From NCBI RefSeq assembly GCF_041916035.1, contig NZ_JAYSAI010000001.1: a stretch of 64,000 bases of DNA. One strand, given 5' to 3'. Source of the DNA: Sphingorhabdus sp. (GTDB lineage: Bacteria > Pseudomonadota > Alphaproteobacteria > Sphingomonadales > Sphingomonadaceae). The translations under genes were made by a program, and so were the position numbers. This document shows positions 1 to 64,000 of this stretch, in pieces; positions within the stretch are counted from its first letter, which is position 1; each line of letters starts with the position of its first letter. The notes below the pieces were generated by a model that had not been told where the DNA came from, ran no database searches, and saw only the letters and a list, made by a program, of their open reading frames with translations.

Positions 1-710
1 ACTTTCCGCTTCGCGGTCATATCTGCTGCCCATCATGCGGCAATCCTCTGACAGCAAATTACAGCAAGGGCAGGCAGGGTGCGGCCTATCCCTATTACCT
101 CTGCCGCCAGCGCGCCTGCGACCTTCGCGGCAAGTCGTATGCACGGGAGAAAGTGGAAGGCGCATTTGAAGCCCTTCTTCGTTCCGTCACTCCGGCGAAA
201 GAGCTGGTCGAGCTGGCCGCTGCTGCATTCCGAAATCACTGGAACAAGCAGGCGATGAATGCCGATCAATCGCGCAAGGCGATTGAGAAGGAACTCGCTG
301 AAATCGAGCGCAAGGTGAAGCAGTTGCTTGACCGGATCGTCGAGGCTGAAAGCCCGACGGTGATCAGCGCATACGAGAATCGTATCGCGGAATTGGAAAG
401 CACGAAGCTGCTTTTGAAGGATAAAATGGCTCGCGCAGCGCAACCAAAGCGGGACTTTGACGAAAGCTTTCGAAACGCCTTGGCGTTTCTCGCAAGCCCT
501 TGGAATCTTTGGAAGAATGGATCACTTGCGGAGAAGAAGATGGCCCTCAGGCTCACCTTTCCGAAGCATTTGGTCTATGACCCAAAAGGAGCCGTTCGAA
601 ACACCGAATTGTCCTTTCCATTCAAGATGTTATTCGACTTGAACAACCCAAAAATGGAAATGGCGCACCCGACAGGATTCGAACCTGTGGCCCCCAGATT
701 AGGAATCTGA
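1..710. mobile_element. Boundary of an integrated element (genomic island/prophage/ICE) adjacent to the 3' end of tRNA-Arg
   Basis: An integrase gene abuts and overlaps a tRNA 3' end, and core genes resume immediately after the tRNA. The other att end is not visible in this window. Confidence 0.7.
3..710 (+). CDS. Large serine recombinase/integrase, C-terminal part (zinc ribbon + coiled coil); 5' end lies outside the window
   Basis: The frame is open from base 3: FPLRGHICCPSCGNPLTANYSKGRQGAAYPYYLCRQRAC matches the LRG..C..CG...YY.C zinc ribbon of large serine recombinases, followed by a coiled coil (RKAIEKELAEIERKVKQLL). The stop TGA at 708-710 lies inside the tRNA antisense strand. Confidence 0.88.
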   Translation, partial: FPLRGHICCPSCGNPLTANYSKGRQGAAYPYYLCRQRACDLRGKSYAREKVEGAFEALLRSVTPAKELVELAAAAFRNHWNKQAMNADQSRKAIEKELAEIERKVKQLLDRIVEAESPTVISAYENRIAELESTKLLLKDKMARAAQPKRDFDESFRNALAFLASPWNLWKNGSLAEKKMALRLTFPKHLVYDPKGAVRNTELSFPFKMLFDLNNPKMEMAHPTGFEPVAPRLGI

Positions 711-737
711 TGCTCTATCCTGCTGAGCTACGGGTGC
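661..737 (-). tRNA. tRNA-Arg (anticodon CCT)
   Basis: Reverse complement is GCACCCGTAGCTCAGCAGGATAGAGCATCAGATTCCTAATCTGGGGGCCACAGGTTCGAATCCTGTCGGGTGCGCCA: acceptor stem GCACCCG/CGGGTGC, anticodon loop TTCCTAA, T-loop GTTCGAATC, encoded CCA. Confidence 0.97.
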
Positions 738-772
738 GCCGCCGCAGGCTTTAGCCGCGCTGCGCAGAGGCG

Positions 773-1255
773 TCAATTTTTGGCTTCGGGCGGGACAAAG
801 GGCAAGGGCAGCGGTGCGACCGCGATGCCTTCGTCATGCAGTTCGCGCGCGTCGTCGATGGTGGTGCTGCCATGGATCGTGCGGTCGGGCGCATCGCCAT
901 AATGGATGGCGCGCGCCTCGTCGGCAAAGCGGTCCCCCACCCAATCGGATTTTTCGAGCATTTTGGACTGCATTTCGGCGATCCGGCCGATCATCTCCAC
1001 CATCTCTGCGGGCATTTCCGGCATATTTGCCACCGCAACCGATTCTTCGCCATCGGCGCTGCGCCGCGCCGTCGAAGCCTGATTGCCCTTGCGGCCGACA
1101 TTGGGGGCCATCACCGCCTTGTCGACTGCGACATCGCCGCACACCGGGCACGACAGCAAGCCGCCAAGCTTCTGCTGTTCAAAATCATCCGAACTGCCAA
1201 ACCAGCCTTCGAAGCGGTGCGCACCCGCCCTGCAAACCAGATCGAACGCAATCAT
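773..1255 (-). CDS. DUF1178 family protein
   Basis: MIAFDLVC...HRFEGWFGSSDDF...CPVCG...KAVMAP and FADEARAIHYG are typical of DUF1178. Confidence 0.9.
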   Translation of the reverse strand: MIAFDLVCRAGAHRFEGWFGSSDDFEQQKLGGLLSCPVCGDVAVDKAVMAPNVGRKGNQASTARRSADGEESVAVANMPEMPAEMVEMIGRIAEMQSKMLEKSDWVGDRFADEARAIHYGDAPDRTIHGSTTIDDARELHDEGIAVAPLPLPFVPPEAKN

Positions 1256-1259
1256 GCGA

Positions 1260-1520
1260 TCAATGGCCTGCCAGCATCAGATCGAGCTTGCCCGCGCTTT
1301 CCAGCGCCACCAGATCGTCACAGCCGCCGACATGATATCCGTTGATGAAAATCTGCGGCACCGTCGTCCGCCCATTGGCACGCGCCAGCATGTCATCGCG
1401 CGCGGCGCCGCCACTGGCATCGCGTTCGGTATAGGCTACGCCCTTGGAATCCAGCAGTGCCTTTGCCCGATAGCAGAAGGGGCAGGCAAATTTGGTGAAG
1501 ATTTCGACATTCGCGCTCAT
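1260..1520 (-). CDS. grxC: Glutaredoxin 3
   Basis: CPFC active site, GRTTVPQIFING, VGGCDDL. Start placed at MSANVEIFTK. Confidence 0.93.
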   Translation of the reverse strand: MSANVEIFTKFACPFCYRAKALLDSKGVAYTERDASGGAARDDMLARANGRTTVPQIFINGYHVGGCDDLVALESAGKLDLMLAGH

Positions 1521-1551
1521 GGCTGACACATGGGAAGCTGCCGCCCGCTAG

Positions 1552-2316
1552 TCAAGAGAGGGCATGATCCGGTGACACCTGTTCCAGCGCGTCGGGCAGC
1601 ACACGTGCCCAGCAGAATATGGTCACGCTCGCTGCACCCGCCTTTCGCAGCGTCTTCACACAGGCATCGGCGGTCGCGCCGCTGGTATAAACATCGTCGA
1701 CCAGGATCAGGGCACGGTTGGCGATCCGGCCGCGCTGCCGTTCGTTGATGGCAAAGACGCCGCTGACCATCGCCGCCCGTTCCCGCGCCGTCAGCCCACC
1801 CAGGGGGCGTGTGCGTCGCGTGCGCAGCAGCATATCCGGGCAATGGTCGCACCCCGACAGTCTGGCGAGTTCGGCCGCAATCAGCGCGGACTGGTTGTAG
1901 CGGCGATACCAAAGCCGGGTCCAGTGCAGCGGAACCGGCACGATCAGCGCGCCTTGGGGGATCGATCCGATGTGCCGCCGCAGCGTCGCGGCAATCAGCC
2001 GCGCAAGGCCGATCTTGCCGCCATGCTTCAGTTTGAGGGCAATCTCACGCGATATGTCGCCATAGGCAACCGCAGCCTTGATGCCTGCATGGCGCGGCGG
2101 CTGGACAAGGCAGGCCGCACATTGCGCAGCATGATCTGCGGCAAAAGGCAAAGGCAGATCACAGGTCGCGCAACAGGGTTGCGACAGCAGGTGCAGCTGC
2201 TGCCAGCAGCCCGGGCAAAACTGGTCCTGCGCGGGGGTGATCTGGCCGCAACCGGGGCAACGCGGCGGCAGGGCAAAATCGGCAAGGATTTTCAGCGGAT
2301 AGGTCAACGCCTGCAT
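1552..2316 (-). CDS. comF: ComF family protein (double zinc ribbon + phosphoribosyltransferase-like)
   Basis: PPRCPGC/CPGC and CATC/CAAC zinc motifs, VPVPLH..R...RRYNQS, LVDDVYTSGAT. Start placed at MQALTYP. Confidence 0.92.
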   Translation of the reverse strand: MQALTYPLKILADFALPPRCPGCGQITPAQDQFCPGCWQQLHLLSQPCCATCDLPLPFAADHAAQCAACLVQPPRHAGIKAAVAYGDISREIALKLKHGGKIGLARLIAATLRRHIGSIPQGALIVPVPLHWTRLWYRRYNQSALIAAELARLSGCDHCPDMLLRTRRTRPLGGLTARERAAMVSGVFAINERQRGRIANRALILVDDVYTSGATADACVKTLRKAGAASVTIFCWARVLPDALEQVSPDHALS

Positions 2317-2358
2317 ATCGCCCTTGTCGGATATTATTGCACACGGCACAAGCGCGGC

Positions 2359-3186
2359 ATGGACCAACCCTCGCCGCCCGAAATATTCGACCGTCGCCGC
2401 CGTCGCGCGCTGCAATTGCGCGCGGCACAGCGGAGCGTGGCGACACATTTCCTTTGGGCGCTATTGGCCGAGGATATTGCAGACCGGCTGGCCTGCACCA
2501 CGCGCAATTTCGATAAATGCCTGCTTGTCGGGCCGCTGGCACCCCAGGCCGCCACGATCGTCGGCACCAAGGCGGCAACCGTGGAAACAATCGCCGTTGC
2601 CGACGAGGACCGGCTGAATCCCGAACCCGGCAGTTACGACCTGATCATCGCTGCCGGGGCGCTGGACAGCGTCAACGACCTGCCGGGCGCATTGGTGCAG
2701 TTTCGCCGCGCGCTTCGCCCCGACGGCCTGTTTCTGGGCGCGATGTTCGGCGCAGGAACGCTCGCCAGCCTGAAAAAGGCGATGATGGTCGCCGATGGCG
2801 CTCGCACGATGCCGCATATCCATCCGCAGGTCGAATTGCGGGCTGCAGCCGATCTGCTGGCGCGCACCGGCTATGCCATGCAGGTGGCGGACAGGGCCGG
2901 GACGGACGTCCGCTATGGCGACTGGCGGACATTGGTCGCCGACCTGCGCGATGCCGGTGTCGGCAACAGTCTGGCCGGACCGCGAGGCTATATGGGCCGC
3001 GCCTATCCGCATCGTCTCGACGCAGCCTGGGCCGTCATGCGCGATGGGTCGGGCAAGGTAAGCGAGCGCTTCGAATTCCTGCACCTCAGCGGCTGGGCCC
3101 CCGCGCCTGACCAGCCCAAACCGGCGCGCCGGGGCAGCGCCACCGTCTCTTTGGCGGCGGTGCTCGACAGGTCGGACAGGATTTGA
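2359..3186 (+). CDS. SAM-dependent methyltransferase (BioC-like, alphaproteobacterial type)
   Basis: MDQPSPPEIFDRRRR, YDLII...LDSVNDLPGALVQFRRALRPDGLFLGAMFG; divergent from comF, the usual synteny. Confidence 0.85.
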   Translation: MDQPSPPEIFDRRRRRALQLRAAQRSVATHFLWALLAEDIADRLACTTRNFDKCLLVGPLAPQAATIVGTKAATVETIAVADEDRLNPEPGSYDLIIAAGALDSVNDLPGALVQFRRALRPDGLFLGAMFGAGTLASLKKAMMVADGARTMPHIHPQVELRAAADLLARTGYAMQVADRAGTDVRYGDWRTLVADLRDAGVGNSLAGPRGYMGRAYPHRLDAAWAVMRDGSGKVSERFEFLHLSGWAPAPDQPKPARRGSATVSLAAVLDRSDRI

Positions 3187-3262
3187 TCTGCCTGCAAGCA
3201 CACGTCGCTTCGAAAGCAACGCCATTTTGACGCCTCAACGCGGATTTGGACAGATTCTGACC

Positions 3263-3679
3263 CTAATCCTGTAAAATCTTCTCCAGCAAGGCGATCAACG
3301 GCAGGTCGGCGGGGGGCATCGGCAGGCTGTGCATCTGATCGAGGCCGAACCATCCCAGCTCCTGCCCCTCCAGCGGCTCAGGCAGGCCCGCCCACGCCCG
3401 GCAGACATAGAGCAATAGCAGCAGGTCGCGTTCGCCGATCGACGCGCTGGCAAAGCAGGCAGGCACAAGATCGGCCGGTTCGGCGACGATGGCCAGTTCT
3501 TCGGCAAGCTCGCGCGCCAGCGCCGCCTCGGGCTGCTCCCCGGCTTCCAGCTTGCCGCCGGGAAACTCCCAAAGCCCAGCCATTTCGCGGCCTTCCGGGC
3601 GTTTTTGCAGCAGAATATGGCCGTCGTCGCGAACCAGCGCGGCGGCCACCACCAGCAATAATGTCGGATTTTTTTTCAA
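3263..3679 (-). CDS. mutT: NUDIX hydrolase, MutT-like 8-oxo-dGTP diphosphatase
   Basis: Nudix box WEFPGGKLEAGEQPEAALARELAEELAI; C-terminal PMPPAD. Confidence 0.88.
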   Translation of the reverse strand: MKKNPTLLLVVAAALVRDDGHILLQKRPEGREMAGLWEFPGGKLEAGEQPEAALARELAEELAIVAEPADLVPACFASASIGERDLLLLLYVCRAWAGLPEPLEGQELGWFGLDQMHSLPMPPADLPLIALLEKILQD

Positions 3680-3745
3680 CTTCGCTCCGCTTGGAAAGAT
3701 TTTGTTAACGGGTCTGTGAAAAAACAGGGGGGTCGGAACCCTGAC

Positions 3746-3940
3746 ATGAAATGGAACCAGATCATGTTGAAGTTTTTTATGGGCATTGTGAAGTGCCAGA
3801 ATGGGGCGACGGCAGTGGAATATGGACTGATATTGTCATTGCTCGTGATTGCCATGATGGCAGCACTGGGAAATGTCGCCGGTTCGACGACCAATATGTG
3901 GAACGATGTTTCGAACGATATAACCGAAGCATCGGATTGA
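3746..3940 (+). CDS. Flp/Fap (type IVc/Tad) pilin
   Basis: G|ATAVEYGLILSLLVIAMM prepilin cleavage and Flp motif; 64 aa. Confidence 0.85.
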   Translation: MKWNQIMLKFFMGIVKCQNGATAVEYGLILSLLVIAMMAALGNVAGSTTNMWNDVSNDITEASD

Positions 3941-4043
3941 ACGACCACATTAACGAATTGGTAGGAGAGTCGGTTTTATCAGTTCATGGACAGCCAGTTT
4001 TCTTGCCGGCTGCCGGGTGAACAAGTTGAACAGGAGACCTGAG

Positions 4044-4208
4044 ATGAAAATGATCAAGAAGCTTTTCAAGAACGAAGAAGGTGCAACCGCCATCGAATAC
4101 GGCCTGATCGCTGCGCTGATCGCCGTTGCTGCTATCGCAGCCATGTCGAGCCTCGGCAACAATCTGTCGAACACCTTCAACGACGTGAACAACGAACTCG
4201 ACGGCTAA
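4044..4208 (+). CDS. pilA: Flp/Fap pilin (PilA-like major pilin)
   Basis: EEG|ATAIEYGLIAALIAVAAI; SD AGGAGA upstream; followed by a hairpin and an intrinsic terminator. Confidence 0.9.
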   Translation: MKMIKKLFKNEEGATAIEYGLIAALIAVAAIAAMSSLGNNLSNTFNDVNNELDG

Positions 4209-4260
4209 TCGCCGCGGTCGTTGGGTCCGGCAACCGCCGGGCCAACGTTTGAAGAAATGA

Positions 4261-4296
4261 GGGCGGGAACCGAAAGGTTTCCGCCCTTTTTCTTTT
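4261..4296 (+). terminator. Intrinsic terminator after the pilin genes
   Basis: GGGCGGGAAC-CGAAAG-GTTTCCGCCC followed by TTTTTCTTTT. Confidence 0.85.
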
Positions 4297-4347
4297 AATT
4301 TTTCAGTGGCCCATATTAACCAATTGGCAGCCAATCGCTGCTAGGCC

Positions 4348-4797
4348 ATGCATAGAAGCAGCCAATCTTACCGAGTGCAGCGATACGCCATGAACAAGCC
4401 GGTTGAACAAGTGACGATGAACGACGCGCCCGAATCGCAACGCACGAACGGTCGTAACAGCTTGTTGCTGAAGGCAGTTCTGCGCTTCCCCAACAGCGGA
4501 CAGGAACGTGAAGTGCGCGTTCGCAACCTTTCGTCGGGTGGTTTGATGGCTGAGGCCCCGGTTCAGGCGAGTCGCGGCGAAGTCGTTGAAGTGAACCTGA
4601 AAAATCTTGGCTGGGTCACCGGCAAGGTCGCCTGGGTCGCCGAAAGCCGCTTTGGCATCGCCTTTGATTGCCCGGTCGATCCGAAGGCCGCCCGCCAGAA
4701 TATATCGACGGGCGCGGCCGACGAAAACATGCCGCATTATCTGCGCAAGCTGAACAATCAGGCGCAGGCGCCCAAGCCGCCGCTGCGCCGGATCTGA
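4348..4797 (+). CDS. PilZ domain protein (c-di-GMP receptor)
   Basis: RxxxR (QRTNGRNSL) and N/DxSxxG (NLSSGG) motifs. Confidence 0.85.
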   Translation: MHRSSQSYRVQRYAMNKPVEQVTMNDAPESQRTNGRNSLLLKAVLRFPNSGQEREVRVRNLSSGGLMAEAPVQASRGEVVEVNLKNLGWVTGKVAWVAESRFGIAFDCPVDPKAARQNISTGAADENMPHYLRKLNNQAQAPKPPLRRI

Positions 4798-4799
4798 CC

Positions 4800-5507
4800 C
4801 TAGCCGTTCAGGCAGTAGATATCGACCGGAACGGTCAGCGCATCGATAACGCGGCCGACCGGATAGGCCGATTTCTTCCCATCCTCGATCGCCTGTTCCA
4901 GCAGCTGCTGCTTTTCGGCACCGCTGATGACGAACATCGTTGTGCGCGCCTCGGCAATCGCCGGTGCGGTCAGGGTAACCCGGTCGACCGGCGCTTCGGG
5001 CGGCAAGGGATCGGGACGCACGCCGATGGCACGCACCGATTTCGCCGGATTCATCGCTTCTTCAAGGTCGGCACCGGGAAAAATCGAGGCTGTATGGCCA
5101 TCGGCGCCCATGCCGAGCCAGACCAGATCGGGTGGCCAGTGCAGATCGGCAAGACGCGCATTGGCCGCACCACCCGCCAGCTTGTAATCCGCCGCTTCGC
5201 TGTTCAGCGGCAATACGCGCGCACCTTTGGGCAGGAAAATCTTCGCCAGCATCGCGACATTGGACAGCGGATCGCTGACCGGAACCAGCCGCTCGTCGGT
5301 CGGGATGATCGTCACGCCTTTCCAGCGCAGCGGCGCTTCCGCCAGTTTTTCGAGGATCGGTCGGGGCGTGCTGCCGCCGGGAAAGGCGACCAGCGCCTGC
5401 CCGCGCGCATCGAGCGCGCTTTCGATGATGAAGGTCACGTCACCGACGACGCCCTCGACAAATTCTTCGGCCGAATCAAATTCCCACCACTCGATTTCTT
5501 CGGCCAT
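4800..5507 (-). CDS. pgl: 6-phosphogluconolactonase
   Basis: FPGGSTP, DERLVP, LGMGADGHTASIFPG, RVTLT. Confidence 0.93.
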   Translation of the reverse strand: MAEEIEWWEFDSAEEFVEGVVGDVTFIIESALDARGQALVAFPGGSTPRPILEKLAEAPLRWKGVTIIPTDERLVPVSDPLSNVAMLAKIFLPKGARVLPLNSEAADYKLAGGAANARLADLHWPPDLVWLGMGADGHTASIFPGADLEEAMNPAKSVRAIGVRPDPLPPEAPVDRVTLTAPAIAEARTTMFVISGAEKQQLLEQAIEDGKKSAYPVGRVIDALTVPVDIYCLNG

Positions 5508-5525
5508 GTCGCCTTTTCCCCAGAA

Positions 5526-6140
5526 TTATGGCGCGAGCGCTGAAGCCGCGCGTGCCGCAGCCTCTATCGCCGCGACGTCCGGCGTTCCTTTAGCAACAAG
5601 CCAGCTTCCGCCAACACATAAAATCTCGGGCACCGCCAGCCAGTCGGCGGCGCTATCCTGCCGGATGCCGCCGGTGGGGCAGAATTTGCACTGGCCAAAG
5701 GGGCCGATCAGCGATTTCAGCGCGGGCAAGCCGCCATTGGCCTCTGCCGGGAAGAATTTGAAATGCGTCAGGCCGAGGTCGAGCCCGCGCATGATATCAC
5801 CGGCATTGGCCACGCCGGGCAGGAAGGGGATTCCCTTTTCCACTGCCGCCGCGCCCAGCCGGTCGGTCAGCCCCGGCGAAACGATGAATTCGCTGCCCGC
5901 CGCAATCGCGCTTTCCAACCCGGCAATGTCGACCACCGTTCCCGCGCCGACAATCGCGCCCGGAACCTTCTTCATCTCGCGGATCGCATCGAGCCCGGCT
6001 GCGGTGCGCAACGTCACTTCAAGCACACGCAGCCCGCCCGCGACCAGCGCTTCGGCAATGGGCCGGGCATGGGCGACATCGTCGATCACCAGCACGGGGA
6101 TGACGGGCGCGGTGCGCATGATGGTTTCGATTGCTTTCAT
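5526..6140 (-). CDS. eda: KDPG/KHG aldolase
   Basis: LEVTLRT, GAGTV, FKFFPAE, FCPTGGI. Confidence 0.95.
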   Translation of the reverse strand: MKAIETIMRTAPVIPVLVIDDVAHARPIAEALVAGGLRVLEVTLRTAAGLDAIREMKKVPGAIVGAGTVVDIAGLESAIAAGSEFIVSPGLTDRLGAAAVEKGIPFLPGVANAGDIMRGLDLGLTHFKFFPAEANGGLPALKSLIGPFGQCKFCPTGGIRQDSAADWLAVPEILCVGGSWLVAKGTPDVAAIEAAARAASALAP

Positions 6141-6149
6141 TGGGTGTCC

Positions 6150-7121
6150 TTATCCATGCTGGCGGGCAAAGGCCGCCGCCGCGCCGAACAGCCCCGGCTG
6201 CGGGTGGGTGATCAGCTTGACCGGCAGCCCGGCCATCAGGCCTTCAAAGCGCCCCTTGGCGCGGAATCGTTCGGCAAAGCCCGAACGCAGCAGCGTATCC
6301 TTGATCCGCAGGCCAAGCCCGCCTGCGATCACGACCCCGGCAAAACCGCCCTGCGCAAGCGCGATATCGCCCGCGACGCTGCCGAGCGAAAGGCAGAAGC
6401 GGTCGACCGCGGCGGCGGCCAGGCTGTCTTCGCCCGAGGTGCCGAGCGCCCATAATGCCTTGTCGTCGAGCTGCTGGATCGCGCGCCCCTCGATACTGGC
6501 GAGCGTTTCGTAAATCTCGACCAGCCCCGGCCCCGAAACCACGCGTTCGGCCGACACACGGCGATGGCGTTTGCGCAGCCGCGCCAGGATCGCATCCTCG
6601 ATCGCGTCGAGCGGGGCGAAATCGATATGTCCGCCCTCGGTCGCCTGCACATGATAGCCCGAATCGACCCGCAACACATGCGCCACGCCAAGCCCGGTGC
6701 CGGGGCCGATGATGCTCACCGTTCCGGTTTCGGCCAAAGGCGCGTCGGGCCCGCACAGATGCACGAAATGTTCGGCCCCCGCCTGCGCCACCGCATGCCC
6801 GACCGCCTCGAAATCGTTGACCAGCGTATAGGCATCGACCTTCAGCTTTTCGCCGATCAGCGCCGGGCGGATGATCCACGGATTGTTGGTGAACTTGATC
6901 ACCTCGGCATTGATCGGCCCGGCAATCGCGATCGCCACCGCCTGCGGGATCGGCGCGTCGAGCATCGCGTCAAACGCCTCCCACGCGGTCTGGAAAGAGG
7001 CATGTTCGGCGGTTTTCATCGTCACCGGTTCGCCCAGCGACACCACCTTGCCGCCTGCCACCGTGGCCAGGGCAAAGCGCGCATGGGTGCCGCCGATATC
7101 GACCGTTACAATCGACCTCAC
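6150..7121 (-). CDS. glk: Glucokinase
   Basis: [31 protein letters not shown] start overlaps the edd stop (GTGA). Confidence 0.93.
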
Positions 7122-8947
7122 AGCCCCGCCTCCGAAAGCATCGCCGATCCGCCCCGTTCGGCTTCGTCGGCATGGTGGCGCATGATCGCGAAAAGTTCGC
7201 GACCGACGCCGGGGGCTACGGGCGGCTGCCTTGCCGGTTCGCGCGCGGCCCATTCGCCAGCGTCGACCAGCGCCTCAAGACTGCCGCGATTGGCGCACAG
7301 GCGGACAATATCGCCGTCGCGTAGCCGGGCGAGCGGGCCGCCCTTGACGGCTTCGGGGCTGATATGGATCGCGGCGGGCACCTTGCCGCTCGCCCCCGAC
7401 ATCCGGCCATCGGTGACGAGCGCAACCCTGAAGCCCTTGTCCTGCAGCACGCCCAAGGCCGGTGTCAGCTTGTGCAATTCGGGCATGCCATTGGCGGCAG
7501 GCCCCTGAAAACGCACCACGACCACAACGTCGCGGTCGAGTTCGCCCGCCTTGAAGGCGGCGAGCACTTCATTCTGGTCGGCAAATACGCGCGCCGGGGC
7601 CTCGATCGTCCAGCGCGCTTCATCGACCGCGCTGGTCTTGAAGGTGCCGCGCCCCAGATTGCCCTGCACCAGCCGCATCCCGCCATCGGGGCGGAAGGGA
7701 TCGGCAACCCCGCGCAGGATCGATTCATCGCCGGACGAGGCCGGAGCGGCATCCCAGACCAGCGTGTCGCCATCGATCCGCGGCTCGCGCGCGCCCGCGC
7801 TGAGGCCGCCGCCATAGACGGTCAGGATGTCGTCATGCGCCAGCCCCGCCTCGACCAGCTCGCGGATAACAAAGGGCATGCCGCCTGCTGCCGCGAAATA
7901 GTTCACATCGCCCGGGCCATTGGGATAGACCCGCGCGATCAGCGGCACCACCGACGACAGATCGTCCATATCCTGCCAGTCGACAATGATCCCCGCCGCG
8001 CGCGCAATCGCGGGCAGATGCAGCACATGGTTGGTCGATCCGCCCGTTGCCAGCAGCCCGACAATCGCGTTCACAATCGCCTTTTCGTCGACGCATTGCC
8101 CCAAGGGGCGGTAATCCTCATTTGGCTGATCGTCGCTGGCCCAGCCGATTTCGGTGATCCGGTGCGTCGCCGCGCGCGTCAGTTCCTGCCGCAGCTTCGT
8201 ACCGGGGTTGCAGAAACTGGAGCCGGGCATGTGGAGGCCCATCATCTCCATCATCATCTGGTTCGAATTGGCGGTGCCGTAAAAGGTGCAGGTGCCCGCG
8301 CCATGATAGGAGGCGGCTTCGGCCTCGAGCAGTTCATCACGCCCGACCTTGCCCTCGGCAAACAACTGGCGGACGCGCTGTTTTTCCTTGTTGGCAAGGC
8401 CCGACGGCATCGGCCCTGCCGGGATCAGGATCATCGGCAAATGGCCAAAGCGCAGCGCGCCGATCAGCAGGCCGGGGACGATCTTGTCGCACAGCCCCAG
8501 CAGCAGCGCGCCTTCGAACATGCCGTGGCTGAGGCCGACGGCGGTGCCCATCGCGATCGTGTCGCGGCTGAACAGCGACAGCTCCATCGACAGCTGCCCC
8601 TGCGTTACCCCGTCGCACATCGCCGGAACCCCGCCCGCGACCTGCGCGGTCGCGCCCCGTTCGCGCGCCCACAGCTTGATCTGTTCGGGATAGCGGCCAT
8701 AGGGCTGATGCGCCGACAGCATGTCGTTATAGGCGGTGATGATCCCGATATTCATCGCCTTGCCGCCACGGATAGCCGCCTTGTCGTCGCCGCTGGCGGC
8801 AAAGCCGTGCGCGAGGTTTCCGCACGACAGCGTTGGCCGGTTCACCCCGGCATCGCGCGCGCGCGCGATTATATCAAGATAGGCAGTGCGCCCCGGCCGC
8901 GACCGTTCGATGATGCGGTTGGTGACGGCTTCAACGACGGGGTTCAT
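7118..8947 (-). CDS. edd: Phosphogluconate dehydratase
   Basis: [41 protein letters not shown]. Start placed at MNPVVEAVT with SD GAGGAG. Confidence 0.96.
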
Positions 8948-8957
8948 CGGACAATCT

Positions 8958-9128
8958 CCTCTCTCCCCTCGCGGGAGAGAAAGACTTGGCTTGGCAACTT
9001 GTTGCCTAGCAAGTCTTGTGTGGGGGCTGCACTCCTGGTTGGCGAGCCTGCGGCTCGCGCACCCACACCAACTCTGCCTAGGCAGCAAGCTGCCAAGGCT
9101 CCGTATCCTCTCCCGTCAAGGGAGAGGA
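8958..9128. repeat. Highly structured intergenic REP/MITE-like element between zwf and edd
   Basis: Terminal hairpins CTCTCCCCTCGCGGGAGAG and CCTCTCCCGTCAAGGGAGAGG; internal hairpins AGACTTG..GGCAAC-TT-GTTGCC..CAAGTCT, GCGAGCC-TGC-GGCTCGC and GGCAGC-AA-GCTGCC. Confidence 0.8.
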
Positions 9129-9139
9129 AGTTCACCAAC

Positions 9140-10585
9140 TCACTCATGCCAGCTCACCCCGTCACGTTCGGCGAGCGCGATCGCCGCGCTCGGGCCCCAA
9201 CTGCCCGCGCCGTAATTTTTCGGTTTCAGCCCGGCATCGGCCCAAAGCTTGCGGATCGCATCGACCCAGCTCCATTGCGCCTCCACCTCGTCGCGGCGGA
9301 CGAACAGCGTCTGATCGCCCTCGATCAGGTCGAGCAGCAGCCGTTCATAGGCGATGCGGCGGCGCGATCCGGCAAAGGCAGTGGTCAGCGACAGGTCGAG
9401 CGGCACTTCGCGCAATGTTACCCCGCCGCGATCGAGCCCCGGTTCCTTGGCCATCACCAGCAGGCGGACATATTCCTCGGGCTGCAGCCGGATGATGAGG
9501 GCGTTGGCCTCCAGTCGCCCGCCGCGGTCGCGGAAAATATTGTGCGGAACCGGCTTGAACTGGATCACGATTTCGCTGCGCCGTTCGGCCAGCCGCTTGC
9601 CGGTGCGCAGGTAAAAGGGCACGCCCTGCCAGCGCCAGTTATCGACATAGGCCTTGATCGCGACAAAGGTTTCGGTGTCCGAAAGCTTGCCCAGATCGCT
9701 GTCATAGCTTGCGACCGGGGCACCCTTGACCGCGCCGTCCCCATATTGCCCGGTGACGACATCGCCCTCGACCACGCGGCGCAAAGCCCGGAGAACCTTG
9801 ACCTTTTCGTCACGGATTGCGGTCGAATCGAGATTGGCCGGGGGCTCCATCGCGGTCAGCGCGAGCAGTTGCAGCATATGGTTCTGCACCATGTCGCGCA
9901 GCGCACCGGTATCGTCATAGAAACCGGCGCGGCCTTCAAGCCCGACGGTTTCGCTGACGGTGATCTGCACATGTTCGATCGCATTGGCATTCCACAGCGG
10001 CTCGAACAGCATGTTGGCAAAGCGCAGCGCCATCAGGTTCTGCACCGTTTCCTTGCCCAGATAATGGTCGATGCGGAAGGTGCGGCTTTCGGGAAAAACC
10101 GCATTCACGGCATCGTTGATCGACCGGCTGGAGGCAAGATCGTTGCCCAGCGGCTTTTCAAGGCCGATGCGGACATTTTCACCGGCCAGCCCCGCCGCGT
10201 GCAGCCCCTTGATCGTCGGTTCGAACAGGAAGGGTGCGGTCGACAGAAAGATCGAAAGCCCGCCCGAAATATCGCCAATCTTGTCCGCCAGCGCGGCAAA
10301 CCCCTCCGGCTTTGAGGCATCGAGCGCCTGATAGCGCAGCCGCGTGAGGAACGCATCGATCTTGCCTTCATCCTTGCGGTCGTCGGGCAGGAATTCGCAC
10401 AGCGCCGCCTTTGCAAAGGCGCGAAAGCTATCATCGTCATGGTCGCTGCGCGCGGTGCCGAAAATGCGCAAACCGGGCGCGATCAGTTCGTCCGAATGCA
10501 GCGCATATAGCGAAGGCAGCAGCATCCGCCGCGACAGATCGCCGGTCGCGCCGAACAGCAACAGGGTCTGGCTATGCTGGCTCAT
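9140..10585 (-). CDS. zwf: Glucose-6-phosphate 1-dehydrogenase
   Basis: FGATGDL, EKPLG, RIDHYLGKETVQN, RDMVQNH, WQGVPFYLRTGKRL. Confidence 0.97.
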   Translation of the reverse strand: MSQHSQTLLLFGATGDLSRRMLLPSLYALHSDELIAPGLRIFGTARSDHDDDSFRAFAKAALCEFLPDDRKDEGKIDAFLTRLRYQALDASKPEGFAALADKIGDISGGLSIFLSTAPFLFEPTIKGLHAAGLAGENVRIGLEKPLGNDLASSRSINDAVNAVFPESRTFRIDHYLGKETVQNLMALRFANMLFEPLWNANAIEHVQITVSETVGLEGRAGFYDDTGALRDMVQNHMLQLLALTAMEPPANLDSTAIRDEKVKVLRALRRVVEGDVVTGQYGDGAVKGAPVASYDSDLGKLSDTETFVAIKAYVDNWRWQGVPFYLRTGKRLAERRSEIVIQFKPVPHNIFRDRGGRLEANALIIRLQPEEYVRLLVMAKEPGLDRGGVTLREVPLDLSLTTAFAGSRRRIAYERLLLDLIEGDQTLFVRRDEVEAQWSWVDAIRKLWADAGLKPKNYGAGSWGPSAAIALAERDGVSWHE

Positions 10586-10682
10586 TTAAATCGTCCTCAC
10601 AGACACGCGGTTTCGCGCGCCTTCGACAACCTTATAGCAGCGAAGTCAAATGGCCAGCAGCAGAAGTCAGCGTTTATTCGTA

Positions 10683-10696
10683 TGTAAGCGCTGCAT
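10683..10696. promoter_or_regulatory. Possible LacI-family operator upstream of the zwf-edd-glk-eda-pgl operon
   Basis: TGTAAGCGCTGCAT resembles the LacI-type TGTAAGCGCTTACA; the right half is imperfect. Confidence 0.3.
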
Positions 10697-10736
10697 GGGG
10701 TGCGATCCAAAGTGCAGTCGTTCAAACGCAAGACAA

Positions 10737-10829
10737 TGTCACCCCCGACTTGATCGGGGGGCCATGGCCTGAACCGTAAGTTTAAACCTTGACCTCAGAC
10801 CATGGATCCCCGCTTTCGCGGCGATGACA
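10737..10829. repeat. REP doublet (GTCA-tagged palindromes in inverted orientation)
   Basis: TGTCACCCCCGACTTGATCGGGGGGCCATGG at 10737-10768 and CCTCAGACCATGGATCCCCGCTTTCGCGGCGATGACA at 10793-10829. Confidence 0.75.
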
Positions 10830-10845
10830 TGTTCGTGAGCAAAAA

Positions 10846-11883
10846 CTACGGTGTCACCACGGCGCGCTGCGCATCCATCCCCATCGAAACCAGTATCGGG
10901 TCCGCCGCCTGCCGTTGCTGAAAGTCCGCCTTGCCCGAAAGCCCGCGCCAGCCGCAGGCGATCAGCGCCTGTGCGACCGGGGCGCCCAGGGTCGTTCCGG
11001 GGCCGAGCACCACGATGCGATCGGGGCAGAATTCGCGCGCGGCAACCTGCACCGCACGGGTGAAATCATAGGTCCGGTTAATCTGCGCGCCGAGCGTGTA
11101 ATCGTAGATTGCCTCGCTATCGAAGGCAGCGGGGGACCAGAGCCTGCCGGTGCCATCGACCGCCGGAATCGCGCCCTGGCCGAAATCCGCAACCGGGTTC
11201 GCATCCTGCGCCATCGGAACGATATGGTCGAGCAAGGGCGAGTGGAACGCGGCATGATGATTGAGCTTCATCGGGAAACGGTCATCCTTGGGGAGCCGTT
11301 CGATCAGCCATTTCATCCCTGCATCGTCGGCGGCGAAAACGATCATCGCGCCCAGCCGGATCGAGACATGAACGGCAATGTCGCTGCGCGCCGCCGCTTC
11401 GGCCAGCACAGCCGCCACCACGGCCGCCCTGGCAGGATCGACGCGCCAGTCGGCATCCGCCATCGACCAGACGATCTGGCCGCCCTGCCCCTTTTCGTGC
11501 ATCAGCCCGCCCATGCGGTTGACCAGCCGCGCGCCTGCATCGAAACCGACCACGCCCGCACAGGCGAGCGCGAGATACCAGCCCATCGAATTGCCGGTGA
11601 CCGCTACGACCTCGAACCGGTCGCGGTCGATTGCGGCAAAATCGGCAAGCGCGCAGGCGTAAATCAGCAACGAGGCATTGTCGCCGGGCATATGCAGCGA
11701 CGGACTGTATTTTTCCGCGCCGTCGAGCGCCGAAACTGTCGGCTGGCCAAGGCTGGCGCGATAGGCATCGAGCCGCGCGACCATATCACCGCCGCCATTG
11801 TGGTGCCGCTTCAGATAGCCAAGTTCGGTCGCGTTATAGGTGCCGCGCCCCGGGCAGATGACGAGGAGTTTCTCTTTCACCAT
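10846..11883 (-). CDS. FabD-like acyltransferase (annotated family: ACP S-malonyltransferase), atypical active site
   Basis: CPGRG (FabD has FPGQG), nucleophile GNSMG (GHSxG), AFHS His motif. The position equivalent to FabD Arg117 is Met. Confidence 0.8.
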   Translation of the reverse strand: MVKEKLLVICPGRGTYNATELGYLKRHHNGGGDMVARLDAYRASLGQPTVSALDGAEKYSPSLHMPGDNASLLIYACALADFAAIDRDRFEVVAVTGNSMGWYLALACAGVVGFDAGARLVNRMGGLMHEKGQGGQIVWSMADADWRVDPARAAVVAAVLAEAAARSDIAVHVSIRLGAMIVFAADDAGMKWLIERLPKDDRFPMKLNHHAAFHSPLLDHIVPMAQDANPVADFGQGAIPAVDGTGRLWSPAAFDSEAIYDYTLGAQINRTYDFTRAVQVAAREFCPDRIVVLGPGTTLGAPVAQALIACGWRGLSGKADFQQRQAADPILVSMGMDAQRAVVTP

Positions 11884-11902
11884 TTGCCACCTTCCCAAAC
11901 AT

Positions 11903-12011
11903 TGTCATTCCCGCGAAAGCGGGAATCCATGGTCTGAGGACGACGTTTCGACCAACATTTTCGTGTAAACAAAGTGGTGAGGCCATGGATTCCCGCTTTC
12001 GCGGGAATGAC
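11903..12011. repeat. REP doublet GTCATTCCCGCGAAAGCGGGAATCCA (inverted pair)
   Basis: TGTCATTCCCGCGAAAGCGGGAATCCATGG at 11903-11932 and CCATGGATTCCCGCTTTCGCGGGAATGAC at 11983-12011. Confidence 0.9.
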
Positions 12012-12043
12012 CGATCTCTGGAAGAGATGCAGCGTTGCCATCG

Positions 12044-14239
12044 TCACTTTCCTACTGCCTTCAGCGCGGCATCGATGATCGACGCCTTGCTGGGGAGTGT
12101 CAGTTCGGCGGCCGGCCCGAGCGCGATGAAGCAATCGTCGGCGGTCAGGCGGCTGCTGTCATTGCCGCGACCGGCCTCGGCAAGGATCGTCAGCAGCTTT
12201 TCCGACGGGCTGCCCGCGCGGCGACATTCGTCGACCACCAGGATTTTCTGCGCCGAAGCGACCGCCTCGACAATCGCCGCCTCGTTGAGCGGATGGAGCC
12301 AGCGCAGGTCGATGATCCGCAGATCGACGCCCCTGGCGCGCAATTCCGCCTCGGCCTGGCGCGAGAGATAATAGCCATTGCCATAGGTGACGATGGCAAG
12401 GTCCCTGCCCTCGCCATGCACGCCCGGCTCACCCAGCCGGATCGGCGGCGCATCGGCAGGGGTGGCATAATCGGCGGTCCAGCCGCCATCGCCCGCACCG
12501 GCCAGATCGGTGGTGTGATACAGCGCGATCGGTTCGACAAAAACGATCACCCGCCCGTCCTCATGCGCGAGCCGCACGCATTCGCGCAGCATCGCGGGGG
12601 CATCGGCGGCGCAGCTTGGCACCGCGACAATGATGCCCGGAATATCGGTCAGCACCGCAAGACTGTTGTCGTTGTGGAAATGCCCGCCAAAACCCTTTTG
12701 ATAGGGAAGCCCGGCGATGCGCACCACCATCGGGTTGCGATATTGCTGGTTCGAAAAGAAGCTGAGCGTTGCCGCCTCGCCGCGTATCTGATCCTCCGCA
12801 TTGTGCAGATAGGCGAGGAACTGGATTTCGGGGATCGGGACAAAGCCGTTATGCCCCATGCCGATCGCCAGCCCCAATATCGTCTGTTCGTCGAGCAGCG
12901 TATCAAAGACCCGCGCCGCGCCAAACTTGTCCTGCAACCCCTGCGTGACGCCGTAAACGCCGCCCTTGCGCGCCACATCCTCGCCAAAGAGCGAGACATT
13001 GGGATAGCGCAGCATCAGATCGGCGAGCGCGAAATTGATCGATTTGGCGAGCGTCACCGGCTTTGCCAGATTGCGCGCGTCCTTCACGAACAGCGCGTCG
13101 CGCGCGTCGGCCGAAGGCAGGGGCGGCGATGCCTTGCCACCGACCGCAGGCGTGATCGGCGCCATGATCGCTTCCCTGGTCGAAAGCCGCGGCTTGGTCA
13201 GCGCTTCGACAGCAACGCGCTCGACCCGCTGGCGCATCTCCTCATAGCGGCCGACAATATCCTCGCGGCTCAGCCCGCCATGTTGCAGCAATATGCGCGC
13301 GCTGTGCAGCAGGGGATCCTGCGCCTCATTGGCCTCGATCGCCTCCAGCGCCGAATAGCTCGCCTCCACATCGGCCCCGGCATGGCCCATCAGCCGCACC
13401 GTCCGCATGTGCAGGAACACGGGCTTGCGGCGGCTGCGCGCATAGGTGACCGCTTCCTCGCAGCCGCGCATGCTGTCGAGCATGTCGACCCCGTCGCACT
13501 GGATATAGTGCAGCGCGGGGCGGTGCGCGAAATTCGCCTCCACCCAGCCGCCGGGGGTGCGCACCGAAATGCCGATGCCATTATCCTCGCACAGGAAGAT
13601 CAGCGGCATCGGCAGGTGCTGATAGGCCGCCCAGCAGGCCGAGTTGATCGCGCCCTGCGAGGTCGAATGATTGGCCGAGGCGTCGCCGAACGAGCAGAGG
13701 ATCACGGCATCGTGCGGCAGCGCGGCATCGGCAAGCTTCAGCCGTTGGGCCATGCCGATGCTGTGCGCCGCGCCCACCGCCTTGGGCAGATGCGAGGCGA
13801 TGGTGCTCGTCTGCGGCGGAACGAAGGTCTGCGCGCAGCCCAGCACCTTGTGCCGCCCGCCCGAAATCGGATCCTCGGCAGAGGCGGCAAAGCTCAACGC
13901 CATGTCGTAGAGCGGGGTCAGCCCGCCCGCCTGCTTCTTGCGCTGGATCAGGAAGGCGGCATCCCGATAGTGCAGGAACGCCATATCGGTTGCGCGCGTG
14001 GCCGCAGCCATCGCCGCCGTGCCCTCGTGCCCCGAACTGCCGATCGAATAGAATGTCTTGCCTTTTGAACGCCTTGCCCACAGGTCGAGATGGCGCGACA
14101 TGATCTGGCTGTCGAACAGATCGACCAGCTGGTGCGCGGGCGGGACGTGGAAATTCTGGTTGCTGCGCGATGCAGGCAGGTCACCCGCGAGAACGCGCCT
14201 GGCAAAACCTTCATCGATAATCGTCGGACGGTCAAACAT
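12044..14239 (-). CDS. Fused 2-oxoacid dehydrogenase E1 alpha+beta (ThDP-dependent, branched-chain-like)
   Basis: GHE, YRD, ThDP motif GDA...EDN, RLMGHAGAD, beta-domain FGEDV..KGGVY, DTLLDE, EIQFLAY. Start placed at MFDRPTII. Confidence 0.88.
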   Translation of the reverse strand: MFDRPTIIDEGFARRVLAGDLPASRSNQNFHVPPAHQLVDLFDSQIMSRHLDLWARRSKGKTFYSIGSSGHEGTAAMAAATRATDMAFLHYRDAAFLIQRKKQAGGLTPLYDMALSFAASAEDPISGGRHKVLGCAQTFVPPQTSTIASHLPKAVGAAHSIGMAQRLKLADAALPHDAVILCSFGDASANHSTSQGAINSACWAAYQHLPMPLIFLCEDNGIGISVRTPGGWVEANFAHRPALHYIQCDGVDMLDSMRGCEEAVTYARSRRKPVFLHMRTVRLMGHAGADVEASYSALEAIEANEAQDPLLHSARILLQHGGLSREDIVGRYEEMRQRVERVAVEALTKPRLSTREAIMAPITPAVGGKASPPLPSADARDALFVKDARNLAKPVTLAKSINFALADLMLRYPNVSLFGEDVARKGGVYGVTQGLQDKFGAARVFDTLLDEQTILGLAIGMGHNGFVPIPEIQFLAYLHNAEDQIRGEAATLSFFSNQQYRNPMVVRIAGLPYQKGFGGHFHNDNSLAVLTDIPGIIVAVPSCAADAPAMLRECVRLAHEDGRVIVFVEPIALYHTTDLAGAGDGGWTADYATPADAPPIRLGEPGVHGEGRDLAIVTYGNGYYLSRQAEAELRARGVDLRIIDLRWLHPLNEAAIVEAVASAQKILVVDECRRAGSPSEKLLTILAEAGRGNDSSRLTADDCFIALGPAAELTLPSKASIIDAALKAVGK

Positions 14240-14445
14240 GGGCCGAGGGTTTAGCCGGATGCTGCATAAATACCACAGCAAAAAACTATTATTAAGTGGG
14301 CGGTTAATCCGCTGGACAGCCAGACTTCGCCGGTTGAGTAATGCAGGGTTCCAGCTAATCCCCAGGAGAATCCGTTACGAAAAGCTAGACTTACTCCCAG
14401 ACCGGCAAACGGCGGGATCAATGACACGCAACAAAGGAGAGGTTA

Positions 14446-17040
14446 ATGCGTCGATTGAACCGACTTAGTGCGCTCGCACTCAGTTCCACCATGCTTGCGA
14501 CATTCGCAATCGCACCGGCCTATGCGCAGGACGCCCAGGCTGACGAAGAATCCAACCAGAACGAACCGATCATCGTCACCGCGACCCTGCGCGCGATGGA
14601 CGTTCAGGACATTCCGATCGCGGTCACGGCCGTTGCGCCTGAAACGCTGGAGCGTCAGGGCGTTGCCGACATCAAGACCCTTTCGGCGATTTCGCCAAGC
14701 TTCAACATCCAGTCTTCACAGACCGAAACCCAGGGCACCTCGATCAAGATTCGCGGCGTCGGCACAACGGGCAACAATACCGGCCTCGAAAGCTCGGTCG
14801 GCGTTTTCATCGACGGCGTGTATCAGTCGCGCCCCGGTGTTGCCCTTGGCGACCTTGTCGATCTCGAACGACTTGAAATCCTGCGCGGCCCGCAAGGCAC
14901 GCTGTTCGGTCGCAACACCTCGGCTGGTGCACTGAACATCACGACCCGCCGCCCGAACCTGTCGGAACTGGAAGGCTTTGTGAATGCCAGCTATGGCAAT
15001 TACGACTTCATGAACGTGCAGGCCGGTGTCAGCGTTCCGGTTGCCAAGGATGTGGCTGCGGTCCGCCTGTCGGGCACATGGCGCAAGCGCGACGGCTTCC
15101 TGAAAAGCGCAACCGGCGCAACCAGCAACGACCGCGACCGCTACATGCTGCGCGGCCAGCTCTATGTCGAGCCCAACGCCGATGTCAGCATCCGCATCCT
15201 CGCAGACTATTCGAAGGTCGATGAAAAATGCTGCGACGCGGTCATCGTCCGCGAAACCGAATTGCAGCCTTTTTTCGCATTTCACGGCCTGACCAGCGAC
15301 GGCGTTGATCAGTTCGGACGGCCTGCGCTGCAGAACCTGTCGACCAACGCGCAGCAGTTCCTGAACAGTTCCAAGCAATGGGGCGTTTCGGGCGAACTGA
15401 AATGGGATTTTGGCGGCGCCAAGCTGACCTCGATCACCGCCTATCGTGACTTCAAGTCTGAATCGAGCCAGGACGATTTTGTCGGCCTGCAGATTTACTC
15501 GGTCGGCACCCATGGCATCACGGCTGCCCCGGGCACGCCCAGAAATGGCGACAATATCAAGGCCTTCACCCAGGAACTGCGTCTGCAGGGTACAGCCTTT
15601 GATGACAAGCTCGACTGGCTGATCGGTGGCTTCTACGGCAAGGAAGACATTCAGGCGCAGGGCGTGATGACGCTGGGCGCGGATTTCCAGCGTGCCAACA
15701 GCGCCTTCAACTTCGCCAACCTGGCGGGCGTAAACCCCCTGTTTGCACTGACCGCGCTGGGCAATGGCGGTATCCCCGTCAATGCCAATGGTGCCACTGC
15801 CGTCAACCTGTTCGATCAGGAAGCAACCACCTTCTCGATATTCACCCACAATGTGATCAACTTCACCGACAGGCTGAGCCTGACGCTGGGTGCGCGTTAT
15901 GTCGATGAGAAGAAAACTGCCAGTTTCGATCAGCTGTCGGCATCGAACGGCGCATGCCAGGCCAGCACAAATGCTGTCCTTTCCGGTGCCATCACCAATG
16001 CAACGATTGCCAATGGTCTTGTCGGCCTGAATTGCTTCCCCTTTGTCGCTCCGGTCACCCTGACCGCACCGGCGGCGCTGGGTGGCGGTCTTGCAAGCCG
16101 CTTGCTGCCGCTGCCGCGCGAATGGGGGCAGACCTTCAAGGATGATGAAATCACCTATACCGGCCAGCTCGGATACAAGGTGACCGACGATGTCCTGCTC
16201 TATGCCGGTTACAGCCATGGCTTCAAATCGGGCGGCTTCAATCTTGATGCCACCTCTGCCAACCTGCTGAACTCGGCCGCGATACTCGCCGGTTTGCGCC
16301 AACCGACACCCGTCATCGTTGCACCGCAATATGCCGATCCGTCGTTCAAGTCGGAAAAGGTCAACCAGATCGAAGTCGGCGTGAAGGCGACGCTGGGCCG
16401 CTTCAAGGCCAATCTGGCGTTGTTTGACATGAAGATGAGCGACTTCCAGGTGCTGGAGTTCACCGGCATCCAGTTCCTCACCTTCAACGTCAATTCGGCC
16501 CGTTCGACCGGTGCCGAACTCGAAGTCTTCGGCAGCCTGAGCGACTATATCACCGGTAATGTCGCGGTGACCTATGCTGACTCGCGCTATCCGAGCGATT
16601 GTGGGGTCGGCGTGGCACCGGCAGCAGCGGCTTCGGTGGCCCGCCTGTGCGGCGGCAGCCTGACCAGCGCGCCCAAATTCACCGGCGTGATGGGGCTGAC
16701 CTATGACGGTCCGCTCGACAGTTCGGGCTGGGGCCTGCTGGTCAACGGCAACATCAACTATTCGAGCAAGCGGCGCACCAGCACCATTCCGCTCGATTCG
16801 AACAACTTGCCGGTTCCGCTCGACTATCAGGACGCCTATTTCAAGATGAACGCCCGTATCGGCCTGACCACGCCCGACGAGCGCTTCACCTTTGAACTGT
16901 GGGGCACCAACCTGAACAACGAAATCACCCGCGGCATCACCGCCAACACCCCGCTGCGCGGCGGTGCCGGCACCCGCTCGCGCGTCGGCTTCGTTGAAGA
17001 ACCCCGCATGTACGGCCTCACCGTTCGCGCCAAGTTCTGA
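14446..17040 (+). CDS. TonB-dependent receptor
   Basis: Signal peptide, TonB box-like IIVTA, plug motif ERLEILRGPQGTLFGRNTSAG, C-terminal Phe (PRMYGLTVRAKF). Confidence 0.95.
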   Translation: MRRLNRLSALALSSTMLATFAIAPAYAQDAQADEESNQNEPIIVTATLRAMDVQDIPIAVTAVAPETLERQGVADIKTLSAISPSFNIQSSQTETQGTSIKIRGVGTTGNNTGLESSVGVFIDGVYQSRPGVALGDLVDLERLEILRGPQGTLFGRNTSAGALNITTRRPNLSELEGFVNASYGNYDFMNVQAGVSVPVAKDVAAVRLSGTWRKRDGFLKSATGATSNDRDRYMLRGQLYVEPNADVSIRILADYSKVDEKCCDAVIVRETELQPFFAFHGLTSDGVDQFGRPALQNLSTNAQQFLNSSKQWGVSGELKWDFGGAKLTSITAYRDFKSESSQDDFVGLQIYSVGTHGITAAPGTPRNGDNIKAFTQELRLQGTAFDDKLDWLIGGFYGKEDIQAQGVMTLGADFQRANSAFNFANLAGVNPLFALTALGNGGIPVNANGATAVNLFDQEATTFSIFTHNVINFTDRLSLTLGARYVDEKKTASFDQLSASNGACQASTNAVLSGAITNATIANGLVGLNCFPFVAPVTLTAPAALGGGLASRLLPLPREWGQTFKDDEITYTGQLGYKVTDDVLLYAGYSHGFKSGGFNLDATSANLLNSAAILAGLRQPTPVIVAPQYADPSFKSEKVNQIEVGVKATLGRFKANLALFDMKMSDFQVLEFTGIQFLTFNVNSARSTGAELEVFGSLSDYITGNVAVTYADSRYPSDCGVGVAPAAAASVARLCGGSLTSAPKFTGVMGLTYDGPLDSSGWGLLVNGNINYSSKRRTSTIPLDSNNLPVPLDYQDAYFKMNARIGLTTPDERFTFELWGTNLNNEITRGITANTPLRGGAGTRSRVGFVEEPRMYGLTVRAKF

Positions 17041-17054
17041 TACAGGCACAAAAG

Positions 17055-17091
17055 AAAAAAGGCCGGTCACCCTATGGTGGCCGGCCCTTTT
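17055..17091. terminator. Bidirectional intrinsic terminator
   Basis: AAAAAA-GGCCGGTCACC-CTAT-GGTGGCCGGCC-CTTTT between convergent genes. Confidence 0.85.
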
Positions 17092-17107
17092 CTATGGGGT
17101 AAGCGGC

Positions 17108-18247
17108 TCAGCCGGTAACGACCGCGCCGCCCGAAACCAGATTTTCGACTTCGGCAGAGGCCAGACCCGCCTCGCCCAGTATCGCGGCATAATCGCCTCC
17201 GCGCGACGCAATCGTGAAGCTGTCGGCCCGGCTCTGGCTCGACAGGCGCGGGGCGATCTGGGGATGCAGCCATTTTCCGTCCTGCACCACCGCGCTGCGC
17301 TCTGCATTGGCAGGATGTGCCGCCGCCTCGACATAATCGAGCACCGGCGTGACGCAGGCGTCGGTCAGCGCAAACGCCGCCTCCCACTCGTCGCGCGTTT
17401 TTGAAGCGAACACCGCCTCCAGCTGTGCGTGCTGCTGTGCCCATTTCGAACGGTCGTGCTGGCCGCCATAGCTGTCGGCGTCGATCGGCAGCCGCTCCAT
17501 CATCGCGGCGAAGAATTGCGGTTCGATACAGCCGACCGCGACGAACTTGCCGTCGGCAGTGGCGTAGCAGCGATAGAAGGGCGCGGCACCATCGAGCAGG
17601 TTTGCCTCGCGGTCGGTGCGCCATTGGCCAAGCCCTGCCATGCCGTGAACGAAGCTCATCAGGCTGTGGGTGCCATCGATGATCGCGGCATCGACGATAT
17701 TGCCCTTGCCCGTGGTCGCACGCTCGACCAGCGCCGCCAGGATACCGGTGACAAGGAACATCGTGCCCCCGCCAAAATCCCCCACCATGTTGAGCGGCGG
17801 CACCGGCGGCTGGCCTGCCTTGCCGATCGCGTTCAACACGCCGGTCATGCTGATATAGTTGATGTCATGCCCTGCCATCTGGCTCCACGGGCCGGTCTGG
17901 CCCCAGCCGGTCATGCGGCCATAGATCAGCCCCGGATTGACCGCATGGCAGGCATCGGGGCCGACACCCATGCGCTCTGTCACGCCGGGACGCAGCCCTT
18001 CAATCAGAACATCGGCCCCGGCGACCAGCTTGAGCAGCGCCTCAACCGCTTCGGGTTTTTTGAGGTCGAGCATGATCGATCGCTTGCCGCGCCCGTCAAC
18101 CGCCTTGGGCAGCGCGGGGCCGGGCCGGTCGACGACGATCACATCCGCACCCATATCTGCCAGCAACTGCCCCGCATAGGGGCCGGGGCCGATCCCCGCC
18201 AGTTCGATTACCTTGATGCCGTTCAGCGGGCCTTGACGTGCGGACAT
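17108..18247 (-). CDS. CaiB/BaiF class III CoA-transferase (alpha-methylacyl-CoA racemase-like)
   Basis: ELAGIGPGPY, ADMGADV, RGKRS, EGLRPGVTERMGVGP, AGHDINY, GDFGGG. Confidence 0.92.
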   Translation of the reverse strand: MSARQGPLNGIKVIELAGIGPGPYAGQLLADMGADVIVVDRPGPALPKAVDGRGKRSIMLDLKKPEAVEALLKLVAGADVLIEGLRPGVTERMGVGPDACHAVNPGLIYGRMTGWGQTGPWSQMAGHDINYISMTGVLNAIGKAGQPPVPPLNMVGDFGGGTMFLVTGILAALVERATTGKGNIVDAAIIDGTHSLMSFVHGMAGLGQWRTDREANLLDGAAPFYRCYATADGKFVAVGCIEPQFFAAMMERLPIDADSYGGQHDRSKWAQQHAQLEAVFASKTRDEWEAAFALTDACVTPVLDYVEAAAHPANAERSAVVQDGKWLHPQIAPRLSSQSRADSFTIASRGGDYAAILGEAGLASAEVENLVSGGAVVTG

Positions 18248-18373
18248 GCGCTCTCTCCGTTTAATCGCTCGATTAAACCTGCTTAGGATGGAGCGGAGGC
18301 GACGGCAAGGGTGATTTGCGACTGCCGGGTGCGGGTTTGTTTTTCTGCGGTATGACTGTTGGGGTGGGTTTGT

Positions 18374-18505
18374 TTTCCTCAGAAGAAAGAAGGAAATAAG
18401 AAAGAAGCGCGTAGCGCAATCAAATCAATCGTCGCATATATGCGATGCGTTTTTATTGTTGGGCTGCGCCCCTTCTTCCTTCTTTCCTTCTTTCTTCTGA
18501 GGAAA
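18374..18505. mobile_element. 132-bp MITE-like element with 23-bp perfect terminal inverted repeats
   Basis: TTTCCTCAGAAGAAAGAAGGAAA (18374-18396) is the exact reverse complement of 18483-18505; central palindrome TCGCATATATGCGA at 18432-18445; AT-rich relative to flanks. Confidence 0.75.
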
Positions 18506-18528
18506 TCATAAACACCAATCCAACCGCA

Positions 18529-20490
<1,962 letters not shown>

Positions 20491-20592
20491 TCATTCTCTC
20501 CCGCTGATCGCCTCTTCACCACCAGCATTGCTGGAGTCAGCCGGACGTTTCAAGGGGAAAGAGCAGGCTCGGCTACCGCCCGGGGGCAGGAC

Positions 20593-21720
20593 CTAGTCGA
20601 CATCCTCGACCGCAACCGCCTCACCGGTCACGCGCTGCGCCAGCGCGGCGGCGATGAAATCGTCGAGATCACCGTCGAGCACGTCGGCAGGCGTCGGGCT
20701 GGTCACGCCGGTGCGCAGATCCTTCACCATCTGATAGGGTTGCAGCACATAGGAACGGATCTGGTGGCCCCAGCCGATATCGGTCTTCGCCGCATGTTCG
20801 GCGCTCGCCGCTTCCTCGCGCTTGCGCATTTCGGCTTCGTACATCCGCGCCTTCAGCATCCCCATCGCGATTTCGCGGTTCTTGTGCTGGCTGCGGTCGA
20901 CCTGGCTGGCGACGACGATGCCCGAAGGCATATGGGTGATGCGCACCGCCGAGTCGGTGGTGTTGACGTGCTGGCCGCCCGCACCGCTCGCCCGGTAGGT
21001 ATCGATTTTCAGGTCGGCGGGGTTGATGTCGATTTCGAAACTGTCGTCGATCACCGGATAGACCCAGACCGAGCTGAACGAGGTGTGCCGCCGTGCCGAG
21101 CTGTCATAGGGCGAAATGCGCACCAGACGGTGCACGCCGCTTTCGGTCTTGGCATAGCCATAGGCATTTTCGCCCTTGACCTGGATGGTCGCGGCCTTGA
21201 TGCCTGCGGTGTCGCCCGCCTGATATTCGATGGTATCGACCTTGAAGCCGCGCTGCTCGGCCCAGCGTGTGTACATGCGGAACAGCATTTCGGCCCAGTC
21301 CTGGCTTTCGGTGCCGCCTGCGCCTGCATGGATTTCGATGAAGGTGTCGAGCGGATCGGCCTCGCCCGAAAGCAGCGCCGAAACCTTGTCCCTGTCCGCC
21401 CGGTCGGCGAGCGCCTTCAGCGAGGCGACGCCTTCGTCGGCCAGCGCCTCGTCGCCCTCCATTTCGGCCAGTTCGATCAGTTCGACGGTGCCGGTCTTGT
21501 CGGCATCGATTTCGCGCACCGTCGCCACCGCAGCCTCGAGACGGCGGCGTTCGCGCATCACTTCCTCGGCCTGTTTGGGGTTATCCCACAGCTTGGGGTC
21601 CTCGACCCGCGCGTTCAGCTCGTCGAGACGGCGCAGCGCGCGATCCCAGTCGAGCGACATCTTGACGAGGTTGAGGGCGGCGTCGATCCGGTCGACCAGG
21701 GCTTGCGCATCGGCGCGCAT
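20593..21720 (-). CDS. prfB: Peptide chain release factor 2 (continuous ORF, no internal frameshift)
   Basis: GAGGTESQDWA, ESGVHRLVRISPYD (SPF/SPY), GGQ, GWGHQIRSY. Confidence 0.96.
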   Translation of the reverse strand: MRADAQALVDRIDAALNLVKMSLDWDRALRRLDELNARVEDPKLWDNPKQAEEVMRERRRLEAAVATVREIDADKTGTVELIELAEMEGDEALADEGVASLKALADRADRDKVSALLSGEADPLDTFIEIHAGAGGTESQDWAEMLFRMYTRWAEQRGFKVDTIEYQAGDTAGIKAATIQVKGENAYGYAKTESGVHRLVRISPYDSSARRHTSFSSVWVYPVIDDSFEIDINPADLKIDTYRASGAGGQHVNTTDSAVRITHMPSGIVVASQVDRSQHKNREIAMGMLKARMYEAEMRKREEAASAEHAAKTDIGWGHQIRSYVLQPYQMVKDLRTGVTSPTPADVLDGDLDDFIAAALAQRVTGEAVAVEDVD

Positions 21721-21806
21721 GGGGAAACTCCAGAATATCAGGCTTGGTTACAGGATGCGGCCTTTAGCCGAAAGCGTTGGCGAGTCAAAGCTGGCAGAAC
21801 AAAATG

Positions 21807-22520
21807 TCAGTCGGCCCGCCGCGTCATTTCCACCCACAGCCCGGTGCCGCCATATTGTGCCGTCATCCCGCCCAGCACCCCGGCCCAATAGGCGTCATTG
21901 CCATGGTCGGACCGCCAGTCGAGCAGCGCGCCGGTCAGCCTGTGCAGATCATATTCCTGCGTGAAGCCGATGGCGCCATGCACCTGATGCGCAATCGACG
22001 TCGCTTGCCCGATCGCCCGGTTGGTGCGCAGTTTCGCGCAGGCGATCTCGAACAGCACCGCCTCTGCATCGCCGCCTGCCCGGTCGAGCGCCGCCGCCGC
22101 CGCCGCGCCTGCGACATTGACCGCCGCCGCCTCGGTCGCGAAGATGGCGAGCACCTGCTGCACCGCCTGGAATTTGCCGAGCGGTTTGCCGAACTGCTGG
22201 CGCGTGTTGACGTGGTCGATGCTCATCGCCAGCGCGGCGTCGATCGCGCCTGCCGCCTGCGCGACGCGGATGAAGGCCCCGATCGGGCGCGATACCTCCC
22301 CGCCGACAATCGCCTCGCCAACCGGAAGATGCGGCACTTGCGCCCCCGCGCGGCGCAACACCGCGAACAGATCACCCCAATCCCCGCCAAAACCGCCATC
22401 GGCTTCGGGAACCAGCAACTGGCCGAAACCCGCCGCCTCGATCGGTGCCATGCCGACGGTCGCGGCTTCGGCGAAAACCGCCTCGGCGGTATCGCATAAC
22501 AGGCTGCGCTGCTCGCTCAT
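21807..22520 (-). CDS. Short acyl-CoA dehydrogenase family subunit (C-terminal domain only)
   Basis: TRQQFGKPLGKFQAVQQ, HQVHGAIGFTQEY; 237 aa, lacks most of the middle domain. Confidence 0.85.
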   Translation of the reverse strand: MSEQRSLLCDTAEAVFAEAATVGMAPIEAAGFGQLLVPEADGGFGGDWGDLFAVLRRAGAQVPHLPVGEAIVGGEVSRPIGAFIRVAQAAGAIDAALAMSIDHVNTRQQFGKPLGKFQAVQQVLAIFATEAAAVNVAGAAAAAALDRAGGDAEAVLFEIACAKLRTNRAIGQATSIAHQVHGAIGFTQEYDLHRLTGALLDWRSDHGNDAYWAGVLGGMTAQYGGTGLWVEMTRRAD

Positions 22521-22530
22521 CCCGACACCC

Positions 22531-23664
22531 TCATCTCAGGCCGAGCCCCCTTGCGATGATGCCGCGGATGATCTCGCGCGTGCCGCCACGCAGCGAGAAA
22601 CTGGGCGCAGCGATCAGCAGCGCGCGCATCAGCCGCGCCAGATCGTCCTGCCGGGTCGCGGGGCAATCGATCAGCGCCTGTACCCGTTGCGGCAGGCTCT
22701 GTTCGAAACTGTTGCCCAGATCCTTGACCATCGAGGCCTCGACCATCGGATCCTCGCCCGCCGCAAGCTTGGCGGCGGTCGACATGGACATCTGCCGCAG
22801 CGTCCACAATTCGGCGGTCAGTTCGCCGATCAGGGCGCGCAATTGCGGGTCCGGATCAGCGCCCGCCGCGTCGATCAGCGCGGTCATCAGCACATGGCTC
22901 GACAGGTAGCGCTCCGGCCCCGACCGTTCGAGCGCAAGTTCGGCGGTTGCCTGCGCCCAGCCCTGCCCGCGCGTGCCGACCAGCGCCCATTCGGGCAGCA
23001 GCACATCATCGAAAAACACTTCGTTGAAATGATGATCGCCGCCCATGTCGATGATCGGGCGGATGGTGATGCCGGGGGCATCCATCGGGATCAGGAATTG
23101 CGACAGCCCGGCGTTGCGCTCGCTGCCTTCCTCGCTGCGCACCAGCGCGAGCATGACATGGCTGATATGCGCGCCCGAGGTCCAGATTTTCTGCCCCGAA
23201 AGCCGCCAGCCATCGGCGCCGTGCCGCGCCGTGCTGCGCACCGCCGCCAGATCGGACCCGGCCCCCGGTTCGGAAAGCCCGATACAGGTATAGATTTCTC
23301 CCCTGCAGATACCCGGCAGATAGGCCGCCTTTGCCGCATCGCTGCCATAGCGCAGGATCAGCGGCGCGGTCTGCCGGTCGGCGATCCAGTGCGCCCCGAC
23401 CGGCGCGCCCGCCGCCAGCAGTTCCTCTATCACGACATAGCGTTCCAGGGGATGGCGCGCATGGCCGCCGACTTCGCGGGGCAGGATCATGCCGAGAAAG
23501 CCCGCCACCCCCAGTGCGCGTGAAAATTCGGGATCGCCGACGACCCAGCAATTGGGCACGCCCAGTTTCGCCTGATGCCGCGCCAGCAGGTCGCGCACCT
23601 CCTGCCGCAGCCGCGCAACATCGCCCGGCGGATCAAATGGATAGATGCTGAAGCTCTGCTGCAT
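22531..23664 (-). CDS. Acyl-CoA dehydrogenase family protein
   Basis: GLSEPGAGSDLA, SGQKIWTS, FNEVFFDDV, LALERSG, RGGTREI. Confidence 0.92.
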   Translation of the reverse strand: MQQSFSIYPFDPPGDVARLRQEVRDLLARHQAKLGVPNCWVVGDPEFSRALGVAGFLGMILPREVGGHARHPLERYVVIEELLAAGAPVGAHWIADRQTAPLILRYGSDAAKAAYLPGICRGEIYTCIGLSEPGAGSDLAAVRSTARHGADGWRLSGQKIWTSGAHISHVMLALVRSEEGSERNAGLSQFLIPMDAPGITIRPIIDMGGDHHFNEVFFDDVLLPEWALVGTRGQGWAQATAELALERSGPERYLSSHVLMTALIDAAGADPDPQLRALIGELTAELWTLRQMSMSTAAKLAAGEDPMVEASMVKDLGNSFEQSLPQRVQALIDCPATRQDDLARLMRALLIAAPSFSLRGGTREIIRGIIARGLGLR

Positions 23665-23745
23665 TGCCCTCTCTTATGCGCTGCCATGCCAGCCGCAAAG
23701 GGGCGGCGCAAGAGCGCACTCTCCCCTGTTGCCCGCGTCTGTGCC

Positions 23746-23886
23746 AGAGCCTGTCCCGTGTAGTTGGCAGCGTCGGCACGGCGCCGATTTTGGCCCAGCA
23801 CGAGGAATGAGGACGGAGCCATGCTGATGCATAGTGACCGACGAATGACGCGATGACGATGCTTCCAACCAAGCGGGACAGGCTCT
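23746..23886. mobile_element. 141-bp MITE-like element with 13-bp perfect (about 29-bp imperfect) terminal inverted repeats
   Basis: AGAGCCTGTCCCG (23746-23758) and CGGGACAGGCTCT (23874-23886); the IR continues imperfectly (GTTGGCAGCGTC vs GATGCTTCCAAC). No transposase inside. Confidence 0.7.
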
Positions 23887-23897
23887 AAAGCCCCTGC

Positions 23898-24179
23898 ATG
23901 GCCCGCCCCGCTTCCCCCACGGCTGACGATATCCTCGCGCTTCTGGACGCCAGCGGAGCGATGACGCTGCGCGTCGTGCCGGGCGCAAGGATCGAAAAGG
24001 CGGCGATCGAAAACGGCGCGCTCAAGCTGTGGACGCGCACCGCGCCGGAGGACGGAAAGGCGACCCGGGCGGTGCTCGCGCAACTGGCGGCACTGCTCGA
24101 CCTGTCTGTGCGCCGGATCGAACTTGTCAGCGGCGCAACCTCGCGCGAAAAACGGGTGCGGATACTGGCCGACGCATAG
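23898..24179 (+). CDS. DUF167/YggU family protein
   Basis: LRVVPGA, APEDGKA, SGATSREK. Confidence 0.88.
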   Translation: MARPASPTADDILALLDASGAMTLRVVPGARIEKAAIENGALKLWTRTAPEDGKATRAVLAQLAALLDLSVRRIELVSGATSREKRVRILADA

Positions 24180-24231
24180 GGTGCCGCAAACGGCCTGTGC
24201 CCGTTGCGCAGCCAGCCGGGCTGGCGCAACC

Positions 24232-24981
24232 CTATTCGGGCGCTACCGCCTCCCAATCATAGATCCCCGCAGCGGCCATCAATGCAAGGCTCAGCCTGGT
24301 GCCGCGAATGGTATAGCTGCGCACAAAACCCATATCGCGCGCAATCTGCGTATCCATCGCGCCCGGCTGACACATGGCGCGCGTCACCCCCCCGCCTTGT
24401 ATCTCCAGTCCGCCCCCCGTCGGCGAACCGGGTGTCGCCGCCCATTTGCCCGCCAGCCTGTTGCAGTCGAGTTGCGCCGACAGCGAACCGTCGCTGGCAA
24501 AGTGCAGCAGATATTTTTCCGGGTTTGGCGGAATTCGGGTGCCGATGCTGTCGTCCGACGACTGGAAATGCACCAGACGCCAGCGCGTTCCGGGCAGACC
24601 GCGCGTGACCGGCGGGGAAACAGGCGGCTGGATTCCAGGCGGATTGGCCGGGTCGATTTCGGTGCAGCTCAGCTCGTCGCCATCGGGCGCGGTCCACGTC
24701 GTATCCCTGCCTTTTCCGCGCAGGATGTAGCCGCCACCGGCATAGGCATAGCCCGAACCCGACGGCTGCTGGGTCAGGACATGGCTCTCGGTGCCCCGCT
24801 TCACCACGGCCTTGTCGCCTGAAAAGGCCACATCCAGCCGCGTTCCTGCACCGCACATGAAACTCGCCTCGATCGCGTCGGTGGGCGGCTCCGCAATCCC
24901 GTCGCCATGGGTGGCACATCCGGCAAGCATCATTGTCGTGCCAGCCAGTAATCCGGCAAATTTCAATGCCGTTCGCTTCAT
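24232..24981 (-). CDS. Lipoprotein with MliC-like and META (HslJ) domains
   Basis: Lipobox LAGC; FMC...SGSGYAY...LRGKG..C (MliC-like); WRLVH...LDCNRL...TRAMC (META). Start placed at MKRTALK. Confidence 0.75.
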   Translation of the reverse strand: MKRTALKFAGLLAGTTMMLAGCATHGDGIAEPPTDAIEASFMCGAGTRLDVAFSGDKAVVKRGTESHVLTQQPSGSGYAYAGGGYILRGKGRDTTWTAPDGDELSCTEIDPANPPGIQPPVSPPVTRGLPGTRWRLVHFQSSDDSIGTRIPPNPEKYLLHFASDGSLSAQLDCNRLAGKWAATPGSPTGGGLEIQGGGVTRAMCQPGAMDTQIARDMGFVRSYTIRGTRLSLALMAAAGIYDWEAVAPE

Positions 24982-25053
24982 AACCGAATCTCCTTGTTCC
25001 GCCCGGCTATGGCCTGACCGGCGGCGGCGCATGCGCAACAATAGATGCCGACC

Positions 25054-25848
25054 CTAGTTCCGGAAGCTGGAATCGATCCGGTCGAGCTTGCGCAGCAGCG
25101 CGGGCCAGGCCAGGCCCTGGGCGACCATCGCCATGCCACCGGCGGGCGATTGCCCCTCCACCTTGCCCTCGACGCCCTGCGGCGGCGTGTGCAGATTTTC
25201 GCGGCCCGCCGACAGCATCCTGACCTGCGCGTCGCAGGCGCGTTCGAGGAAATAGAGCCGCAGGAAACAGTCGGCCACGCTCTGCCCCACCGCCAGCGTG
25301 CCGTGGTTGCGCAGGATCATCGCATGCTTTTCGCCCAGATCCTGCACCAGCCGCTCACGCTCGTCGAGGTCGGTCGCGATGCCTTCATATTCATGATAGG
25401 CGACATTGTGCTTGGCGATCATCGCGGTCTGGGTGTGCGGCAGCAGCCCTTCAGCCATCGCGCTGACCGCCTGCCCGGCAGGGGTGTGGAGGTGCATCAC
25501 CGCATGCGCATCCTCGCGCGCCATGTGGATCGCCGAATGGATGGTGAAACCGGCGGGGTTCACCGGATGCGCGGTCGGCACCACCGGCTGGCCTTCGACA
25601 TCGATCTTGACGAGGCTCGACGCGGTGATTTCCTCAAACATCATGTCATAGGGGTTGATCAGGAAATGATGTTCCGGCCCCGGCACACGGGCCGACAAAT
25701 GGGTGAAGATCAGATCGTCCCAGCCATAATGCGCGACAAGCCGATAGGCAGCGGCGAGATCGACCCGAACCGCCCATTCCTCTTCGCTCACCGTATCGCG
25801 GATATGCTCGTCATTGGCGGCGGTGGCCGTGTTCATCATTACCGACAT
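25054..25848 (-). CDS. Class II aldolase/adducin family protein
   Basis: THLSAR, FLINP, GFTIHSAIH, HLHT, LRNHG. Confidence 0.92.
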   Translation of the reverse strand: MSVMMNTATAANDEHIRDTVSEEEWAVRVDLAAAYRLVAHYGWDDLIFTHLSARVPGPEHHFLINPYDMMFEEITASSLVKIDVEGQPVVPTAHPVNPAGFTIHSAIHMAREDAHAVMHLHTPAGQAVSAMAEGLLPHTQTAMIAKHNVAYHEYEGIATDLDERERLVQDLGEKHAMILRNHGTLAVGQSVADCFLRLYFLERACDAQVRMLSAGRENLHTPPQGVEGKVEGQSPAGGMAMVAQGLAWPALLRKLDRIDSSFRN

Positions 25849-25870
25849 GGGTCTCTCCTTGATCTTCGCT

Positions 25871-26476
25871 TCAATCCATCGCGGCCTTGTAGACGCTGTT
25901 TTTCGGGCGTTCGAACAGCCGCATCACCATCGGTTCGAAAAATTCCAGCGGTTCGCTGTCATAATCCGGATCAAAGGCGGGGCAGTCATATTTCTCGATA
26001 AATTCTGCGGTGGCGGCATAATAGGGATGGTCGGCAAACTGATCGCGCATGTCGCGGTTCAGGCCCAGATAGTGGAAGAAATTATAGCCCTGGAAAATCC
26101 CGTGATGCTGCACGATCCAGTGCAGTTCCTCCGAAACAAAGGGTTTCAATATCGCGGCGGCGATATCGGGGTGGTTATAGGCCCCCAGCGTATCGCCAAT
26201 ATCGTGCAGCAGCGCCATCACCACATAATCCTCGCTACGTCCGTCGCGGTGCGCGCGGGTTGCGGTTTGCAGGCAATGTTGCAGCCGGTCGATCGCAAAG
26301 CCGCCGCAATCGCCCTCCAGCAGCCGCAGATGGTCAAGCACGCGCGCCCCGCCATTGGCGGCAAAGGGCCGCAAATGCGTCATGATGATATCCCAGTCCT
26401 CCTGGGTGCCCTCGCTCATCGTGTGGAACCGGGCGGTCTTTTCCATCAGATCGGTCATGGCGCTCTCCTTGGCCAA
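25871..26476 (-). CDS. HD-domain protein, PhnZ/MIOX-like di-iron oxygenase subfamily
   Basis: LQHCLQTA (His), LLHDIG (HD), NHPD (His), QHHG (His), KYDCP (Asp): the ligand spacing of PhnZ-like mixed-valent di-iron enzymes. Confidence 0.82.
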   Translation of the reverse strand: MAKESAMTDLMEKTARFHTMSEGTQEDWDIIMTHLRPFAANGGARVLDHLRLLEGDCGGFAIDRLQHCLQTATRAHRDGRSEDYVVMALLHDIGDTLGAYNHPDIAAAILKPFVSEELHWIVQHHGIFQGYNFFHYLGLNRDMRDQFADHPYYAATAEFIEKYDCPAFDPDYDSEPLEFFEPMVMRLFERPKNSVYKAAMD

Positions 26477-26483
26477 ATCTTAG

Positions 26484-27338
26484 TCACAATGCGTTGCGGA
26501 TTGCAACCGGCGATGCGCCGGGCACCTTGCGACCCATATCTTCATTTTCCGGAAAGATCGGCCACAGCAATTGCTGGCCCAGTGTGGCATCGGGCAGGTT
26601 TTCGACGCCATAGCTCTGGGGAAAGGTACGGGTGATCTTGGCCGTGCCGAACAGAACATCCCAGAAGAACAGCAGATTGCCATAATTGCCCTTATAGTTG
26701 ACCGCAGGATCGCTCAGATGGCGCCCATGATGCGCATGGTGCGTCGCCGGGGTCGAAATGGTGCGTTCGACGACCCACATCAGCGGCGAGAGCCATTTGA
26801 TCCGGTACAGCGGCGCATCCCATTTCACATCGCTGTGCGCGCCGATGATGACCAGCATCTTGACCACCAGATAGCCTGCATAGAACCAGCCGAGCCCGAG
26901 ATAGATCAGCGCAGCGGCAAACCACAGGCTGGGCATCATCGCATAATAGATGATGTTGTTCCGGTAGACGAGGCGCACGCTCATATAACGGGCATTATGG
27001 TGCGCGCGGTGCAGGTTGTAGAGCCAGGCAAAGCTGTGCGAGGCGCGGTGCCACCAGTATTGCATCATGTCTTCAAGGATCAGGAACAGCGGAATCGCCA
27101 GGAAGATGCTGATCCCTTCCAGAACCCCCTGATATTGCGGGAAAAAGGCCCGACCCAGATAATTGACCAGCAGGATGATGCCCGGCTGGGTCAGCGTCAG
27201 CAACAGCACCGTCGAGACGATTTCGACAATCGCGTCATGCGTGCATTGCTCGCGCTTGGTGAACAGATCGGACCGGAACAGTTCGAGCAGCCCGAACGAA
27301 ATATAGATGGCGATCACCGCCCAGCTTGAAACCGGCAT
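26484..27338 (-). CDS. Fatty acid hydroxylase/sterol desaturase family membrane di-iron enzyme
   Basis: His boxes YWWHRASH, HRAHH, AHS, HHAHH; NYGN..FFWD.LFGT; multiple TM helices. Start placed at MPVSSW. Confidence 0.9.
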   Translation of the reverse strand: MPVSSWAVIAIYISFGLLELFRSDLFTKREQCTHDAIVEIVSTVLLLTLTQPGIILLVNYLGRAFFPQYQGVLEGISIFLAIPLFLILEDMMQYWWHRASHSFAWLYNLHRAHHNARYMSVRLVYRNNIIYYAMMPSLWFAAALIYLGLGWFYAGYLVVKMLVIIGAHSDVKWDAPLYRIKWLSPLMWVVERTISTPATHHAHHGRHLSDPAVNYKGNYGNLLFFWDVLFGTAKITRTFPQSYGVENLPDATLGQQLLWPIFPENEDMGRKVPGASPVAIRNAL

Positions 27339-27418
27339 ATTCTCTCTCCCCGACACAAGGCCATCAACCGGCCTCGCCTTGCCAATCGCGACTCGATAGG
27401 CGAAAAGCGCGCTCTGAA

Positions 27419-28075
27419 ATGCAAAGAACTTATCATTTGGATTTGACGCCGCACACGGCGCTGGCCCCCGAAATCGCGCAGCGGCTTTCGCAGCGCGGCC
27501 AAAGACGGCGCTTTTCTGCGGGCAGCTGGGTCCAGCAGCGCGGCGATGACGGCAATGGCTTCTGGCTGATCGAGGGCGGCAGGGTTGCCGTCTGCCGCCA
27601 TGGCATCGAGGGCGAGCAGACGATTTTTGCGGTGCTGGGCGCTGGCGACCTGTTCGGCGAACTTGCCTATTTCGCCGGAACCGCAAGGCAGGTCGATGCC
27701 ATCGCGCAGGTCGAATCGGTGCTGGTGTGGATCGGCGACGGCGTCATCCGGCAGATGCTCGCCGACGATCCCGGCTTTGCCGCCAGCCTGCTCGCCTCGC
27801 TCGCCAACCAGTTGCGCACGGCGCTGAACCGGATCGACATCGCGCGGCACGGCAGGGCGGAAACGCGGCTGGCGGCGGCGCTGATCGACATGGCGGGCGA
27901 TGTCGGCGGCCGCATCGTCTGCACGCAGCAGGAGCTATCGGGCCTGATCGGTGTCTCGCGCGTGCGCACCGGCGCGCTGCTCGCGCAGTTTGCGCGCGAC
28001 GCGTTGATCGTCCGCGGCTATGGCTGGATCGATGTTGTAAATCCTGGCGCAATCAGGGCGTATCTGCCGCAATAG
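27419..28075 (+). CDS. Crp/Fnr family transcriptional regulator
   Basis: cNMP-binding domain (GDLFGELA..R) and C-terminal HTH TQQELSGLIGVSRVR; divergent from the hydroxylase operon. Confidence 0.88.
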   Translation: MQRTYHLDLTPHTALAPEIAQRLSQRGQRRRFSAGSWVQQRGDDGNGFWLIEGGRVAVCRHGIEGEQTIFAVLGAGDLFGELAYFAGTARQVDAIAQVESVLVWIGDGVIRQMLADDPGFAASLLASLANQLRTALNRIDIARHGRAETRLAAALIDMAGDVGGRIVCTQQELSGLIGVSRVRTGALLAQFARDALIVRGYGWIDVVNPGAIRAYLPQ

Positions 28076-28119
28076 CGCCCGGCCCGAACAGCACCCGGCC
28101 CGGCCCCGTTCCGATCGCC

Positions 28120-30351
28120 TCAGTTGCCTTTCCATTCGGCAGCGGTGCTGAATGCGGGCAGCGTTTTCGGGCGCTTCTGTTCCTCGATATTGTCGTAATA
28201 GCCGGGCGGCAGGTTCGACATCGGCATCCCGGCCGCGGCCATCATGTAAGGCGAAATCCGGCGGCTGGTGCACAGCCCGCCATTGCCGTCGCTGACCAGC
28301 CGTTCCTCGAACTCGACCCCCTGTTGCGGCCCCATCGAGCGCACCACGGTCGAAATCGCCAGCTGGCCATCGCCGAAATCGATGACAAAGCTGGTGCCCA
28401 GCGGCACATCCATGATGCCTTCGATAAGCGCGCCCGAAACCGAAAGGTTGCGCAACACGACATTGTAATAATGATCCTCGTGGATCGCGCCGATCTTGCG
28501 ATACATCGACAGCCGGTCGCTGCGCTGCACCGCAGGGCCCGACGGGGTGATTTCCCAGTCGCCCGCCTCGCACCGTTCGAGCAGCACCTCGTTTGCCACC
28601 GGCTGGCTGTACACATAGCCCTGAACATGGCTGACATGCAGGCTGCGGATCAGGTCGAGCTGGTCGAGCGACTCGATCCCCTCGGCGGTTGTCTCCATCC
28701 CCAGCGCCTCCGCCAGTGCGACAATGGCGGAGATGATCGCGCCGTTGCGCGATTCGGGTTCGGTCGCACCGCGGACAAAGCTCTGGTCGATCTTGATCTT
28801 GTCGAACGGCGCGGTCTTCAGATAGCCGAGCGAGGAATAGCCGGTGCCGAAATCGTCGAGCGCGAGCCGGATGCCCAGCCGCTTCAGTTCGGTAAACATC
28901 CGGTCGGTATCGGCCGAATCCTGCAGGAACACGCTTTCGGTGATTTCAAGCTCGAGCCGCCCCGGTGCCAGCCCCGACGCGGCAAGCGCGCTCTCGACGG
29001 TCTTGGGCAACATGACATTGGCGAACTGGACCGGCGATACGTTGACCGCGACCTTCATCTTGCCCGGCCAGCTGGCCGCTTCCTCGCACGCCTTGTGCAG
29101 CGCCCATTCGCCCAGCGCGCCGATCAGATTGGCTTCCTCGGCGATCGGTATGAACAATGCGGGCGAGATATTGCCGCGCTCCGGATGGTTCCACCGGATC
29201 AGCGCCTCAAAACCGGTCACGACATTGCTGCGCGCGTTGACCACCGGCTGATAGGCAAGCCAGATCTGGCCCTTTTCGAGCGCGTCGCGCAAATCCTCCT
29301 CAAGCACGCGCCGGTCCTCGGCGGCCTGCAGCAGATCGCTCGAATAGAAACGGAAACGGCCACGGCCGCCCCCTTTGGCCGCGTATAGCGCAAGGTCGGC
29401 ATTGCGGATCAGCTCCTCGCTCGACTGGCCGTCGAACGGGCTGACGGCGATCCCCACCGACGCGCCGATGATGCAGCGGCTGCCATCGATCGAATAGGGG
29501 TGCGAAAGGCTCTTGATGATCTTGTCGGCCATTTCGCCCAGCGCGCCGCGATCATCCTCATCCTGCAATATGATCTGGAATTCGTCACCGCCCAGACGGC
29601 TGATCTTTTCGCGATCGCCGACCACCTTGATCAGTCGTTCGGCCACCTGCTTCAGCAAGGCATCGCCCGCCGGATGGCCCAGCGTATCGTTGACCTGTTT
29701 GAACCGGTCGAGATCGATCAGCATGATCGCGCAGGCGCGGCGCTGGTTCTGGAAGGCCGACAGCGTGGCTTCGAGCAGCTTGCCCATGCGGTGCCGGTTG
29801 AGCAGGCCGGTCAGCGAGTCATAGGTTGCCAGCCGGTCATTGTCCTTCGCCGCCATGCGCTGTTCGGTGATGTCGGTGCCGCTGCCGCGATAGCCGGCAA
29901 AGTCGCCATTGGCCGTGTGAAAGGGGCGCCCCGAAACCGACCACCAGATTTCATCCTCGGTGCCCGCCGCCTGCAGCGCGAGATCCTCGAATTTCGACTG
30001 CCGCATCAGCACCCAGGGCAGCGTCCGTTGCCGGTCCTCATTCGCCTCGGGCTTGCGGAAAAGTTCGACAAAATGGTTACCGGCCAGCTCCTCGAACGGG
30101 CGGCCAAGCTTGGCGCAGATCGATTCACTCAGATAGTTGAGCCGCCCGTCGGCATCGGTCGACCAGAACCAGCCGCGCCCGCTATCCTCGAAATTCTGCA
30201 ACAGCAACAGCGCGTCGCGCGACGAGGTTTTGGGCATGGAAGCAGGTTTTTCGGAACGGCTGCGCGCCGAAAAGCGCCCCAGAAAGCCGCCCCGGCGTTC
30301 CTCCGACGGCGTCTCCGCCGATGCGTCCCACAGTTTTTTCTTCGCTGCCAT
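28120..30351 (-). CDS. PAS-GGDEF-EAL-PilZ diguanylate cyclase/phosphodiesterase
   Basis: WFWSTD PAS, YDSLTGLLNR, DLDRFKQVND, RLGGDEF, GFEALIRW, DDFGTGYSSL; C-terminal RSDR and NLSVSG (PilZ). The start could be up to 21 nt further upstream. Confidence 0.93.
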   Translation of the reverse strand: MAAKKKLWDASAETPSEERRGGFLGRFSARSRSEKPASMPKTSSRDALLLLQNFEDSGRGWFWSTDADGRLNYLSESICAKLGRPFEELAGNHFVELFRKPEANEDRQRTLPWVLMRQSKFEDLALQAAGTEDEIWWSVSGRPFHTANGDFAGYRGSGTDITEQRMAAKDNDRLATYDSLTGLLNRHRMGKLLEATLSAFQNQRRACAIMLIDLDRFKQVNDTLGHPAGDALLKQVAERLIKVVGDREKISRLGGDEFQIILQDEDDRGALGEMADKIIKSLSHPYSIDGSRCIIGASVGIAVSPFDGQSSEELIRNADLALYAAKGGGRGRFRFYSSDLLQAAEDRRVLEEDLRDALEKGQIWLAYQPVVNARSNVVTGFEALIRWNHPERGNISPALFIPIAEEANLIGALGEWALHKACEEAASWPGKMKVAVNVSPVQFANVMLPKTVESALAASGLAPGRLELEITESVFLQDSADTDRMFTELKRLGIRLALDDFGTGYSSLGYLKTAPFDKIKIDQSFVRGATEPESRNGAIISAIVALAEALGMETTAEGIESLDQLDLIRSLHVSHVQGYVYSQPVANEVLLERCEAGDWEITPSGPAVQRSDRLSMYRKIGAIHEDHYYNVVLRNLSVSGALIEGIMDVPLGTSFVIDFGDGQLAISTVVRSMGPQQGVEFEERLVSDGNGGLCTSRRISPYMMAAAGMPMSNLPPGYYDNIEEQKRPKTLPAFSTAAEWKGN

Positions 30352-30493
30352 GTTCGGTTTTGTCCAGTTCATCTGGCGACAGGGCATAAAGATCGCATGT
30401 TTCGGAAGGGTAAATGCGCGGTCAATTACGCCGCGTAACCCGCAGAATTTACATCTTCGTCCTGATCGGCCCAAAGCAGCCGGCCCGAACCGT

Positions 30494-31186
30494 TCAGCCC
30501 TTCCCCTCATACAGCATCTGGTTGGTGACGCCCGGCGGCAGCGGCGCGTGGCAACGGTCACACACACCCTGCCGATCCGCATCGGCGAACATCCGCTGGC
30601 GCATCAGTTCGAATTTGGCGGCCAGCCGCACCTTCACTTCGGCGTCGCTGGGCGGTTTCCATTTGCCGCCATGCTTTTTGAAAATCCAGCCCGCCTGCCA
30701 TTCCTCGAATGTCAGCACATCCTCCGCTTTCCCCGCCAGCTTGCCGCCCGTCATATCGCCGCGCCTGATCAGCAGCCCGAGCATCGCATCCGAAGGTTCG
30801 ATCTTGCGCTGATATTCCTCGCCCTTGCGGATGATCACCGTTTCGCGCCCCTCGACCGCGCGCTGATAGGCAATCGCGATCAGCCCCTGGCGCGATCGTT
30901 CGAGCGCGTCGTCCCATGCGGCGGCAAACAGCGGATATTTCTTCTTCGCACGATAAGGCGCAACATCCGACATGCCTGCACAACGGCACGCATCCTCGAC
31001 ACAGCCGGTATGCGCCAATACATCCAGAAAGCGCTGCAGCCGCTGCTGGTTCCAGCCATCATGGCGTTTGGGATAGCCCGGCATCATGGTGGCGAAATCC
31101 GCCTTGATCGGCCCGGGCGGAATATGCTGCGCGGGGTTGGCACAGGCGGCGGCCAGATCGTCCTCCGGCTTGCGTTTGCGCGCCAT
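30494..31186 (-). CDS. Hypothetical HTH protein resembling phage terminase small subunit-like proteins of Sphingomonadales
   Basis: RHDGW....QRFLDVLAHTGCVEDACRCAGMS...Y..FAAAWDDAL...AYQRAVEG...SDAMLGLL; C-terminal CDRC. The ATG overlaps the upstream stop (TAATG). Confidence 0.7.
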   Translation of the reverse strand: MARKRKPEDDLAAACANPAQHIPPGPIKADFATMMPGYPKRHDGWNQQRLQRFLDVLAHTGCVEDACRCAGMSDVAPYRAKKKYPLFAAAWDDALERSRQGLIAIAYQRAVEGRETVIIRKGEEYQRKIEPSDAMLGLLIRRGDMTGGKLAGKAEDVLTFEEWQAGWIFKKHGGKWKPPSDAEVKVRLAAKFELMRQRMFADADRQGVCDRCHAPLPPGVTNQMLYEGKG

Positions 31187-31461
31187 TACCACTCCTCCTC
31201 GGGGCAATCATGGTCATCGCCATCGTCGAGAATGGACAAATAGCAGGGCGCGCAAAAGCCCAGCGTCTTCAGCTCGGCAGCCGTCGCGTCGAATTCCTTG
31301 CGCAAATCGTCGAGATAATCGACCAGCCGCGTCATCCGCTCGCTCTTCGCCAGTTCGTCCAGCATCGCCTGCAACTCCGCCAATTTGGGCGAAAGAGGGA
31401 GCGTCAGCGTTCCGGGCGCAGGCGCCGCCGCCTTGCGCGGCGGGTTTTTGGGGGAGGGCAT
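31186..31461 (-). CDS. Small hypothetical protein (coiled coil, acidic Cys/His-rich tail)
   Basis: 91-aa ORF with SD, translationally coupled to the downstream gene; FCAPC...DHDC. Confidence 0.65.
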   Translation of the reverse strand: MPSPKNPPRKAAAPAPGTLTLPLSPKLAELQAMLDELAKSERMTRLVDYLDDLRKEFDATAAELKTLGFCAPCYLSILDDGDDHDCPEEEW

Positions 31462-31500
31462 ATCCGATATTCCTTTCCGGGTTAGAGAAACGAATCACGG

Positions 31501-31517
31501 ATAACCTATTTGGTTAT
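31501..31517. promoter_or_regulatory. Palindrome upstream of the two-gene HTH operon (candidate operator)
   Basis: ATAACC-TATTT-GGTTAT, 40 bp upstream of the 31461 start codon. Confidence 0.45.
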
Positions 31518-31536
31518 ATGTAGGACAGATCCAAAT

Positions 31537-31589
31537 AAATAGGGACAGTCCCTATTTTCGCTCTCTTTAAATAGGGACTGTCCCTATTT
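31537..31589. repeat. Two 21-bp perfect palindromes AAATAGGGAC(A/T)GTCCCTATTT at the 3' end of the HUH transposase
   Basis: Copies at 31537-31557 and 31569-31589; the second supplies the transposase TAG stop. Confidence 0.95.
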
Positions 31590-32231
31590 ATTGAGTCTGC
31601 TTGGCCTGCCGCGCCTTTTGGGAGGTTCGCCCTGCCCGATCTGGCGCAGCCAATCTGCCGCGCCCAGCGGCCTGCCGGTCCTGATCGCCAGATCGACTTG
31701 CTCGGCTGCCTCCAGCCCGTTCGCCAGCATCGCCGCCCAGTTCGGCAGATGTTGGCCAAGTGCTGCAATGTCGGTAAGCCCGTCACCATCCCCCGAGATG
31801 TGCGCGCGGGCACTGGACCAGAGCCAATCCTCCGCCCGTTTGACCATGCCCGCCTTGACCGGATTATTCTCTATATAGCGCGCGGCAACCATCATGTGCG
31901 CGTCGTCCATCGCATAACTCGCAAAACGGCCCTGGAACAGGTGGCCAGACGTGTCCTGTAACTGGTTGATGCGCTGCGCATAAGTGGTATGGGCGCTGGC
32001 CAATGTGGCACGCAGCCCGTCTTCGGTTGCGGGCACCAGCATCAGATGGACATGGTTGGGCATCAGGCACCAGGCGAGGCAGCGTGTGCCGTGGCGGGTA
32101 AGCGCCAGTGCCAGTATCTCGATATAGGCGCGGTAATCCTCTTCACTGAAAAAGATCGGCTGCTGCCGGTTGCCACGCTGGGTGATGTGGTGCGGCACGC
32201 CGGGGATCACGATTCTGGCTGCACGTGGCAT
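31584..32231 (-). CDS. Y1 HUH transposase, RAYT-like (IS200/IS605 TnpA superfamily)
   Basis: HHITQRGNRQQPIF, WCLMPNHVHL (HUH), FQGRF, ARYIENNPVKAG (catalytic Tyr), W.WSS; C-terminal RRGRP. Confidence 0.92.
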   Translation of the reverse strand: MPRAARIVIPGVPHHITQRGNRQQPIFFSEEDYRAYIEILALALTRHGTRCLAWCLMPNHVHLMLVPATEDGLRATLASAHTTYAQRINQLQDTSGHLFQGRFASYAMDDAHMMVAARYIENNPVKAGMVKRAEDWLWSSARAHISGDGDGLTDIAALGQHLPNWAAMLANGLEAAEQVDLAIRTGRPLGAADWLRQIGQGEPPKRRGRPSRLNK

Positions 32232-32254
32232 GCGCGCTCCATGAATAGGGCCAT

Positions 32255-32327
32255 AAATAGGGACTGTCCCTATTTAATTGCATCGCAGGATGGTCGAGTC
32301 AAATTTAAATAGGGACTGTCCCTATTT
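32255..32327. repeat. Two 21-bp perfect palindromes AAATAGGGACTGTCCCTATTT at the 5' end of the HUH transposase
   Basis: Copies at 32255-32275 and 32307-32327; a partial AATAGGG at 32244-32250. Confidence 0.95.
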
Positions 32328-32361
32328 TTGTCGCACGCCACCCCCCATCGCGCCCACCGGC

Positions 32362-32390
32362 TTGCACCGCAAGCGCACTTCCGCTAGGCC
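32362..32390 (+). promoter_or_regulatory. Candidate sigma70 promoter of acnA
   Basis: TTGCAC-N17-TAGGCC, an alphaproteobacterial housekeeping-type promoter, about 160 nt before the ATG. Confidence 0.5.
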
Positions 32391-32552
32391 GCGCGCGATA
32401 GTCGAATCTCCCGCTTGTGCGCTGGTTTGATGGCCCTCGCCGACTGGTTCAGCCTGCCGTCCTTTGACAGGCCAAGGACTAGCGGTTTCATAGCAGGAAC
32501 CGTCCTTCCCCACTCCCGCGCATGGGCACCGAACAAAGAAGGGGTAATTACC

Positions 32553-35228
<2,676 letters not shown>

Positions 35229-35237
35229 AACGAAATT

Positions 35238-35267
35238 TGAGACCGGCCTCGCCATCGGCCGGTCTCA
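35238..35267 (+). terminator. Hairpin/terminator after acnA
   Basis: TGAGACCGGCC-N8-GGCCGGTCTCA; weak U tail. Confidence 0.6.
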
Positions 35268-35303
35268 TATCAGCAACGCTGTCGTTTGCATGTGCGACAT
35301 CAA

Positions 35304-35327
35304 GAACAAAATAGAAACATTTGTTTC
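35304..35327. promoter_or_regulatory. LexA-box-like site upstream of the 2H phosphoesterase gene
   Basis: GAAC-N7-AAAC, one mismatch to the alphaproteobacterial GAAC-N7-GAAC, overlapping the palindrome GAAACA-TT-TGTTTC. Confidence 0.45.
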
Positions 35328-35352
35328 CGGCAGCGGATTTTTGCGCTAGCCT

Positions 35353-35895
35353 GTGCCAATGCCGATTCTCCATCGCCTTTTCTTCGGAATCCGCCCGCCA
35401 AGGGCCATTGCGGACGATATGGCCGCCCTTCCATCGGCCAGTGGGTGGCCGAGGCGCGCCAACAGGGCGGATCGCCTTCACATGACATTGGCGCTGACGC
35501 CGGATTTTCTCGATATGCCCCAATCCGCGATCGAAGCATTTCACGATGCTGGCAGTTCGATCATGGCAGAGCCATTTCGACTGATCTTTGATCGCGCAGT
35601 TGCGTCGAAGAATCTGCTCATTCTGCTAGCAAGCGAAAAACTGCCGCATGTTGATCATTTTCAGCAGCAGCTGGTACGCGCGATGATGTCTGCGGGGCTG
35701 CCTTTGCGTAGGAAAGTGCGGTTCAATCCGCACATCACCTTGTCCTATCAGCCCGGCGCGCCCTTTGAACGGGCAATCGAATCGTATAGCTGGCTGGTCG
35801 AGGATTTTGTGCTCATCCACAGCCATGTCGGATTAACCCGGCACGATCAGGTGGGGCGTTGGAAATTGCGATCGAGGACCGTGCCGGCTCGCTGA
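35353..35895 (+). CDS. 2H phosphoesterase (2'-5' RNA ligase/ThpR family)
   Basis: Two HxT motifs: LHMTL and NPHITL. Confidence 0.88.
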   Translation: MPMPILHRLFFGIRPPRAIADDMAALPSASGWPRRANRADRLHMTLALTPDFLDMPQSAIEAFHDAGSSIMAEPFRLIFDRAVASKNLLILLASEKLPHVDHFQQQLVRAMMSAGLPLRRKVRFNPHITLSYQPGAPFERAIESYSWLVEDFVLIHSHVGLTRHDQVGRWKLRSRTVPAR

Positions 35896-35918
35896 CCCTC
35901 CGAGACCATGCTGTGCAG

Positions 35919-36338
35919 CTATGCGAACCGGCCTTGCAATTCGAGCAAGGCAATCGCCGCCTTGGCAGCCTCTCCGCCCTTGTCCTTCTGCGCCGGATCG
36001 GCGCGCACGAGCGCTTGCGTCTCATTCTCGACCGTCAATATGCCATTGCCGATTGCAACGCCGTCCATCGTCAGCGCCATGATACCGCGTGCGCTTTCGC
36101 CCGCGACGATTTCGAAATGATAGGTTTCGCCGCGGATCACGACGCCGATGGCGACAAAGCCATCATAGAGGTCGCTCTGGTCGGCGAGCGCGATGGCGCC
36201 GGGAATTTCGAGGGCGCCGGGGACGGTAATCACCTCGACTTCATGCCCCGCGGCTTTCAGCGCCGCACTTGCCCCTGCCACCAGCATGTCGTTCAGATGG
36301 TCGTAGAAGCGCGCTTCAACAATCAGGAATTTTGCCAT
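35919..36338 (-). CDS. ribH: 6,7-dimethyl-8-ribityllumazine synthase
   Basis: [31 protein letters not shown]. Confidence 0.95.
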
Positions 36339-36343
36339 TATTC

Positions 36344-37612
36344 TTACTCCGGAATCGCGCGTTCGCCGACAACATGGATGCCATAGCCTTCAAGACCGAC
36401 AACGGTGCGGTGTGAATTGGTCAGCAGCGTCATATCGTGCACACCCAGATCGGCAAGGATTTGCGCACCGATGCCATAAACACGCAATTCGCTGCCGCCG
36501 CCACTGGTCCCGCCTACCTCGTGCTGCAGGCTCTGCGGACCGCTGGGCATCAGGACGACGATAAGGCCTCGACCTTCCTTGCCGATTTCGGCCATGCAGC
36601 GCTGCAAGGTGCGCTTGCGCGGGCCGGAACGACCGAGCACGTCATCGAAAATCGAGATGGCATGCATCCGAACCAGTGTCGGTTCTTCTGGCAAGACCTT
36701 GCCCTTTTGCAGCACGACATTGGTCGTGCCGTCGATCTTGTTGCGATAGGTCATCGCACGCCAGTCCCCGCCATAATCGGACTGGAAGGCGCTCTCGCTC
36801 GCTTTTTCGACCAGATGGTCGTTGCGCATGCGATATTCGATCAGGTCGCGGATCGTGCCCATCTTGATCTTGTGCATCCGCGCAAAGGCAACCAGATCGT
36901 CCATCCGGGCCATCGTGCCATCGTCCTTCATGATCTCGCAGATCACGCCGGAGGGATTGAGCCCGGCCAGACGGCTGATGTCGACCGCCGCCTCGGTATG
37001 CCCGGCCCGCACCAGCACGCCGCCATCGCGCGCGGTCAATGGAAAGACATGGCCGGGGGAGACAATGTCGTTCGGCCCCTTGGAAGCATCGACGGCAACC
37101 GAAATGGTGCGCGCCCGGTCGGCGGCGCTGATCCCGGTCGTTACGCCTTCCTTCGCCTCGATCGAGACGGTGAAGGCGGTCTGCATGCTTTCCTGGTTCT
37201 CGCGCGTCATCGGTGCCAGACCGAGCTGGTCGCAGCGGCTGCGCGTCATCGCCAGGCAGATCAGCCCGCGGCCATGCGTCGCCATGAAGTTGATCGCATC
37301 GGGGGTCGCCATCTGCGCCGGGATGATCAGATCGCCCTCATTCTCGCGATCCTCGTCATCGACAAGGATGTACATGCGCCCGTTGCGCGCTTCCTCGATG
37401 ATCTCCTCGATCGGGACGAGCGCAGGCGTATCGTCATTGGCGAACAGATAGGTTTCCAGCTTGCGCAGCGTTTCTGCAGTCGGGTTCCAGTCCGGCGCAT
37501 CCAGATCGCGCAGCGTATTGGCATGCAGCCCGGCGGCACGGGCCAGCCCCGAACGCGACAGGCCACCTTCGGTCACCAGATGGCGGAGTTTTTCGATCAA
37601 TTGGGTCGACAT
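36344..37612 (-). CDS. ribB: N-terminal XRE/Cro-like HTH fused to DHBP synthase (RibB) and a degenerate GTP cyclohydrolase II-like domain (RibBX type)
   Basis: HTH: [20 protein letters not shown]...[11 protein letters not shown]. RibB: [34 protein letters not shown]-terminal domain LVRMH...[12 protein letters not shown] lacks the Zn-binding CxxGD..CDC cysteines. Confidence 0.92.
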
Positions 37613-37659
37613 TTCACATTCCCGTGAGAATCATGCCCGTAGAAGGGCTTGGTCCGGGC

Positions 37660-37688
37660 TTATTTTCACATCATGATGTGAATGTCAA
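37660..37688 (-). promoter_or_regulatory. ribB-ribH promoter: TTGACA -35 immediately followed by a perfect 18-bp palindrome TTCACATCATGATGTGAA (candidate operator)
   Basis: -35 at 37688-37683, palindrome at 37665-37682; extra TCACAT half-sites at 37614-37619 and 37699-37704. The -10 is ambiguous (AAATAA at 17 nt or TAAGCC at 20 nt). Confidence 0.75.
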
Positions 37689-37719
37689 AGCGCAATTATC
37701 ACATTGCACTATTCGTCTC

Positions 37720-38331
37720 TCAGGTCGCAATACCAACCGAAGCGCTGTCGATCACGGCGTCAATCACGGCGTCGTCGACCGAAACCTGCTTGTCGAGCAT
37801 CAACATTGCAAGCCCGTGCACGATCGACCAGGCCTTGAGCGCGGCAATGTGGCGCTGCCCGGGTGACGCGCCCGCCGGGGCAAGGCTGGCTATATTGTCG
37901 CGCAGCAATTGCAGCGCGCTATTATCCCGCCCTTGCGGCAAGTCGAGAAAGTTGGCCGCCTGCCGTGTTGTCATCATCATGCGGAACAGTGTCGGGTTGT
38001 CGAGCGCGAAATGGACATAGGCCCGGCCGACAGCGTCGAAGCCCGCCCTTCCGCCACCCGATTTCTGCATGGCCGCCAGTTGCAATCGCCCAAGTTCGCG
38101 CCCGCCTTCGTCGCACAGCGCACCCAACAGCGCCGCCTTGTCGGGGAAATGACGATAGACCGCAGTTGCGCTTACGCCCACCATGCGCGCAATTTCACGC
38201 AAACTCACTTCGTCGGCACTGCGCGTTTTCAATAGCTCCAGCCCCGCTTCGACCAACGCTGATCGCAGGCCACCATGGTGATAGCCACGCTTGTTGATAT
38301 CTATGTTGACACTGTTATCATTTACGCCCAT
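37720..38331 (-). CDS. TetR/AcrR family regulator
   Basis: YHHGGLRSALV, SLREIARMVGVSATAVYRHFPDK, WSIVHGLAML. Start placed at MGVNDNSVN. Confidence 0.92.
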   Translation of the reverse strand: MGVNDNSVNIDINKRGYHHGGLRSALVEAGLELLKTRSADEVSLREIARMVGVSATAVYRHFPDKAALLGALCDEGGRELGRLQLAAMQKSGGGRAGFDAVGRAYVHFALDNPTLFRMMMTTRQAANFLDLPQGRDNSALQLLRDNIASLAPAGASPGQRHIAALKAWSIVHGLAMLMLDKQVSVDDAVIDAVIDSASVGIAT

Positions 38332-38346
38332 GTTATCAATGTAAAC
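38305..38346. promoter_or_regulatory. Two imperfect palindromic TetR operators
   Basis: GTTGACA-C-TGTTATC (38305-38319) and GTTATCA-A-TGTAAAC (38332-38346), between the divergent tetR and oxygenase genes. Confidence 0.65.
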
Positions 38347-38383
38347 ATCGCCGAGTCGGATGGCAAGACATGGGAGAAGGAAT

Positions 38384-39820
38384 ATGGCCAGCGCAGTCGA
38401 AACCCTTATTCGCGGAGCCGTCACCAAAGGTGTGATGAAGGTTGCGGAATTCAACCGCGAACATCGCAAGGCACCGGCCATGCATCCCTATCTGTCCGGC
38501 ATCCACGCGCCGATGGATGCAGAACTCTCGCTGGACATGCTGCGCGTGACCGGTGATATCCCGACCGAACTTGACGGTCGCTACATCCGTATCGGCCCCA
38601 ATCCGATCAGCGCCAACCCGGCCGCCTATCACTGGTTCCTGGGTGACGGAATGGTCCACGGCGTGCGTTTGCAGGGCGGCAAGGCGCTCTGGTATCGCAA
38701 CCGGTGGATCCGTTCGAATGCGGTAAGCGCGGCGCTGGGCGAGCCGCCCGCACCCGGTGAGCGCGCCGACCGGTCCGACACCGTCAACACCAACGTCCTG
38801 GGGCATGCCGGACAAACATGGGCGGTTGTCGAGGCGGGCGGTTTTCCCGTCCGCATCGATGAAGAACTCAACACGATCGCGCACGATCCCTTTGGTGGAA
38901 CTTTGCATTACGCCTTTTCCGCGCATCCGCACCTTGATCCGGATAGCGGTGAAATGCACGCCATCTGCTACAAGGCAACCGTGCCTGACACGATCTGGCA
39001 TGTCGTTGTCGATTCCGCTGGCAAGGTTGTCAGGGAAGAAGCGGTAGCCGTGCAGCACGGCCCGATGATCCACGACTGCATGATCACCAAGAATTACGTG
39101 ATCATCCTCGACATGCCCTGCACCTTCTCGATGAAGGCGCTGATTTCGGGCCACCCCTTTCCCTATCGCTGGAACCCCGAGCACGCGGCGCGCGTCGGCC
39201 TGCTGCCGCGCAATGGCAGCGGGGCCGATGTCGTCTGGTGCGATGTCGAGCCTTGCTATGTCTTCCATCCGTGCAACGGCTTCGATACCGACGACGGCAA
39301 AGTCATTCTTGACGTTTGCGCACATGACCAGATGTTCCGTCCGGACGCCACAGGCCCCGATTCAACCCGGGTGCCGTTCGAACGCTGGACAATCGATCCG
39401 GCGGCCAGGCGGGTCGATCGCATGACGGTAGACGCGGAATCGCAGGAATTCCCGCGCCCCAACGAAGACCGCATCGGCAAATCCTATCGCTATGCCTATG
39501 CGATGGCGTTGCCCGACGGGTTCGACACCGCCTCACCTAACCAGTCCAAACTGTTCAAGCACGATCTGGAGGCCGGTGGAAAACAGGTGCACGACTTTGG
39601 CGCGGGTCATATCCCCGGCGAATTTGTTTTCGTGCCGCGAAAGGACGGCACCGCTGAGGATGCCGGTTGGCTAATGGGCTATGTCGTCAACATCGCCGAC
39701 GAAACGACTGATCTGGTAATCCTGGACGCGCAGGATTTCGAGGGGATTCCGGTCGCGACCGTGCATATCCCGCACCGCATCCCGCCCGGTTTCCACGGCA
39801 ATTGGGTGCCTGCCGCCTGA
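38384..39820 (+). CDS. Carotenoid cleavage oxygenase family dioxygenase (RPE65/lignostilbene/apocarotenoid family)
   Basis: HWFLGDGMVHG, NTNV, FSAHPH, MIHDC, YVFH, EFPR, EFVFVP, GFHGNW. Confidence 0.93.
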   Translation: MASAVETLIRGAVTKGVMKVAEFNREHRKAPAMHPYLSGIHAPMDAELSLDMLRVTGDIPTELDGRYIRIGPNPISANPAAYHWFLGDGMVHGVRLQGGKALWYRNRWIRSNAVSAALGEPPAPGERADRSDTVNTNVLGHAGQTWAVVEAGGFPVRIDEELNTIAHDPFGGTLHYAFSAHPHLDPDSGEMHAICYKATVPDTIWHVVVDSAGKVVREEAVAVQHGPMIHDCMITKNYVIILDMPCTFSMKALISGHPFPYRWNPEHAARVGLLPRNGSGADVVWCDVEPCYVFHPCNGFDTDDGKVILDVCAHDQMFRPDATGPDSTRVPFERWTIDPAARRVDRMTVDAESQEFPRPNEDRIGKSYRYAYAMALPDGFDTASPNQSKLFKHDLEAGGKQVHDFGAGHIPGEFVFVPRKDGTAEDAGWLMGYVVNIADETTDLVILDAQDFEGIPVATVHIPHRIPPGFHGNWVPAA

Positions 39821-40004
39821 AAGAGTGAAATAGGAGCCGGATGACCCGCCGAAAAATCGTTACGGCTGCTTCCGTCAGGATCTGACCGGGTTGGCGACGA
39901 CAGCGCCCATCCGACTCCCGCAGCGCATATGGCAGCAGTTCCCGCGATTATCAAGCACCGCCATCCGGCAAACTTTATATACCGGATTTCAGCATCTTGT
40001 GCGC

Positions 40005-40020
40005 CTAACCGGTCCTTAAC
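40005..40020. promoter_or_regulatory. CtrA-like box upstream of the PilZ gene
   Basis: CTAA-N7-TTAAC (consensus TTAA-N7-TTAAC) plus a second TTAAC half-site at 40040-40044. Confidence 0.55.
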
Positions 40021-40088
40021 CATATATTGTCGGGGCCGATTAACCTTGTTGGTGCAGGGTCAACCATCCGAAAGCAGGATCATTTGGC

Positions 40089-40433
40089 ATGAACATGTCG
40101 GACACCATCGACCCAACCTCGCTGCGCTACGATAGTGCTGCACTGGAAGATCGCTGCGCACCGCGCATCAAGATCCGAATTCCCGCAATGCTGCGCCAGT
40201 CGGGAAATACGGGATTTACCGTTGTGGTGACCGATCTGTCCATTGCCGGCTTTCAGTGCGAAGCGTTGACGGGCATGCCGCCCGGATCGCGGTGCTGGCT
40301 CGCCTTGCCCGGATTGTCCCCTATTCAGGCCGAACTGGTCTGGAACAACGGACGCGCGGTCGGATGTGCGTTCAGCAACATCCTGAACGAAGCGGTGCTC
40401 GATTCGATCCTGCGACGCTTTGCCCTCGCCTGA
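40089..40433 (+). CDS. PilZ domain protein
   Basis: DRCAPRI (RxxxR), DLSIAG (DxSxxG). Confidence 0.87.
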   Translation: MNMSDTIDPTSLRYDSAALEDRCAPRIKIRIPAMLRQSGNTGFTVVVTDLSIAGFQCEALTGMPPGSRCWLALPGLSPIQAELVWNNGRAVGCAFSNILNEAVLDSILRRFALA

Positions 40434-40439
40434 GCGCGT

Positions 40440-41450
40440 TCAGAACAGCCTGGTAAGCATGTAGAAGCTCGCACCGACAATTGCGGACGCGGGCACCGTC
40501 AGCACCCACGCCGTCAGCAGATTGCTTGCCATGCCCCAGCGCACCGCGGAAGCGCGCCGCGCTGTTCCTGCGCCGATCACGGCACCGGTGATGGTATGCG
40601 TCGTGGAAACGGGAATGCCGAGCGCGGACGCACTGAACAGCATGATCGATCCGCCCAGCGAGGCGCTGAACCCCTGATGTTGCGATAGCTTGGTGATCTT
40701 TGTGCCCATCGTTTCGATGATCTTCCAGCCGCCACATGCCGTGCCAAGGCCAATCGCGATGTAGCAGCTTATCGCTACCCAGTGCGGAATATGGAACTCT
40801 CCATGCAGATATCCGGTCGAATAGAGCAGCACCGCAATGATACCCATCGTCTTCTGCGCGTCGTTCAGGCCATGGCTGAGCGAATAGGCGGCCGACGACA
40901 TGATGTGCATCACCTTCATCCCGCTCTCGGCCTTGCTGGCGGTCGCATTTCTGAGCGCCCATGAACTCGCCAGCATCACCAGCATGGCAAATATCATGCC
41001 GAGTGCGGGCGAGAGGAAGATGAAAATGATCGTCTTGTTAAGACCAGCCCACTGCACCGCGCCAAAGCCGTTCGCAGCAACGCCCGATCCGATAATCCCC
41101 CCTACCAGCGCATGCGAGGAGGAGGAAGGGATGCCCTTGATCCAGGTGAGGATGTTCCAGAACATCGCCCCGCACAGCGCGCCAAACACCACCGCCGGAG
41201 TTACCAGATCCTTGTCGATCAGGCCCTTGCCGATCGTATCGGCCACCTTGTGCAGCCAGGGGAAATAGAGCGTCAGGAAATAAGCGGCAAAGTTGAAGAA
41301 GGCGGCAAACATCACCGCATGAAACGGCTTGAGCAATTTGGTCGAAACAATCGTCGCGATCGAATTTGCCGCGTCGTGCAGCCCGTTCAGAAAATCGAAC
41401 AGCAGCGCGAGGACAACCAGACCGACCAAAAGCGGAAAGGCGATTTCCAT
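40440..41450 (-). CDS. Inorganic phosphate transporter (PiT family)
   Basis: NGLHDAANSIAT and SHGLNDAQKTMG signatures; GIPVSTTH. Confidence 0.93.
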   Translation of the reverse strand: MEIAFPLLVGLVVLALLFDFLNGLHDAANSIATIVSTKLLKPFHAVMFAAFFNFAAYFLTLYFPWLHKVADTIGKGLIDKDLVTPAVVFGALCGAMFWNILTWIKGIPSSSSHALVGGIIGSGVAANGFGAVQWAGLNKTIIFIFLSPALGMIFAMLVMLASSWALRNATASKAESGMKVMHIMSSAAYSLSHGLNDAQKTMGIIAVLLYSTGYLHGEFHIPHWVAISCYIAIGLGTACGGWKIIETMGTKITKLSQHQGFSASLGGSIMLFSASALGIPVSTTHTITGAVIGAGTARRASAVRWGMASNLLTAWVLTVPASAIVGASFYMLTRLF

Positions 41451-41465
41451 GTTCGGCCTCCCGGC

Positions 41466-42110
41466 TCAGGCGTGATCGATGACGAGGCCGTCAATCTGGT
41501 TTGCGACATCCTCGAACTTGTCGCAGACCTTTTCGAGATGGCGGTAGATTTCGTTCACGACGACGAACTGGGTCGGATCGGATTTGCCATGTTCGACATA
41601 GGCCTTGCGCAGCCCGTCAAAGTTCAGCTTGTCGGCATCACCTTCCAGCTTGACCAGACGTGCGGTCATTTCGTGCAGCGGCTTTGCATTGCCGGTTACG
41701 TCGCGCAACAGCGGCAAAGCCTGATCGATGATCGCCGATGCCTCGACAATGATATCCGCCATGCCGACCATTTCAGGCGTGAATGTGGTCACATCATAGA
41801 GTTCGACGGCGCCCGCAGTCTGCTGCATCTGGTCAACCGCATCATCCATCACGCCAATCAGGGCGGTAATCGCACCCCGGTCGAACGGCGTCAGAAATAT
41901 CCGGCGCACATCCTGCAGCACGTCGCGAATGATGTCGTCGGCCTTATGCTCTTCATCCTCGATGGTCTTGATATGCGCCGCAATGTCGGGGCCACCCCGG
42001 ACGAGTTTTGCCAATGCCTGCGAACTGGCCACGATCGTCTTGCCATGTGCTTCGAACTGTTCGAAAAAATTGCCCGTCTTCGGAAGCAGTTTCTGAAACC
42101 AAGCGAACAT
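41466..42110 (-). CDS. DUF47 (PhoU-like) Pit accessory protein
   Basis: EHKADDI, FLTPFDRG, D.CEDVAN-like motif; upstream of pit in the usual order. Confidence 0.9.
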   Translation of the reverse strand: MFAWFQKLLPKTGNFFEQFEAHGKTIVASSQALAKLVRGGPDIAAHIKTIEDEEHKADDIIRDVLQDVRRIFLTPFDRGAITALIGVMDDAVDQMQQTAGAVELYDVTTFTPEMVGMADIIVEASAIIDQALPLLRDVTGNAKPLHEMTARLVKLEGDADKLNFDGLRKAYVEHGKSDPTQFVVVNEIYRHLEKVCDKFEDVANQIDGLVIDHA

Positions 42111-42159
42111 AAATCCCCCTGACCCGACATTTCAACGGAGCGCGAATCGCTCTCTCAGA

Positions 42160-42199
42160 CGGTCATGGTTCTGTAGTGATTTTGTTATGCTTTCGTAAC
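42160..42199 (+). promoter_or_regulatory. Pho-box array (four heptamers at an 11-bp period)
   Basis: CGGTCAT-N4-CTGTAGT-N4-TTGTTAT-N4-TCGTAAC versus consensus CTGTCAT-N4, between the divergent DUF47-pit and phoR genes. Confidence 0.6.
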
Positions 42200-42292
42200 A
42201 GGCTTCTGGAATATGGCGTGCAAATTTGTTGAAAACCGCAACCGGCGACTCATTTCGGTTGTGCAATCCGCGCCGGGAAATATGCTTGCCCT

Positions 42293-43279
42293 ATGCCTGA
42301 ACTGGCCAACCAGCTGCTTTCATTGATCGACACGCCGATTCTGCGGTTGGTGGGCGAGCGCGTCGACTTTGCAAATCCGGCGGCGCAGGCGCTGCTTGGC
42401 CAGCATATCGGGCAGCAGGACATCCGCCTTGCGCTGCGCGATCCAAAGGCGGTCGAACTTGTCCGCTCGGGGCAAAGCGGCCGGACGAAATTGTCCGGAC
42501 TTTCGGTGACCGGCAGCATCTGGGAGATGGAATGCCACATCATCGGCGAAGACCGGCGGATGATAACGCTGACCGACCTGTCGGTGCAGGTCAGCGTCGC
42601 CCGGGCGCACGCCGATTTTGTTGCCAATGCCAGTCACGAACTCCGCACGCCGCTGACCGCTATTCTGGGATATGTGGAAACATTGAAGGACCCCAAGGCG
42701 GGCGATGATCCCGCGACGCGCGGCCGCTTTCTCGACATCATTGGCAACGAAGCGCGGCGGATGCAGGCGCTGGTTTCTGACCTGATGTCGCTGTCGCGGA
42801 TCGAAGCCGTCCGTCATCAGGTGCCGACCGACCGCGCCGATCTGGCGGCAATTGCAAGGGAAGTGATTGGCGAGCGGACGCGCGACGAGGAAGTGCGTTT
42901 CGACACCAACCGCGACAATGTGGAACTTGCGGGCGATGCGGGCCAGTTGGCGCAGGCGGTTCGCAATCTGGTCGACAATGCGGTCAAATATGGAAAATCA
43001 GGCAAGGGCGTGACGGTGTCGCTGGAAGCAACCGACCGGGGCTGGGTAACCCTTGCCATCCGCGACTTTGGGGAGGGCATCAGCCCCGAACATCTGCCGC
43101 GTCTGACCGAACGCTTTTATCGCACAGACACGGCGCGCAGCCGCGCCGAAGGCGGAACCGGTCTTGGCCTTGCCATTGTGAAACATATTGTCGAACGCCA
43201 TCGGGGCCGGTTCGACATCAGCAGTCGCAGCGGCGAAGGAACGGTCGCCACGATAATGTTGCCAATCGATCAGCTTTAG
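42293..43279 (+). CDS. phoR: PhoR-like sensor histidine kinase without an evident transmembrane segment
   Basis: DFVANASHELRTPL, NLVDNAVKY, HLPRLTERFYRTD.ARSR..GGTGLGLAIVKHI. Confidence 0.85.
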   Translation: MPELANQLLSLIDTPILRLVGERVDFANPAAQALLGQHIGQQDIRLALRDPKAVELVRSGQSGRTKLSGLSVTGSIWEMECHIIGEDRRMITLTDLSVQVSVARAHADFVANASHELRTPLTAILGYVETLKDPKAGDDPATRGRFLDIIGNEARRMQALVSDLMSLSRIEAVRHQVPTDRADLAAIAREVIGERTRDEEVRFDTNRDNVELAGDAGQLAQAVRNLVDNAVKYGKSGKGVTVSLEATDRGWVTLAIRDFGEGISPEHLPRLTERFYRTDTARSRAEGGTGLGLAIVKHIVERHRGRFDISSRSGEGTVATIMLPIDQL

Positions 43280-43329
43280 TGGCGCGCCATGCCCGGTACC
43301 GGGCTGGCAAGCGGGTTGCGGCGGAACCC

Positions 43330-43881
43330 TCAGACGTCAATTTCCCGGTGTTCGCCCGGCAGTAGTCCGTCCAGATTCCACGCCCCAACCGCCCAGCGAA
43401 CGAGGCGCAGCGTCGGAAAACCGACCGCCGCCGTCATCCGGCGCACCTGACGGTTGCGGCCTTCGCGGATGGTGAGGCTGATCCAGCAATCGGGCACCGA
43501 TTTGCGGAAACGCACCGGCGGATCGCGCGGCCAGAGTTGCGGGTCGTCGATACGTTCCGCTTCGGCGGGCAAGGTCATGCCATCCTTCAATCGCACGCCC
43601 TTGCGTAATGTTTCGAGAGCGGCATCATCGATATCGCCTTCGACTTGCACCAGATAGGTTTTGGGCATCTTGTGCCTGGGCTCGGCAATCCGCGCCTGCA
43701 ATCGCCCGTCGCCGGTGAGCAGCAACAGCCCTTCGCTGTCCATATCCAGCCTGCCTGCCGGGTAAACACCGGGTACATCGATAAAGCCGGACAGCGTGGG
43801 ACGCGGCGATCCGGCCGTGCCCCTGTCGGTAAATTGCGGCAGCACGCCATAGGGTTTGTTGAAGAGGATCAGCCGCGACAT
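43330..43881 (-). CDS. Pseudouridine synthase (RsuA/RluE family)
   Basis: [31 protein letters not shown]. Confidence 0.92.
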
Positions 43882-43885
43882 GCGG

Positions 43886-44470
43886 TCAGGACCAGAATTT
43901 CAGCTCACCGCCGCTGTGCGGTGCCGCAACCTGCCGTGGCTCTCTTGACAGGATAGCAGCGGTAATCACACCCGACAGCGCACCGAAAAGATGCGATTCA
44001 AAAGAGACCTGTCCATCGATGGGCAAGACACCGACGACCATTCCGCCATAGAAGAAGACCACCGCCAAGCTTATCGCGATGTTCCGCCAACTGCGGTCGA
44101 ACCAGGCGAGCGCTATCACGAGGCTCCAAAGCCCGAATATCCATCCGCTTGCACCGACATGGATGTTGTCGCGCGCGAACGTCCAGACCAGTGCACCGGT
44201 AATCGAAATGATCAACAGGCTGGCCTTCAGGAAATAACGGATGCCGTTGAGCAGACATATTGCGGCCAGCACAATGAAAGCGGCCAGATTGCCAAACAGA
44301 TGCTCGAAATCTGCATGTAGCCAGGGCGCGGTAAAGATCGTGTAGGCACTACCCGCATTGCGCGGATCGATTCCGAATGCCAGAAGCGCGCCGCCCAGAA
44401 CAAGGTTCAGGATATGCACCGCGATCATCATTGCACAGATCGCCGCCAAAACTGAAATGCGCTTCGTCAT
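43886..44470 (-). CDS. Rhomboid family intramembrane serine protease
   Basis: H..FEHL.GN, GASG catalytic Ser, SFESHLFG catalytic His. Start placed at MTKRIS. Confidence 0.88.
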
Positions 44471-44507
44471 GGCTGACGCTGTAAGGGCTGCGTGGCCGGT
44501 TTCCAAC

Positions 44508-44539
44508 AAAAAGGGGCCGGAGAGTTTCCCCTCCGGCCC
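44508..44539 (-). terminator. Intrinsic terminator after groL
   Basis: Minus strand GGGCCGGAG-GGGAAACT-CTCCGGCCC-CTTTTT. Confidence 0.85.
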
Positions 44540-44571
44540 GCTTGATTTCGGCCTGAACCGTACGGCGGACT

Positions 44572-46230
<1,659 letters not shown>

Positions 46231-46291
46231 TCAATAAATGGCGGATTCTTCAGAAAGTAGAGGGCAAACCCACCCCCTGTCAGACCGGTGT

Positions 46292-46579
46292 TCAGCCGAC
46301 GATTCCCAGAATGTCCGATTCCTTCATGATCAGCAGTTCTTCGCCGTCGATCTTGACTTCGGTGCCCGACCATTTGCCGAACAGGATCTTGTCGCCAGCC
46401 TTGACGTCGGGCTTGATGCGATCGCCATCTTCATTGTACGCGCCTTCGCCTACAGCGACGACTTCGCCTTCTTGCGGCTTTTCCTTGGCGCTATCGGGGA
46501 TGATGATCCCGCCAGCGGTTTTTTCCTCTGCCTCGACACGACGGACGAGGACGCGGTCATGCAACGGACGAAATTTCAT
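46292..46579 (-). CDS. groS: Co-chaperonin GroES
   Basis: [17 protein letters not shown]. Confidence 0.99.
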
Positions 46580-46654
46580 GACATGCCTTCCTTACTTGGG
46601 TTGATGACACAAGGGAGGAACGGAAAAACGCTCTCCCCGGCGCCTGAATATCAA

Positions 46655-46681
46655 TTAGCACTCGCCTTAAACGAGTGCTAA
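46655..46681. promoter_or_regulatory. CIRCE element (HrcA operator)
   Basis: Perfect TTAGCACTC-N9-GAGTGCTAA. Confidence 0.98.
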
Positions 46682-46689
46682 CGGCGTCC

Positions 46690-46717
46690 AGATAGGGATT
46701 ATCAACGCGGGGTCAAG
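46690..46717 (-). promoter_or_regulatory. RpoH (sigma32) promoter of groESL
   Basis: Minus strand CTTGAC-N14-CCCTATCT, directly upstream of CIRCE. Confidence 0.75.
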
Positions 46718-46748
46718 CGCAGCGATATGAAAAAATTTCGCCATGCCT

Positions 46749-46774
46749 GTAACGCGACACGCCTTTGCCCCGAA
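46749..46774 (+). promoter_or_regulatory. SigF (ECF16)-type promoter of the bufferin operon
   Basis: GTAACG-N16-CGAA versus the Caulobacter SigF consensus GTAACC-N16-CGAA. Confidence 0.75.
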
Positions 46775-46852
46775 CTTCCGGTTGAGAGGCCCGGCTGGCT
46801 TCTCCGGTTCATCCCCCGACGACCGCTTTCTGAAACCAAATCTGGAGGATTT

Positions 46853-47146
46853 ATGTCCGTATCCGCTTTGAAAATTGCTGCCGCTGCCGCCGCGCTTTCC
46901 GCCGCAGCCTCGATTGCCGTTGCACCGGCCACCGCCGCCAAGCCTGCAAAGGAAAGATGCTTTGGCGTGGCGCTGAAGGGCAAGAATGATTGCGCCGCAG
47001 GACCGGGCACCAGCTGTGCCGGCACCTCAACCGCCGACTATCAGGGCAGTGCCTGGAAATATGTCGCCAAGGGCAGCTGCACGAAAATGGGCGGCACGCT
47101 TGAAGCACATGCCGGAAATGCCAAGCCGGTTCCGAAAAAGCGCTGA
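46853..47146 (+). CDS. bufA1: Bufferin-type RiPP precursor (DUF2282, BufA1)
   Basis: Signal peptide, then [39 protein letters not shown] (4 Cys). Confidence 0.93.
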
Positions 47147-47253
47147 CTGCGCTAAGGTCGAAATCCACCAGATGTAGGTTCGAGGTGCCAGGTCGGCCTC
47201 AAAACCCCGAACCTGCGTCAAATGGATCCTGACCCTGACTATTGCGGATGGAC

Positions 47254-48129
47254 ATGACGGCACCTGCATCCGGAAAAAGCGGCCCGTTTCCGGCCCTCCC
47301 CGCGCACGCCGGGATCGGGTTGAAGCCGCAGCATTATGAAGCCGTACTCGACGCACAGGCCCAACCGGGTCGCCCCGCCTGGGTTGAGGTTCATCCGCAA
47401 AACTATTTCTGTGACGGCGGCCCGCCGCACCGCTGGCTGTCCGTCGTCGCGGAGCAATATCCGCTAAGCTTTCATTCGGTCGGCCTGTCGCTTGGCTCCG
47501 CAGACGGGGTGATCGCAGATCAGCTCGACCGGCTGGCATCGCTGTGCGAGCGCTACAAACCGGCAATGGTATCAGACCATCTCAGCTTCAGCGGCAGCGC
47601 GCATGATCGCTTTGCCGACCTGTTGCCGGTTCCCTATACCAGCGAGGCGCTGGATCATTTCGCCGCACAGGTTGATCGCGTCCAGCAACGGATCGGCCGC
47701 CAGATGCTGATCGAAAACCCGTCCTGCTATCTGGCCTATGCCGACAACGAGATGACCGAGCCCTGCTTCCTCACCCGCCTGACAGAGATCACCGGATGCG
47801 GACTCCTCCTCGACATCAACAATATTGTCGTGACGACCGGCAATCTGGGCGGCGATCCGCGGGCATGGCTGGCGCAGATCGAACCGGACCGGGTCGGCGA
47901 AATCCATCTGGCTGGCCATGCGACTGAAATCCACGACAGCGGGCCGCTTTATATCGACGATCATGGCAGTCCGGTCGGTGACATGGCGTGGATGCTCTAT
48001 TTCGACTTCATCACCGCCCATGGAGCCAAACCGACGCTTGTCGAATGGGACACCGACACGCCGGACTATGCCACCTATATGGCCGAGGCCCACAAGGCAC
48101 AGGCGATCATCGATGCCGTCGCTGGCTGA
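47254..48129 (+). CDS. bufB: DUF692 multinuclear non-heme iron oxidase (MNIO, BufB)
   Basis: GIGLK.QH, EVHPQNY, HSVGLSLGS, SDHLS, ENPS.Y, LLDINN, EIHLAGH, IDDHG, EWD. Confidence 0.95.
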   Translation: MTAPASGKSGPFPALPAHAGIGLKPQHYEAVLDAQAQPGRPAWVEVHPQNYFCDGGPPHRWLSVVAEQYPLSFHSVGLSLGSADGVIADQLDRLASLCERYKPAMVSDHLSFSGSAHDRFADLLPVPYTSEALDHFAAQVDRVQQRIGRQMLIENPSCYLAYADNEMTEPCFLTRLTEITGCGLLLDINNIVVTTGNLGGDPRAWLAQIEPDRVGEIHLAGHATEIHDSGPLYIDDHGSPVGDMAWMLYFDFITAHGAKPTLVEWDTDTPDYATYMAEAHKAQAIIDAVAG

Positions 48130-48838
48130 AACGCAGCGCAACTTCATTGCGACGGTCAATGAAGGGCCCGGCGCGCTCGATGCCCGGCTGTTCGCTGGTA
48201 TGCCCGACCGTATCATCCTTGGTCTGAAGGCCCATGCGAATACCATAAGCCATGCGCGCCTTGTTGCGCTGGAGGCGAGTTTCCCGCTGACCCGCGCCGA
48301 AATCGGCGAGGCACGGTTCAATGCGATATGCCGGGATTATACAGATACGGCCTATGCCAGAGGCAGCGATATTGCGCTGATCGGTCGCGACTTCGCAAAC
48401 TTCCTCGAATCGGCGGCAGCATCGCCTGCCATTTGCGACCTGGCGGCGGTAGAATGGGCCTGGCTCGAAAGCCATCATGCCGCCGATGCTGGCCCGCTGC
48501 TGCTCGCCGATATTGCTGCGCTGGACGACGGTGGCTTGCTGGCGCTGCAGGTCATCCTCCATCCGGCTGCGCGGCTCGTCAAAGTCCGGTCAGCACTGGC
48601 AAATCCGCTTGCGCATCTGGCGCAAGGCAGGGATGCGGCGATCCTCATCAGCCGTCCCGAAGCCGAAGTTCGCCTGCTGGCCATCGACGAGCGGACATGT
48701 AATGCCGCGCATCATTGCCTGCATCCCACAACCATCGGTAACCTTTTGGCACTTGCCAGCGAACAGGCGGAAGAAGCCGACGCCATCGGACCGGCCATGA
48801 CGCTGATCGGCGCCGGTGCGCTGGTCGTGATGGAGTGA
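48113..48838 (+). CDS. bufC: DUF2063 partner protein (BufC)
   Basis: MPSLAETQRNF...LEASFP..R..IG..F...EWAW; overlaps the bufB stop. Confidence 0.85.
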   Translation: MPSLAETQRNFIATVNEGPGALDARLFAGMPDRIILGLKAHANTISHARLVALEASFPLTRAEIGEARFNAICRDYTDTAYARGSDIALIGRDFANFLESAAASPAICDLAAVEWAWLESHHAADAGPLLLADIAALDDGGLLALQVILHPAARLVKVRSALANPLAHLAQGRDAAILISRPEAEVRLLAIDERTCNAAHHCLHPTTIGNLLALASEQAEEADAIGPAMTLIGAGALVVME

Positions 48839-48841
48839 AAG

Positions 48842-49306
48842 ATGTTGGCGACACTTACCCGATATTATGGCCGCCTGGTCGCGCTGCTATCGGCGCGCCT
48901 GCCTGAATCGCTACTGCTTCTTTTCGTGCGCGTCGTTCTCGCGGGCATCTTCTGGCGCTCGGGCCGCACCAAGGTCGATGAAGGCAGCTGGATTTCGGTA
49001 AGCGACAGCGCGCGAACATTGTTCGGCGAAGACCCTTTCAACAAGGTGCCCTTGCTGCCACCGGACATGGCGGCCTATCTGACCACTTATGCGGAACATA
49101 TCTTGCCCGCGCTGCTGGTGTTGGGACTGTTCACACGGCTGTCGGCGCTGGCATTGCTGGGCATGACTTTGGTCATCCAGCTCTTTGTCTTCCCGGATGC
49201 CTGGTGGCCGGTGCACAGCCTGTGGGTCGCGCTTGAACTGGTGCTGATCGTGCGTGGCGGCGGCGGCCTTTCGACCGACGCGCTGCTCGCAGGTCGCCGC
49301 GCATGA
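48842..49306 (+). CDS. bufD: DoxX family membrane protein (BufD)
   Basis: FWRSGRTKV, LGLFTRLSALAL, QLFVFP, GGG.LS.D. Confidence 0.9.
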   Translation: MLATLTRYYGRLVALLSARLPESLLLLFVRVVLAGIFWRSGRTKVDEGSWISVSDSARTLFGEDPFNKVPLLPPDMAAYLTTYAEHILPALLVLGLFTRLSALALLGMTLVIQLFVFPDAWWPVHSLWVALELVLIVRGGGGLSTDALLAGRRA

Positions 49307-49830
49307 TCGCGAACGAGGAAGGGCTGCGCAGGCTGATGCAGATGTCGCAAACCGGCGACAAGCAGGCCTATGCCGTCCTTCTCGAACAATGCAGCGCATG
49401 GCTCGTGCGATATTACCGCCAGAAAATTGCAGCCGACGCGATTGACGATCTGGTTCAGGAAACGCTGATCTCGCTCCATCGCAAGCGGGCAAGTTACGAT
49501 CCCGCGCGCCCATTCCTGCCATGGCTTGCCGCGATCGCGCGCTATCGCTGGGTTGACAGGCTTCGGCAAAGTTACCGGCAGCAGGCCGAGGCGCTCGACC
49601 AGCATGATGCGGCCGAAGAAAGCCACGAAGAGGTTGTCGGTGCCCGCATCAGTATCGACCGGCTGCTTGGCCTTCTTCCTGCCCCGCAGTCCGATGTGAT
49701 CCGCATCGTCAAGATTGATGGCCACAGCATCGCCGATGCCTGCCGGCAGACCGGCCAGTCGGAAGCGCTGGTCAAGGTGAATATCCATCGCGGCCTGAAG
49801 AAGCTCGCCGCCCTGATCGAGAATGATTGA
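49303..49830 (+). CDS. sigF: ECF sigma factor (ECF16/SigF type)
   Basis: DDLVQETL, YDPARPFLPW..IARYRWVDRLR, VKVNIHRGLKKL. Confidence 0.88.
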   Translation: MIANEEGLRRLMQMSQTGDKQAYAVLLEQCSAWLVRYYRQKIAADAIDDLVQETLISLHRKRASYDPARPFLPWLAAIARYRWVDRLRQSYRQQAEALDQHDAAEESHEEVVGARISIDRLLGLLPAPQSDVIRIVKIDGHSIADACRQTGQSEALVKVNIHRGLKKLAALIEND

Positions 49831-50470
49831 CAGAATGAAACAGCCCTTCGACATTTCACAATTGGTCGACGAACTGCAACCGGTACGCCCGATGAACATG
49901 CGGAGAGGGCTGATGCTGCCCCTCGGCATGACCATGGCAGCGCTGGCCGTGATCGCGACCTTTGCCGGCGTTCGCGCCGACCTGATGGCGGGCGCGCCGC
50001 ATCCGATGTTCCTGCTGCGCGCCGGAACCCTGCTGTTGCTGGGGCTGGTGTGTGCTACAACCCTGCTGGCAATGGCCAATCCGGGGGTCGGGCGGCATGG
50101 CCATGGCTGGAAAACCGCTTTGGCCGCCGCACTGCTCTTTCCGCTGGCGGCAACGATCCTCGCGCTTGCCGGACAACCCTCCGGCACATCGGGCACGATG
50201 CAGTCGGGCGTCCAGTGCCTCGCCTATAGCCTCATTGCCGGACTGGGGGCGGCGGTGCCGATGGTGCTGTGGCTGCGGAAAGGCGCGCCGGTCGCAATCG
50301 AAAAGGCCGGTTGGCTGACAGGGCTGGCGGCGGGCGGGCTGGGTGCCTTTGCCTATAATTTCCACTGTCCGTTCAACAGCATCGTCTATACCGGCTTCTG
50401 GTATTCGCTGGCGGTCGGCCTATGTGCGCTGCTCGGCCGGGTGATCGTCCCGCGCCTGATACGCTGGTAA
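49823..50470 (+). CDS. nrsF: NrsF/DUF1109 membrane anti-sigma factor
   Basis: Six TM helices, C...LRKGAP..AG..GL.AG..A..Y..HCP....WY. Confidence 0.88.
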   Translation: MIDRMKQPFDISQLVDELQPVRPMNMRRGLMLPLGMTMAALAVIATFAGVRADLMAGAPHPMFLLRAGTLLLLGLVCATTLLAMANPGVGRHGHGWKTALAAALLFPLAATILALAGQPSGTSGTMQSGVQCLAYSLIAGLGAAVPMVLWLRKGAPVAIEKAGWLTGLAAGGLGAFAYNFHCPFNSIVYTGFWYSLAVGLCALLGRVIVPRLIRW

Positions 50471-51238
50471 TCAACCGCGCGCGGGAAGCCCGGCAGCGCG
50501 CAGTGCGGCATGCGCATCGGCAATGCTGTAGGTGCCGAAATGGAAGATCGAGGCCGCGAGCACCGCGCTCGCATGGCCCTTGATCACGCCTTCAACCAGA
50601 TGGTCGAGATTGCCCACACCGCCGCTGGCGATCACCGGCACATCGACCGCGTCGGCTATGGTGCGGGTGAGTTCCAGGTCGAACCCTGCCTTGGTGCCAT
50701 CGCGATCCATGCTGGTGACGAGCAATTCGCCAGCGCCAAGTTCGGCCAGTTTCAGCGCGTGGTCTATGGCATCGATGCCGGTCGGCTTGCGCCCGCCATG
50801 GGTGAAAATCTCCCAGCCATTGCGGCCATCGGACCAGCGCTTGGCGTCAACCGAACCGACGACGCACTGGCGGCCAAAGCGTTCGGCGATATCCGCCACC
50901 ACTTCGGGCCGCGCGACTGCGGCGCTATTGACCGCGACCTTGTCTGCACCCGCGAGCAGCAAGGCCCGCGCGTCCTCTGCGCTGCGCACCCCGCCGCCGA
51001 CGGTCAGCGGCATGAAACAGACCTCGGCGGTGCGGCGCACCACATCGAGGATCGTGTCACGTCCTTCATGGCTGGCGGTGATGTCGAGGAAGCACAGCTC
51101 ATCCGCGCCCGCCGCATCATAAGCGCGCGCCTGCTCGACGGGATCACCGGCATCCTTCAGATCGACGAAATTGACCCCCTTGACCACCCGGCCATTGGCA
51201 ACATCGAGACAGGGGATGACGCGGATGCGGACCGTCAT
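50471..51238 (-). CDS. hisF: Imidazole glycerol phosphate synthase cyclase subunit
   Basis: [33 protein letters not shown]. Confidence 0.97.
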
Positions 51239-51243
51239 GTGCT

Positions 51244-51348
51244 CCCCTCCCGCAGGCGGGAGGGGTTGGGGGTGGAGCGAGCCGCAGGCGAACTTCTTTC
51301 TGGTGAGGGCAGAGGCCCGCCCCTAGCCCCTCCCGCCTGCGGGAGGGG
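51244..51348. repeat. REP doublet CCCCTCCCGC(AGG/CTG)CGGGAGGGG between hisA and hisF
   Basis: 22-bp palindromes at 51244-51265 and 51327-51348 are exact reverse complements; internal GCGAGCCGCAGGCG resembles the zwf-edd element. Confidence 0.88.
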
Positions 51349-51368
51349 GATCAGGTCATCTCGCCAAC

Positions 51369-52097
51369 TCATCCCCGGTTCGCCATCCTGATCGCCGTCG
51401 CCAGATCGAGGCGCCCGTCATAGATCGCCCGCCCGGTGATCACCCCCTCGATCCCGTCATGCGCGTGCAGGCTGAGGATGTGGATTTCGTCAATCCCCTT
51501 CACCCCGCCGCTGGCGATCACGGGAATGTCGACGGCGCGTGCCAGATCGACCGTCGCATCGATATTGCACCCCGTCAGCATCCCGTCGCGCCCGACATCG
51601 GTGAACAACAGGCTGGCAACGCCCGCATCCTCGAACCGGCGGGCGAGATCGATCACGGGCATGTCCGATTTCTCCGCCCAGCCCTCAGTGGCGACATAGC
51701 CGTCGCGCGCATCGACCGCGACGACAATGCCGTTTTCGAACTCGCGCGCCATATCCGTGACGAATTGCGGGTCTTTCAGCGCCGCCGTCCCGATCACCAG
51801 CCGCGCCACACCCAGATCGAACCAGCGCTCCACCGTCTCGCGGTTACGTATGCCGCCGCCCAGTTGCACATAGCCGGGGAAATTCTCGATGATATATTCG
51901 ACCGCCTCGGCATTTTCGGGCCGCCCCGCAAACGCACCATCGAGATCGACGACATGCAGATGTTCCGCCCCGGCTTCGGCAAAGAGCAGCGCCTGCGCCG
52001 CCGGATCATCGGCATAGACGGTCGCGCGCTCCATATCGCCCTCGGCAAGGCGCACCACCTGGCCGCCTTTCAGGTCTATGGCTGGAAAAACGATCAT
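51369..52097 (-). CDS. hisA: ProFAR isomerase
   Basis: PAIDLKGGQVVRL, HVVDLDGA, TDVGRDG, IASGG. Confidence 0.96.
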   Translation of the reverse strand: MIVFPAIDLKGGQVVRLAEGDMERATVYADDPAAQALLFAEAGAEHLHVVDLDGAFAGRPENAEAVEYIIENFPGYVQLGGGIRNRETVERWFDLGVARLVIGTAALKDPQFVTDMAREFENGIVVAVDARDGYVATEGWAEKSDMPVIDLARRFEDAGVASLLFTDVGRDGMLTGCNIDATVDLARAVDIPVIASGGVKGIDEIHILSLHAHDGIEGVITGRAIYDGRLDLATAIRMANRG

Positions 52098-52110
52098 GCC
52101 AAATTCCTCG

Positions 52111-52728
52111 TCAAGGACGCCACTCCAGAAAGCGTGCCAGCGTCGCTATGCCATATGCCTGGCTTTTTTCGGGGTGGAACTGCACCCCCAGGATATTGTC
52201 CTTCGCCACCGCCGCAACACGCGGCCCGCCATGGTCGGTGGTCGCCAGAACATGCGCAGGGTCGATGGCGTCGAAATGATAGCCGTGAAGGAAATAGGCA
52301 ATGCCGGTCCGAACAACCGGATGCGTGCCCTTCACCGACACATCGTTCCAGCCCATATGCGGCACTTTGAGGTCCGATACAGCCTCGATTGCCCGCACCG
52401 TGCCACCGATCCAGCCCAGGCCCTTTGTGCTGCCATGCTCGACACCTTCGTCAGCGAGCAACTGCATGCCGACACAAATCCCCAGAAACGGTGCCGCATC
52501 GCGCCGCACCCGCTGCTCCAGCGCCTCCACCATGCCGTCGATGCCGGAAACACCCTCCATGCAATGCGCAAAGGCACCGACGCCGGGAAGGACAATCCGC
52601 CCTGCGCGGGCCACGACATCGGGATCAGCGGTCACCGCAACATCCGTCGCCCCCGCCGCCTTCAGCGCGTTTCGAACCGATTGGAGATTGCCCGCGCCAT
52701 AGTCGATCAGCGCGATGCTCTCAGCCAC
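52111..52728 (-). CDS. hisH: Imidazole glycerol phosphate synthase glutamine amidotransferase
   Basis: DYGAGNL, LPGVGAF, GICVGMQ, PHMGWN, QFHPEKS. Confidence 0.95.
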
Positions 52729-53314
52729 CTAATATCCCCTTGGTCGAAGGGATCGCGCCGCCCTTGCGCGGGTCGATCTCGACCGCCTGACGCATCGCGC
52801 GGGCAAAGCCCTTGTAGATGCTTTCGGCGACATGGTGGTTGTTCTTGCCGTAGAGCAGTTCGATATGCAGCGTCAGCCCGATGGCATCGGCGATCGAATG
52901 GAACCAGTGTTCGAACAGTTCGGTATCCATCTCACCCAGCCGTTCCTGCGTGAAGCCCGCTTTCCAGACGAAATAGGGCCGCCCCGATATGTCCAGCGCG
53001 ACGCGGCTCAGCGTCTCGTCCATCGGCGAATAGGCGCTGCCATAGCGCATGATCCCGCCCTTGTCGCCCAGCGCCTTCAGGATCGCCTGCCCGATGGCAA
53101 TCGCGCTATCCTCTGCCGTATGGTGCTGATCGACATGCAGATCGCCCTTGATGCGGCAGGCAATGTCGATCATCGAATGGCGCGAGAACTGTTCGATCAT
53201 ATGATCGAGAAAGCCGATTCCGGTCGCAATGTCATATTGCCCGGTGCCGTCGAGATTCACCTCGACCGCAATTTCGGTTTCCTTGGTGTTCCGGCTGATC
53301 GAGGCGGTGCGCAT
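52721..53314 (-). CDS. hisB: Imidazoleglycerol-phosphate dehydratase
   Basis: [37 protein letters not shown]. Start placed at MRTAS. Confidence 0.96.
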
Positions 53315-53417
53315 GGCCGTCGCTATAAGCCGATAAACCATCAGCGCAAGTACGCGAACCTATGCGTGTCTAAAGTTCATCTTGATTTCAATTCACGGTC
53401 AGTCCACCAAGGCGCGC

Positions 53418-53891
53418 ATGAGCGACGAAGCCGCAGACAGCCTGATTCCCTATGACGATGTCGTGCAGGAAGCCCTGCGTGCGGTGGTCGGTCGCGTGCT
53501 CGGCGAGGTTGCGGTCAGCGGCCTGCCCGGCGACCATCATTTCTACATCACTTTCAAGACCCGTGCCGTCGGCGTTGCCATCCCCGTGCATCTGATGGAG
53601 CGTTTCCCCGATGAAATGACCATCGTGATGCAGCACAAATATTGGGATCTGAAGGTGGGTGAGGACTATTTCGAGGTCGGCCTGTCGTTCAGCCAGGTGC
53701 CCGCGCACCTGCACATCCCCTTCTCCGCCATCACCGCCTTCGTCGATCCCGCCGTCGATTTCGCGCTGCAATTCCATGTCGACGCCGAATCCGGCCCCGA
53801 GCCGCATGACCGGGCCGAAAATGACGGGCCAAGTGTCGAGCAGGAGGACGGCTCGAATGTTGTGACGGTGGATTTCGGGCGGAAGAAGTGA
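53418..53891 (+). CDS. sspB: SspB-like ClpXP adaptor (alphaproteobacterial)
   Basis: HHFYITFKT...YP.EMTIV.QH..WDL; C-terminal NVVTVDFGRKK. Confidence 0.88.
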   Translation: MSDEAADSLIPYDDVVQEALRAVVGRVLGEVAVSGLPGDHHFYITFKTRAVGVAIPVHLMERFPDEMTIVMQHKYWDLKVGEDYFEVGLSFSQVPAHLHIPFSAITAFVDPAVDFALQFHVDAESGPEPHDRAENDGPSVEQEDGSNVVTVDFGRKK

Positions 53892-53929
53892 TGTCTTCGG
53901 TGTGTCGTCATCTAGAATCCAGAATGTTT

Positions 53930-53957
53930 CGTCGTCCCGAACTTGTTTCGGGATAGC
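53930..53957 (+). repeat. CGTC-tagged REP, left flank of the GIY-YIG gene
   Basis: CGTCGTCCCGAACTTGTTTCGGGATAGC. Confidence 0.85.
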
Positions 53958-53971
53958 ACACCAAAGGTTCG

Positions 53972-54274
53972 GTGCGTGATTTCCAGCCTTGCGTGTATAT
54001 CATGGCAAGCGGAATGCGCGGTTACATTTACATCGGCGTCACGTCCAATCTCGCCAAACGCTTTTATGAACATAATAATCGGTTGATCGACGGATTTTCT
54101 AAACGCCGCAACACAAACCGGCTGGTTCATTTCGAGCTTTTCGGCACTATGGAATTGGCCATCACCCGCGAGAAGCAGTTGAAAAACCGGCATCGGGACT
54201 GGAAGATCAATCTGATCGAAAGCACAAATCCGGAATGGCGGGATTTGGCGTTGGAATTGGGATTCAGCGATTGA
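53972..54274 (+). CDS. Small GIY-YIG nuclease family protein
   Basis: VYIMAS...YIGVTSNL..R..EH, LVHFE, AITREKQLK..R.WK..LIE..NP.W.DL. Confidence 0.92.
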   Translation: MRDFQPCVYIMASGMRGYIYIGVTSNLAKRFYEHNNRLIDGFSKRRNTNRLVHFELFGTMELAITREKQLKNRHRDWKINLIESTNPEWRDLALELGFSD

Positions 54275-54319
54275 AACGCAAGCCGAACGAGGCTCGCCGT
54301 TGGACACTGACGTCGCTTG

Positions 54320-54346
54320 TTATCCCGACACAAGTTCGGGATGACG
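54320..54346 (-). repeat. CGTC-tagged REP, right flank of the GIY-YIG gene (inverted)
   Basis: Reverse complement is CGTCATCCCGAACTTGTGTCGGGATAA. Confidence 0.88.
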
Positions 54347-54367
54347 AATTTTATGGGAAAATCGAAG

Positions 54368-55756
54368 ATGACCAAAACCCGCAGCGAAACCGACAGTTTC
54401 GGCCCCATAGACGTCCCTGCAGAGGCCTATTGGGGGGCGCAGACGCAGCGCAGCATCGGCAATTTCCCCTTCCCCCCGCACGAGCGGATGCCGCTGGGGA
54501 TCATCCATGGCCTGGCACAGGTGAAGCGCGCCGCCGCGCTGACGCACAAGGCGTCGGGTGCAATGCCTACGGAAATCGCCGATGCGATTGTCGCGGCAGC
54601 CGATGGCATTCTTGCCGGACGCTATGACGACCAGTTTCCCCTGACGATCTGGCAAACCGGCAGCGGCACCCAGTCGAACATGAATGTCAACGAGGTGATC
54701 GCGGGGATCGCCAACGAAGCCCTGACCGGCATTCGCGGCGGCAAGTCGCCGGTGCACCCCAACGATCATGTCAATATGGGCCAATCGTCGAACGACAGCT
54801 TCCCGACCGCGATCCACATCGCAGTCGCGGTCGCGACGCATCGCAATTTGTTGCCCGCACTGGCCCTGCTGACCGAAGCCTTGGCCGAAAAGGCCCGAAT
54901 GTGGATGGATATCGTCAAGATCGGCCGCACCCATTTGCAGGATGCGACGCCGCTGACGCTGGGGCAGGAATTTTCGGCCTATGTCGCGCAACTGATCACC
55001 GCGAAAAACCGCATCGAGGGCGCGGTGCTGCACAATGTGCAGAAACTGGCGCAGGGCGGCACGGCGGTTGGCACCGGGCTCAACGCGCCAGCCGGATTTG
55101 ACGGTGCCATCGCCGCCGAAGTCAGCAAGGCGACGGACATCGCCTTCACCCCTGCGCAGAACAAATTCGAGGCGCTGGCGACGCATGACGGGCTGCTATC
55201 CTATCATGGACAGCTCAACACGCTCGCCGTCAGCCTGACCAAGATTGCCAACGATATCCGTTTGCTCGGCTCTGGCCCGCGATCCGGCCTCGGCGAGCTT
55301 TCCCTGCCCGAAAACGAACCCGGCAGCTCGATCATGCCGGGCAAGGTCAACCCCACCCAGTGCGAGATGCTGACCATGGTCGCGGCACAGGTGATCGGCA
55401 ACCAGCAGGCCGTCACCGTCGGCGCGATGCAAGGTCATCTGGAACTCAACGTCTTCAAACCCCTGATCGGGGCCAATGTGCTGCGCTCGATCGAACTGCT
55501 GAGCATCGGCATGAAAACCTTCGCCAGAAACTGCGTCATGGGGCTGGAGCCAAACCGCGAACGCATCGCCGAACTGGTCGACCGCTCGTTGATGCTTGTC
55601 ACGGCGCTGGCGCCGCTGATCGGCTATGACAATGCGGCAAAAATCGCCAAGCACGCACACCAGAACGGTCTGACGCTCAAACAGTCCGCGCTCGCGCTGG
55701 GGCTGGTTGACGAAGCGACCTTCGACGCCCATGTCAGGGCGGAGGACATGGTGTAA
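54368..55756 (+). CDS. fumC: Fumarate hydratase class II
   Basis: [44 protein letters not shown]. Start placed at MTKTRSE. Confidence 0.97.
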
Positions 55757-55770
55757 GCCATCTCACATAT

Positions 55771-55842
55771 CGTCATCCCGAACTTGGTTCGGGATAACGC
55801 ACCGCCGTTCGTTTGTTATCCTGAAATATATTCAGGATGACG
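55771..55842. repeat. Empty REP doublet of the GIY-YIG-associated family
   Basis: CGTCATCCCGAACTTGGTTCGGGATAA (55771-55797) and an inverted CGTCATCCTGAATATATTTCAGGATAA (55816-55842). Confidence 0.88.
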
Positions 55843-55869
55843 ATCTATTTTTTGAGAGGAGTTATCCAC

Positions 55870-56067
55870 ATGCCCCTGTTGAAAACAATTGCCGGTGCCG
55901 TTGTCGGCGAAGCTGTCGGTCGCAAGCGCGGCCATGGCATATTGGGTGCAGGCCTGGGCATCGCGGCAACGCGGATTGCCACCCGATCGATCCCCGGCGC
56001 GCTTCTGGTCGGCGGGGCGCTGGTGGCCAAGACGGTTTACGACAGGCGCAAGAAGCGCAGGATTTGA
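55870..56067 (+). CDS. Small glycine-zipper-like membrane protein
   Basis: 65 aa, SD GAGAGGAG, hydrophobic Gly/Ala-rich helices, basic tail. Confidence 0.7.
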   Translation: MPLLKTIAGAVVGEAVGRKRGHGILGAGLGIAATRIATRSIPGALLVGGALVAKTVYDRRKKRRI

Positions 56068-56141
56068 CCTCTTCCTGATTGCTTGCAGTTCGACCCGAAA
56101 GGTTTAGGCTCGCGTAACCGTCCCGCTGGAAAGGTTGCGCG

Positions 56142-56495
56142 ATGCTTACTGCCATCATCCTGTTTGCAACGGCTCCGGCGGCGACTGCGTCCGGCGACGT
56201 CGCGCAAGAAACCGGTCCTGCGGAAACGGTCAAAATCGACATTCTGGTGAAGCAGCCCGAAGCGGAATGCGAAGCCCAATCGGAAGAGGAAATCATTGTC
56301 TGTGCCGACAAGGCAGACAATGAACAGCATCGGCTGCGCCCGATCGCCAATGCGGCAAAATTCGAAAAGGATGAATCCAGAGCCGAATTAGCGATAGCGG
56401 AAAACGCGACCATGGCCGTCGAAGCGGACGCTGCAGGGCTCCCGGGCGGCGTGCAGAGCAACCGCCTGATGGTCCGGCTGAAAATGGGATTCTAG
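56142..56495 (+). CDS. Hypothetical secreted protein (EEIIVC motif, C-terminal Phe)
   Basis: Signal-peptide-like N-terminus, C...EEEIIVC, ends VRLKMGF. Confidence 0.7.
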   Translation: MLTAIILFATAPAATASGDVAQETGPAETVKIDILVKQPEAECEAQSEEEIIVCADKADNEQHRLRPIANAAKFEKDESRAELAIAENATMAVEADAAGLPGGVQSNRLMVRLKMGF

Positions 56496-56511
56496 GGTCA
56501 GGACCCTAGGT

Positions 56512-57120
56512 TTACTTCCCCGTCACCCAATAGCCGCTCGCACCCGCCTGCCATTCCTTCACGCTTTCCAGCGGCGCAACCAGCATCAATATGTTGAGCG
56601 CAAGATTGTCGCGGATCATCCAGCCGACGAACAGTTCCATCGCAAGCCCGAGGGCAAGCGTCGCCTTCCACGGCAGGCGCGAGGCGAGGAAAAAGCCGAA
56701 AATCATCCAGGCAATATCGGCCAGCGAATTAACGATGCTGTCGCCCGCATAGCCGTAGGAGATCGTCACCTCGCGATAACGATCGATAATCAAAGGCGAG
56801 TTCTCCAATATCTCCCATGCGCCCTCAACCAGTATCGCCAGGGCAACCGCCACACCCAGGGGGAATAGCGCAGGCCATTTGCGACGCAGCAGATGGCCCG
56901 CACCGTAAAACAGAAAGCCATGGATGATATGGCTCGGCGTGTACCAGTCGGCCAGATGCTGGCTATTCTCGCTCGACTGGACGACCAGATGGAGCAGCTT
57001 CACGTCGCCGCATGCACAGATGGGCGGCCGACCCATCGACCATAATATCGCCCCGATAATGGCGAAAAGCAGAAATGCGATGAGGGCGCTGAACCTGCTG
57101 ATCCGAAGTGGCCAATTCAT
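56512..57120 (-). CDS. DUF2585 family membrane protein
   Basis: MGRPPICACG, SSENSQHLADWYTPSHIIHG, WEILEN, Y.GDSI.NS, IRDNL.LN. Confidence 0.9.
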   Translation of the reverse strand: MNWPLRISRFSALIAFLLFAIIGAILWSMGRPPICACGDVKLLHLVVQSSENSQHLADWYTPSHIIHGFLFYGAGHLLRRKWPALFPLGVAVALAILVEGAWEILENSPLIIDRYREVTISYGYAGDSIVNSLADIAWMIFGFFLASRLPWKATLALGLAMELFVGWMIRDNLALNILMLVAPLESVKEWQAGASGYWVTGK

Positions 57121-57176
57121 GCGAACCCCTCTCCTAAGGGCTTGACGCCCCGACACCCTTTCGCGCAGTAGCGGCT

Positions 57177-57818
57177 ATGGCCGGTTCCGACAACCAACTC
57201 GAACGGCGCGGACTGTTGTTCGTGCTCTCCTCGCCTTCTGGCGCAGGCAAATCCACCTTGTCTCGGATGCTTCTGGAAGCGGAGCCGCAAATCGCGCTAT
57301 CGGTCAGCTACACCACCCGCCCACCGCGCCCGGGCGAGGTGGATGGCGTGCATTATCACTTCACCGACGTGCCGACATTCAAGGCGATGGCCGCCAACGG
57401 CGAGTTTCTCGAATGGGCGCATGTCTTCGGGCATCGCTATGGCACCCCCAAGGCCCCGGTCGAGGCCGAACTGGCGGCAGGGCGTGACGTGCTGTTCGAT
57501 ATAGACTGGCAGGGCGCGCAGCAGCTGTATCAGGAAGCAGGTCCGGACGTTGTCCGCGTTTTCATTCTGCCCCCGTCGATCGACGAACTCGAACGCCGCC
57601 TCCACGCACGCGCGCAGGATAGCGACGCGGTGATCGGCGAACGCATGGCGCGCGCCAAATCCGAAATCGGCCACTGGGATGGCTATGACTATGTGCTGAT
57701 CAACGACGATGTCGAACGCTGTTTTGAACAGGTGCGGCAGATATTGACTGCCGAGCGGCTGAAGCGGCGTCGGCAAAAAGGCCTGATCGGTTTCGTCCGC
57801 GATCTGGTGGCGAGCTAA
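57177..57818 (+). CDS. gmk: Guanylate kinase
   Basis: SSPSGAGKST, TTRPPRPGEVDG, DIDWQG, FILPPS. Confidence 0.97.
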   Translation: MAGSDNQLERRGLLFVLSSPSGAGKSTLSRMLLEAEPQIALSVSYTTRPPRPGEVDGVHYHFTDVPTFKAMAANGEFLEWAHVFGHRYGTPKAPVEAELAAGRDVLFDIDWQGAQQLYQEAGPDVVRVFILPPSIDELERRLHARAQDSDAVIGERMARAKSEIGHWDGYDYVLINDDVERCFEQVRQILTAERLKRRRQKGLIGFVRDLVAS

Positions 57819-58510
57819 ACGCGCAACAGTTCAAGGAAACGCGCCGCGGCCAGAAACTCGGCTTCGCGGTCGGCGCGGTTCTTTTGCGCCCAATGATCCG
57901 CCCCCCAATTCTGTTCCTGCCAAAGCTCTTCCAGACAGCTTGCCTCCCACAGGCTCCGGGCATCGCCCGCCTGTTCGACAATCGCAAGCACCGCAACCAG
58001 CGATCCGGCAAGATGCGCCAGCTTTGCCATCGCCGCCAGTTCGAACGTGCCGCGCGCGTTCACCGCAGCGCGCAGCTTTTCGAGCGTCGCTGGCGGCTGC
58101 GGCTGGTGCAGCACGCCCTGCACAATCTGGAACGAAACATCGTAACGCGCCCGCGCCCAATCGAGCCAGGGATCCCAGACTTCGGCCTGTTTCGGGGCCA
58201 GCGGCTCATCCGCCCCTGCACGATAGCAGAATGCGTCGCTTTCGGCATAGGCAGCGATGGCCGCAGCAAAAGTTTCGCGATCTGGCGCGACATGATCGAT
58301 CGCCGCATTGGCAAAGCCGGTCATCGGCATCGCCGCCGGATCGATCTCTTCGCCGACCGCTTCCCATTCGGAAACGACCGCATCCGCCAGCGCTTTCGTG
58401 GGCAGATACAGTTCGTTGCGCATCGGCGTCTTCAGCACGCGCCCGTCCAGCCGGACGCCGTGCCCATAGGTGCCCTGTTCAAGGCTGACCTGTTTCCAGA
58501 AACGGCGCAT
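57815..58510 (-). CDS. ATP12 family chaperone
   Basis: MRRFWK, LDGR..KTP, MPMT..AN.AID, E.WQ...WG.D. Confidence 0.9.
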   Translation of the reverse strand: MRRFWKQVSLEQGTYGHGVRLDGRVLKTPMRNELYLPTKALADAVVSEWEAVGEEIDPAAMPMTGFANAAIDHVAPDRETFAAAIAAYAESDAFCYRAGADEPLAPKQAEVWDPWLDWARARYDVSFQIVQGVLHQPQPPATLEKLRAAVNARGTFELAAMAKLAHLAGSLVAVLAIVEQAGDARSLWEASCLEELWQEQNWGADHWAQKNRADREAEFLAAARFLELLRV

Positions 58511-58512
58511 GA

Positions 58513-58749
58513 TCAGCCCTTGTTCGCGTCCTGCTTTGCCCACGCCTTTTTCAGGACGAAAGGTATCAGGAAAAAGTCGAGCGCGCCGACAAGCAGAAAG
58601 CCATAGCCCAGATAGGGCGCGGCATCCGGAAACAGGCGGCCACCGACATTGGCAATGCCCATCATCACAAATATGACAGACGCAAAGCGCATCGCGTTCA
58701 AAAGCAGAAAGCGCTGCTTCGCCAGTGCTTCGCGTTCGTCGCTGTTCAT
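58513..58749 (-). CDS. Small two-TM hypothetical protein
   Basis: 78 aa, two hydrophobic helices, coupled within the HAD-ATP12 operon. Confidence 0.75.
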   Translation of the reverse strand: MNSDEREALAKQRFLLLNAMRFASVIFVMMGIANVGGRLFPDAAPYLGYGFLLVGALDFFLIPFVLKKAWAKQDANKG

Positions 58750-59411
58750 CGCCTGCCCTCCAAAGCGTCCATCAATTCTTCCATTGATTCAACAAGATGG
58801 TCTGCGCCCGCTGCGCGCAATTCATCAATCGGATGATAACCCCAGTTCACGCCAATGGTGCGGCAGCCGGCGGCCTTGCCCATATGGATATCATAGACAG
58901 TATCGCCGATCATCACGGCATTGTCCGGCGCAGCCCCGGCGTCGGCGAATGCCTGCCACAGCATCGACGGATGCGGCTTGGACGGGTGACGGTCGGCCGT
59001 CTGCAGGGTGACAAACAGCCCCTTGATCCCATGATGGTCGAGGCAGCGTTCAAGCCCGCGATCGGACTTGCCGGTCGCCACGCCGAGCAGCCAGCCATTT
59101 TCGTCCAATTCGCTGAGCACCGCCGCCATGCCGTCATAGAGCGGTTCATGCTCAAGGCCGTTGCTGCGCAAGGTCAGATAGGATGTCCGGTATCGCTCGG
59201 CCATGTCCCTGTGCTTGCCTTCCCCTGCATCGGGCAGCAGATTGCGCATGATTTCCACCAGGCTAAGGCCAACCGTCCGCCTGATTGCCGGGCGCGGCGG
59301 CGGTGCAAGCCCTGCGTCTTCAAAGGCATGCTCCATCGCCATGCAGATATTGGCCTGGCTGTCGACCAGCGTGCCGTCGCAATCGAAAATGGCGAGGCGG
59401 GGTGCGTTCAC
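58746..59411 (-). CDS. HAD-IA family hydrolase
   Basis: FDCDGTLVDS, ATGK, SKPHP, MIGDT.YD. GTG start overlaps the upstream stop. Confidence 0.92.
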   Translation of the reverse strand: MNAPRLAIFDCDGTLVDSQANICMAMEHAFEDAGLAPPPRPAIRRTVGLSLVEIMRNLLPDAGEGKHRDMAERYRTSYLTLRSNGLEHEPLYDGMAAVLSELDENGWLLGVATGKSDRGLERCLDHHGIKGLFVTLQTADRHPSKPHPSMLWQAFADAGAAPDNAVMIGDTVYDIHMGKAAGCRTIGVNWGYHPIDELRAAGADHLVESMEELMDALEGRR

Positions 59412-60025
59412 TGCACCCATTCCCGCATCAGATGCGCCAATGCCCTTTTGCCCTGCTTGTCCAGTTCGTCAGCGGCGCGCAGCCGGTCCGCTTCGGGCTT
59501 GTTCTGCGACAGTTTGAAGGTGGGCCGCCACGCTCGCACTTCCATTTCAAAGCCGGTGATCGCCCGCATCATCTTGTCGAACAAGGCAGGGTCCATCTTG
59601 TCACGCGTCCAGATTGTTTTCGGCGCGAGCCGGGCTTCATTGAGCGCGGCCAGATCGTCAAGCAGCGCAACGAGGCCGTCATCATCCATCTTGCGGACCG
59701 GCCCTTCCAGTTCGATACTGATATAGTTCCATGTCGGCACCTGATTGGCGCCATCATACCAGTCCGGGCTGATATAGGCGTCCGGGCCGTTGACCACGAC
59801 CAGCGCATCGGTGCCATGCAGGGATTTGGTCAGCGCATTGCCGTTCGACAAATGGAACTGCACCGCCCCGTCGCCGGTTGAAAACAGCGCCGATTGCGCC
59901 ACGCGCGGCCCGTCCGGGGTTTGCGCGAAAACCATGCCGAAGCCGATTTCCTGCACCAGCGCTTCCATCGTCGCGCGCTGGTCGGCGTCGCTGCCTTGCA
60001 GGCGGAATATCGAATTGGGGTGCAT
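59408..60025 (-). CDS. FMN-binding PaiB-like protein
   Basis: GPDAYISPDWY, VPTWNY, KLSQNK. Confidence 0.88.
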   Translation of the reverse strand: MHPNSIFRLQGSDADQRATMEALVQEIGFGMVFAQTPDGPRVAQSALFSTGDGAVQFHLSNGNALTKSLHGTDALVVVNGPDAYISPDWYDGANQVPTWNYISIELEGPVRKMDDDGLVALLDDLAALNEARLAPKTIWTRDKMDPALFDKMMRAITGFEMEVRAWRPTFKLSQNKPEADRLRAADELDKQGKRALAHLMREWVQ

Positions 60026-61179
60026 TACTTCTGCCGCCCCTTCGGTTTGGCTGCGGGCTTTGACCGACCCGGCTTGGGCGCGGCCTTCACCTCACCCCTG
60101 CTTCGCCTTTCGCCCTTGCGTTCCTTGCGCGCATCCTTGGCGCGCGCAGCGGCGGCGCGCCGTTTGGCCTCGGGGGTTTCGGACCGCTTCGGCTCGTCAA
60201 GGGTCAGCGCATCGCCAATCTCCAGATCGAAACCCAGATCGGCGAAGCTGTCCGCCATATGCGTCGGCATATCTGCGCGCACATCTACCTGCCCGCCATC
60301 GGGATGGTCGATACGGATACGGCGCGCATGCAGATGCATCTTGCGGCTGATCGTTCCGGTCAGAAAGGCATCCTTGCCGCCATATTTGCCGTCACCGACA
60401 ATCGGGTGGCCGATCGCCGCCATATGCACGCGAAGCTGGTGGGTGCGCCCGGTATAGGGTTGCAGTTCGACCCAGCAGCAGCGATTGCCCGCGCGTTCGA
60501 CCACGCGATAGCGGCTGCGCGAGGGCTGCCCTTCCTTTTCATCGACATGCATCTTTTCGCCGCCGGTTCCCGGCTGCTTGGCGAGCGGCAGATCGATGAT
60601 GCCATCATGGATATCGGGGACGCCGACCACCAGCGCCCAGTAAACCTTGCGCGCGGTGCGCGACGAAAAGGCCTTGGAAAAATGCGCCGCCGCCCGCGGC
60701 GTGCGCGCGAGCAACAGAGCGCCGCTGGTATCCTTGTCGAGCCGGTGGACGAGCTTGGGTCGCGCCTCCAGCTCGAAACACAGCGCATCAAGCAAGCCGT
60801 CGACATGCTCCGATGTCTTGGTGCCGCCCTGCGTGGCGAGGCCGGGCGGCTTGTTGATCACCAGCGCCGCCTTGTCCTTGTGGATCACCAGGTTGCGCGC
60901 GAATTCGGCGGTTTCTTCACTGATTTGCGGGCGCAGACGCTTGGACCGCGCATCGGCAACGGGTTCGGCAGGGGGCACTCGGATTTCCTGCCCGGCCTCG
61001 ATCCGGTCACCCGGTGCCGCCCGTTTGCCATCGACGCGCAACTGCCCTGTGCGCGCCCAGCGCGATACGATGTTGAAGCTGGCGTCGGGCAGATGCCGCT
61101 TGAACCAGCGGTCGAGACGGATGCCGTCATCCTCGGCGTCGACCGTGAAACGGCGGATGGTCTGGACTTCCTTGCTCAT
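60025..61179 (-). CDS. RluA family pseudouridine synthase (S4 + catalytic; RluC-like)
   Basis: RLDRW, NKPPGLATQGG, HRLDKDTSG, GRTHQLRVH, GDGKYG. Confidence 0.93.
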   Translation of the reverse strand: MSKEVQTIRRFTVDAEDDGIRLDRWFKRHLPDASFNIVSRWARTGQLRVDGKRAAPGDRIEAGQEIRVPPAEPVADARSKRLRPQISEETAEFARNLVIHKDKAALVINKPPGLATQGGTKTSEHVDGLLDALCFELEARPKLVHRLDKDTSGALLLARTPRAAAHFSKAFSSRTARKVYWALVVGVPDIHDGIIDLPLAKQPGTGGEKMHVDEKEGQPSRSRYRVVERAGNRCCWVELQPYTGRTHQLRVHMAAIGHPIVGDGKYGGKDAFLTGTISRKMHLHARRIRIDHPDGGQVDVRADMPTHMADSFADLGFDLEIGDALTLDEPKRSETPEAKRRAAAARAKDARKERKGERRSRGEVKAAPKPGRSKPAAKPKGRQK

Positions 61180-61553
61180 GCAAACATGGCCTTTCCGAAC
61201 ACCAATCCGGCGAACAACGCGAGCAGCGCCAGCAGCACCGATGCCACCGCATATCCGCCTGCCAGCGCCAATTCGCCGCGCTCGGCCATTTGCATCATTT
61301 CAAGGCTGAAGGCGCTGAAGGTCGTGAAGCCGCCCAATATGCCGACCCCGGCGAACAGGCGTATATTTTCGCCTGCGTCGCCGCTGCGCAGCACATAAGC
61401 GGCGAGAAGGCCCATCAGAAGTCCGCCTGCAACATTGGCGATGAAGGTGTGCCAAGGCCAGCCACTTTGACCGGCGGCAAGCACGCGCGTCAGGCCATAG
61501 CGCGCTACGGCGCCAATGGCACCTCCGGTCATGACAAGGAAATAGGCCTGCAT
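61176..61553 (-). CDS. crcB: Fluoride channel CrcB/Fluc
   Basis: GGAIGAVARY, PW.T...N..G, GGFTTFSAFS. An alternative TTG start lies at 61583. Confidence 0.93.
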   Translation of the reverse strand: MQAYFLVMTGGAIGAVARYGLTRVLAAGQSGWPWHTFIANVAGGLLMGLLAAYVLRSGDAGENIRLFAGVGILGGFTTFSAFSLEMMQMAERGELALAGGYAVASVLLALLALFAGLVFGKAMFA

Positions 61554-61607
61554 CGCATCTGCATTAGCGGCAGAATTCGCCAAGACCAGCCCCGTTCGAG
61601 GAAATGC

Positions 61608-62129
61608 TCAGTTAACGCGCTTCACCCGACGCAGCGGGCCGTTACCGATTTTGAGCATATAGCCGCCCGCGATGCCCTTTTTGATGGTGATGGCCTGCCC
61701 TTCGCGGGGTATCAGGGTCAAGGCCTCGGTCGACTGCCATGTGCCGCCATCGGGAATGGTGAACTGCCATTTCCCCAGCCCCAGGTCGCGAACGGTTGCG
61801 AATGTGGTGTGGATTTCCTTCAACTCCTCTTCCTCGGCGCTGTCATCGCCGTCGAAAAAGGGCAGATCGGGCAGCGAAAATCCGAACAGCGAACGGCGTG
61901 TCTTGCGCACGTCGGCGCGGTCTAGCAGCACGACCTCCTTCGCCTCCCGGGCCTTTTCAAGGTCGGAACTCGATTTGTCGAAACAGGCAAGCCGCGCAGC
62001 GCCGTCCTCGATCGCGCGGCACGCGAGCAGGTCAACATAGGTTTTGGGGGGAGCCTCGTCGTCGGCCAATATGGGGCTGGCAAACAGCAACATTGCCGGC
62101 AAGGCCATCAGGGCAAATCGCATCGTCAT
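61608..62129 (-). CDS. Hypothetical secreted protein (C...RLACFD motif)
   Basis: Signal peptide, LLACRAIEDGAARLACFD, LFGF.LP. Confidence 0.75.
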   Translation of the reverse strand: MTMRFALMALPAMLLFASPILADDEAPPKTYVDLLACRAIEDGAARLACFDKSSSDLEKAREAKEVVLLDRADVRKTRRSLFGFSLPDLPFFDGDDSAEEEELKEIHTTFATVRDLGLGKWQFTIPDGGTWQSTEALTLIPREGQAITIKKGIAGGYMLKIGNGPLRRVKRVN

Positions 62130-62181
62130 TTCTCCACTCCGGTTTGACCGGACTATATGGAGGAAAACAGCACGTTCCTAG

Positions 62182-62211
62182 AAAAGAAATTGGGGGACCG
62201 AAGCCCCCCAA
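62182..62211 (-). terminator. Intrinsic terminator
   Basis: Minus strand TTGGGGG-N8-CCCCCAA followed by TTTCTTTT. Confidence 0.75.
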
Positions 62212-62243
62212 GTCGTTTCGGAACCAGAAACCGAATGAAAAGG

Positions 62244-63020
62244 TCAGCGGCCGTTATTCGCCACGATATCCACCGCCGTCCCGCCACTTTTCAACGCGGT
62301 CAGCGTAATCACATAGGCGCCACCGTCATTGTCGCGGACACCGCCCAGCATATGTTCTCCATCACGGATCTCATAATCGGCGGTGAAGCCAGAGCGCTTG
62401 GCGCGCGTGTAATAATAGTCGACAACCGACTGGCGACCTGCCGAGGTTGTAAAGCTGACCACGCGAATATCGCAGATGCCGCCTTCAACACCGGCAGCTT
62501 CCTTCACCCGACCCTTGGGATAGACGGGAAACTCGCTGGGCATGCGCGCGGCCCAGCCCGCGCCATATTGCAGCTTGGCTTCGCAGGTGCCCTTGCCACG
62601 CTTTACGCCCTGGGCCACAGCCCGTTCTTCCAGCGTCTCGCCCCGGGCTGCAGAACAGTCGGTGCAGTTTACAGCGCTCACCAGCTTCGGCTTTGGAGCC
62701 CGGAGCAGCTTCATTCCATTCAACTCTTCGACCGAGGCCGTCGAACCTTCATATCCGTCATCGGAGGGCGATTTGCCGTCCAGCGGCTTGTCGGCATTGC
62801 GCACCATGTTGCTGCCACCGCTCTCGGCAAGATCAGGGTCAACAAGGATCTTGTCGCTGAGCGCATCCTTCATCGCAGGATCACTGCCCTTGCCCGTCAG
62901 CTTTTCATCCAGTGCAGCAACGTCGTCGCCGTTGCTCGATTCGCTGCCGCAGGCAGAGAGCGCGAGAGGCAGAAGGCCGATGCTGGCGATAGCAATGGCA
63001 TTGCCCATTTTCCGGTTCAT
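62244..63020 (-). CDS. Hypothetical lipoprotein
   Basis: Lipobox LSAC, four later Cys; start placed at MNRKMG. Confidence 0.78.
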   Translation of the reverse strand: MNRKMGNAIAIASIGLLPLALSACGSESSNGDDVAALDEKLTGKGSDPAMKDALSDKILVDPDLAESGGSNMVRNADKPLDGKSPSDDGYEGSTASVEELNGMKLLRAPKPKLVSAVNCTDCSAARGETLEERAVAQGVKRGKGTCEAKLQYGAGWAARMPSEFPVYPKGRVKEAAGVEGGICDIRVVSFTTSAGRQSVVDYYYTRAKRSGFTADYEIRDGEHMLGGVRDNDGGAYVITLTALKSGGTAVDIVANNGR

Positions 63021-63221
63021 GATGCGCACAGGCACAGCTCCAATCTATTACATCCGCGACGCTGCGCCGAACATCGGCGCGAATCCACCCCTAAAGAGGG
63101 TTAACGAATGGGACGAAGCAATTTACCGTGTAGTTTCGGCTACGCAAACAGCATCGCTGTGCCAACGCGGGACAGGCTTGGGGCCGGTTGTTTATGCCTG
63201 TAGCGCAGAATGGCCGCGCAG

Positions 63222-63749
63222 CTATTTGACGACGCCGCGATAGGATACCGATCCTTCAGCACCGGGCGCGATTGCCTTGGTAAATATCCAGCGGACATGC
63301 GTTACATCTTCCGGTCCCGCGCCACGCATGACCGGTGCCGCCTGACCTTCAACCTTCGTCGGAACCTTGAGCTGTTCCAGCTTGCCCCAGCTCTGCCCGC
63401 CGTCGACGGAAACCTCCGCCCAGTCTTCGGCGGCACTCAGAAACTGGATTGGCCCCGGCATCGGATTGATTGCTCGAAAACCATTGGCCGGTTCTGCGCC
63501 CTTGTTCACATATTTGAGCGTGAAAACCACCCGGTCGCCCGGAACAATGATGACATCCTTGGGCTGCTTCAGAATGACGTGCGCCACGCCGTCGCTGCCC
63601 GTTTCTGTCCGTTCGATCATCGCTTCGCTCGACAGCACCACGGCATTGCTGATCGCGGCAACCGCCGCCGCGTGCGCAGAAACTGCGGTCGCGCCTGCAC
63701 CGATGGCAAGCCCGGCAGTAATCGTTCCCAGCAGCCGAATGATCTTCAT
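63222..63749 (-). CDS. Hypothetical secreted protein (DUF11-like Ig-fold repeat)
   Basis: Signal peptide, VPGDRVVFTLKY.N.G, VSVDGG..WG, VTHVRW, G..SYRG.VK. Start placed at MKIIRLL. Confidence 0.72.
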   Translation of the reverse strand: MKIIRLLGTITAGLAIGAGATAVSAHAAAVAAISNAVVLSSEAMIERTETGSDGVAHVILKQPKDVIIVPGDRVVFTLKYVNKGAEPANGFRAINPMPGPIQFLSAAEDWAEVSVDGGQSWGKLEQLKVPTKVEGQAAPVMRGAGPEDVTHVRWIFTKAIAPGAEGSVSYRGVVK

Positions 63750-63814
63750 GATTGCAGTCCCATATGCAGCGGCGTTGCGCCTATTGCTCTTGCGCTGTTT
63801 CTGAACAAAACTGC

Positions 63815-63829
63815 TTAACAATTGGTTAC
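63815..63829. promoter_or_regulatory. CtrA-like box
   Basis: TTAA-N7-TTAC, 66 bp upstream of the 63749 start. Confidence 0.55.
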
Positions 63830-63867
63830 GTTCGCGGCGAACCGTGCATGGGCCTGGACGGCCCGGA

Positions 63868-63999
63868 TCAATAAATTCCGCCCTCTTTGGTCATGAACTC
63901 CTGATCGCGCTGCGCGGCCGCAGCGGCAGCGCCCTGACCGCTACTGGCCGCCGCGTTTGAAGTGCCGCTGCTCGCCTTCTTCTTGGGCTTGTCGCCGCG
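63868..63999 (-). CDS. 3' end of an unidentified CDS entering from beyond the window
   Basis: The open frame RGDKPKKKASSGTSNAAASSGQGAAAAAAQRDQEFMTKEGGIY ends at TGA 63868-63870. Confidence 0.5.
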   Translation of the reverse strand, partial: RGDKPKKKASSGTSNAAASSGQGAAAAAAQRDQEFMTKEGGIY

Positions 64000-64000
64000 C

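Follow-up and report, generated by a model that had tools for sequence, protein, structure and literature searches.

Reviews and the Islander paper (2015) treat serine integrases as not known to use tRNA genes, and Durrant et al., in surveying these enzymes on a large scale, never mention tRNA. In Dehalococcoides, the gene of the recombinase DsiB lies at ssrA and spans attL, and its authors considered that the enzyme may be fully functional only on the circle (McMurdie et al. 2011; PMC3146451). In the filamentous phage phiRSM, a serine recombinase uses an attP that corresponds to the 3'-terminal 13 nt of a tRNA-Ser gene (Askora 2011; PMC4471427). An attP located inside the integrase coding sequence has been described for IntP of the Myxococcus phage Mx8, in which integration yields a recombinant gene that has acquired a new 3' end and whose product stays active, with changed properties (Tojo 1996; Magrini 1999; PMC6070905). 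In the SSV-type 'suicidal' integrases of archaea, the recombination site also lies inside the ORF and integration splits the gene (PMC7253208).

The stretch of DNA analyzed here (the window) comprises 64,000 nucleotides, bases 258-64257 of contig C1, of a draft Sphingorhabdus sp. genome of 33 contigs and 2.61 Mb. ARAGORN identified tRNA-Arg(CCT) on the minus strand at 661-737 as the sole tRNA in the window, and frame 3..710 of the plus strand, already open at the window start, meets no stop ahead of this tRNA. In accordance with the original prediction, the frame has no stop of its own and terminates inside the anticodon arm of the tRNA, at TGA 708-710, with the C-terminal reading ...NNPKMEMAHPTGFEPVAPRLGI. 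The TGG that is the antisense of CCA (661-663) supplies bases 2-3 of the ATG codon at 660-662 and base 1 of the next codon. Upstream, the frame extends to base 1 of contig C1, with a total of 321 codons (P0001), and the contig start cuts the large serine recombinase gene so that only its 3' portion remains. The Recombinase domain (PF07508) was detected at C1:56-220, just upstream of the window, with 32.3 bits against a cut-off of 21.1, and the zinc-ribbon domain (PF13408) was detected in the fragment with 31.3 bits against a cut-off of 25.3. We found a full-length relative of 547 aa (P0002), 95% identical to the window integrase over the shared part, which carries the Resolvase (PF00239), Recombinase and Zn_ribbon domains and whose ...IYCRVSS... 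motif was aligned to solved catalytic domains. The predicted class of the enzyme, a large serine integrase, was thereby supported, but its completeness was not, as the contig edge cuts the gene and no Resolvase domain (PF00239), hence no catalytic domain, was seen in the whole assembly. No overlap of the contig C1 end with any other contig of the assembly was found. The integrase is therefore incomplete here for assembly reasons, or worse.

We regard positions 3-737 as very probably the attL junction formed when an integrative mobilizable element entered the 3' end of tRNA-Arg(CCT), an insertion that split the integrase gene. In this assignment, which is drawn from sequence comparison, positions 3..660 (plus strand) would be element DNA, namely the 3' part of the recombinase gene, the last ~30 nt of which (about 631-660, plus strand) would constitute the A-rich P' arm of the attachment site, ...CCCAAAAATGGAAA. 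The core of the att site, TGGCGCACCC, is assigned to 661..670 from the set of sites in this genome and corresponds, in antisense, to tRNA positions 76-67. The tRNA itself (661..737, minus strand), which is intact and has G73 as the discriminator, would be the host target (B arm), and its T-loop TTCGAA lies at 678..683, that is, core positions 18-23 of the B arm. The junction codon and the putatively host-encoded read-through tail, MAHPTGFEPVAPRLGI, occupy 660..710 on the plus strand up to and including the TGA. Beyond the tRNA, a DUF1178 gene (PF06676; 773..1255, minus strand) forms the host flank 5' of the tRNA, and its synteny in relatives indicates that it marks conserved chromosomal DNA.

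A BLAST search of 600-760 against the genome yielded one strong match, at the other end of C1, outside the window. At this second copy, tRNA-Arg(CCG) occupies C1:68954-69030 and is adjoined by an integrase in inverted orientation. The integrase shows 95% identity over 764 nt, has lost its 5' half, and has a frame that traverses the entire tRNA-Arg(CCG). A duplicate of 640-700 had been expected to mark the other end of the element; it was found only as this integrase remnant. The tRNA-Arg(CCG) duplicate was rejected as an att repeat, representing instead a second junction with an inverted, 5'-truncated integrase. The two tRNAs differ by compensatory changes in the acceptor pair 7:66 and in the T-stem, and these match their own 5' halves, indicating that each 3' half belongs to its own tRNA. 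As a separate observation, the 68-kb core segment of C1 has inverted integrase copies at both sides, and in C1:68954-69992, 4.7 kb past the window end, the contig breaks off within an unrelated ORF that matched no family.

To place the tRNA itself, we compared the locus with those of relatives. tRNA-Arg(CCT) is present with the same 5' flank in all 19 relatives searched, and no integrase lies beside it in 17 of them, the exceptions being one full family member and one short remnant; these empty sites agree with the proposal that the tRNA is the target of the integrase. The antisense 3' end reads TGGTGC (A73) in 18 of the 19 relatives, as compared with TGGCGC (G73) in this genome. Similarity was lost 6-10 nt into the tRNA in three independent element pairs: S. 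terrae NBRC 15098 (G031) and the empty relative G055 showed a clean split of the host flank with a 10-nt core, and the pairs L091/L092 and L065/L047 showed breaks 6-8 nt into the tRNA. tRNA genes are occasionally found as passengers on mobile elements, and the 3' parts of the two tRNA-Arg genes beside the two integrase copies are alike, as would be expected if the tRNA were cargo of the element and not a chromosomal target. However, relatives without the integrase keep the same tRNA and 5' flank, the compensatory changes fit the 5' half of each tRNA, and the likeness between the element copies ends within the last 10 nt of the tRNA. The cargo explanation is thus contradicted by the empty sites, and we attach almost no probability to it.

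The overlap with a tRNA extends to related integrases. A convergent tRNA covers the integrase 3' end in 18 of 24 related loci (37-99% identity), the tRNAs hit being those for Arg (CCT, CCG, TCT, ACG), Met, Ser, Thr and Leu, with tRNA-Ala added by relatives of the same genus; the codon phase (xTG-Gxx over CCA) is common to 18 of 21 junctions. A protein search gave 1133 matches, the best 120 of which were inspected for their C-termini. Among these 120 homologues, 112 terminate, in one fixed phase, in ...M-A/V-x-P-x-G-F-E-P..., which is encoded antisense to CCA, acceptor stem and T-loop, and show an invariant P-F-K-x-L motif at -14 to -10 residues from the junction, without indels. Distant representatives numbered 1316 at E<=1e-30, and in a distant set of 118 full-length representatives with <=50% mutual identity, tRNA-antisense tails in this fixed phase were present in at least 74. 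Integrases at least 90% identical to that of the window were found at all four tRNA-Arg isoacceptor genes, and the read-through tails of relatives vary from 5 to 80 residues, as dictated by the tRNA hit. Within the genus the family has a patchy distribution, with members in 7 of the 81 genomes sampled, and no close relative of the integrase was found in the plasmid and phage collections searched. The phase, spacing and motif shared across homologues place the overlap far beyond chance, and read-through into the tRNA is a trait of this alphaproteobacterial family and no accident.

These comparisons also bear on two other explanations. A decayed pseudogene with an accidental read-through would be in keeping with the contig start that cuts the gene, the absence of the catalytic domain from the assembly, and the second copy, which is plainly a 5'-truncated remnant. 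The same phase and spacing nevertheless recur in the 112 of 120 homologues at many different tRNAs, and the 321 visible codons are intact, with 95% identity to the full-length relative; at the family level this explanation is contradicted, and we consider it extremely improbable. The second explanation, also raised in the original prediction, is that convergent transcription of the integrase gives rise to an antisense RNA regulating the rare-codon tRNA-Arg(CCT). The geometry alone speaks for it. The same integrase type, however, occupies four tRNA-Arg isoacceptor genes, and relatives have it at tRNAs for Met, Ser, Thr, Leu and Ala, so that no link to the rare codon is left. No support for an antisense RNA against the tRNA was present within the sequence, and we judge such regulation very unlikely.

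Several other arrangements were observed at the loci of relatives. At G011:C1:2172430-2172760 (L111), three tandem 81-nt units, each composed of a 55-nt hairpin-containing spacer and a 26-nt copy of the tRNA 3' end, lie between a tRNA-Arg and a family integrase, and the integrase frame traverses all three units to reach 624 aa; a single unit of the 81-nt type is found at L004:2985-3145. At L014:4916-6456 (= G125:C1) and L069, a P4-like tyrosine-integrase island sits in the anticodon loop of tRNA-Arg(CCG), with the displaced 3' tRNA fragment left on the serine integrase, so that two integrase classes are stacked at one tRNA. In L025:1-126, from a Pseudobdellovibrionaceae MAG, the last 45 nt of the integrase are identical to those of the window and are joined to tRNA-Arg(ACG). 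This genome is assigned to another phylum, and the finding reflects either inter-phylum transfer or a binning error.

We found a common far-end sequence, in which the core TGG(C/T)GCACCT is followed by (A/T)GGAGGAGAAAGTTCGAAAC..., at four places: in G125, 25.75 kb from the attL core; in G009, 26.4 kb from the attL core; and in the present genome at C6:264109 (plus strand) and at C2:1593 (minus strand), the last belonging to the second copy, at tRNA-Arg(CCG). The DNA outside the G009 site is homologous to the 3' flank of the empty tRNA-Arg(CCG) in G129, and therefore the G009 far-end site is an attR. The core reads TGGCGCACCC in the window attL and TGGTGCACCT in the attR at C6:264109. When the halves of these two are swapped, one product, attB, is TGGTGCACCC, exactly how the tRNA natively ends in L028, the closest relative, and the other, attP, is TGGCGCACCT, identical to the core at the other three attR sites. 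From this consistent attB/attP/attL/attR set, we infer that the exchange takes place within GCACC, at 665-669, corresponding to core positions 5-9 and tRNA positions 68-72. The four sites bracket the exchange to 5 nt, the shared core being 9-10 nt, and TGGC (CCA plus discriminator) is supplied by the element, changing A73 to G73. The attR on C6 is paired with the window attL by a single T/C difference at core position 4 and not by contig continuity.

The crossover had been proposed to lie within the overlap, and the four-site set accordingly places the exchange in its first 5-9 bases. The expected att duplication at the far end was recovered in part: the far ends exist (C6:264109 and C2:1593), but the repeat is only 9-10 nt long and is followed by a conserved arm. 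With the far end found, the view of the locus as a mere relic was relaxed for the first copy, and it stands for the second. Two candidate features were withdrawn. One was a free-form tail 'RPA*' for S. terrae, as the S. terrae attR lacks the P arm found at the four other sites; the other was a palindromic GC exchange point, which rested partly on the S. terrae att set. The S. terrae attR (G031:C24:~1642; L057) consists of host flank and a 10-nt core with no conserved P arm, and this island end may be decayed or part of another element; a scan of metagenome contigs for the S. terrae P arm gave 0 matches. Metagenome contigs likewise gave 0 matches to the exact junction pattern of the excised circle (attP), and no free-form protein of this clade was present among the top 120 homologues. 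Searches for attR by synteny did not find it in G035, in which the relatives were too distant, or in G011, in which the tandem array was in the way, and gave no match in G109 via the G125 flank. The tRNA-less junctions L047/P0015 and L091/P0107 may be free forms or secondary sites, and their tails do not match the conserved 92-codon tail described below.

The attachment sites share a further feature. In the B arms of both tRNAs, TTCGAA begins at core position 18; in each of the four P arms it begins at position 23, a 5-bp offset obtained by comparing one side of each site; the other arms (P' in the last integrase codons and B' in the variable host flank) showed A-rich similarity only. The P arm thus looks like a mimic of the tRNA T-arm in which TTCGAA is moved 5 bp outward, and the enzyme probably recognizes the acceptor/T-arm of tRNA-Arg genes. 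The offset agrees with the structural model now current for serine integrases, in which, as Rutherford, Van Duyne and colleagues reportedly proposed in 2013, the zinc-ribbon-domain motif of attP is displaced outward by 5 bp relative to that of attB.

The flanks of the two sites were also examined. The 3' flank of tRNA-Arg(CCT) in relatives (G012 and G007; a lipoprotein gene and a terminator) is joined elsewhere in this genome (C29:~215400 and C6:263787-264109), and the DNA joined to it is that flanking tRNA-Thr(TGT) in G125. tRNA-Thr(TGT) and tRNA-Arg(CCT) seem to face each other across the element, and the rearrangement is consistent with an inversion whose two breakpoints lie at tRNA 3' ends. 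The 3' end of tRNA-Thr(TGT) recurs as a ~26-nt direct repeat ~95 nt downstream of the tRNA (C6:263863-263975), apparently a footprint left by another element that has since been lost. Contig C24 ends exactly at the last base of tRNA-Arg(TCT) (C24:148867-148943), and tRNA genes likewise form the ends of many other contigs of the assembly, suggesting that variable islands are located there.

The conserved sequence at the far ends has coding potential in the phase of the integrase. Read from the core, this phase is open for 92 codons at all four attR sites, and most other frames have stops. The tail reads MAHLGGESSKLLFDTLAQWNHALSQTSIAG..., a variable linker, and ...LDPNVVGIDLSARRPQRPTYRGPKKR...MEVGHG, and its stop overlaps the start of a NikA/MobC-like gene, with a MobA/VirD2 relaxase next. 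The reconstructed circle junction, ...AAATGGAAA-TGGCGCACCT-AGGAGGAG..., is predicted to be open across, so that the circle product would end in ...KMEMAH followed by 89 residues, as compared with ...KMEMAH followed by the 13 tRNA-encoded residues PTGFEPVAPRLGI on the chromosome. Rewriting of the integrase C-terminus by integration, the central idea of the original prediction, is therefore seen in the reconstructed attP, which gives MAH + 89 in place of MAH + 13 residues; the C-terminus of the circular form differs from that of the integrated form and is conserved. At the level of sequence, the swap of the C-terminus is thus shown.

The functional meaning of this swap is less certain. The tail possibly matters for direction or regulation, with the full-length protein integrating and the chromosomal, tail-less form excising with a helper, and we put this forward tentatively. 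A more specific version, in which the swap is a built-in device for both directionality and timing, seems to us somewhat doubtful; the full-length protein would integrate, with translation running into the mobC-relaxase operon, and the tail-less form together with an ORF of ~94 aa would excise. Another possible explanation, on which we also place limited weight, is that the split is real but functionally neutral. The integrase would then be complete up to the junction, and the 92-codon frame would be a separate small gene, or a DNA site plus a mobC leader, sharing the phase by chance. In line with neutrality, conservation of the integrase falls after P-F-K-x-L, 10 residues before the junction, and the putative free forms L091 and L047 carry unrelated tails. 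Furthermore, the tail ORF begins with ATG or GTG at each of the four attR sites, and could for this reason be a separate small gene; it matched no family in Pfam and occurs as an orphan ORF in 30 database clusters, mostly of exactly 92 aa. On the other hand, the phase is common to all four elements, and an alignment of 16 of the 30 clusters showed that the conserved part begins precisely with the core instead of at a start codon or ribosome-binding site further upstream, where the sequence is unrelated host flank. Distant full-length relatives also bear a similar L.GES...L..T..W...L tail within the integrase: the first 20-27 tail residues align in register from the junction codon with the C-termini of the distant full-length members P0248 and P0187, although the single-pair E-values are weak (0.03-0.06), and several other distant representatives without a tRNA-type tail have a similar V-D/E...W...W ending. 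Differences between the G009 copy and the others are commonest at codon position 3 and rarest at position 2, a pattern seen in the first 28 codons and in codons 55-92, the linker being roughly even. The first ~10 tail codons coincide with the P arm, and their conservation may in part act at the DNA level.

The gene content was assessed for the type of element involved. Beside attR in this genome are the NikA/MobC-like gene and the MobA/VirD2 relaxase gene, and across the family a conserved ORF of ~94-111 aa lies upstream of the integrase, with a TraG/VirD4 coupling protein further upstream. The ~94-aa ORF, which matched no known family and contains no recombinase domain, is a candidate for the putative helper, located just upstream of the integrase. 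In the 26.4-kb element of G009, the order from attR to attL is tail ORF, MobA/VirD2 relaxase, ArdC, Type ISP restriction-modification enzyme, helicase-nuclease, GGDEF protein, coupling protein, small ORF and integrase, and no VirB4-like gene was found among its 10 largest ORFs. The presence of a relaxase and an integrase of its own, with no VirB4-type gene among the ORFs scanned, points to an integrative mobilizable element with defence cargo. The cargo region of G009 (L117:5689-10590) encodes a 1633-aa Type ISP enzyme, a 1116-aa helicase-nuclease (AAA_11/12 + DUF559) and ArdC, a load resembling a defence island. The present genome contains two element copies, of which only both ends of each are assembled, and the coupling protein and small ORF were not found in this assembly.

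Following the reading of the locus as attL, we propose the following model. The element would be ordered as P arm, 92-codon tail ORF, NikA/MobC-like gene, MobA/VirD2 relaxase, cargo, TraG/VirD4 coupling protein, ~94-aa ORF, integrase and P' arm, with the attP core inside the last codons of the integrase gene. Its recombination partner would be the acceptor-stem end of the tRNA (GCACC, tRNA 68-72). Integration would keep the tRNA whole, the discriminator and CCA supplied by the element being able to rewrite A73 to G73, and would fuse the integrase frame to the tRNA antisense, so that MAH is followed by 13 arbitrary residues. The 89 codons with which the gene naturally ends would stay at the other end of the element, at C6:264109 for the first copy and at C2:1593 for the copy at tRNA-Arg(CCG). 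The full protein of ~600 aa, with its stop overlapping the mobC start, would be encoded by the excised circle only. The chromosomal form would retain the recognized domains, as judged from the full-length relative, but would have lost the natural tail, and would be the sole form available for excision. After circularization, translation or transcription would run on into mobC and the relaxase.

If this model holds, a large alphaproteobacterial family of serine integrases does target tRNA genes, and an exchange within the last 9 bases would leave the tRNA undamaged. The presence of one enzyme type at all four tRNA-Arg isoacceptor genes could drive rearrangements among them. The natural attB/attP pair with its apparent 5-bp T-arm shift would provide a test case for the model of attP/attB discrimination, and a conserved tail encoded only on the circle would mean two natural enzyme forms, making the control of directionality directly testable. 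For databases, the tRNA-antisense 'C-termini' would be junction artefacts, and the 92-aa 'hypothetical proteins' at far ends would be missing integrase tails.

The described system with the same gene-spans-attL layout is DsiB, a large serine recombinase of ~540 aa at an island edge. In every case the dsiB-type gene overlaps attL, located at the 3' end of a tRNA-like gene, and its frame meets no stop within the island. The likeness is confined to this layout; neither a conserved free-form tail nor a P-arm geometry has been described for DsiB. Its target is a tmRNA, whereas tRNAs are used here; it has a 20-bp direct repeat and inserts in the T-loop, in contrast to the 9-10 nt core and acceptor positions 68-72 of the present sites; and a small recombinase, DsiA, is co-encoded there, with none seen here. 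DsiB islands are also without relaxase or coupling protein, both of which are present in the alphaproteobacterial family. The family accordingly lacks the marks of the DsiB type (ssrA, 20-bp repeat, DsiA). In a limited literature search, we found no description of this alphaproteobacterial family or of a P arm that mimics the T-arm with a 5-bp shift, nor of the use of all four tRNA-Arg isoacceptor genes or a conserved split-off tail. Mx8 IntP differs in being a tyrosine recombinase of a phage, with about 100 residues replaced. The SSV integrases are likewise tyrosine recombinases and undergo an inactivating split in mid-gene, whereas the recognized domains here precede the junction, as seen in the full-length relative. 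The phiRSM enzyme is of the small resolvase/invertase type, without Recombinase or zinc-ribbon domains, and its attP lies between genes. With phiC31, Bxb1, A118/LI and TP901-1, the present family shares the Resolvase, Recombinase and zinc-ribbon domains (in the full-length relative), a very short att identity, and an attP half-site motif 5 bp further out. Those canonical large serine integrases use mostly protein-coding or intergenic targets and have attP outside the integrase ORF; in the family described here, in contrast, the target appears to be the 3' end of a tRNA, the integrase gene spans the reconstructed attP, and the P arm seems to imitate the T-arm of the tRNA.

Follow-up and report, generated by a model that had tools for sequence, protein, structure and literature searches.

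What can a 2-oxoacid dehydrogenase E1 achieve when the gene that follows it encodes a protein of the FabD fold? The question is raised by a locus of Sphingorhabdus sp. within a stretch of 64,000 nucleotides of contig NZ_JAYSAI010000001.1 (assembly GCF_041916035.1; hereafter the window), where an E1 gene with fused alpha and beta parts precedes, on the minus strand, the gene of a 345-residue FabD-fold protein. To our knowledge, every textbook 2-oxoacid dehydrogenase performs transacylation on an E2 core of the chloramphenicol-acetyltransferase fold. The initial annotation had correctly recognized this pair, and had interpreted it as a route from a branched-chain, non-carboxylated 2-oxoacid to an acyl group captured on the transferase serine. 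The annotated RefSeq records that were inspected call the second gene ‘ACP S-malonyltransferase’, as do JGI and NCBI for close relatives; this name is probably wrong. Full-text searches of the literature on fused E1, malonyltransferase, 2-oxoadipate and lysine catabolism found no description of the pair.

The upstream gene (12044..14239, minus strand, 731 residues) lies in an open reading frame of 12044..14281; translation probably begins at the ATG at 14239, which gives the N-terminus common to its relatives. It was identified as a fused E1 alpha-beta, proposed here to decarboxylate 2-oxoadipate, because E1_dh (89 bits), Transket_pyr (80 bits) and Transketolase_C (62 bits) all score above the Pfam cut-offs. 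Across an alignment of 33 family sequences, the ThDP motif GDA...EDNG (G185-D186-A187...E218-D219-N220) is invariant, as are the two catalytic histidines, His286 of the alpha part (GHAG) and His522 of the beta part (GGHFHNDN). In PDB alignments, His286 falls on the alpha histidine of human E1b and His522 on His128 of B. stearothermophilus E1p beta, a pair which serves the reductive acylation of lipoamide in E1p and E1b. In the PDB, the sequence is best matched by B. stearothermophilus E1p beta (145 bits) and by the E1b of Thermus, Pseudomonas and human, whereas the NCBIfam equivalog models of PDH, BCKDH and acetoin E1s all score far under their cut-offs (at best 132 bits versus 321 for PDH E1 beta and 93 versus 411 for PDH E1 alpha).

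The downstream gene (10846..11883, minus strand, 345 residues), the proposed glutaryl transferase partner of E1, occupies an open reading frame of 10846..11898 and has its real start at the ATG at 11883 (MVKEK...). Its product is a Ser-His acyltransferase of a distinct family: the Pfam search gave no match, Acyl_transf_1 (PF00698) being absent even at E=10, and NCBIfam gave only weak matches to MdcH, FabD and PKS-AT (E about 1e-8), with 29.6 bits against the FabD model TIGR00128 for a cut-off of 260.9. The FabD two-subdomain fold is nevertheless present in its AlphaFold model (pLDDT 97.6), whose top Foldseek matches are all FabD/MCAT (TM 0.75-0.85, 15-21% identity). The family motifs are P11-G12-R13-G14, G97-N98-S99-M-G101-W-Y103, M124, H214 (in AFHS), D243-G244-x-G246 and G294-P295-G296. 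A patatin-like reading, suggested by the resemblance of PGRG and DGxG to the patatin motifs GGGxRG and DGA/G, was dropped in view of these structural matches and of the invariance of the FabD-type His214.

The active site was mapped by a profile alignment of the family to the FabD of the same genome, which reproduced the manual alignment of the initial annotation. FabD FPGQG corresponds to CPGRG (Gln11 to Arg13), GHSLG to GNSMG (His91 to Asn, with Ser99 retained), LRG to RMG (Arg117 to Met124) and the PFHC of the genome's own FabD to AFHS (His214 retained). Ser99 and His214 align to the Ser92-His201 dyad of FabD and are invariant across 40 diverse family members, among which no invariant Cys was found. 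Met124 is the consensus at its position; the arginine noted earlier one residue before it is present as Arg123, yet is not conserved in this set. FabD Arg117 is the residue that binds the malonyl carboxylate, and Gln11 a residue of the oxyanion loop. The initial reading of these changes thus stands in part: the nucleophile is kept and the Arg117 equivalent is gone, but the conclusion that carboxylate binding went with it is not supported, since an arginine nearly invariant in the family (Arg13, in at least 90% of the 40 members) has been gained at the Gln11 position. Judging from these alignments, the positive charge may have been moved to Arg13 rather than lost.

The pairing was examined in 80 species genomes fetched from the Alpha- and Gammaproteobacteria. 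In all 80 loci, the fused E1 lies directly upstream of the acyltransferase on the same strand. The junction could be measured in 68 loci, and in 59 of them the stop of E1 and the start of the acyltransferase overlap, mostly as ATGA. Among six remote metagenomic members of the acyltransferase family (29-37% identity), four have an upstream fused E1; of the other two, one is followed by LysE and one by an ACP and an asparagine synthase. Moreover, a Transketolase_C domain precedes the acyltransferase within a single chain in one database protein (P0263). The two proteins are therefore a conserved unit, and their pairing is not due to chance; the loss of co-occurrence that would have spoken against the initial proposal was not seen. 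In the window, the relatives' ATGA overlap gives way to a spacer of approximately 160 nt that separates the two genes, where a REP-like 20-nt hairpin (ATTCCCGCGAAAGCGGGAAT) has been inserted as an inverted doublet (11904..12011). A third copy lies just 3' of the acyltransferase stop (10780..10829), and the genome contains 32 copies in total.

A structure prediction of the complex, one of the checks initially suggested, gave a score of 0.76 for E1 with the acyltransferase, against 0.00 for the best control; in a benchmark, 58 of 80 solved complexes attained this value, as did 2 of 110 mismatched pairs, counts that are rough here as our own alignments were used. The predicted interface comprises, among others, the family-specific D243-G-x-G loop of the acyltransferase and a conserved E1 loop (105-111), and docking is predicted on the alpha part of E1, close to residues that come after its active-site loop. 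This model supports the acyltransferase as a binding partner of E1.

The substrate is suggested by gene context. Within 8 kb of the pair, 30 of the 51 distant loci (those outside the Sphingorhabdus group) contain lysine genes, and in 26 of the 51 a glutaryl-CoA dehydrogenase gene (gcdH) lies directly upstream of E1, its product scoring 638 bits to the Burkholderia enzyme and 574 bits to the human one (GCDH). Further neighbours include amaB, for L-piperideine-6-carboxylate dehydrogenase (834 bits versus a cut-off of 730), a gene of the saccharopine/lysine-dehydrogenase family, LysR regulators and aminotransferases of the dicarboxylic-amino-acid type. On a Ruegeria plasmid, an AspAT-like aminotransferase gene, gcdH, E1 and the acyltransferase follow one another in this order and are tightly packed (three junctions overlap), with a LysR gene adjoining. 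As these neighbours flank the step from 2-oxoadipate to glutaryl-CoA on either side, it is moderately likely that the pair is one unit of the 2-aminoadipate branch of lysine catabolism, which produces glutaryl-CoA from 2-oxoadipate for glutaryl-CoA dehydrogenase. We know of no dedicated enzyme assigned to this step in bacterial lysine breakdown via 2-aminoadipate; it is usually left blank or put down to a side activity of OGDH. It is likewise unassigned in the GapMind paper and in the Phaeobacter lysine paper.

The lysine context is not shared by all loci. In the window and in 28 Sphingorhabdus-like loci, the pair lies away from lysine genes, next to a TonB-dependent receptor and an Entner-Doudoroff operon, and in 21 of the 51 distant loci its neighbours are unrelated. 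Ten loci devoid of lysine genes feature SelO, a histidine kinase, MFS transporters, arginine decarboxylase, a P450 and a solute-binding protein; given such unrelated functions, there is no second recurring context. In one remote subfamily, the pair sits beside a glycosyltransferase gene rather than lysine genes, so the substrate may differ between branches of the family. As for the present genome, its amaB and gcdH form a divergent pair on contig 2, and a search with a Hoeflea query found no lysine 6-dehydrogenase homologue. Besides this genome, the acyltransferase was found in only three of 300 evenly sampled Alphaproteobacteria, a number too small for formal phylogenetic profiling; all four genomes bearing it have amaB (background 23%) and gcdH (background 58%) in a class sample of 200-300 genomes. 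In two of five pair-carrying genomes checked, amaB was not detected at the threshold used.

Could E1 instead act, as initially proposed, on a branched-chain or another non-carboxylated 2-oxoacid, the FabD-like enzyme loading CoA or ACP with a neutral acyl group, for instance to prime fatty acids or lipids? The replacement of Arg117 by Met throughout the acyltransferase family would fit, as would the PDH and BCKDH types of the closest solved E1s and the ACP gene that follows one remote member. However, in no surveyed locus is the pair connected with genes that make branched-chain amino acids or fatty acids, what recurs around it is gcdH, amaB, the lysine-dehydrogenase-like gene and the aminotransferases, the nearly invariant Arg13 lies in the active-site loop, and this genome already possesses a complete BCKDH cluster elsewhere and a separate canonical FabD (284.8 bits, above the cut-off). 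The informative neighbourhoods being those of lysine catabolism, and glutaryl being a carboxylated acyl group, we regard such a substrate as highly improbable.

The reported lack of lipoyl, E2 and E3 genes near the pair extends well beyond the window, where none adjoins it. In tblastn searches with the three E2s and two E3s of this genome, the 80 related loci (8 kb on each side) contained no E2 or lipoyl domain, and the sole E3-like match was a distant flavoprotein (approx. 32% identity), some 7 kb away in one locus. Each of the three E2s of the genome is canonical and lies beside its own E1, which leaves no spare E2. An E2 either absent or borrowed in trans, as first suggested, is still the right framing for this two-protein unit, to which no E2 or E3 belongs.

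How could such a unit produce glutaryl-CoA? We propose that the fused E1 would bind 2-oxoadipate on ThDP and decarboxylate it, and would then pass the glutaryl group reductively to a lipoyl-lysine arm, as in other alpha-beta E1s. As the pair encodes no lipoyl protein, we infer that a resident E2 (of PDH, OGDH or BCKDH) would lend this arm and a resident E3 would re-oxidize it. The FabD-fold protein, docked on E1 alpha, would accept the glutaryl thioester at Ser99, assisted by His214 as the base, and hand it to CoA, thereby standing in for the E2 catalytic core. The longer C5 acyl group would have its distal carboxylate held by Arg13 and not by the missing Arg117. That a non-homologous FabD-fold Ser-His transacylase in direct contact with a fused E1 replaces the E2 core, in a two-gene 2-oxoadipate dehydrogenase using resident lipoyl and E3 functions or neither, is a tentative proposal.

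The same observations can be arranged differently. E1 might be an extra E1 working on a resident E2/E3 core whose E2 makes glutaryl-CoA, the FabD-like protein being an accessory such as a docking adaptor, a regulator or an editing enzyme. Both histidines of reductive acylation are indeed kept in E1, and the 2-oxoadipate dehydrogenase complex of humans, in which the DHTKD1 E1a shares the E2o (DLST) and E3 (DLD) of another complex, is a precedent (PMC7340257, PMC9367764). We nonetheless consider an accessory role quite unlikely, as the invariant Ser-His dyad and several pocket motifs argue for catalysis by the acyltransferase, and the strict translational coupling and the confidently predicted interface suggest an obligatory partner. 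Alternatively, the machine could be independent of lipoate: glutaryl-ThDP would meet a putative oxidant, and the acyl group would go from E1 to CoA directly or via the pantetheine of a CoA held by the acyltransferase. The complete lack of lipoyl, E2 and E3 genes at the surveyed loci and the predicted position of the acyltransferase, near the residues following the active-site loop of E1, are in line with such a mechanism, which is, however, very unlikely: no conserved redox partner was found near the pair in these loci, the acyltransferase has no invariant Cys to act as a redox centre, and E1 active sites are deep funnels suited to a swinging arm.

A further possibility is that the FabD-like protein is a hydrolase. 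Trans-AT polyketide synthases are known to include FabD-fold acyl hydrolases in which the typical specificity residues are lacking, and a similar enzyme here could cleave a foreign lipoyl-glutaryl, which the E2 core that owns the arm would be unable to process, to glutarate for activation by a family III CoA-transferase (CaiB/GcoT type). Such a CoA-transferase is encoded two genes from the pair in the window and in five close relatives, and in Agrobacterium, CaiB is required for the supply of glutaryl-CoA from lysine-derived carbon or 2-oxoadipate (PMC7645780), so that some relatives possess a route via free glutarate. This neighbour, though, scores 138 bits where the cut-off for the succinate-glutarate enzyme is 750, and no family III CoA-transferase was found in any distant locus; the 26 CoA-transferase-free distant loci in which gcdH adjoins the pair fit the direct formation of glutaryl-CoA better. 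Hydrolysis is therefore unlikely.

If the proposed transacylation on E1 is correct, this two-gene module would fill a gap in the pathway reconstructions of marine and freshwater Proteobacteria, and an E1-docked FabD-fold enzyme in the role of E2 would be a new solution to transacylation. It would also offer a compact tool for the production of glutaryl-CoA or other dicarboxyl-CoAs, e.g. in glutarate, pimelate or biotin engineering.

Among known systems, the acyltransferase shares with FabD/MCAT and PKS AT domains the two-subdomain fold (the FabDs of E. coli, Xanthomonas and Burkholderia match it at TM 0.75-0.85), and with FabD/MCAT a nucleophilic Ser set in a G-x-S-x-G elbow as well as an AFHS motif that bears the catalytic His. 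It departs from them in its 15-21% identity, in its changes at Gln11 (Arg), His91 (Asn) and Arg117 (Met), in a length greater by approximately 35 residues, in added conserved motifs (GGQ, SIxLGG, DGxG, YTLGxQ and GPG) and in being encoded alongside an E1, not among fatty-acid or polyketide genes. Trans-AT polyketide synthases possess AT-like acyl hydrolases (PedC type), which are likewise Ser-His enzymes of the FabD fold, process thioesters on a swinging arm and have lost the usual malonate-specificity residues. Their substrates, however, are acyl groups bound to ACP, and they belong to polyketide clusters, whereas the present enzyme is encoded next to a 2-oxoacid E1.

The fused E1, for its part, resembles heterotetrameric E1s (BCKDH and the PDH of Gram-positive bacteria and alphaproteobacteria) in domain order, ThDP motif and both catalytic histidines. 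It differs from them by the fusion of alpha and beta, by scores far below the curated E1 models, by never lying beside E2 or E3 genes and by invariant basic residues of its own (R92, R100 and R129-H130-K131 in the 33-sequence alignment). With the human DHTKD1 complex, it would have in common the step before GCDH, as proposed here, and a dedicated E1 without its own E2 and E3. However, DHTKD1 is of the homodimeric E1o type, and the DHTKD1/OGDH architecture (approx. 900-1000 residues with OGDH-specific N- and C-terminal domains) contrasts with the three alpha-beta-type domains in 731 residues found here; the human complex also has no counterpart of the FabD-fold enzyme coupled to this E1. Any function common to the fused E1 and DHTKD1 would thus be a matter of analogy, not of orthology.

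The minus-strand open reading frame at 12044..14281 carries the E1_dh, Transket_pyr and Transketolase_C domains, each scoring over the Pfam cut-off, so that a single chain unites the three E1 domains of a 2-oxoacid dehydrogenase of the heterotetramer type. Since the alignment of its relatives begins at the Met at 14239, the protein is 731 aa long, and this start coincides with the upper limit placed by the initial annotation. Alignments to PDB structures and to the family indicate that the ThDP motif is retained and that the alpha His286 (GHAG) and beta His522 (HFHNDN) are both invariant; the equivalents of these two histidines serve alpha-beta E1s in the reductive acylation of lipoamide.

The second open reading frame (10846..11898, minus) lies approximately 160 nt downstream of E1, its actual start being the ATG at 11883 (345 aa). 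No Pfam family matched this protein even at E=10, and NCBIfam gave only weak matches to the MdcH, FabD and PKS acyltransferase models (E about 1e-8), with a FabD score of 29.6 bits versus a cut-off of 260.9. AlphaFold modelled it with very high confidence (pLDDT 97.6) from 40 diverse homologues, and all its best structural matches are FabD/MCAT enzymes (TM 0.75–0.85, 15–21% identity). When the family profile was aligned to the canonical FabD of the same genome, Arg13 (CPGRG) fell on FabD Gln11 (FPGQG), Asn98-Ser99 (GNSMG) on His91-Ser92 (GHSLG), Met124 (RMG) on Arg117 (LRG) and His214 (AFHS) on His201 (PFHC), reproducing the manual alignment that had first pointed to the loss of Arg117. Among 40 family members with 32–54% identity to the window protein, Ser99, Gly101 and His214 are invariant, Pro11, Arg13, Gly14, Tyr16, Asn98 and Asp243 are conserved in at least 90%, and the consensus at position 124 is Met; the neighbouring Arg123, noted earlier as a caveat, is not conserved. 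Taken together, residue conservation and the FabD alignment mark this family as a separate FabD-fold clade in which the catalytic dyad is retained and Arg117 lost, and in which the Gln11 loop has acquired an Arg. It is a small clade: of 1.84 billion representative clusters, 606 match at E≤1e-3 and 134 at E≤1e-30. Neither protein is covered by a curated family, and on a Ruegeria plasmid RefSeq names them ‘thiamine pyrophosphate-dependent enzyme’ and ‘ACP S-malonyltransferase’.

With each species represented by one genome, a scan retrieved a relative in at least 597 species. The fused E1 was found immediately upstream, on the same strand, in all of the 80 loci fetched (from Sphingomonadales, Rhodobacterales, Hyphomicrobiales, Parvularculales, Micavibrio, Alteromonadales, Oceanospirillales and Cellvibrionales). 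Both ends could be located in 68 loci, and in 59 of these the stop codon of E1 overlaps the start of the acyltransferase, usually as ATGA, an arrangement typical of translationally coupled partners. In the window, an inverted doublet of a REP-like 20-nt hairpin (ATTCCCGCGAAAGCGGGAAT) at 11904–12011 sits exactly where relatives have this overlap, creating the spacer of about 160 nt, and a third copy lies 3′ of the acyltransferase gene (10780–10829), so that the hairpin occurs on both sides of this gene. In total, 32 copies occur in the genome, frequently paired as doublets 81–82 nt apart; one doublet occupies the amaB–gcdH intergenic region on contig 2.

The gene order is also kept in four of six remote metagenomic members (29–37% identity). 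The two exceptions, proteins P0140 (locus L125, 7001–8673) and P0195 (locus L111, 393–3762), lack an upstream E1: in one, the acyltransferase gene overlaps a gene for a LysE-family exporter and the context is Legionella-like, and in the other it is followed by ACP and asparagine synthase genes. The acyltransferase family includes E1-independent branches. A divergent subfamily (locus L108, 3791–9167; 33% identity, with ASSTGWY replacing GNSMGWY) has an overlapping E1–acyltransferase pair followed by genes for a 298-aa protein and an EryCIII-like glycosyltransferase, with no lysine genes, and here the module may serve other substrates. Lastly, in the metagenomic protein P0263 (595 aa), the acyltransferase follows a Transketolase_C domain within one chain; this may be a natural fusion, or else an artefact of a frameshift at the ATGA overlap.

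Complex prediction supports binding between the two proteins. For E1 residues 72–731 with acyltransferase residues 4–341, the score was 0.76 (best control: 0.00), a value that 58 of 80 solved complexes attained, against 2 of 110 mismatched pairs; this calibration is rough here, as our own alignments were supplied. The predicted interface involves the alpha part of E1 (residues 102, 105–111 and 321–348) and acyltransferase residues 5, 93, 245–248, 252, 276–286 and 313–314, including the family-specific D243-G-x-G loop.

The pathway is suggested by the 51 more distant loci, in 30 of which one or more of the genes gcdH, amaB and lysDH occur within 8 kb. An acyl-CoA dehydrogenase of approximately 400 aa adjoins E1 in 26 of them (directly upstream and co-directional in 23) and is a glutaryl-CoA dehydrogenase (638 bits to the Burkholderia and 574 to the human GCDH), while an aldehyde dehydrogenase present in 12 is the L-piperideine-6-carboxylate (aminoadipate-semialdehyde) dehydrogenase AmaB (834 bits versus a cut-off of 730). 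A saccharopine/lysine-dehydrogenase-family gene, LysR regulators, a D-amino-acid transaminase with a DgcA-type racemase and an AspAT-like class I aminotransferase also recur. On the Ruegeria plasmid, aminotransferase, gcdH, E1 and acyltransferase genes are tightly packed beside a LysR gene, with three overlapping junctions and a gcdH–E1 gap of 11 nt. Loci devoid of lysine genes have unrelated neighbours, among which no second recurring theme was found. AmaB yields 2-aminoadipate, an aminotransferase converts this to 2-oxoadipate, and GcdH consumes glutaryl-CoA. The lysine clusters lack a gene for one step only, the conversion of 2-oxoadipate to glutaryl-CoA, for which the pair presents itself as the obvious candidate. 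The branched-chain, neutral-acyl substrate initially envisaged finds no contextual support.

The genome itself carries divergent amaB and gcdH genes on contig 2 (12000–18800), adjoining a cluster for valine catabolism (mmsA, an acyl-CoA dehydrogenase gene, mmsB); a search of this genome with a Hoeflea query gave no lysine 6-dehydrogenase homologue. In an even sample of the class, all four acyltransferase-bearing genomes had both amaB and gcdH (background: 23% and 58%, respectively), and five further carriers without lysine neighbours had gcdH in five cases and amaB in three. The module is rare: besides this genome, 3 of the 300 Alphaproteobacteria sampled carry it. Most bacteria with amaB and gcdH must process 2-oxoadipate otherwise.

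The window neighbours are uninformative on the pathway, as are those of the 28 Sphingorhabdus-like loci. Upstream lies a divergent TonB-dependent receptor, and directly downstream a complete Entner–Doudoroff operon (4800–10585, minus), comprising zwf (9140–10585), edd (7118–9088), glk (6150–7253), eda (5526–6140) and pgl (4800–5507), an order that Sphingorhabdus-like relatives share and other carriers do not. Two long plus-strand open reading frames (18445–19989, 514 aa; 20434–21891, 485 aa) match nothing in Pfam or NCBIfam and could be spurious in this GC-rich sequence. Two genes from E1, a family III CoA-transferase (17108–18247, minus; 138 bits to the CaiB-type succinate–glutarate CoA-transferase versus a cut-off of 750) may be tied to glutarate or glutaryl-CoA metabolism. 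Its proximity, like the requirement for CaiB in Agrobacterium (PMC7645780), fits a scheme in which the acyltransferase would cleave the thioester by hydrolysis, releasing free glutarate for a CoA-transferase; however, the CoA-transferase found here keeps its position in five close relatives only and is absent from all distant loci.

In our reading, the pair joins an E1 of the 2-oxoacid dehydrogenase type to a probable, non-homologous transacylase, which assigns a specific, testable candidate to an orphan step of lysine breakdown in bacteria. The full-text literature yielded no description of such a pair, nor of a bacterial alpha-beta-type 2-oxoadipate E1, although absence from the texts searched is not proof.

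A thioester formed from the decarboxylated intermediate needs a two-electron acceptor. Using the three E2s and two E3s of the genome as tblastn queries, we detected no E2 or lipoyl domain within 8 kb on each side of the 80 loci, the sole E3-like match being a distant flavoprotein about 7 kb off in one locus. Besides two dihydrolipoyl dehydrogenases and a true FabD, the genome has exactly three E2s, each adjoining its own E1 (OGDH, BCKDH) or E3 (PDH), which leaves no spare E2 for the fused E1. Transacylation could still be performed by a resident E2, with the acyltransferase as an accessory, or the system could be lipoate-independent and use an oxidant of another kind. No conserved redox partner was found near the pair, and the 40 acyltransferases share no invariant Cys. 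The simplest model would have E1 borrow the lipoyl arm of a resident complex and glutarylate it reductively. FabD enzymes normally carry acyl groups between two thiol-bearing swinging arms, and a dihydrolipoyl donor is thus chemically reasonable: docked on E1, the FabD-fold enzyme would pass the glutaryl thioester on to CoA through Ser99. The distal carboxylate of glutaryl lies two carbons further out than that of malonyl, and the gained Arg13 may take over the contact of the lost Arg117. Human DHTKD1 borrows DLST and DLD (PMC7340257, PMC9367764), and the proposed borrowing of a resident lipoyl arm by the fused E1 would resemble this system.

What the first reader, a model, noticed from the sequence alone, without database searches (positions are those of the whole stretch)
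31537..32327. RAYT-like HUH transposase flanked by four 21-bp perfect palindromes of a non-GTAG type, with a C-terminal AT-hook-like motif
Seen: AAATAGGGAC(A/T)GTCCCTATTT occurs twice on each side (spacings 32 and 52 bp), one copy providing the stop codon. HUH and catalytic Tyr are intact and the protein ends KRRGRPSR. The repeats lack the GTAG/CGTC tetranucleotide tag of classical REPs and are single-base-loop perfect palindromes; no further copies occur in this 64 kb. Established: RAYTs cleave and spread their flanking REPs, and RGRP is the AT-hook core. Inference: a distinct REP-transposase class in which the AT-hook reads the AAATA/TATTT arms, possibly mobile as a whole unit.
Basis: partly seen in the sequence, partly recalled or inferred. 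Interest (0 to 1): 0.68.

Follow-up and report, generated by a model that had tools for sequence, protein, structure and literature searches.

The report
Tyrosine transposase with its palindromic repeats
A single-copy RAYT-type (HUH/tyrosine) transposase gene sits between four copies of a 21-base palindrome that is scattered about 20 times through this genome; it belongs to a class already described as TIRYT, RAYT group 1 or TnpAY1 subclass 2.1, so it is a clear but largely ordinary example.

Summary
Four perfect copies of AAATAGGGAC(A/T)GTCCCTATTT flank a 215-aa Y1 HUH transposase gene, and the second copy supplies its TAG stop.

The whole genome holds about 20 true copies and one gene. Sixteen lie away from the gene: mostly at gene 3' ends, several exactly between convergent genes, and two in frame inside genes.

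In 61 genomes of the genus, all 7 with a close homologue (at least 57% identity) carry 2-28 copies. Only 4 of the 54 others carry any. Orthologous empty sites show insertions of about 27-28 bp.

The protein is not a new class. Its motifs, its SS-containing C-terminal extension and its flanking GG(G/T)GACA(G/C) ends match the TIRYT/TIRtron family of Di Nocera 2013 (TnpAY1 subclass 2.1, RAYT group 1). The new detail is that in one Sphingomonadales clade the two inverted ends abut to form a self-complementary REP-like repeat.

The RGRP tail is real and lies in a low-confidence, unstructured part of the model. GRP-type tails are widespread in the family. RGRP tails go with all-A/T outer arms (0.91 against 0.69 A+T), which is suggestive, not proof.

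Mobility of the whole unit is not shown. The scan noted the same element type in another genome (e1-5273411).

The parts
31537..31557 (.). Palindrome copy 1, AAATAGGGACAGTCCCTATTT (centre A on the + strand). It is the distal member of the doublet 3' of the gene.
   Evidence: As single-stranded DNA it folds into a 9-bp stem with a 3-nt loop, -6.6 kcal/mol, z = -5.1.
31569..31589 (.). Palindrome copy 2 (centre T on +, A on the coding strand). It overlaps the last two codons and the TAG stop of the transposase gene.
   Evidence: Copies 1 and 2 together fold as a 24-bp hairpin, -23.3 kcal/mol.
31584..32231 (-). Y1 HUH tyrosine transposase gene (RAYT/TIRYT type), 215 aa. HVH is at nt 32046-32054, FQ at 31932-31937, Tyr119 at 31875-31877, WSS at 31812-31820. 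GGAG lies 6 nt upstream of the ATG.
   Evidence: Pfam Y1_Tnp E = 1.4e-9. NCBIfam REP_Tyr_transpos 77.9 bits against a cutoff of 80. AF2 model pLDDT 89.9, best fold match 4ER8 TnpAREP. Only full copy in the genome.
31596..31619 (-). C-terminal basic tail KRRGRPSR (AT-hook-like; RGRP at 31602-31613), in the lower-confidence tail of the model with no secondary structure.
   Evidence: R207 is nearly invariant and G208 invariant among 27 homologues. No Pfam AT_hook hit.
32255..32275 (.). Palindrome copy 3 (centre T on +, A on the coding strand), ending 23 nt upstream of the start codon.
32307..32327 (.). Palindrome copy 4 (centre T on +, A on the coding strand). It is the distal upstream copy and lies next to the acnA upstream region.
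   Evidence: The same [A][A]-gene-[A][T] layout is seen in the 78%-identity orthologue L142.
31520..31528 (+). GTAGGACAG, a degenerate half-site-like motif beside the ATAACC-N5-GGTTAT palindrome. It may be a relic end or may belong to the neighbouring gene pair.
   Evidence: Read. The same arrangement is conserved next to homologues in L114 and L149. Its function was not tested.

Best explanation
This is a REPtron/TIRtron. A single-copy, chromosomal Y1 HUH tyrosine transposase of the TIRYT type (TnpAY1 subclass 2.1, RAYT group 1) is bracketed by doublets of its cognate repeat.

The repeat is a palindrome of 21-27 nt. Its two halves are the family's usual inverted end, (A/T-rich)-GGGACAG, set head to head, so that either DNA strand can fold into a 9-bp hairpin.

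Inferred mechanism, by analogy with E. coli TnpAREP and IS608/ISDra2 TnpA. The enzyme binds the hairpin when DNA is single-stranded, for example on the lagging-strand template. It cuts next to the hairpin, using the HUH-bound metal and Tyr119 to form a 5'-phosphotyrosine link. It then rejoins the strand elsewhere, which copies or moves units of about 27 nt into A/T-rich spots. In a 61% G+C genome such spots are mostly stop-codon regions.

Shown here: the fold and catalytic motifs, the genome-wide dispersal, the co-occurrence of gene and repeat, and the insertion polymorphism.

Inferred: binding, the cleavage site, strand transfer, and the role of the basic RGRP tail on the A/T arms.
For: 1. 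Fold and motifs. Pfam Y1_Tnp. A profile of the family hits 4ER8 at E = 1.6e-8, with the HUH and Tyr residues aligned. The AF2 model has pLDDT 89.9, and its top Foldseek hit is TnpAREP bound to a REP hairpin (E = 7.7e-10, TM 0.76), ahead of the IS200/IS605 TnpA structures.

2. Dispersal. There are 21 matches in 2.61 Mb and 0 in the control. About 20 are true copies, of which 16 lie away from the gene. There is only one intact gene.

3. Co-occurrence. In 61 genomes of the genus, 7 of 7 with a close homologue (62% or more in the genome search table; 57-100% by tblastn) have 2-28 copies. Only 4 of 54 without one have any copy: 9, 1, 1 and 1. Fisher p = 7.6e-7 without correction for relatedness. 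Other homologue-bearing genomes hold the core 124, 56 and 8 times.

4. The same palindrome flanks homologues of 65-81% identity at other loci.

5. Insertion polymorphism. There is a 27-nt in-frame insert in a class-V aminotransferase (SufS-like) gene relative to a congener. There is an insert of about 28 nt between convergent genes that is absent from 8 congeners. A decaying copy sits at the orthologous site in G234, which lacks the gene.

6. Family assignment. The motifs are NHVH, FQ, YIENNP and WSS. The protein aligns by eye with published TIRYTs. GG[GT]GACA[CG] ends occur in nearly all of 95 homologue loci.

7. Among singletons lying in clear GC skew, 9 of 11 have centre A on the G-rich strand. 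That is what a single-strand mechanism at the replication fork would predict (two-sided p = 0.065).
Against: No biochemistry exists for this subclass. Binding, the cleavage site and transfer are all inferred.

NCBIfam's RAYT equivalog score is just below its cutoff, 77.9 against 80.

The repeat lacks the GT[AG]G head of classical REPs.

G211 has 9 copies but only a 45%-identity homologue with different ends, so the link between gene and repeat is not absolute. The gene may have been lost or left unassembled there.

Copy number is low, about 20.

In the carboxyltransferase gene the repeat replaces a linker of equal length rather than adding to it, which a simple insertion does not explain.

The co-occurrence statistics ignore shared ancestry.
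Confidence: 0.78

Rival explanations
1. The palindromes are host elements: bidirectional terminators, mRNA-stabilising hairpins or operator sites for a regulator. On this view they are kept by selection, and their link to the transposase gene is incidental or purely regulatory.
For: Many copies sit exactly at gene 3' ends. Five sit between convergent genes. The stem is followed by T's and preceded by A's. One copy lies 23 nt upstream of the transposase start codon and could autoregulate it.
Against: The terminator scan does not flag them, because the T-run is too short. Two copies lie in frame inside genes. Sixteen copies are perfectly identical, yet congeners have none. Orthologous sites are empty in relatives. 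Copy presence tracks the transposase gene. A secondary terminator role after insertion is not excluded.
Confidence: 0.07
2. The gene plus its flanking palindromes is an autonomous insertion sequence of the IS200/IS605 kind that moves as a whole unit. The solo palindromes would then be footprints or solo ends.
For: Distribution of the gene within the genus is patchy: 14 of 61 genomes have any homologue. At the same acnA locus two congeners carry a 51%-identity homologue in the opposite orientation, although AcnA is about 96% identical in one of them, L149. Homologues lie at other loci in other genera. Published work finds that group 1 RAYTs are the most IS-like of the RAYT groups.
Against: There is one gene copy in the genome, plus one internally deleted remnant of a different subtype. 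The Tyr motif is Y---NP rather than the Y---Q of IS200. There is no tnpB. Orthologues of 73-81% identity keep the same locus and orientation, which points to vertical descent. Nothing close is found on plasmids; the best hit is 35% identical. No clean empty site for the whole unit was found.
Confidence: 0.08
3. The C-terminal KRRGRPSR is a working AT-hook that reads the AAATA/TATTT arms. This is the first reader's sub-hypothesis, and it is compatible with the main explanation.
For: The tail lies in a low-confidence, structure-free end of the model. RGRP is nearly invariant in the close clade. GRP-type tails recur across phyla in the published TIRYT alignment. Outer hexamers are 0.91 A+T for the 11 RGRP-tailed loci and 0.69 for the 56 GPK-type loci. 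RGRP with TAAAT arms occurs in two clades far apart on the tree. Two tail-less lineages (L021; L020/L144/L145) have GC-richer arms.
Against: The Pfam AT_hook model gives no hit even at E = 10. Most family members have RGPKPK, which is not an AT-hook, yet still have AATT-rich ends. Some GRP-tailed members have ordinary arms: L048, L049, L089. Only about 3-4 independent contrasts exist. The tail codons and the 3' repeat are adjacent, so they could be co-transferred. AT-hooks bind duplex minor grooves, whereas Y1 enzymes act on single strands.
Confidence: 0.35

Closest known systems
TIRYT / TIRtron (Di Nocera et al. 2013, PMC3733652). This equals TnpAY1 subclass 2.1 (Quentin et al. 2018, PMC6006769) and RAYT group 1 (Bertels et al. 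2017, PMC5581495).
   Same: The Y1 HUH core has NHVH, FQ/WQ and Y--(L/N)NP. A WSS-containing C-terminal extension ends in a basic G(R/P)(P/K) tail, and total length is about 215-240 aa. The gene is single copy. The flanking inverted ends carry GGGGWSAS. Flanking repeat families are modest in size; Bertels reports about 12 occurrences of flanking 16-mers. Some published TIRs are self-complementary and clustered.
   Different: Here the two ends are fused into a perfect 21-nt palindrome, which spreads as solo units of about 27 nt, including in-frame insertions in genes. Quentin et al. found no REP-like sequences for subclass 2.1, and Bertels et al. call group 1 rare in Alphaproteobacteria. No Pfam HTH or Bac_DnaA_C domain was detected in the C-terminal part.
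E. coli TnpAREP (RayT/YafM) with GTAG REPs; subclass 2.2, RAYT group 2; PDB 4ER8.
   Same: It is the best structural match (TM 0.76) and the best sequence-profile match. Both are single genes flanked by their own hairpin repeats, and in both the repeats are dispersed mainly at gene ends.
   Different: Identity is only 22% in the structural alignment. The E. coli protein is 165 aa and lacks the long helical extension and the basic tail. Its REPs are imperfect palindromes with a GTAG head, arranged in BIMEs and present in hundreds of copies. The NCBIfam equivalog cutoff is narrowly missed.
Subclass 2.4 (RAYT group 4) 'double-foot' REPs, for example GTAGGGACAG... in Pasteurellaceae (supplement of PMC6006769).
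   Same: The head-plus-stem GTAG-GGACAG matches the window's ATAG-GGACAG in 9 of 10 bases. 'Double foot' means the head and its complement at both ends, as in ATAG...CTAT. In-frame REP insertions in genes are reported. The Tyr motif YIxNNP matches YIENNP.
   Different: Subclass 2.4 proteins have a 146-aa core with insertions and no tail domain. The window's protein has the short core plus the SS tail of subclass 2.1, and it aligns with the TIRYTs.
IS200/IS605 TnpA (IS608, ISDra2).
   Same: The same HUH/Tyr fold. These enzymes use single-stranded hairpin ends, and orientation bias relative to replication is known for them.
   Different: The Tyr motif is Y---Q. These elements occur in many identical copies, have distinct left and right ends, and often carry tnpB. 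None of this is seen here.

Membership tests
RAYT / TnpAREP in the broad sense (class 2 TnpAY1) | Y1_Tnp fold with an HUH motif and one catalytic Tyr | tested here: met
   HVH at 60-62 and Y119 align with the E. coli residues.
RAYT / TnpAREP in the broad sense (class 2 TnpAY1) | Tyr motif Y---NP (class 2), not the Y---Q of IS200 | tested here: met
   YIENNP at 119-124, compared with Table 1 of PMC6006769.
RAYT / TnpAREP in the broad sense (class 2 TnpAY1) | Low-copy gene flanked by a repeat that is dispersed through the genome | tested here: met
   One gene. About 20 copies, 4 of them flanking the gene.
Classical REP (GTAG type) | 5' GT[AG]G tetranucleotide at the foot of an imperfect hairpin | tested here: not met
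   The head is ATAG and the palindrome is perfect. Homologues have TTAG, CTAG, ATTG or AAAG.
NCBIfam NF047646 REP_Tyr_transpos (equivalog) | Score at or above the curated cutoff of 80 bits | tested here: not met
   77.9 bits.
TIRYT / TnpAY1 subclass 2.1 / RAYT group 1 | Motifs NHVH (or NH[YF]H), W[EQ] or FQ, and YIELNP / Y[IV]HLNP | tested here: met
   The window has NHVH, FQ and YIENNP, with N in place of L. The family consensus is HLWQGRF and YVExNP.
TIRYT / TnpAY1 subclass 2.1 / RAYT group 1 | Tail domain with a conserved SS, plus a C-terminal extension; median length 238 aa | tested here: met
   WSS at 138-140, invariant in 59 sequences. The protein is 215 aa with a helical region at 141-197.
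TIRYT / TnpAY1 subclass 2.1 / RAYT group 1 | Flanking terminal inverted repeats sharing GGGGWSAS | tested here: met
   AGGGACAG in the window, 7 of 8. GGGGACAC/G or GGTGACAG lies in the flanks of nearly all 95 homologue loci.
TIRYT / TnpAY1 subclass 2.1 / RAYT group 1 | Sequence kinship with published members | tested here: met
   Read by eye against Additional file 5 of PMC3733652. The shared blocks PHHVTQRGN, AWCLMPNHVHL, GH.WQGRF, WSS.RAH, GRP.G and KRG(P/R) match bbt 5382, ccr 1445, mlo 6832 and gsu 2396.
TnpAY1 subgroup 2.1.2 | C-terminal Bac_DnaA_C, HTH_23 or HTH_28 domain | tested here: not met
   No such Pfam hit. The protein is therefore more likely 2.1.1-like.
IS200/IS605 | Multiple near-identical copies of the whole element, often with tnpB | tested here: not met
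   One copy and no tnpB next to it.
AT-hook | GRP core flanked by Arg/Lys in an unstructured segment | tested here: met
   KRRGRPSR at 205-212. pLDDT is about 68 with no secondary structure.
AT-hook | Match to the Pfam AT_hook profile | tested here: inconclusive
   No hit at E up to 10. The model is very short and HMMER's filters drop weak hits.
AT-hook | Binds the minor groove of A/T-rich duplex DNA | not testable with these tools
   Only the correlation of RGRP tails with A/T-only arms is available.

The most novel reading that the evidence does not exclude
Two linked readings remain open. First, the basic G-R/P-P/K tail of TIRYT enzymes may be a true AT-hook-like module that reads the A/T-rich outer part of the element end and co-evolves with it. 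RGRP goes with all-A/T arms, RGPKPK with AATTCC, and loss of the tail with GC-richer tandem cores. Second, the 21-27-nt palindrome may be a cargo-free miniature element made of the two inverted ends abutted. If so, a subclass reported to have no REPs does run its own REP-like populations of 20 to more than 100 copies in Sphingomonadales.
Probability: 0.3. Interest if true: 0.6.

Novelty: new member of a known kind. Interest (0 to 1): 0.4.

Why it matters
The biochemistry of REP/RAYT systems rests on one enzyme, E. coli TnpAREP. How REPs actually spread is still open.

Subclass 2.1 (group 1) is the largest RAYT group, yet it has no studied member and was reported to lack REP-like partners.

This locus and its relatives offer a compact, well-defined pair: a 215-aa enzyme and a perfect 21-nt hairpin. 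They come with natural variants (with and without the tail, A/T-rich or G/C-rich arms) and clear insertion polymorphisms. That makes substrate recognition, and the role of the AT-hook-like tail, directly testable.

It does not change the known picture of these elements.

Tried and rejected
1. Rfam, at a permissive E-value, gave only sub-threshold hairpin look-alikes (plastid 3'-UTR and miRNA models). No known RNA family matches.

2. The terminator and promoter scans did not flag the palindromes. The only terminator-like sites lie inside the neighbouring 91-aa ORF.

3. Pfam on the C-terminal 68 and 28 residues found no AT_hook or HTH domain.

4. A plasmid search with the protein found nothing above 35% identity over the full length, or 41% over the core only. 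No plasmid vehicle is evident.

5. I looked for an empty site for the whole gene-plus-repeat unit. G182 and G234 have other DNA (2.7 and 3.2 kb) between acnA and the small ORF pair. G209 and G211 were uninformative. No clean empty site was found.

6. The match at C2:46993 (2 mismatches) lies in the conserved LFISQSGET motif of glmS. I treat it as a look-alike and not as a copy.

7. I considered subclass 2.4, because of YIxNNP and the GTAGGGACAG double-foot REPs. I rejected it on core length, the SS tail and the alignment with TIRYTs.

9. The supplements of PMC6006769 list no Sphingomonadales member.

Full report
OBSERVATION

The sequence is as described. AAATAGGGAC(A/T)GTCCCTATTT occurs at window 31537-57, 31569-89, 32255-75 and 32307-27. 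All four copies are perfect, with start-to-start spacings of 32 and 52 nt. The 11-nt core with up to one mismatch occurs 4 times, against 0.58 expected, and no shuffle out of 100 reached 4.

The copies bracket an ORF on the minus strand, 31584..32231, of 215 aa. Its TAG stop lies inside the second copy. HVH is at residues 60-62 and Tyr at 119. The protein ends KRRGRPSRLNK.

As single-stranded DNA one unit folds into a 9-bp stem with a 3-nt loop (-6.6 kcal/mol, z = -5.1). The adjacent pairs fold into long hairpins of -23 kcal/mol.

THE GENOME-WIDE PICTURE

The window's genome is 2.61 Mb in 33 contigs at 61% G+C. It has 21 matches at up to 2 mismatches, 16 of them perfect; the reversed-pattern control gives 0.

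One match lies in the conserved LFISQSGET motif of glmS and is probably a look-alike. That leaves about 20 copies, 16 of them away from the gene.

There is only one intact gene.

Using a rough gene call based on codon-position G+C, I placed the dispersed copies as follows:
- Most abut or overlap stop codons.
- Five sit exactly between convergent genes.
- One other doublet exists, at C9:139698/139761, spaced 63 nt.
- Two copies lie in frame inside genes: a carboxyltransferase and a class-V aminotransferase (SufS-like). Pfam confirms both genes.

The flanks add a weak A/T extension, consensus aaT-[21-mer]-Aa/t.

LINK BETWEEN GENE AND REPEAT

I scanned 61 genomes of the same genus.
- All 7 genomes with a close homologue have 2-28 copies of TAGGGACWGTCCCTA. 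The search table puts these homologues at 62% identity or more; tblastn gives 57-100%.
- Of the 54 genomes without one, four have copies: 9, 1, 1 and 1.
- Controls are 0.
- Fisher p = 7.6e-7, not corrected for relatedness.
- Genomes with only distant homologues (53% or less) have no copies of this sequence. G211 is the one exception.

In 200 genomes of the wider family only one other genome has the 17-mer, and it has a single copy.

Genomes holding more distant members of the same clade carry the core GGGACWGTCCC 124, 56 and 8 times. In one of them the copies come as doublets about 60 nt apart, which resembles REPINs.

The identical palindrome flanks homologues of 65-81% protein identity in metagenomic contigs, partly at other loci such as rpoD-rpiB. 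Several database homologues end in GTVPI(F) or NRDSP, which are translations of the palindrome.

MOBILITY

Three orthologous comparisons bear on this.
- The aminotransferase gene of a congener (G210) lacks 27 nt that are present in this genome. The site reads AAA|AAG, and the insert is the 21-mer plus A/T flanks, in frame.
- Between two convergent genes at C6:94037, this genome has about 28 extra nt that are absent from eight congeners.
- At C29:159399 the closest relative, G234, lacks the gene. It retains a copy with a mutated left arm at the same site, and more distant relatives have none.

In the carboxyltransferase linker the repeat replaces 10 codons with 10 codons. A genome of another genus (G074) has no transposase gene found and only this one copy. 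Its palindrome sits at the same position but in another reading frame. I cannot say whether that reflects one old event or two.

Together these are the marks of a small mobile repeat whose copies decay once the gene is gone.

WHAT THE PROTEIN IS

- Pfam: Y1_Tnp, E = 1.4e-9.
- NCBIfam's RAYT equivalog: 77.9 bits, just under the cutoff of 80.
- A 59-sequence profile hits E. coli TnpAREP (4ER8) at E = 1.6e-8, with HUH and Tyr aligned. ISDra2 TnpA is the next hit.
- The AlphaFold model has pLDDT 89.9. Its best match is 4ER8, TnpAREP bound to a REP hairpin (E = 7.7e-10, TM 0.76), followed by the IS200/IS605 transposases.
- Residues 141-197 are helical. The last 18 residues, including RGRP, have no secondary structure and lower confidence.

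COMPARISON WITH WHAT IS KNOWN

Quentin et al. 2018 divide the TnpAY1 proteins into subclasses. The window's protein has NHVH, FQ, YIENNP and a WSS tail motif, with a short core and a C-terminal extension. That fits subclass 2.1, which they equate with Bertels' RAYT group 1 and with the TIRYTs of Di Nocera et al. 2013.

Di Nocera's published alignment contains proteins that share block after block with this one: bbt 5382, ccr 1445, mlo 6832 and gsu 2396. I compared them by eye only.

Di Nocera et al. report the following:
- TIRYT genes are flanked by terminal inverted repeats sharing GGGGWSAS.
- Some of these repeats are self-complementary.
- Some form moderately abundant families.

I tested the repeat feature directly. 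In 95 homologue loci from many phyla, nearly all have GG[GT]GACA[CG] in the flanks, typically AATTCC-GGGGACAC or AATTAC-GGTGACAG. The window has AGGGACAG.

On a protein tree, the loci in which the motif and its complement abut as GGGACWGTCCC form one clade, which contains the window. In a same-genus relative with a 51%-identity homologue, the end is AAATAGGGACAG followed by other sequence, arranged as spaced inverted pairs.

So the window's palindrome is best read as two family-typical ends set head to head. The class is therefore known. The following points are not in the papers I read:
- The fused palindromic form.
- Its spread as solo units of about 27 nt in Sphingomonadales.
- The contrast with Quentin's statement that no REP-like sequences accompany subclass 2.1.
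- The contrast with Bertels' remark that group 1 is rare in Alphaproteobacteria.

The head ATAG-GGACAG also resembles the GTAG-GGACAG 'double-foot' REPs of subclass 2.4. The protein, however, does not fit 2.4.

THE AT-HOOK IDEA

RGRP is nearly invariant among close homologues. More distant ones mostly end in KRGPKPK or KPGRKP. Many TIRYTs from other phyla in the published alignment end in RGRP- or PGRP-type tails. The tail is therefore an old family feature.

The Pfam AT_hook model gives no hit.

Across loci, the six bases outside the GGGACAG motif are 0.91 A+T for the 11 RGRP-tailed proteins and 0.69 for the 56 GPK-type proteins. The uncorrected p is 5e-5.

On the tree, RGRP with TAAAT arms appears in two widely separated clades. 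Two lineages that lost the tail have GC-richer arms.

This is suggestive. It rests on three or four independent contrasts, and there are counter-examples (L048, L049, L089). I give it about one chance in three.

WHOLE-UNIT MOBILITY

Orthologues of 73-81% identity keep the same place beside acnA and the same orientation.

Two congeners carry a 51%-identity homologue at that locus in the opposite orientation. AcnA is about 96% identical in one of them, L149; the other, L148, matches in fragments of 62-92%. Other congeners have unrelated DNA there.

The locus is variable, but no clean empty site or second copy was found. Nothing close lies on plasmids.

ORIENTATION

Among singleton copies in regions of clear GC skew, 9 of 11 have the centre A on the G-rich strand (two-sided p = 0.065). 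This is weak, but it goes in the direction expected for a single-strand mechanism at the replication fork.

VERDICT

The claim of a distinct class is not: this is a TIRYT / subclass 2.1 / group 1 element with a fused-end palindromic repeat. The AT-hook proposal is open and testable.

Noticed in passing
G000:C6:192690-193800 (L017:1493-1795 and about 2500-2600); not in the window: There is an internally deleted remnant of a second TIRYT-type gene. Its N-terminal ~22 aa are fused to the C-terminal ~75 aa, ending KRGRRP, and a second N-terminal fragment lies about 1 kb away. It is flanked by AATTACGGTG(C/A)CAG-type ends. AATTACGGTGACAG occurs 7 times genome-wide.
   Followed up: partly
G000:C2:46993-47013; not in the window: A 19-of-21 match to the palindrome lies inside glmS and encodes the conserved GGLSLFISQSGET motif. 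It is probably a chance look-alike. By my own rough estimate, not a tool result, a random match this close would be expected only about 0.002 times in this genome.
   Followed up: partly
G074:C310:1612-1636 (L109): A genome of another genus, in which no transposase gene was found, keeps one perfect copy. It lies in frame in the linker of a carboxyltransferase gene, at the same position as copy C28:85729 of this genome but in a different reading frame. The linker is 12 aa there and 10 aa here.
   Followed up: partly
window 31503-31528: ATAACC-N5-GGTTAT followed by ATGTAGGACAG lies upstream of the 91-aa/237-aa gene pair. The same arrangement is conserved beside homologues of the transposase in L114 and L149. 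GTAGGACAG looks like a degenerate half of the repeat.
   Followed up: partly
window 31530-32540 and the orthologous places G234:C1:379770-383031 and G182:C1:57223-59964: The interval between acnA and the small ORF pair is a variable spot in this genus. Depending on the genome it holds this transposase, a 51%-identity homologue in reverse orientation (L148, L149), or 2.7-3.2 kb of unrelated DNA that appears low in G+C.
   Followed up: partly
L112:3640-3700 (metagenomic orthologue, 81% identity): Downstream of the orthologue lies a different, longer palindrome with the same AAATAGGG arms but a different centre (AAATAGGGAGCGAAGCCCC...GGGGCTTCGCTCCCTATTT). It suggests that the arms and the core can be exchanged.
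   Followed up: no
window 53930-55842: Another note of the scan (e1-5282351) reports CGTC-tagged 27-bp palindromes around a GIY-YIG gene near fumC in the same window. That would be a second, unrelated repeat family. I did not examine it.
   Followed up: no

Follow-up and report, generated by a model that had tools for sequence, protein, structure and literature searches.

Bacterial riboflavin synthesis is usually taken to be controlled by FMN riboswitches, and DHBP synthase (RibB) is the enzyme of the vitamin B2 pathway that catalyses the first committed step of the ribulose-5-phosphate branch. The question raised by the locus studied here, from Sphingorhabdus sp., is how this step is controlled where no riboswitch precedes the gene and the enzyme itself begins with a putative DNA-binding domain. 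The initial annotation, made on a 64,000-nucleotide stretch of contig NZ_JAYSAI010000001.1 (the window), had proposed that ribB-ribH is autoregulated without a riboswitch, through an operator within its own promoter, and had stated that the 107-bp intergenic region upstream of the gene (37613-37719) carries no FMN-riboswitch motif. The latter was corroborated with the Rfam model RF00050, for which there was no match in the window at the gathering threshold, none in positions 37400-37900 at E-values up to 10 and none in the whole genome (99.3% complete). Of 151 Sphingomonadaceae genomes sampled, 150 likewise yielded no FMN riboswitch, the exception giving one match. Genera of this family whose RibB has no helix-turn-helix (HTH) domain lack the riboswitch as well, which indicates that the fusion is not simply its replacement. 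Since no FMN riboswitch was found, the HTH domain and the operator described below are the only rib-specific control element visible at this locus.

The HTH-ribBX gene spans positions 36344..37612 (minus strand) and encodes a protein of 422 aa (open reading frame and translation, Pfam and NCBIfam domains), in which a Cro-type HTH is followed by DHBP synthase and by a Cys-less GTP-cyclohydrolase-II-like domain. It was the sole RibB-domain match in a search of the Sphingorhabdus genome (G000). The RibB domain (aa 69-260; 36833..37408, minus strand; Pfam and NCBIfam) matched positions 1-191 of 191 of PF00926 with 286.7 bits, and is therefore a complete DHBP synthase domain; its score against TIGR00506 was 246 bits (cut-off 177.45). 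The C-terminal domain, RibX (aa 270-417; 36362..36805, minus strand), matched PF00925 with 110.7 bits. Alignment of RibX to Mycobacterium tuberculosis RibA2 (4i14) and E. coli RibA (2bz0) revealed that the motifs HSECLTGD and RCDCG are replaced by HAISIFDD and SGPRK, so that all three zinc cysteines are missing, their positions being held by Ser, Gly/Pro and Arg/Lys; the catalytic segment is, in addition, shortened by a deletion. The earlier description of a RibA-like domain devoid of the zinc-binding cysteines agrees with this alignment. A separate ribA is present elsewhere in the genome (C18:29800-30288, in a 384-aa frame) and its product is predicted to be a functional GTP cyclohydrolase II, with 213.7 bits against PF00925 vs 110.7 bits for RibX. 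The second gene of the operon, ribH (lumazine synthase; 35919..36338, minus strand; PF00885 at 139.8 bits), begins 5 nt downstream of ribBX and is followed by a convergent LigT-like gene.

Residues 1-64 constitute an additional N-terminal part ahead of the RibB domain, which had been read in the initial annotation as a Cro/XRE-type HTH of about 60 aa, and the PDB profile comparison and the fold search concur with that assignment. The domain (aa 1-66; 37415..37612, minus strand) was delimited from invariant residues, PDB profile matches, a fold model and relatives in cro position. Its own Pfam matches were sub-threshold (HTH_31, 19.6 bits with a cut-off of 27, E 1e-3; HTH_3, 17.4 bits with a cut-off of 23, E 5e-3); the related protein P0290 exceeded the cut-off of Pfam HTH_26 (Cro/C1; 23.3 vs 22), and a profile of the HTH family compared with the PDB retrieved XRE-type HTH chains only, the best being 7t5u (E 9e-4). 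The AlphaFold (AF2) model of the domain (pLDDT 82) predicts a compact all-helical fold with a helix 2-turn-helix 3 motif; DSSP gave no helix call for the recognition helix (residues 30-37) in this model. Almost all of the top 50 Foldseek matches were XRE-type domains, among them HipB, DdrO, C.AhdI, SinR and CapH (TM 0.55-0.65, rmsd 2.1-2.9 Å over 51-58 residues, probability 0.97-1.0, E 0.13 or worse), and weak Foldseek E-values are usual for a domain of 60 residues. A full-length AlphaFold model built from 48 close orthologues was of too low a quality (pLDDT 66; RibB core below 50) for judging the placement of the HTH on the RibB dimer. The recognition helix is located around GLHANTLRD and is followed by a WNPT..TL.KLE helix; residues G28, L29, H30, N32, L34, R35, W42, N43, P44 and T48 are invariant across 26 genera. 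No second protein of the fused-HTH family was found in the genome, the next match having an E-value of 0.019.

The promoter of ribBX contains the candidate target of this domain. The main operator, O1 (TTCACATCATGATGTGAA; 37665..37682, no strand assigned; sequence, PWM and conservation), is a perfect 18-bp palindrome with the core TCACAT-N4-ATGTGA, whose half-site centres lie 10 bp apart. It is preceded directly by the -35 hexamer TTGACA (37683..37688, minus strand; sequence and family consensus) and fills the -35/-10 spacer; on the coding strand the hexamer occupies 37688-37683 and the palindrome 37682-37665, just as had been noticed at first. The flanking half-sites reported together with them were recovered too. 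One is a lone ATGTGA (37704-37699 on the coding strand; 37699..37704, minus strand), whose start precedes that of O1's ATGTGA half by 33 bp, or about three helical turns, and which is kept in the genus, in the family and in phage cro promoters. The other belongs to a weak extra site, TCTCAC-GGGA-ATGTGA (37629-37614 on the coding strand; 37614..37629, minus strand), which abuts the ATG, is centred 52 bp from O1 and reached 13.5 bits with the PWM, the 11th best value in the genome; this site is lineage-specific and is not kept in other long-leader orthologues. With 709 copies of TCACAT/ATGTGA in 2.6 Mb, 0.029 would be expected in 107 bp and 4 were observed (Poisson P ~3e-8). The whole genome contains 33 perfect 18-bp palindromes and no second exact copy of O1. 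In the genome scan for further operators that had been suggested at the outset, O1 scored 34.3 bits vs 22.2 bits for the next best site; the weaker sites were degenerate, in none were the two half-sites both preserved, and the ORFs around them pointed to no regulated gene. Hence, neither a second site nor a regulon beyond ribBX-ribH was found by the PWM scan and the ORF context.

The position of O1 between the promoter elements bears on the sign of the regulation. An HTH bound there could activate transcription instead of repressing it, either by distorting an over-long spacer as MerR does or as a class II activator, and the alternative -10 TAAGCC in the window, which would give a 20-bp spacer, is in keeping with this, as is the poorly defined -10 across the family. 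We consider activation very unlikely, however, because the -35 is near the consensus (TTGACA), because the spacing in the family fits a 17-bp spacer and not the 19-20 bp of the MerR type, because O1 occupies the entire spacer, which is the position of a repressor, because the phage relatives described below are placed where Cro represses its own promoter, and because the HTH domain is of the XRE type and unrelated to MerR according to the PDB profile and Foldseek. Directly before the palindrome the family consensus reads T59 T70 G48 A/G C47 A41 (counts out of 89), and after it a TA recurs throughout the family (T in 53/89, A in 69/89); the candidate -10 AAATAA (37660..37665, minus strand; family alignment), whose exact hexamer is ambiguous, leaves a 17-bp spacer. 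The ATG lies 12-13 nt past the palindrome in most family loci, 12 nt being the commonest distance, with which 29 nt separate the end of the -35 from the A of the ATG (17-bp spacer, 6 nt of -10 and 6 nt). With this distance the mRNA would be leaderless and the operator would lie within the spacer. In the Sphingorhabdus window the start codon lies 53 nt past O1, so that the leaderless argument holds for the relatives and not for this gene. The MerR-like 20-bp-spacer option put forward initially is thus disfavoured, since -35, palindrome and start codon are spaced for a 17-bp spacer family-wide.

If the fused HTH is the protein that reads O1, the two should occur together, a test that had been proposed in the initial annotation. 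The N-terminal HTH was present in 154 of 200 sampled Sphingomonadaceae genomes (88 of 112 genera), always in open frames of ~420-450 aa, and the fusion is a trait of this family. Matches to the domain were obtained in 2604 protein clusters and in at least 593 stretches of species-representative genomes, and all the named database entries among the matches listed bore the plain name DHBP synthase. At HTH-bearing loci the strict palindrome TCACAY-N4-RTGTGA was found in 75 of 92 cases and the loose form CAC-N8-GTG in 89 of 92, whereas at HTH-less loci (7 from other families and 9 from Sphingomonadaceae) the figures were 0/16 and 1/16, all these counts coming from related genomes and not from independent samples. 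The palindrome accordingly goes with HTH-fused and not with HTH-less ribBX. It tracks ribBX and not the upstream gene, which may be ribE (directly upstream in many genera), a tRNA gene, a divergent gene or a TetR gene.

These data also bear on whether some other regulator binds the palindrome, be it TetR, a prophage CI-like protein, a domesticated CI/Cro switch or a global factor, with the HTH playing a different role or none. In phages, CI and Cro as a rule recognise common operators, which means that a CI-type protein with the specificity for O1 can exist, and the genome does encode a CI-like S24 protein on contig C8. The operator of this gene is a different one, TAGGAAAAATCCTA, which occurs twice, and the C8 locus contains no CAC-N8-GTG palindrome; the reported domesticated CI/Cro switch of sphingomonads was rejected as the O1 binder for having a different operator. 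TetR was rejected as well, in accordance with the initial view of it as an unlikely binder, since it adjoins the site in only a few genomes and its synteny is not conserved. That view had been based on TetR having different operators of its own, which could not be confirmed, as no inverted repeat of at least 10 bp was present in 38230-38420; the tetR gene is paired divergently with a gene for an RPE65-type oxygenase. The site has no other copy in the genome. The fused HTH is the only DNA-binding domain that accompanies the site across the 92 loci, and binding of the palindrome by another regulator is judged very improbable.

The origin of the arrangement was indicated by the closest free-standing relatives of the HTH, which are located in prophage immunity regions, at the place of cro. 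With 41-48% identity to the fused HTH, they are oriented divergently to Peptidase_S24 CI-like genes and precede replication or CII genes, one of them having a CII-like gene downstream. Their promoters consist of a lone ATGTGA-type half-site, a TTGcaa-type -35, an xCACAT-N4-ATGTGx palindrome, ~13 nt and the ATG, in the same order as at ribBX; the entire 5' module of ribBX is of phage cro type, a feature missed in the initial annotation. The distant relative L218 has GLPDTTLRG as its recognition helix and CGCAT/ATGCG in each of the three half-sites, so that helix and site co-vary, as judged from the sequences. Several other matches that seemed free-standing were rejected as contig-end fragments or as HTH-ribBX loci split by frameshifts. 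Among isolated phage genomes, no match was found for the prophage relative P0389. With the HTH of the window, a search of the same genomes retrieved a single 41% match, located in Pseudanabaena phage Pan3 on a strand that carries no annotation; this match is uninformative.

The co-variation is also relevant to a reading in which the palindrome acts as an RNA hairpin or 5' stem, or is mere promoter architecture, and the HTH is a vestigial remnant of a phage. The palindrome can form a 7-bp hairpin of -5.7 kcal/mol, the fold of the whole intergenic region has a z-score of -3.69, and the frequent location of ribE directly upstream would allow a hairpin to end ribE transcripts. The hairpin itself is weak, however (z-score -1.58), it is not followed by a T-run, and the transcription start predicted for most relatives falls downstream of the palindrome. 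What is conserved is the sequence and not the pairing: the lone half-site, which has no pairing partner, is conserved as well and co-varies in L218. Moreover, helices 2-4 of the HTH keep their invariant residues family-wide, and we regard this reading as highly improbable.

The comparative tests thus favour the core of the initial proposal, riboswitch-free autoregulation of ribB-ribH through an operator in its own promoter. In our interpretation, which we consider likely, the promoter, operator and cro cassette of a temperate phage early region was captured and joined in frame with the gene for DHBP synthase, and the resulting protein autorepresses ribBX-ribH. DHBP synthases dimerise through the RibB domain; HTH-RibBX would do the same, and the RibB-mediated dimer would present two Cro-type HTH heads. 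From the co-occurrence and the position of the site we infer that these heads bind TCACAT-N4-ATGTGA in the -35/-10 spacer, perhaps assisted by the conserved lone half-site three helical turns upstream, and that binding represses. Bound HTH-RibBX would occlude RNA polymerase, so that ribBX-ribH would be transcribed according to the amount of enzyme present (negative autoregulation). The chances that a metabolite on the RibB or RibX domain, with flavin, GTP and ribulose-5-phosphate as the candidates named initially, modulates the predicted DNA binding are about even. If the HTH of ribBX and Cro/CI of sphingomonad temperate phages recognise one operator core, CACAT-N4-ATGTG, cross-talk between them is conceivable, although we think it unlikely. 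CI or Cro from a resident or incoming phage could then switch the riboflavin synthesis of the host, and abundant HTH-RibBX on phage early operators could provide the host with inherent immunity to phages or interference with them; were this true, phage-host conflict would be a reason for keeping the fusion in addition to vitamin homeostasis.

The system is small, comprising a single protein, a single 18-bp site and a single operon, and is directly testable. In the Sphingomonadaceae, where an FMN riboswitch is almost never found, most members instead carry a DNA-binding head on DHBP synthase, and its annotation matters because the named database entries listed describe a plain DHBP synthase. 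The finding bears on how trigger enzymes arise and could be of practical use in engineering the riboflavin output of sphingomonads. If confirmed, it would clearly exemplify the reuse of an entire phage regulatory cassette, with its promoter, operators and cro, for a self-regulating metabolic enzyme. We found no description of an HTH-RibB fusion in the literature, and two recent reviews of riboflavin regulation mention neither RibBX nor RbkR nor sphingomonads.

Several known systems can be compared with this one. RibBX proteins, in which a functional RibB is joined to a GTP-cyclohydrolase-II-like X domain without the zinc-binding residues and ribA is encoded separately, have been described (Brutinel, Dean and Gralnick 2013, PMC3889622; cited in PMC10012899). 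Unlike HTH-RibBX, the described proteins are not known to carry a DNA-binding domain at the N-terminus. The HTH-less RibBX genes of neighbouring families lie directly after ribE, without the operator. The layout resembles that of lambdoid Cro with PR/OR, in which the gene for a small Cro/C1-type HTH comes immediately after a promoter with a palindromic core operator; in contrast to it, there is no cI partner here, and the HTH forms part of a metabolic enzyme instead of being a free protein of 60-90 aa. As in other enzyme-fused regulators, a DNA-binding and a catalytic domain are joined in one polypeptide, with a conserved candidate operator in its own promoter. The bacterial enzyme-repressors BirA, NadR and PutA (PMC5397151) are also catalytic proteins that repress genes of their own pathway through a fused DNA-binding domain, as is predicted here, but they belong to other enzyme families, have other DNA-binding folds and known effectors, and none controls riboflavin synthesis. 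The nearest parallel is RbkR of Archaea, a riboflavin kinase with a fused winged-HTH domain (Rodionova et al. 2017, PMC5397151). RbkR combines a MarR-type wHTH with a CTP-dependent riboflavin kinase, has a multi-operon regulon and is under proven control by CTP and FMN, and in most genomes no copy of the enzyme other than the fused one exists (PMC5397151), which is a further parallel. Both are enzymes of the riboflavin pathway with an N-terminal DNA-binding domain and with operators, a candidate one in the case of HTH-RibBX, at rib genes and at their own gene, in lineages without FMN riboswitches; they differ in that a bacterial Cro/XRE-type HTH is here joined to DHBP synthase, with a single predicted target operon, and neither domain is homologous. 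By its sequence, HTH-RibBX is hence an analogue of RbkR and not a member of the RbkR family, and if confirmed it would represent the bacterial counterpart of the archaeal regulator.

The gene at 36344..37612 (minus strand) was found by ORF analysis and translation to encode a protein of 422 residues, HTH-RibBX, in which a helix-turn-helix (HTH) domain precedes a complete DHBP synthase (RibB) domain (residues 69-260; Pfam, 286.7 bits) and a GTP-cyclohydrolase-II domain (RibX; residues 270-417; Pfam, about 111 bits). The protein passed the NCBIfam ribB model (246 bits; cut-off 177). Residues 1-64 scored weakly against HTH_31 and HTH_3. A profile of this domain and its relatives matched XRE/Cro-C1-type HTH chains exclusively in the PDB, the best match being 7t5u (CapH N-domain; E 9e-4), with DdrO, SinR and HipB next. 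The AlphaFold model of residues 1-66 (pLDDT 82) superposed on HipB, DdrO, C.AhdI, SinR and CapH (TM about 0.6, rmsd 2.1-2.9 Å), with weak Foldseek E-values of 0.13 or worse. The profile matches and the model thus bear out the extra N-terminal Cro/XRE-type HTH proposed in the initial annotation. Its second statement, that the RibA-like domain lacks the zinc-binding cysteines, was upheld by alignment of RibX to Mtb RibA2 and E. coli RibA, in which all three were substituted and the catalytic segment was partly deleted. A full-scoring GTP cyclohydrolase II is encoded on another contig. Since no second RibB-domain match was present in the genome (99.3% complete), DHBP synthase function must be supplied by the fused protein.

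The ribH gene (35919..36338; Pfam and gene map) lies 5 nt downstream of ribBX, and the operon is closed by a convergent LigT-like gene. No FMN element was detected with Rfam in the 64-kb window, in the region 37400-37900 (E up to 10) or in the whole genome, in agreement with the absence of a riboswitch claimed previously. Among 151 Sphingomonadaceae genomes one FMN riboswitch was found (G166:C21:12231-14199; 112.7 bits), in an assembly 80% complete with 2% contamination; it may be a true exception or a foreign contig. The HTH-less genera of the family were equally devoid of the riboswitch, hence the fusion does not stand in for the riboswitch in a simple one-to-one way.

The next gene upstream of ribBX encodes a TetR protein on the same strand and ends at 37720, which leaves a 107-bp spacer. 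On the coding strand this spacer contains a half-site ATGTGA (37704-37699), a -35 hexamer TTGACA (37688-37683) followed directly by the perfect palindrome TTCACATCATGATGTGAA (37682-37665), and the sequence TCTCAC-GGGA-ATGTGA (37629-37614) immediately 5' of the ATG, an arrangement that had been read correctly. The half-site hexamer is rare in this 61% G+C genome; its 709 occurrences give an expectation of 0.029 in the spacer, where four were observed. The start-codon region ATGTGAAATGTCGA (37606-37619) also repeats, inverted and imperfectly, the -35 hexamer plus left half-site, TTTGACATTCACAT (37676-37689), with which it could pair in a transcript entering the spacer from upstream. A 120-nt fold of this stretch gave -36.8 kcal/mol (z -3.69), and the inverted copy is lineage-specific. 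A role of the palindrome itself as an RNA hairpin is improbable, the predicted structure being weak (-5.7 kcal/mol, z -1.58) and lacking a T-run.

One important question is whether the palindrome accompanies the HTH domain. The regions preceding 92 HTH-bearing orthologues, of which 23 are from Sphingorhabdus and 69 from other genera, were compared with those of 16 HTH-less orthologues, seven from other families and nine from Sphingomonadaceae. The palindrome in its strict form, TCACAY-N4-RTGTGA, was present in 75 of the 92 HTH-bearing loci and in none of the 16 HTH-less ones, whereas the loose form CAC-N8-GTG was found in 89/92 and 1/16, respectively, the single HTH-less case falling within the ribE coding sequence. 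The three remaining HTH-bearing loci carry degenerate, recognisable versions. These counts are given without a P-value because related genomes are non-independent samples. Where the leader is longer, several genera (upstream regions L077, L081, L086 and L039) have an additional ATCACA(T) half-site, 15 nt downstream of the full palindrome; half-sites thus differ in number and position on an otherwise shared plan.

Promoter geometry was analysed by anchoring 89 sites on the palindrome. Positions -7 to -2 (T59 T70 G48 A/G C47 A41, of 89) correspond to TTGACA, with one base between the hexamer and the 16-bp palindrome core, and the core is directly followed by TA (T in 53 and A in 69 sites). The ATG lies 11-14 nt past the core in 60 loci, most commonly 12 or 13. 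At a distance of 12 nt, 29 nt separate the end of the -35 hexamer from the A of the ATG; this equals a 17-bp spacer, a 6-nt -10 element and a further 6 nt up to the start codon, the canonical arrangement for a leaderless mRNA whose operator would fill the -35/-10 spacer. An alternative extended -10 (TGTGATA) leaves the predicted start point nearly unchanged. In either case the operator would lie on core promoter elements, which argues for repression and against the MerR-like activation over a 20-bp spacer that the initial annotation had offered as an option. In the window and in about half of the genus a leader of 42-59 nt, not conserved in sequence, has been added (53 nt from palindrome to ATG in the window).

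As had been anticipated, TetR could be ruled out as the cognate binder, since the operator has different upstream neighbours at different loci: many genera have ribE there, and others a tRNA, a divergent gene or TetR. The TetR gene of the window diverges from an RPE65-type gene of the carotenoid oxygenase family (38360-39820, plus strand), and the two look like a local regulator with its target. The longest TetR ORF (37720-38481, minus strand) overlaps the start of that gene; its TetR_N domain starts only at residue 76, and the true start is probably further downstream. A CI-like Peptidase_S24 repressor of the same genome (G000:C8:36644-40000) was likewise rejected: its gene is preceded by two copies of its own operator, TAGGAAAAATCCTA, and no CAC-N8-GTG palindrome occurs at the locus. 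No second member of the ribBX HTH family was found in the genome. When the genome was scanned, as had been suggested, with a 22-nt weight matrix from the 23 genus sites, the ribBX operator scored 34.3 bits and the runner-up, with degenerate half-sites, 22.2 bits; the operator 16-mer with up to one mismatch occurred at just two other places, and no such site was located near ribA or ribE. It thus appears that ribBX-ribH makes up the whole regulon. HTH-RibBX is quite probably an autorepressor of its own operon. The co-occurrence of HTH and palindrome supports the core of the original reading, a riboswitch-free, self-regulating HTH-RibB fusion, and the observation as a whole was confirmed.

The N-terminal extension was present in 24/24 sampled Sphingorhabdus genomes; in 16 genomes representing nine further families of the order the match begins at residue 50 or later, mostly about 60. 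Within Sphingomonadaceae the HTH domain was detected in 154 of 200 sampled genomes (88 of 112 genera), in frames nearly always open and of about 420-450 aa. Of at least 600 matching stretches in species-representative genomes, 593 were confirmed to carry it, as do 2604 protein clusters; among the 120 clusters listed, each named entry is annotated simply as DHBP synthase or RibBA. In 400 genomes spread evenly over Alphaproteobacteria, the HTH family occurred twice outside Sphingomonadaceae, both times as a small free-standing ORF. All 75 fused copies in a tree of 86 HTH sequences fell on the same side of one branch (SH-aLRT 83), which is compatible with, though it does not prove, a single origin of the fusion. 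Some loci depart from the usual arrangement. Genome G010 has both HTH-bearing and HTH-less ribBX copies. In G018, a genome of the genus, the HTH-bearing copy (G018:C134:34933-39216) has an in-frame TGA at codon 42, and a second, HTH-less copy (G018:C138:3275-4357) is 59% identical; the TGA may reflect decay beside the plain copy or a sequencing error. An orphan 85-aa HTH (P0398; L205:3001-3258), found on 19 contigs and 65% identical to the window domain, lies in an FtsW/LuxR neighbourhood like that of the HTH-ribBX locus L221, with no ribBX behind and no palindrome in front. In CP022707.1 (labelled Novosphingobium sp. 9; 3.0-Mb contig; L223:2501-3807) gene calling gives two overlapping products, a 116-aa HTH protein and a 356-aa RibBX; the fusion there is either naturally split or broken by a frameshift.

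Residues 1-66 were used as the query of an exhaustive HMMER search, which retrieved many proteins of 60-90 aa with 43-55% identity over the whole domain. Five of them (P0278, P0290, P0404, P0283 and P0389) could be located next to phage genes. Each is divergent from a CI-like Peptidase_S24 gene and precedes phage early genes such as DnaB, SSB, NinB and HNH, the place that cro takes in a lambdoid immunity region. L218, a sixth relative from another alphaproteobacterial family, lies between CI-like (HTH_26 plus Peptidase_S24) and CII-like (Phage_CP76) genes. The promoters of these phage-type relatives have the element order and spacing of ribBX, as in GATGTGA, N8, TTGCAA, A, GCACAT-CGCG-ATGTGC, 13 nt, ATG, or GGATGTGA, TTGCAA, A, CCACAT-TTGG-ATGTGG, 13 nt, ATG; the L204 site is more degenerate. 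The recognition helix of L218 has GLPDTTLRG in place of GLHANTLRD, and the palindrome and the lone upstream half-site are all changed to CGCAT/ATGCG. The lone half-site has no RNA pairing partner and yet changed together with the helix, which argues for recognition by protein. The simplest history would be that a prophage early promoter remained in front of ribBX together with its operators and cro, and became fused to it in frame. In many genera the putatively captured module lies between ribE and ribBX.

No description of an HTH-RibB fusion was found in a full-text literature search, and sphingomonads, RbkR, XRE and DNA-binding domains were all absent from the term-searched text of recent reviews of riboflavin regulation. 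HTH-RibBX would class among the enzyme-fused repressors, of which PMC5397151 lists BirA, NadR and PutA for bacteria. In RbkR, the archaeal riboflavin kinase fused to a winged HTH (PMC5397151), neither domain is homologous to those of HTH-RibBX. The RibB domain with its Cys-less RibX, and the separate GTP cyclohydrolase II elsewhere, match the architecture described for RibBX by Brutinel et al. (2013), as cited in PMC10012899. The enzyme moiety is that of RibBX, and the DNA-binding moiety and the cis elements are of phage Cro type.
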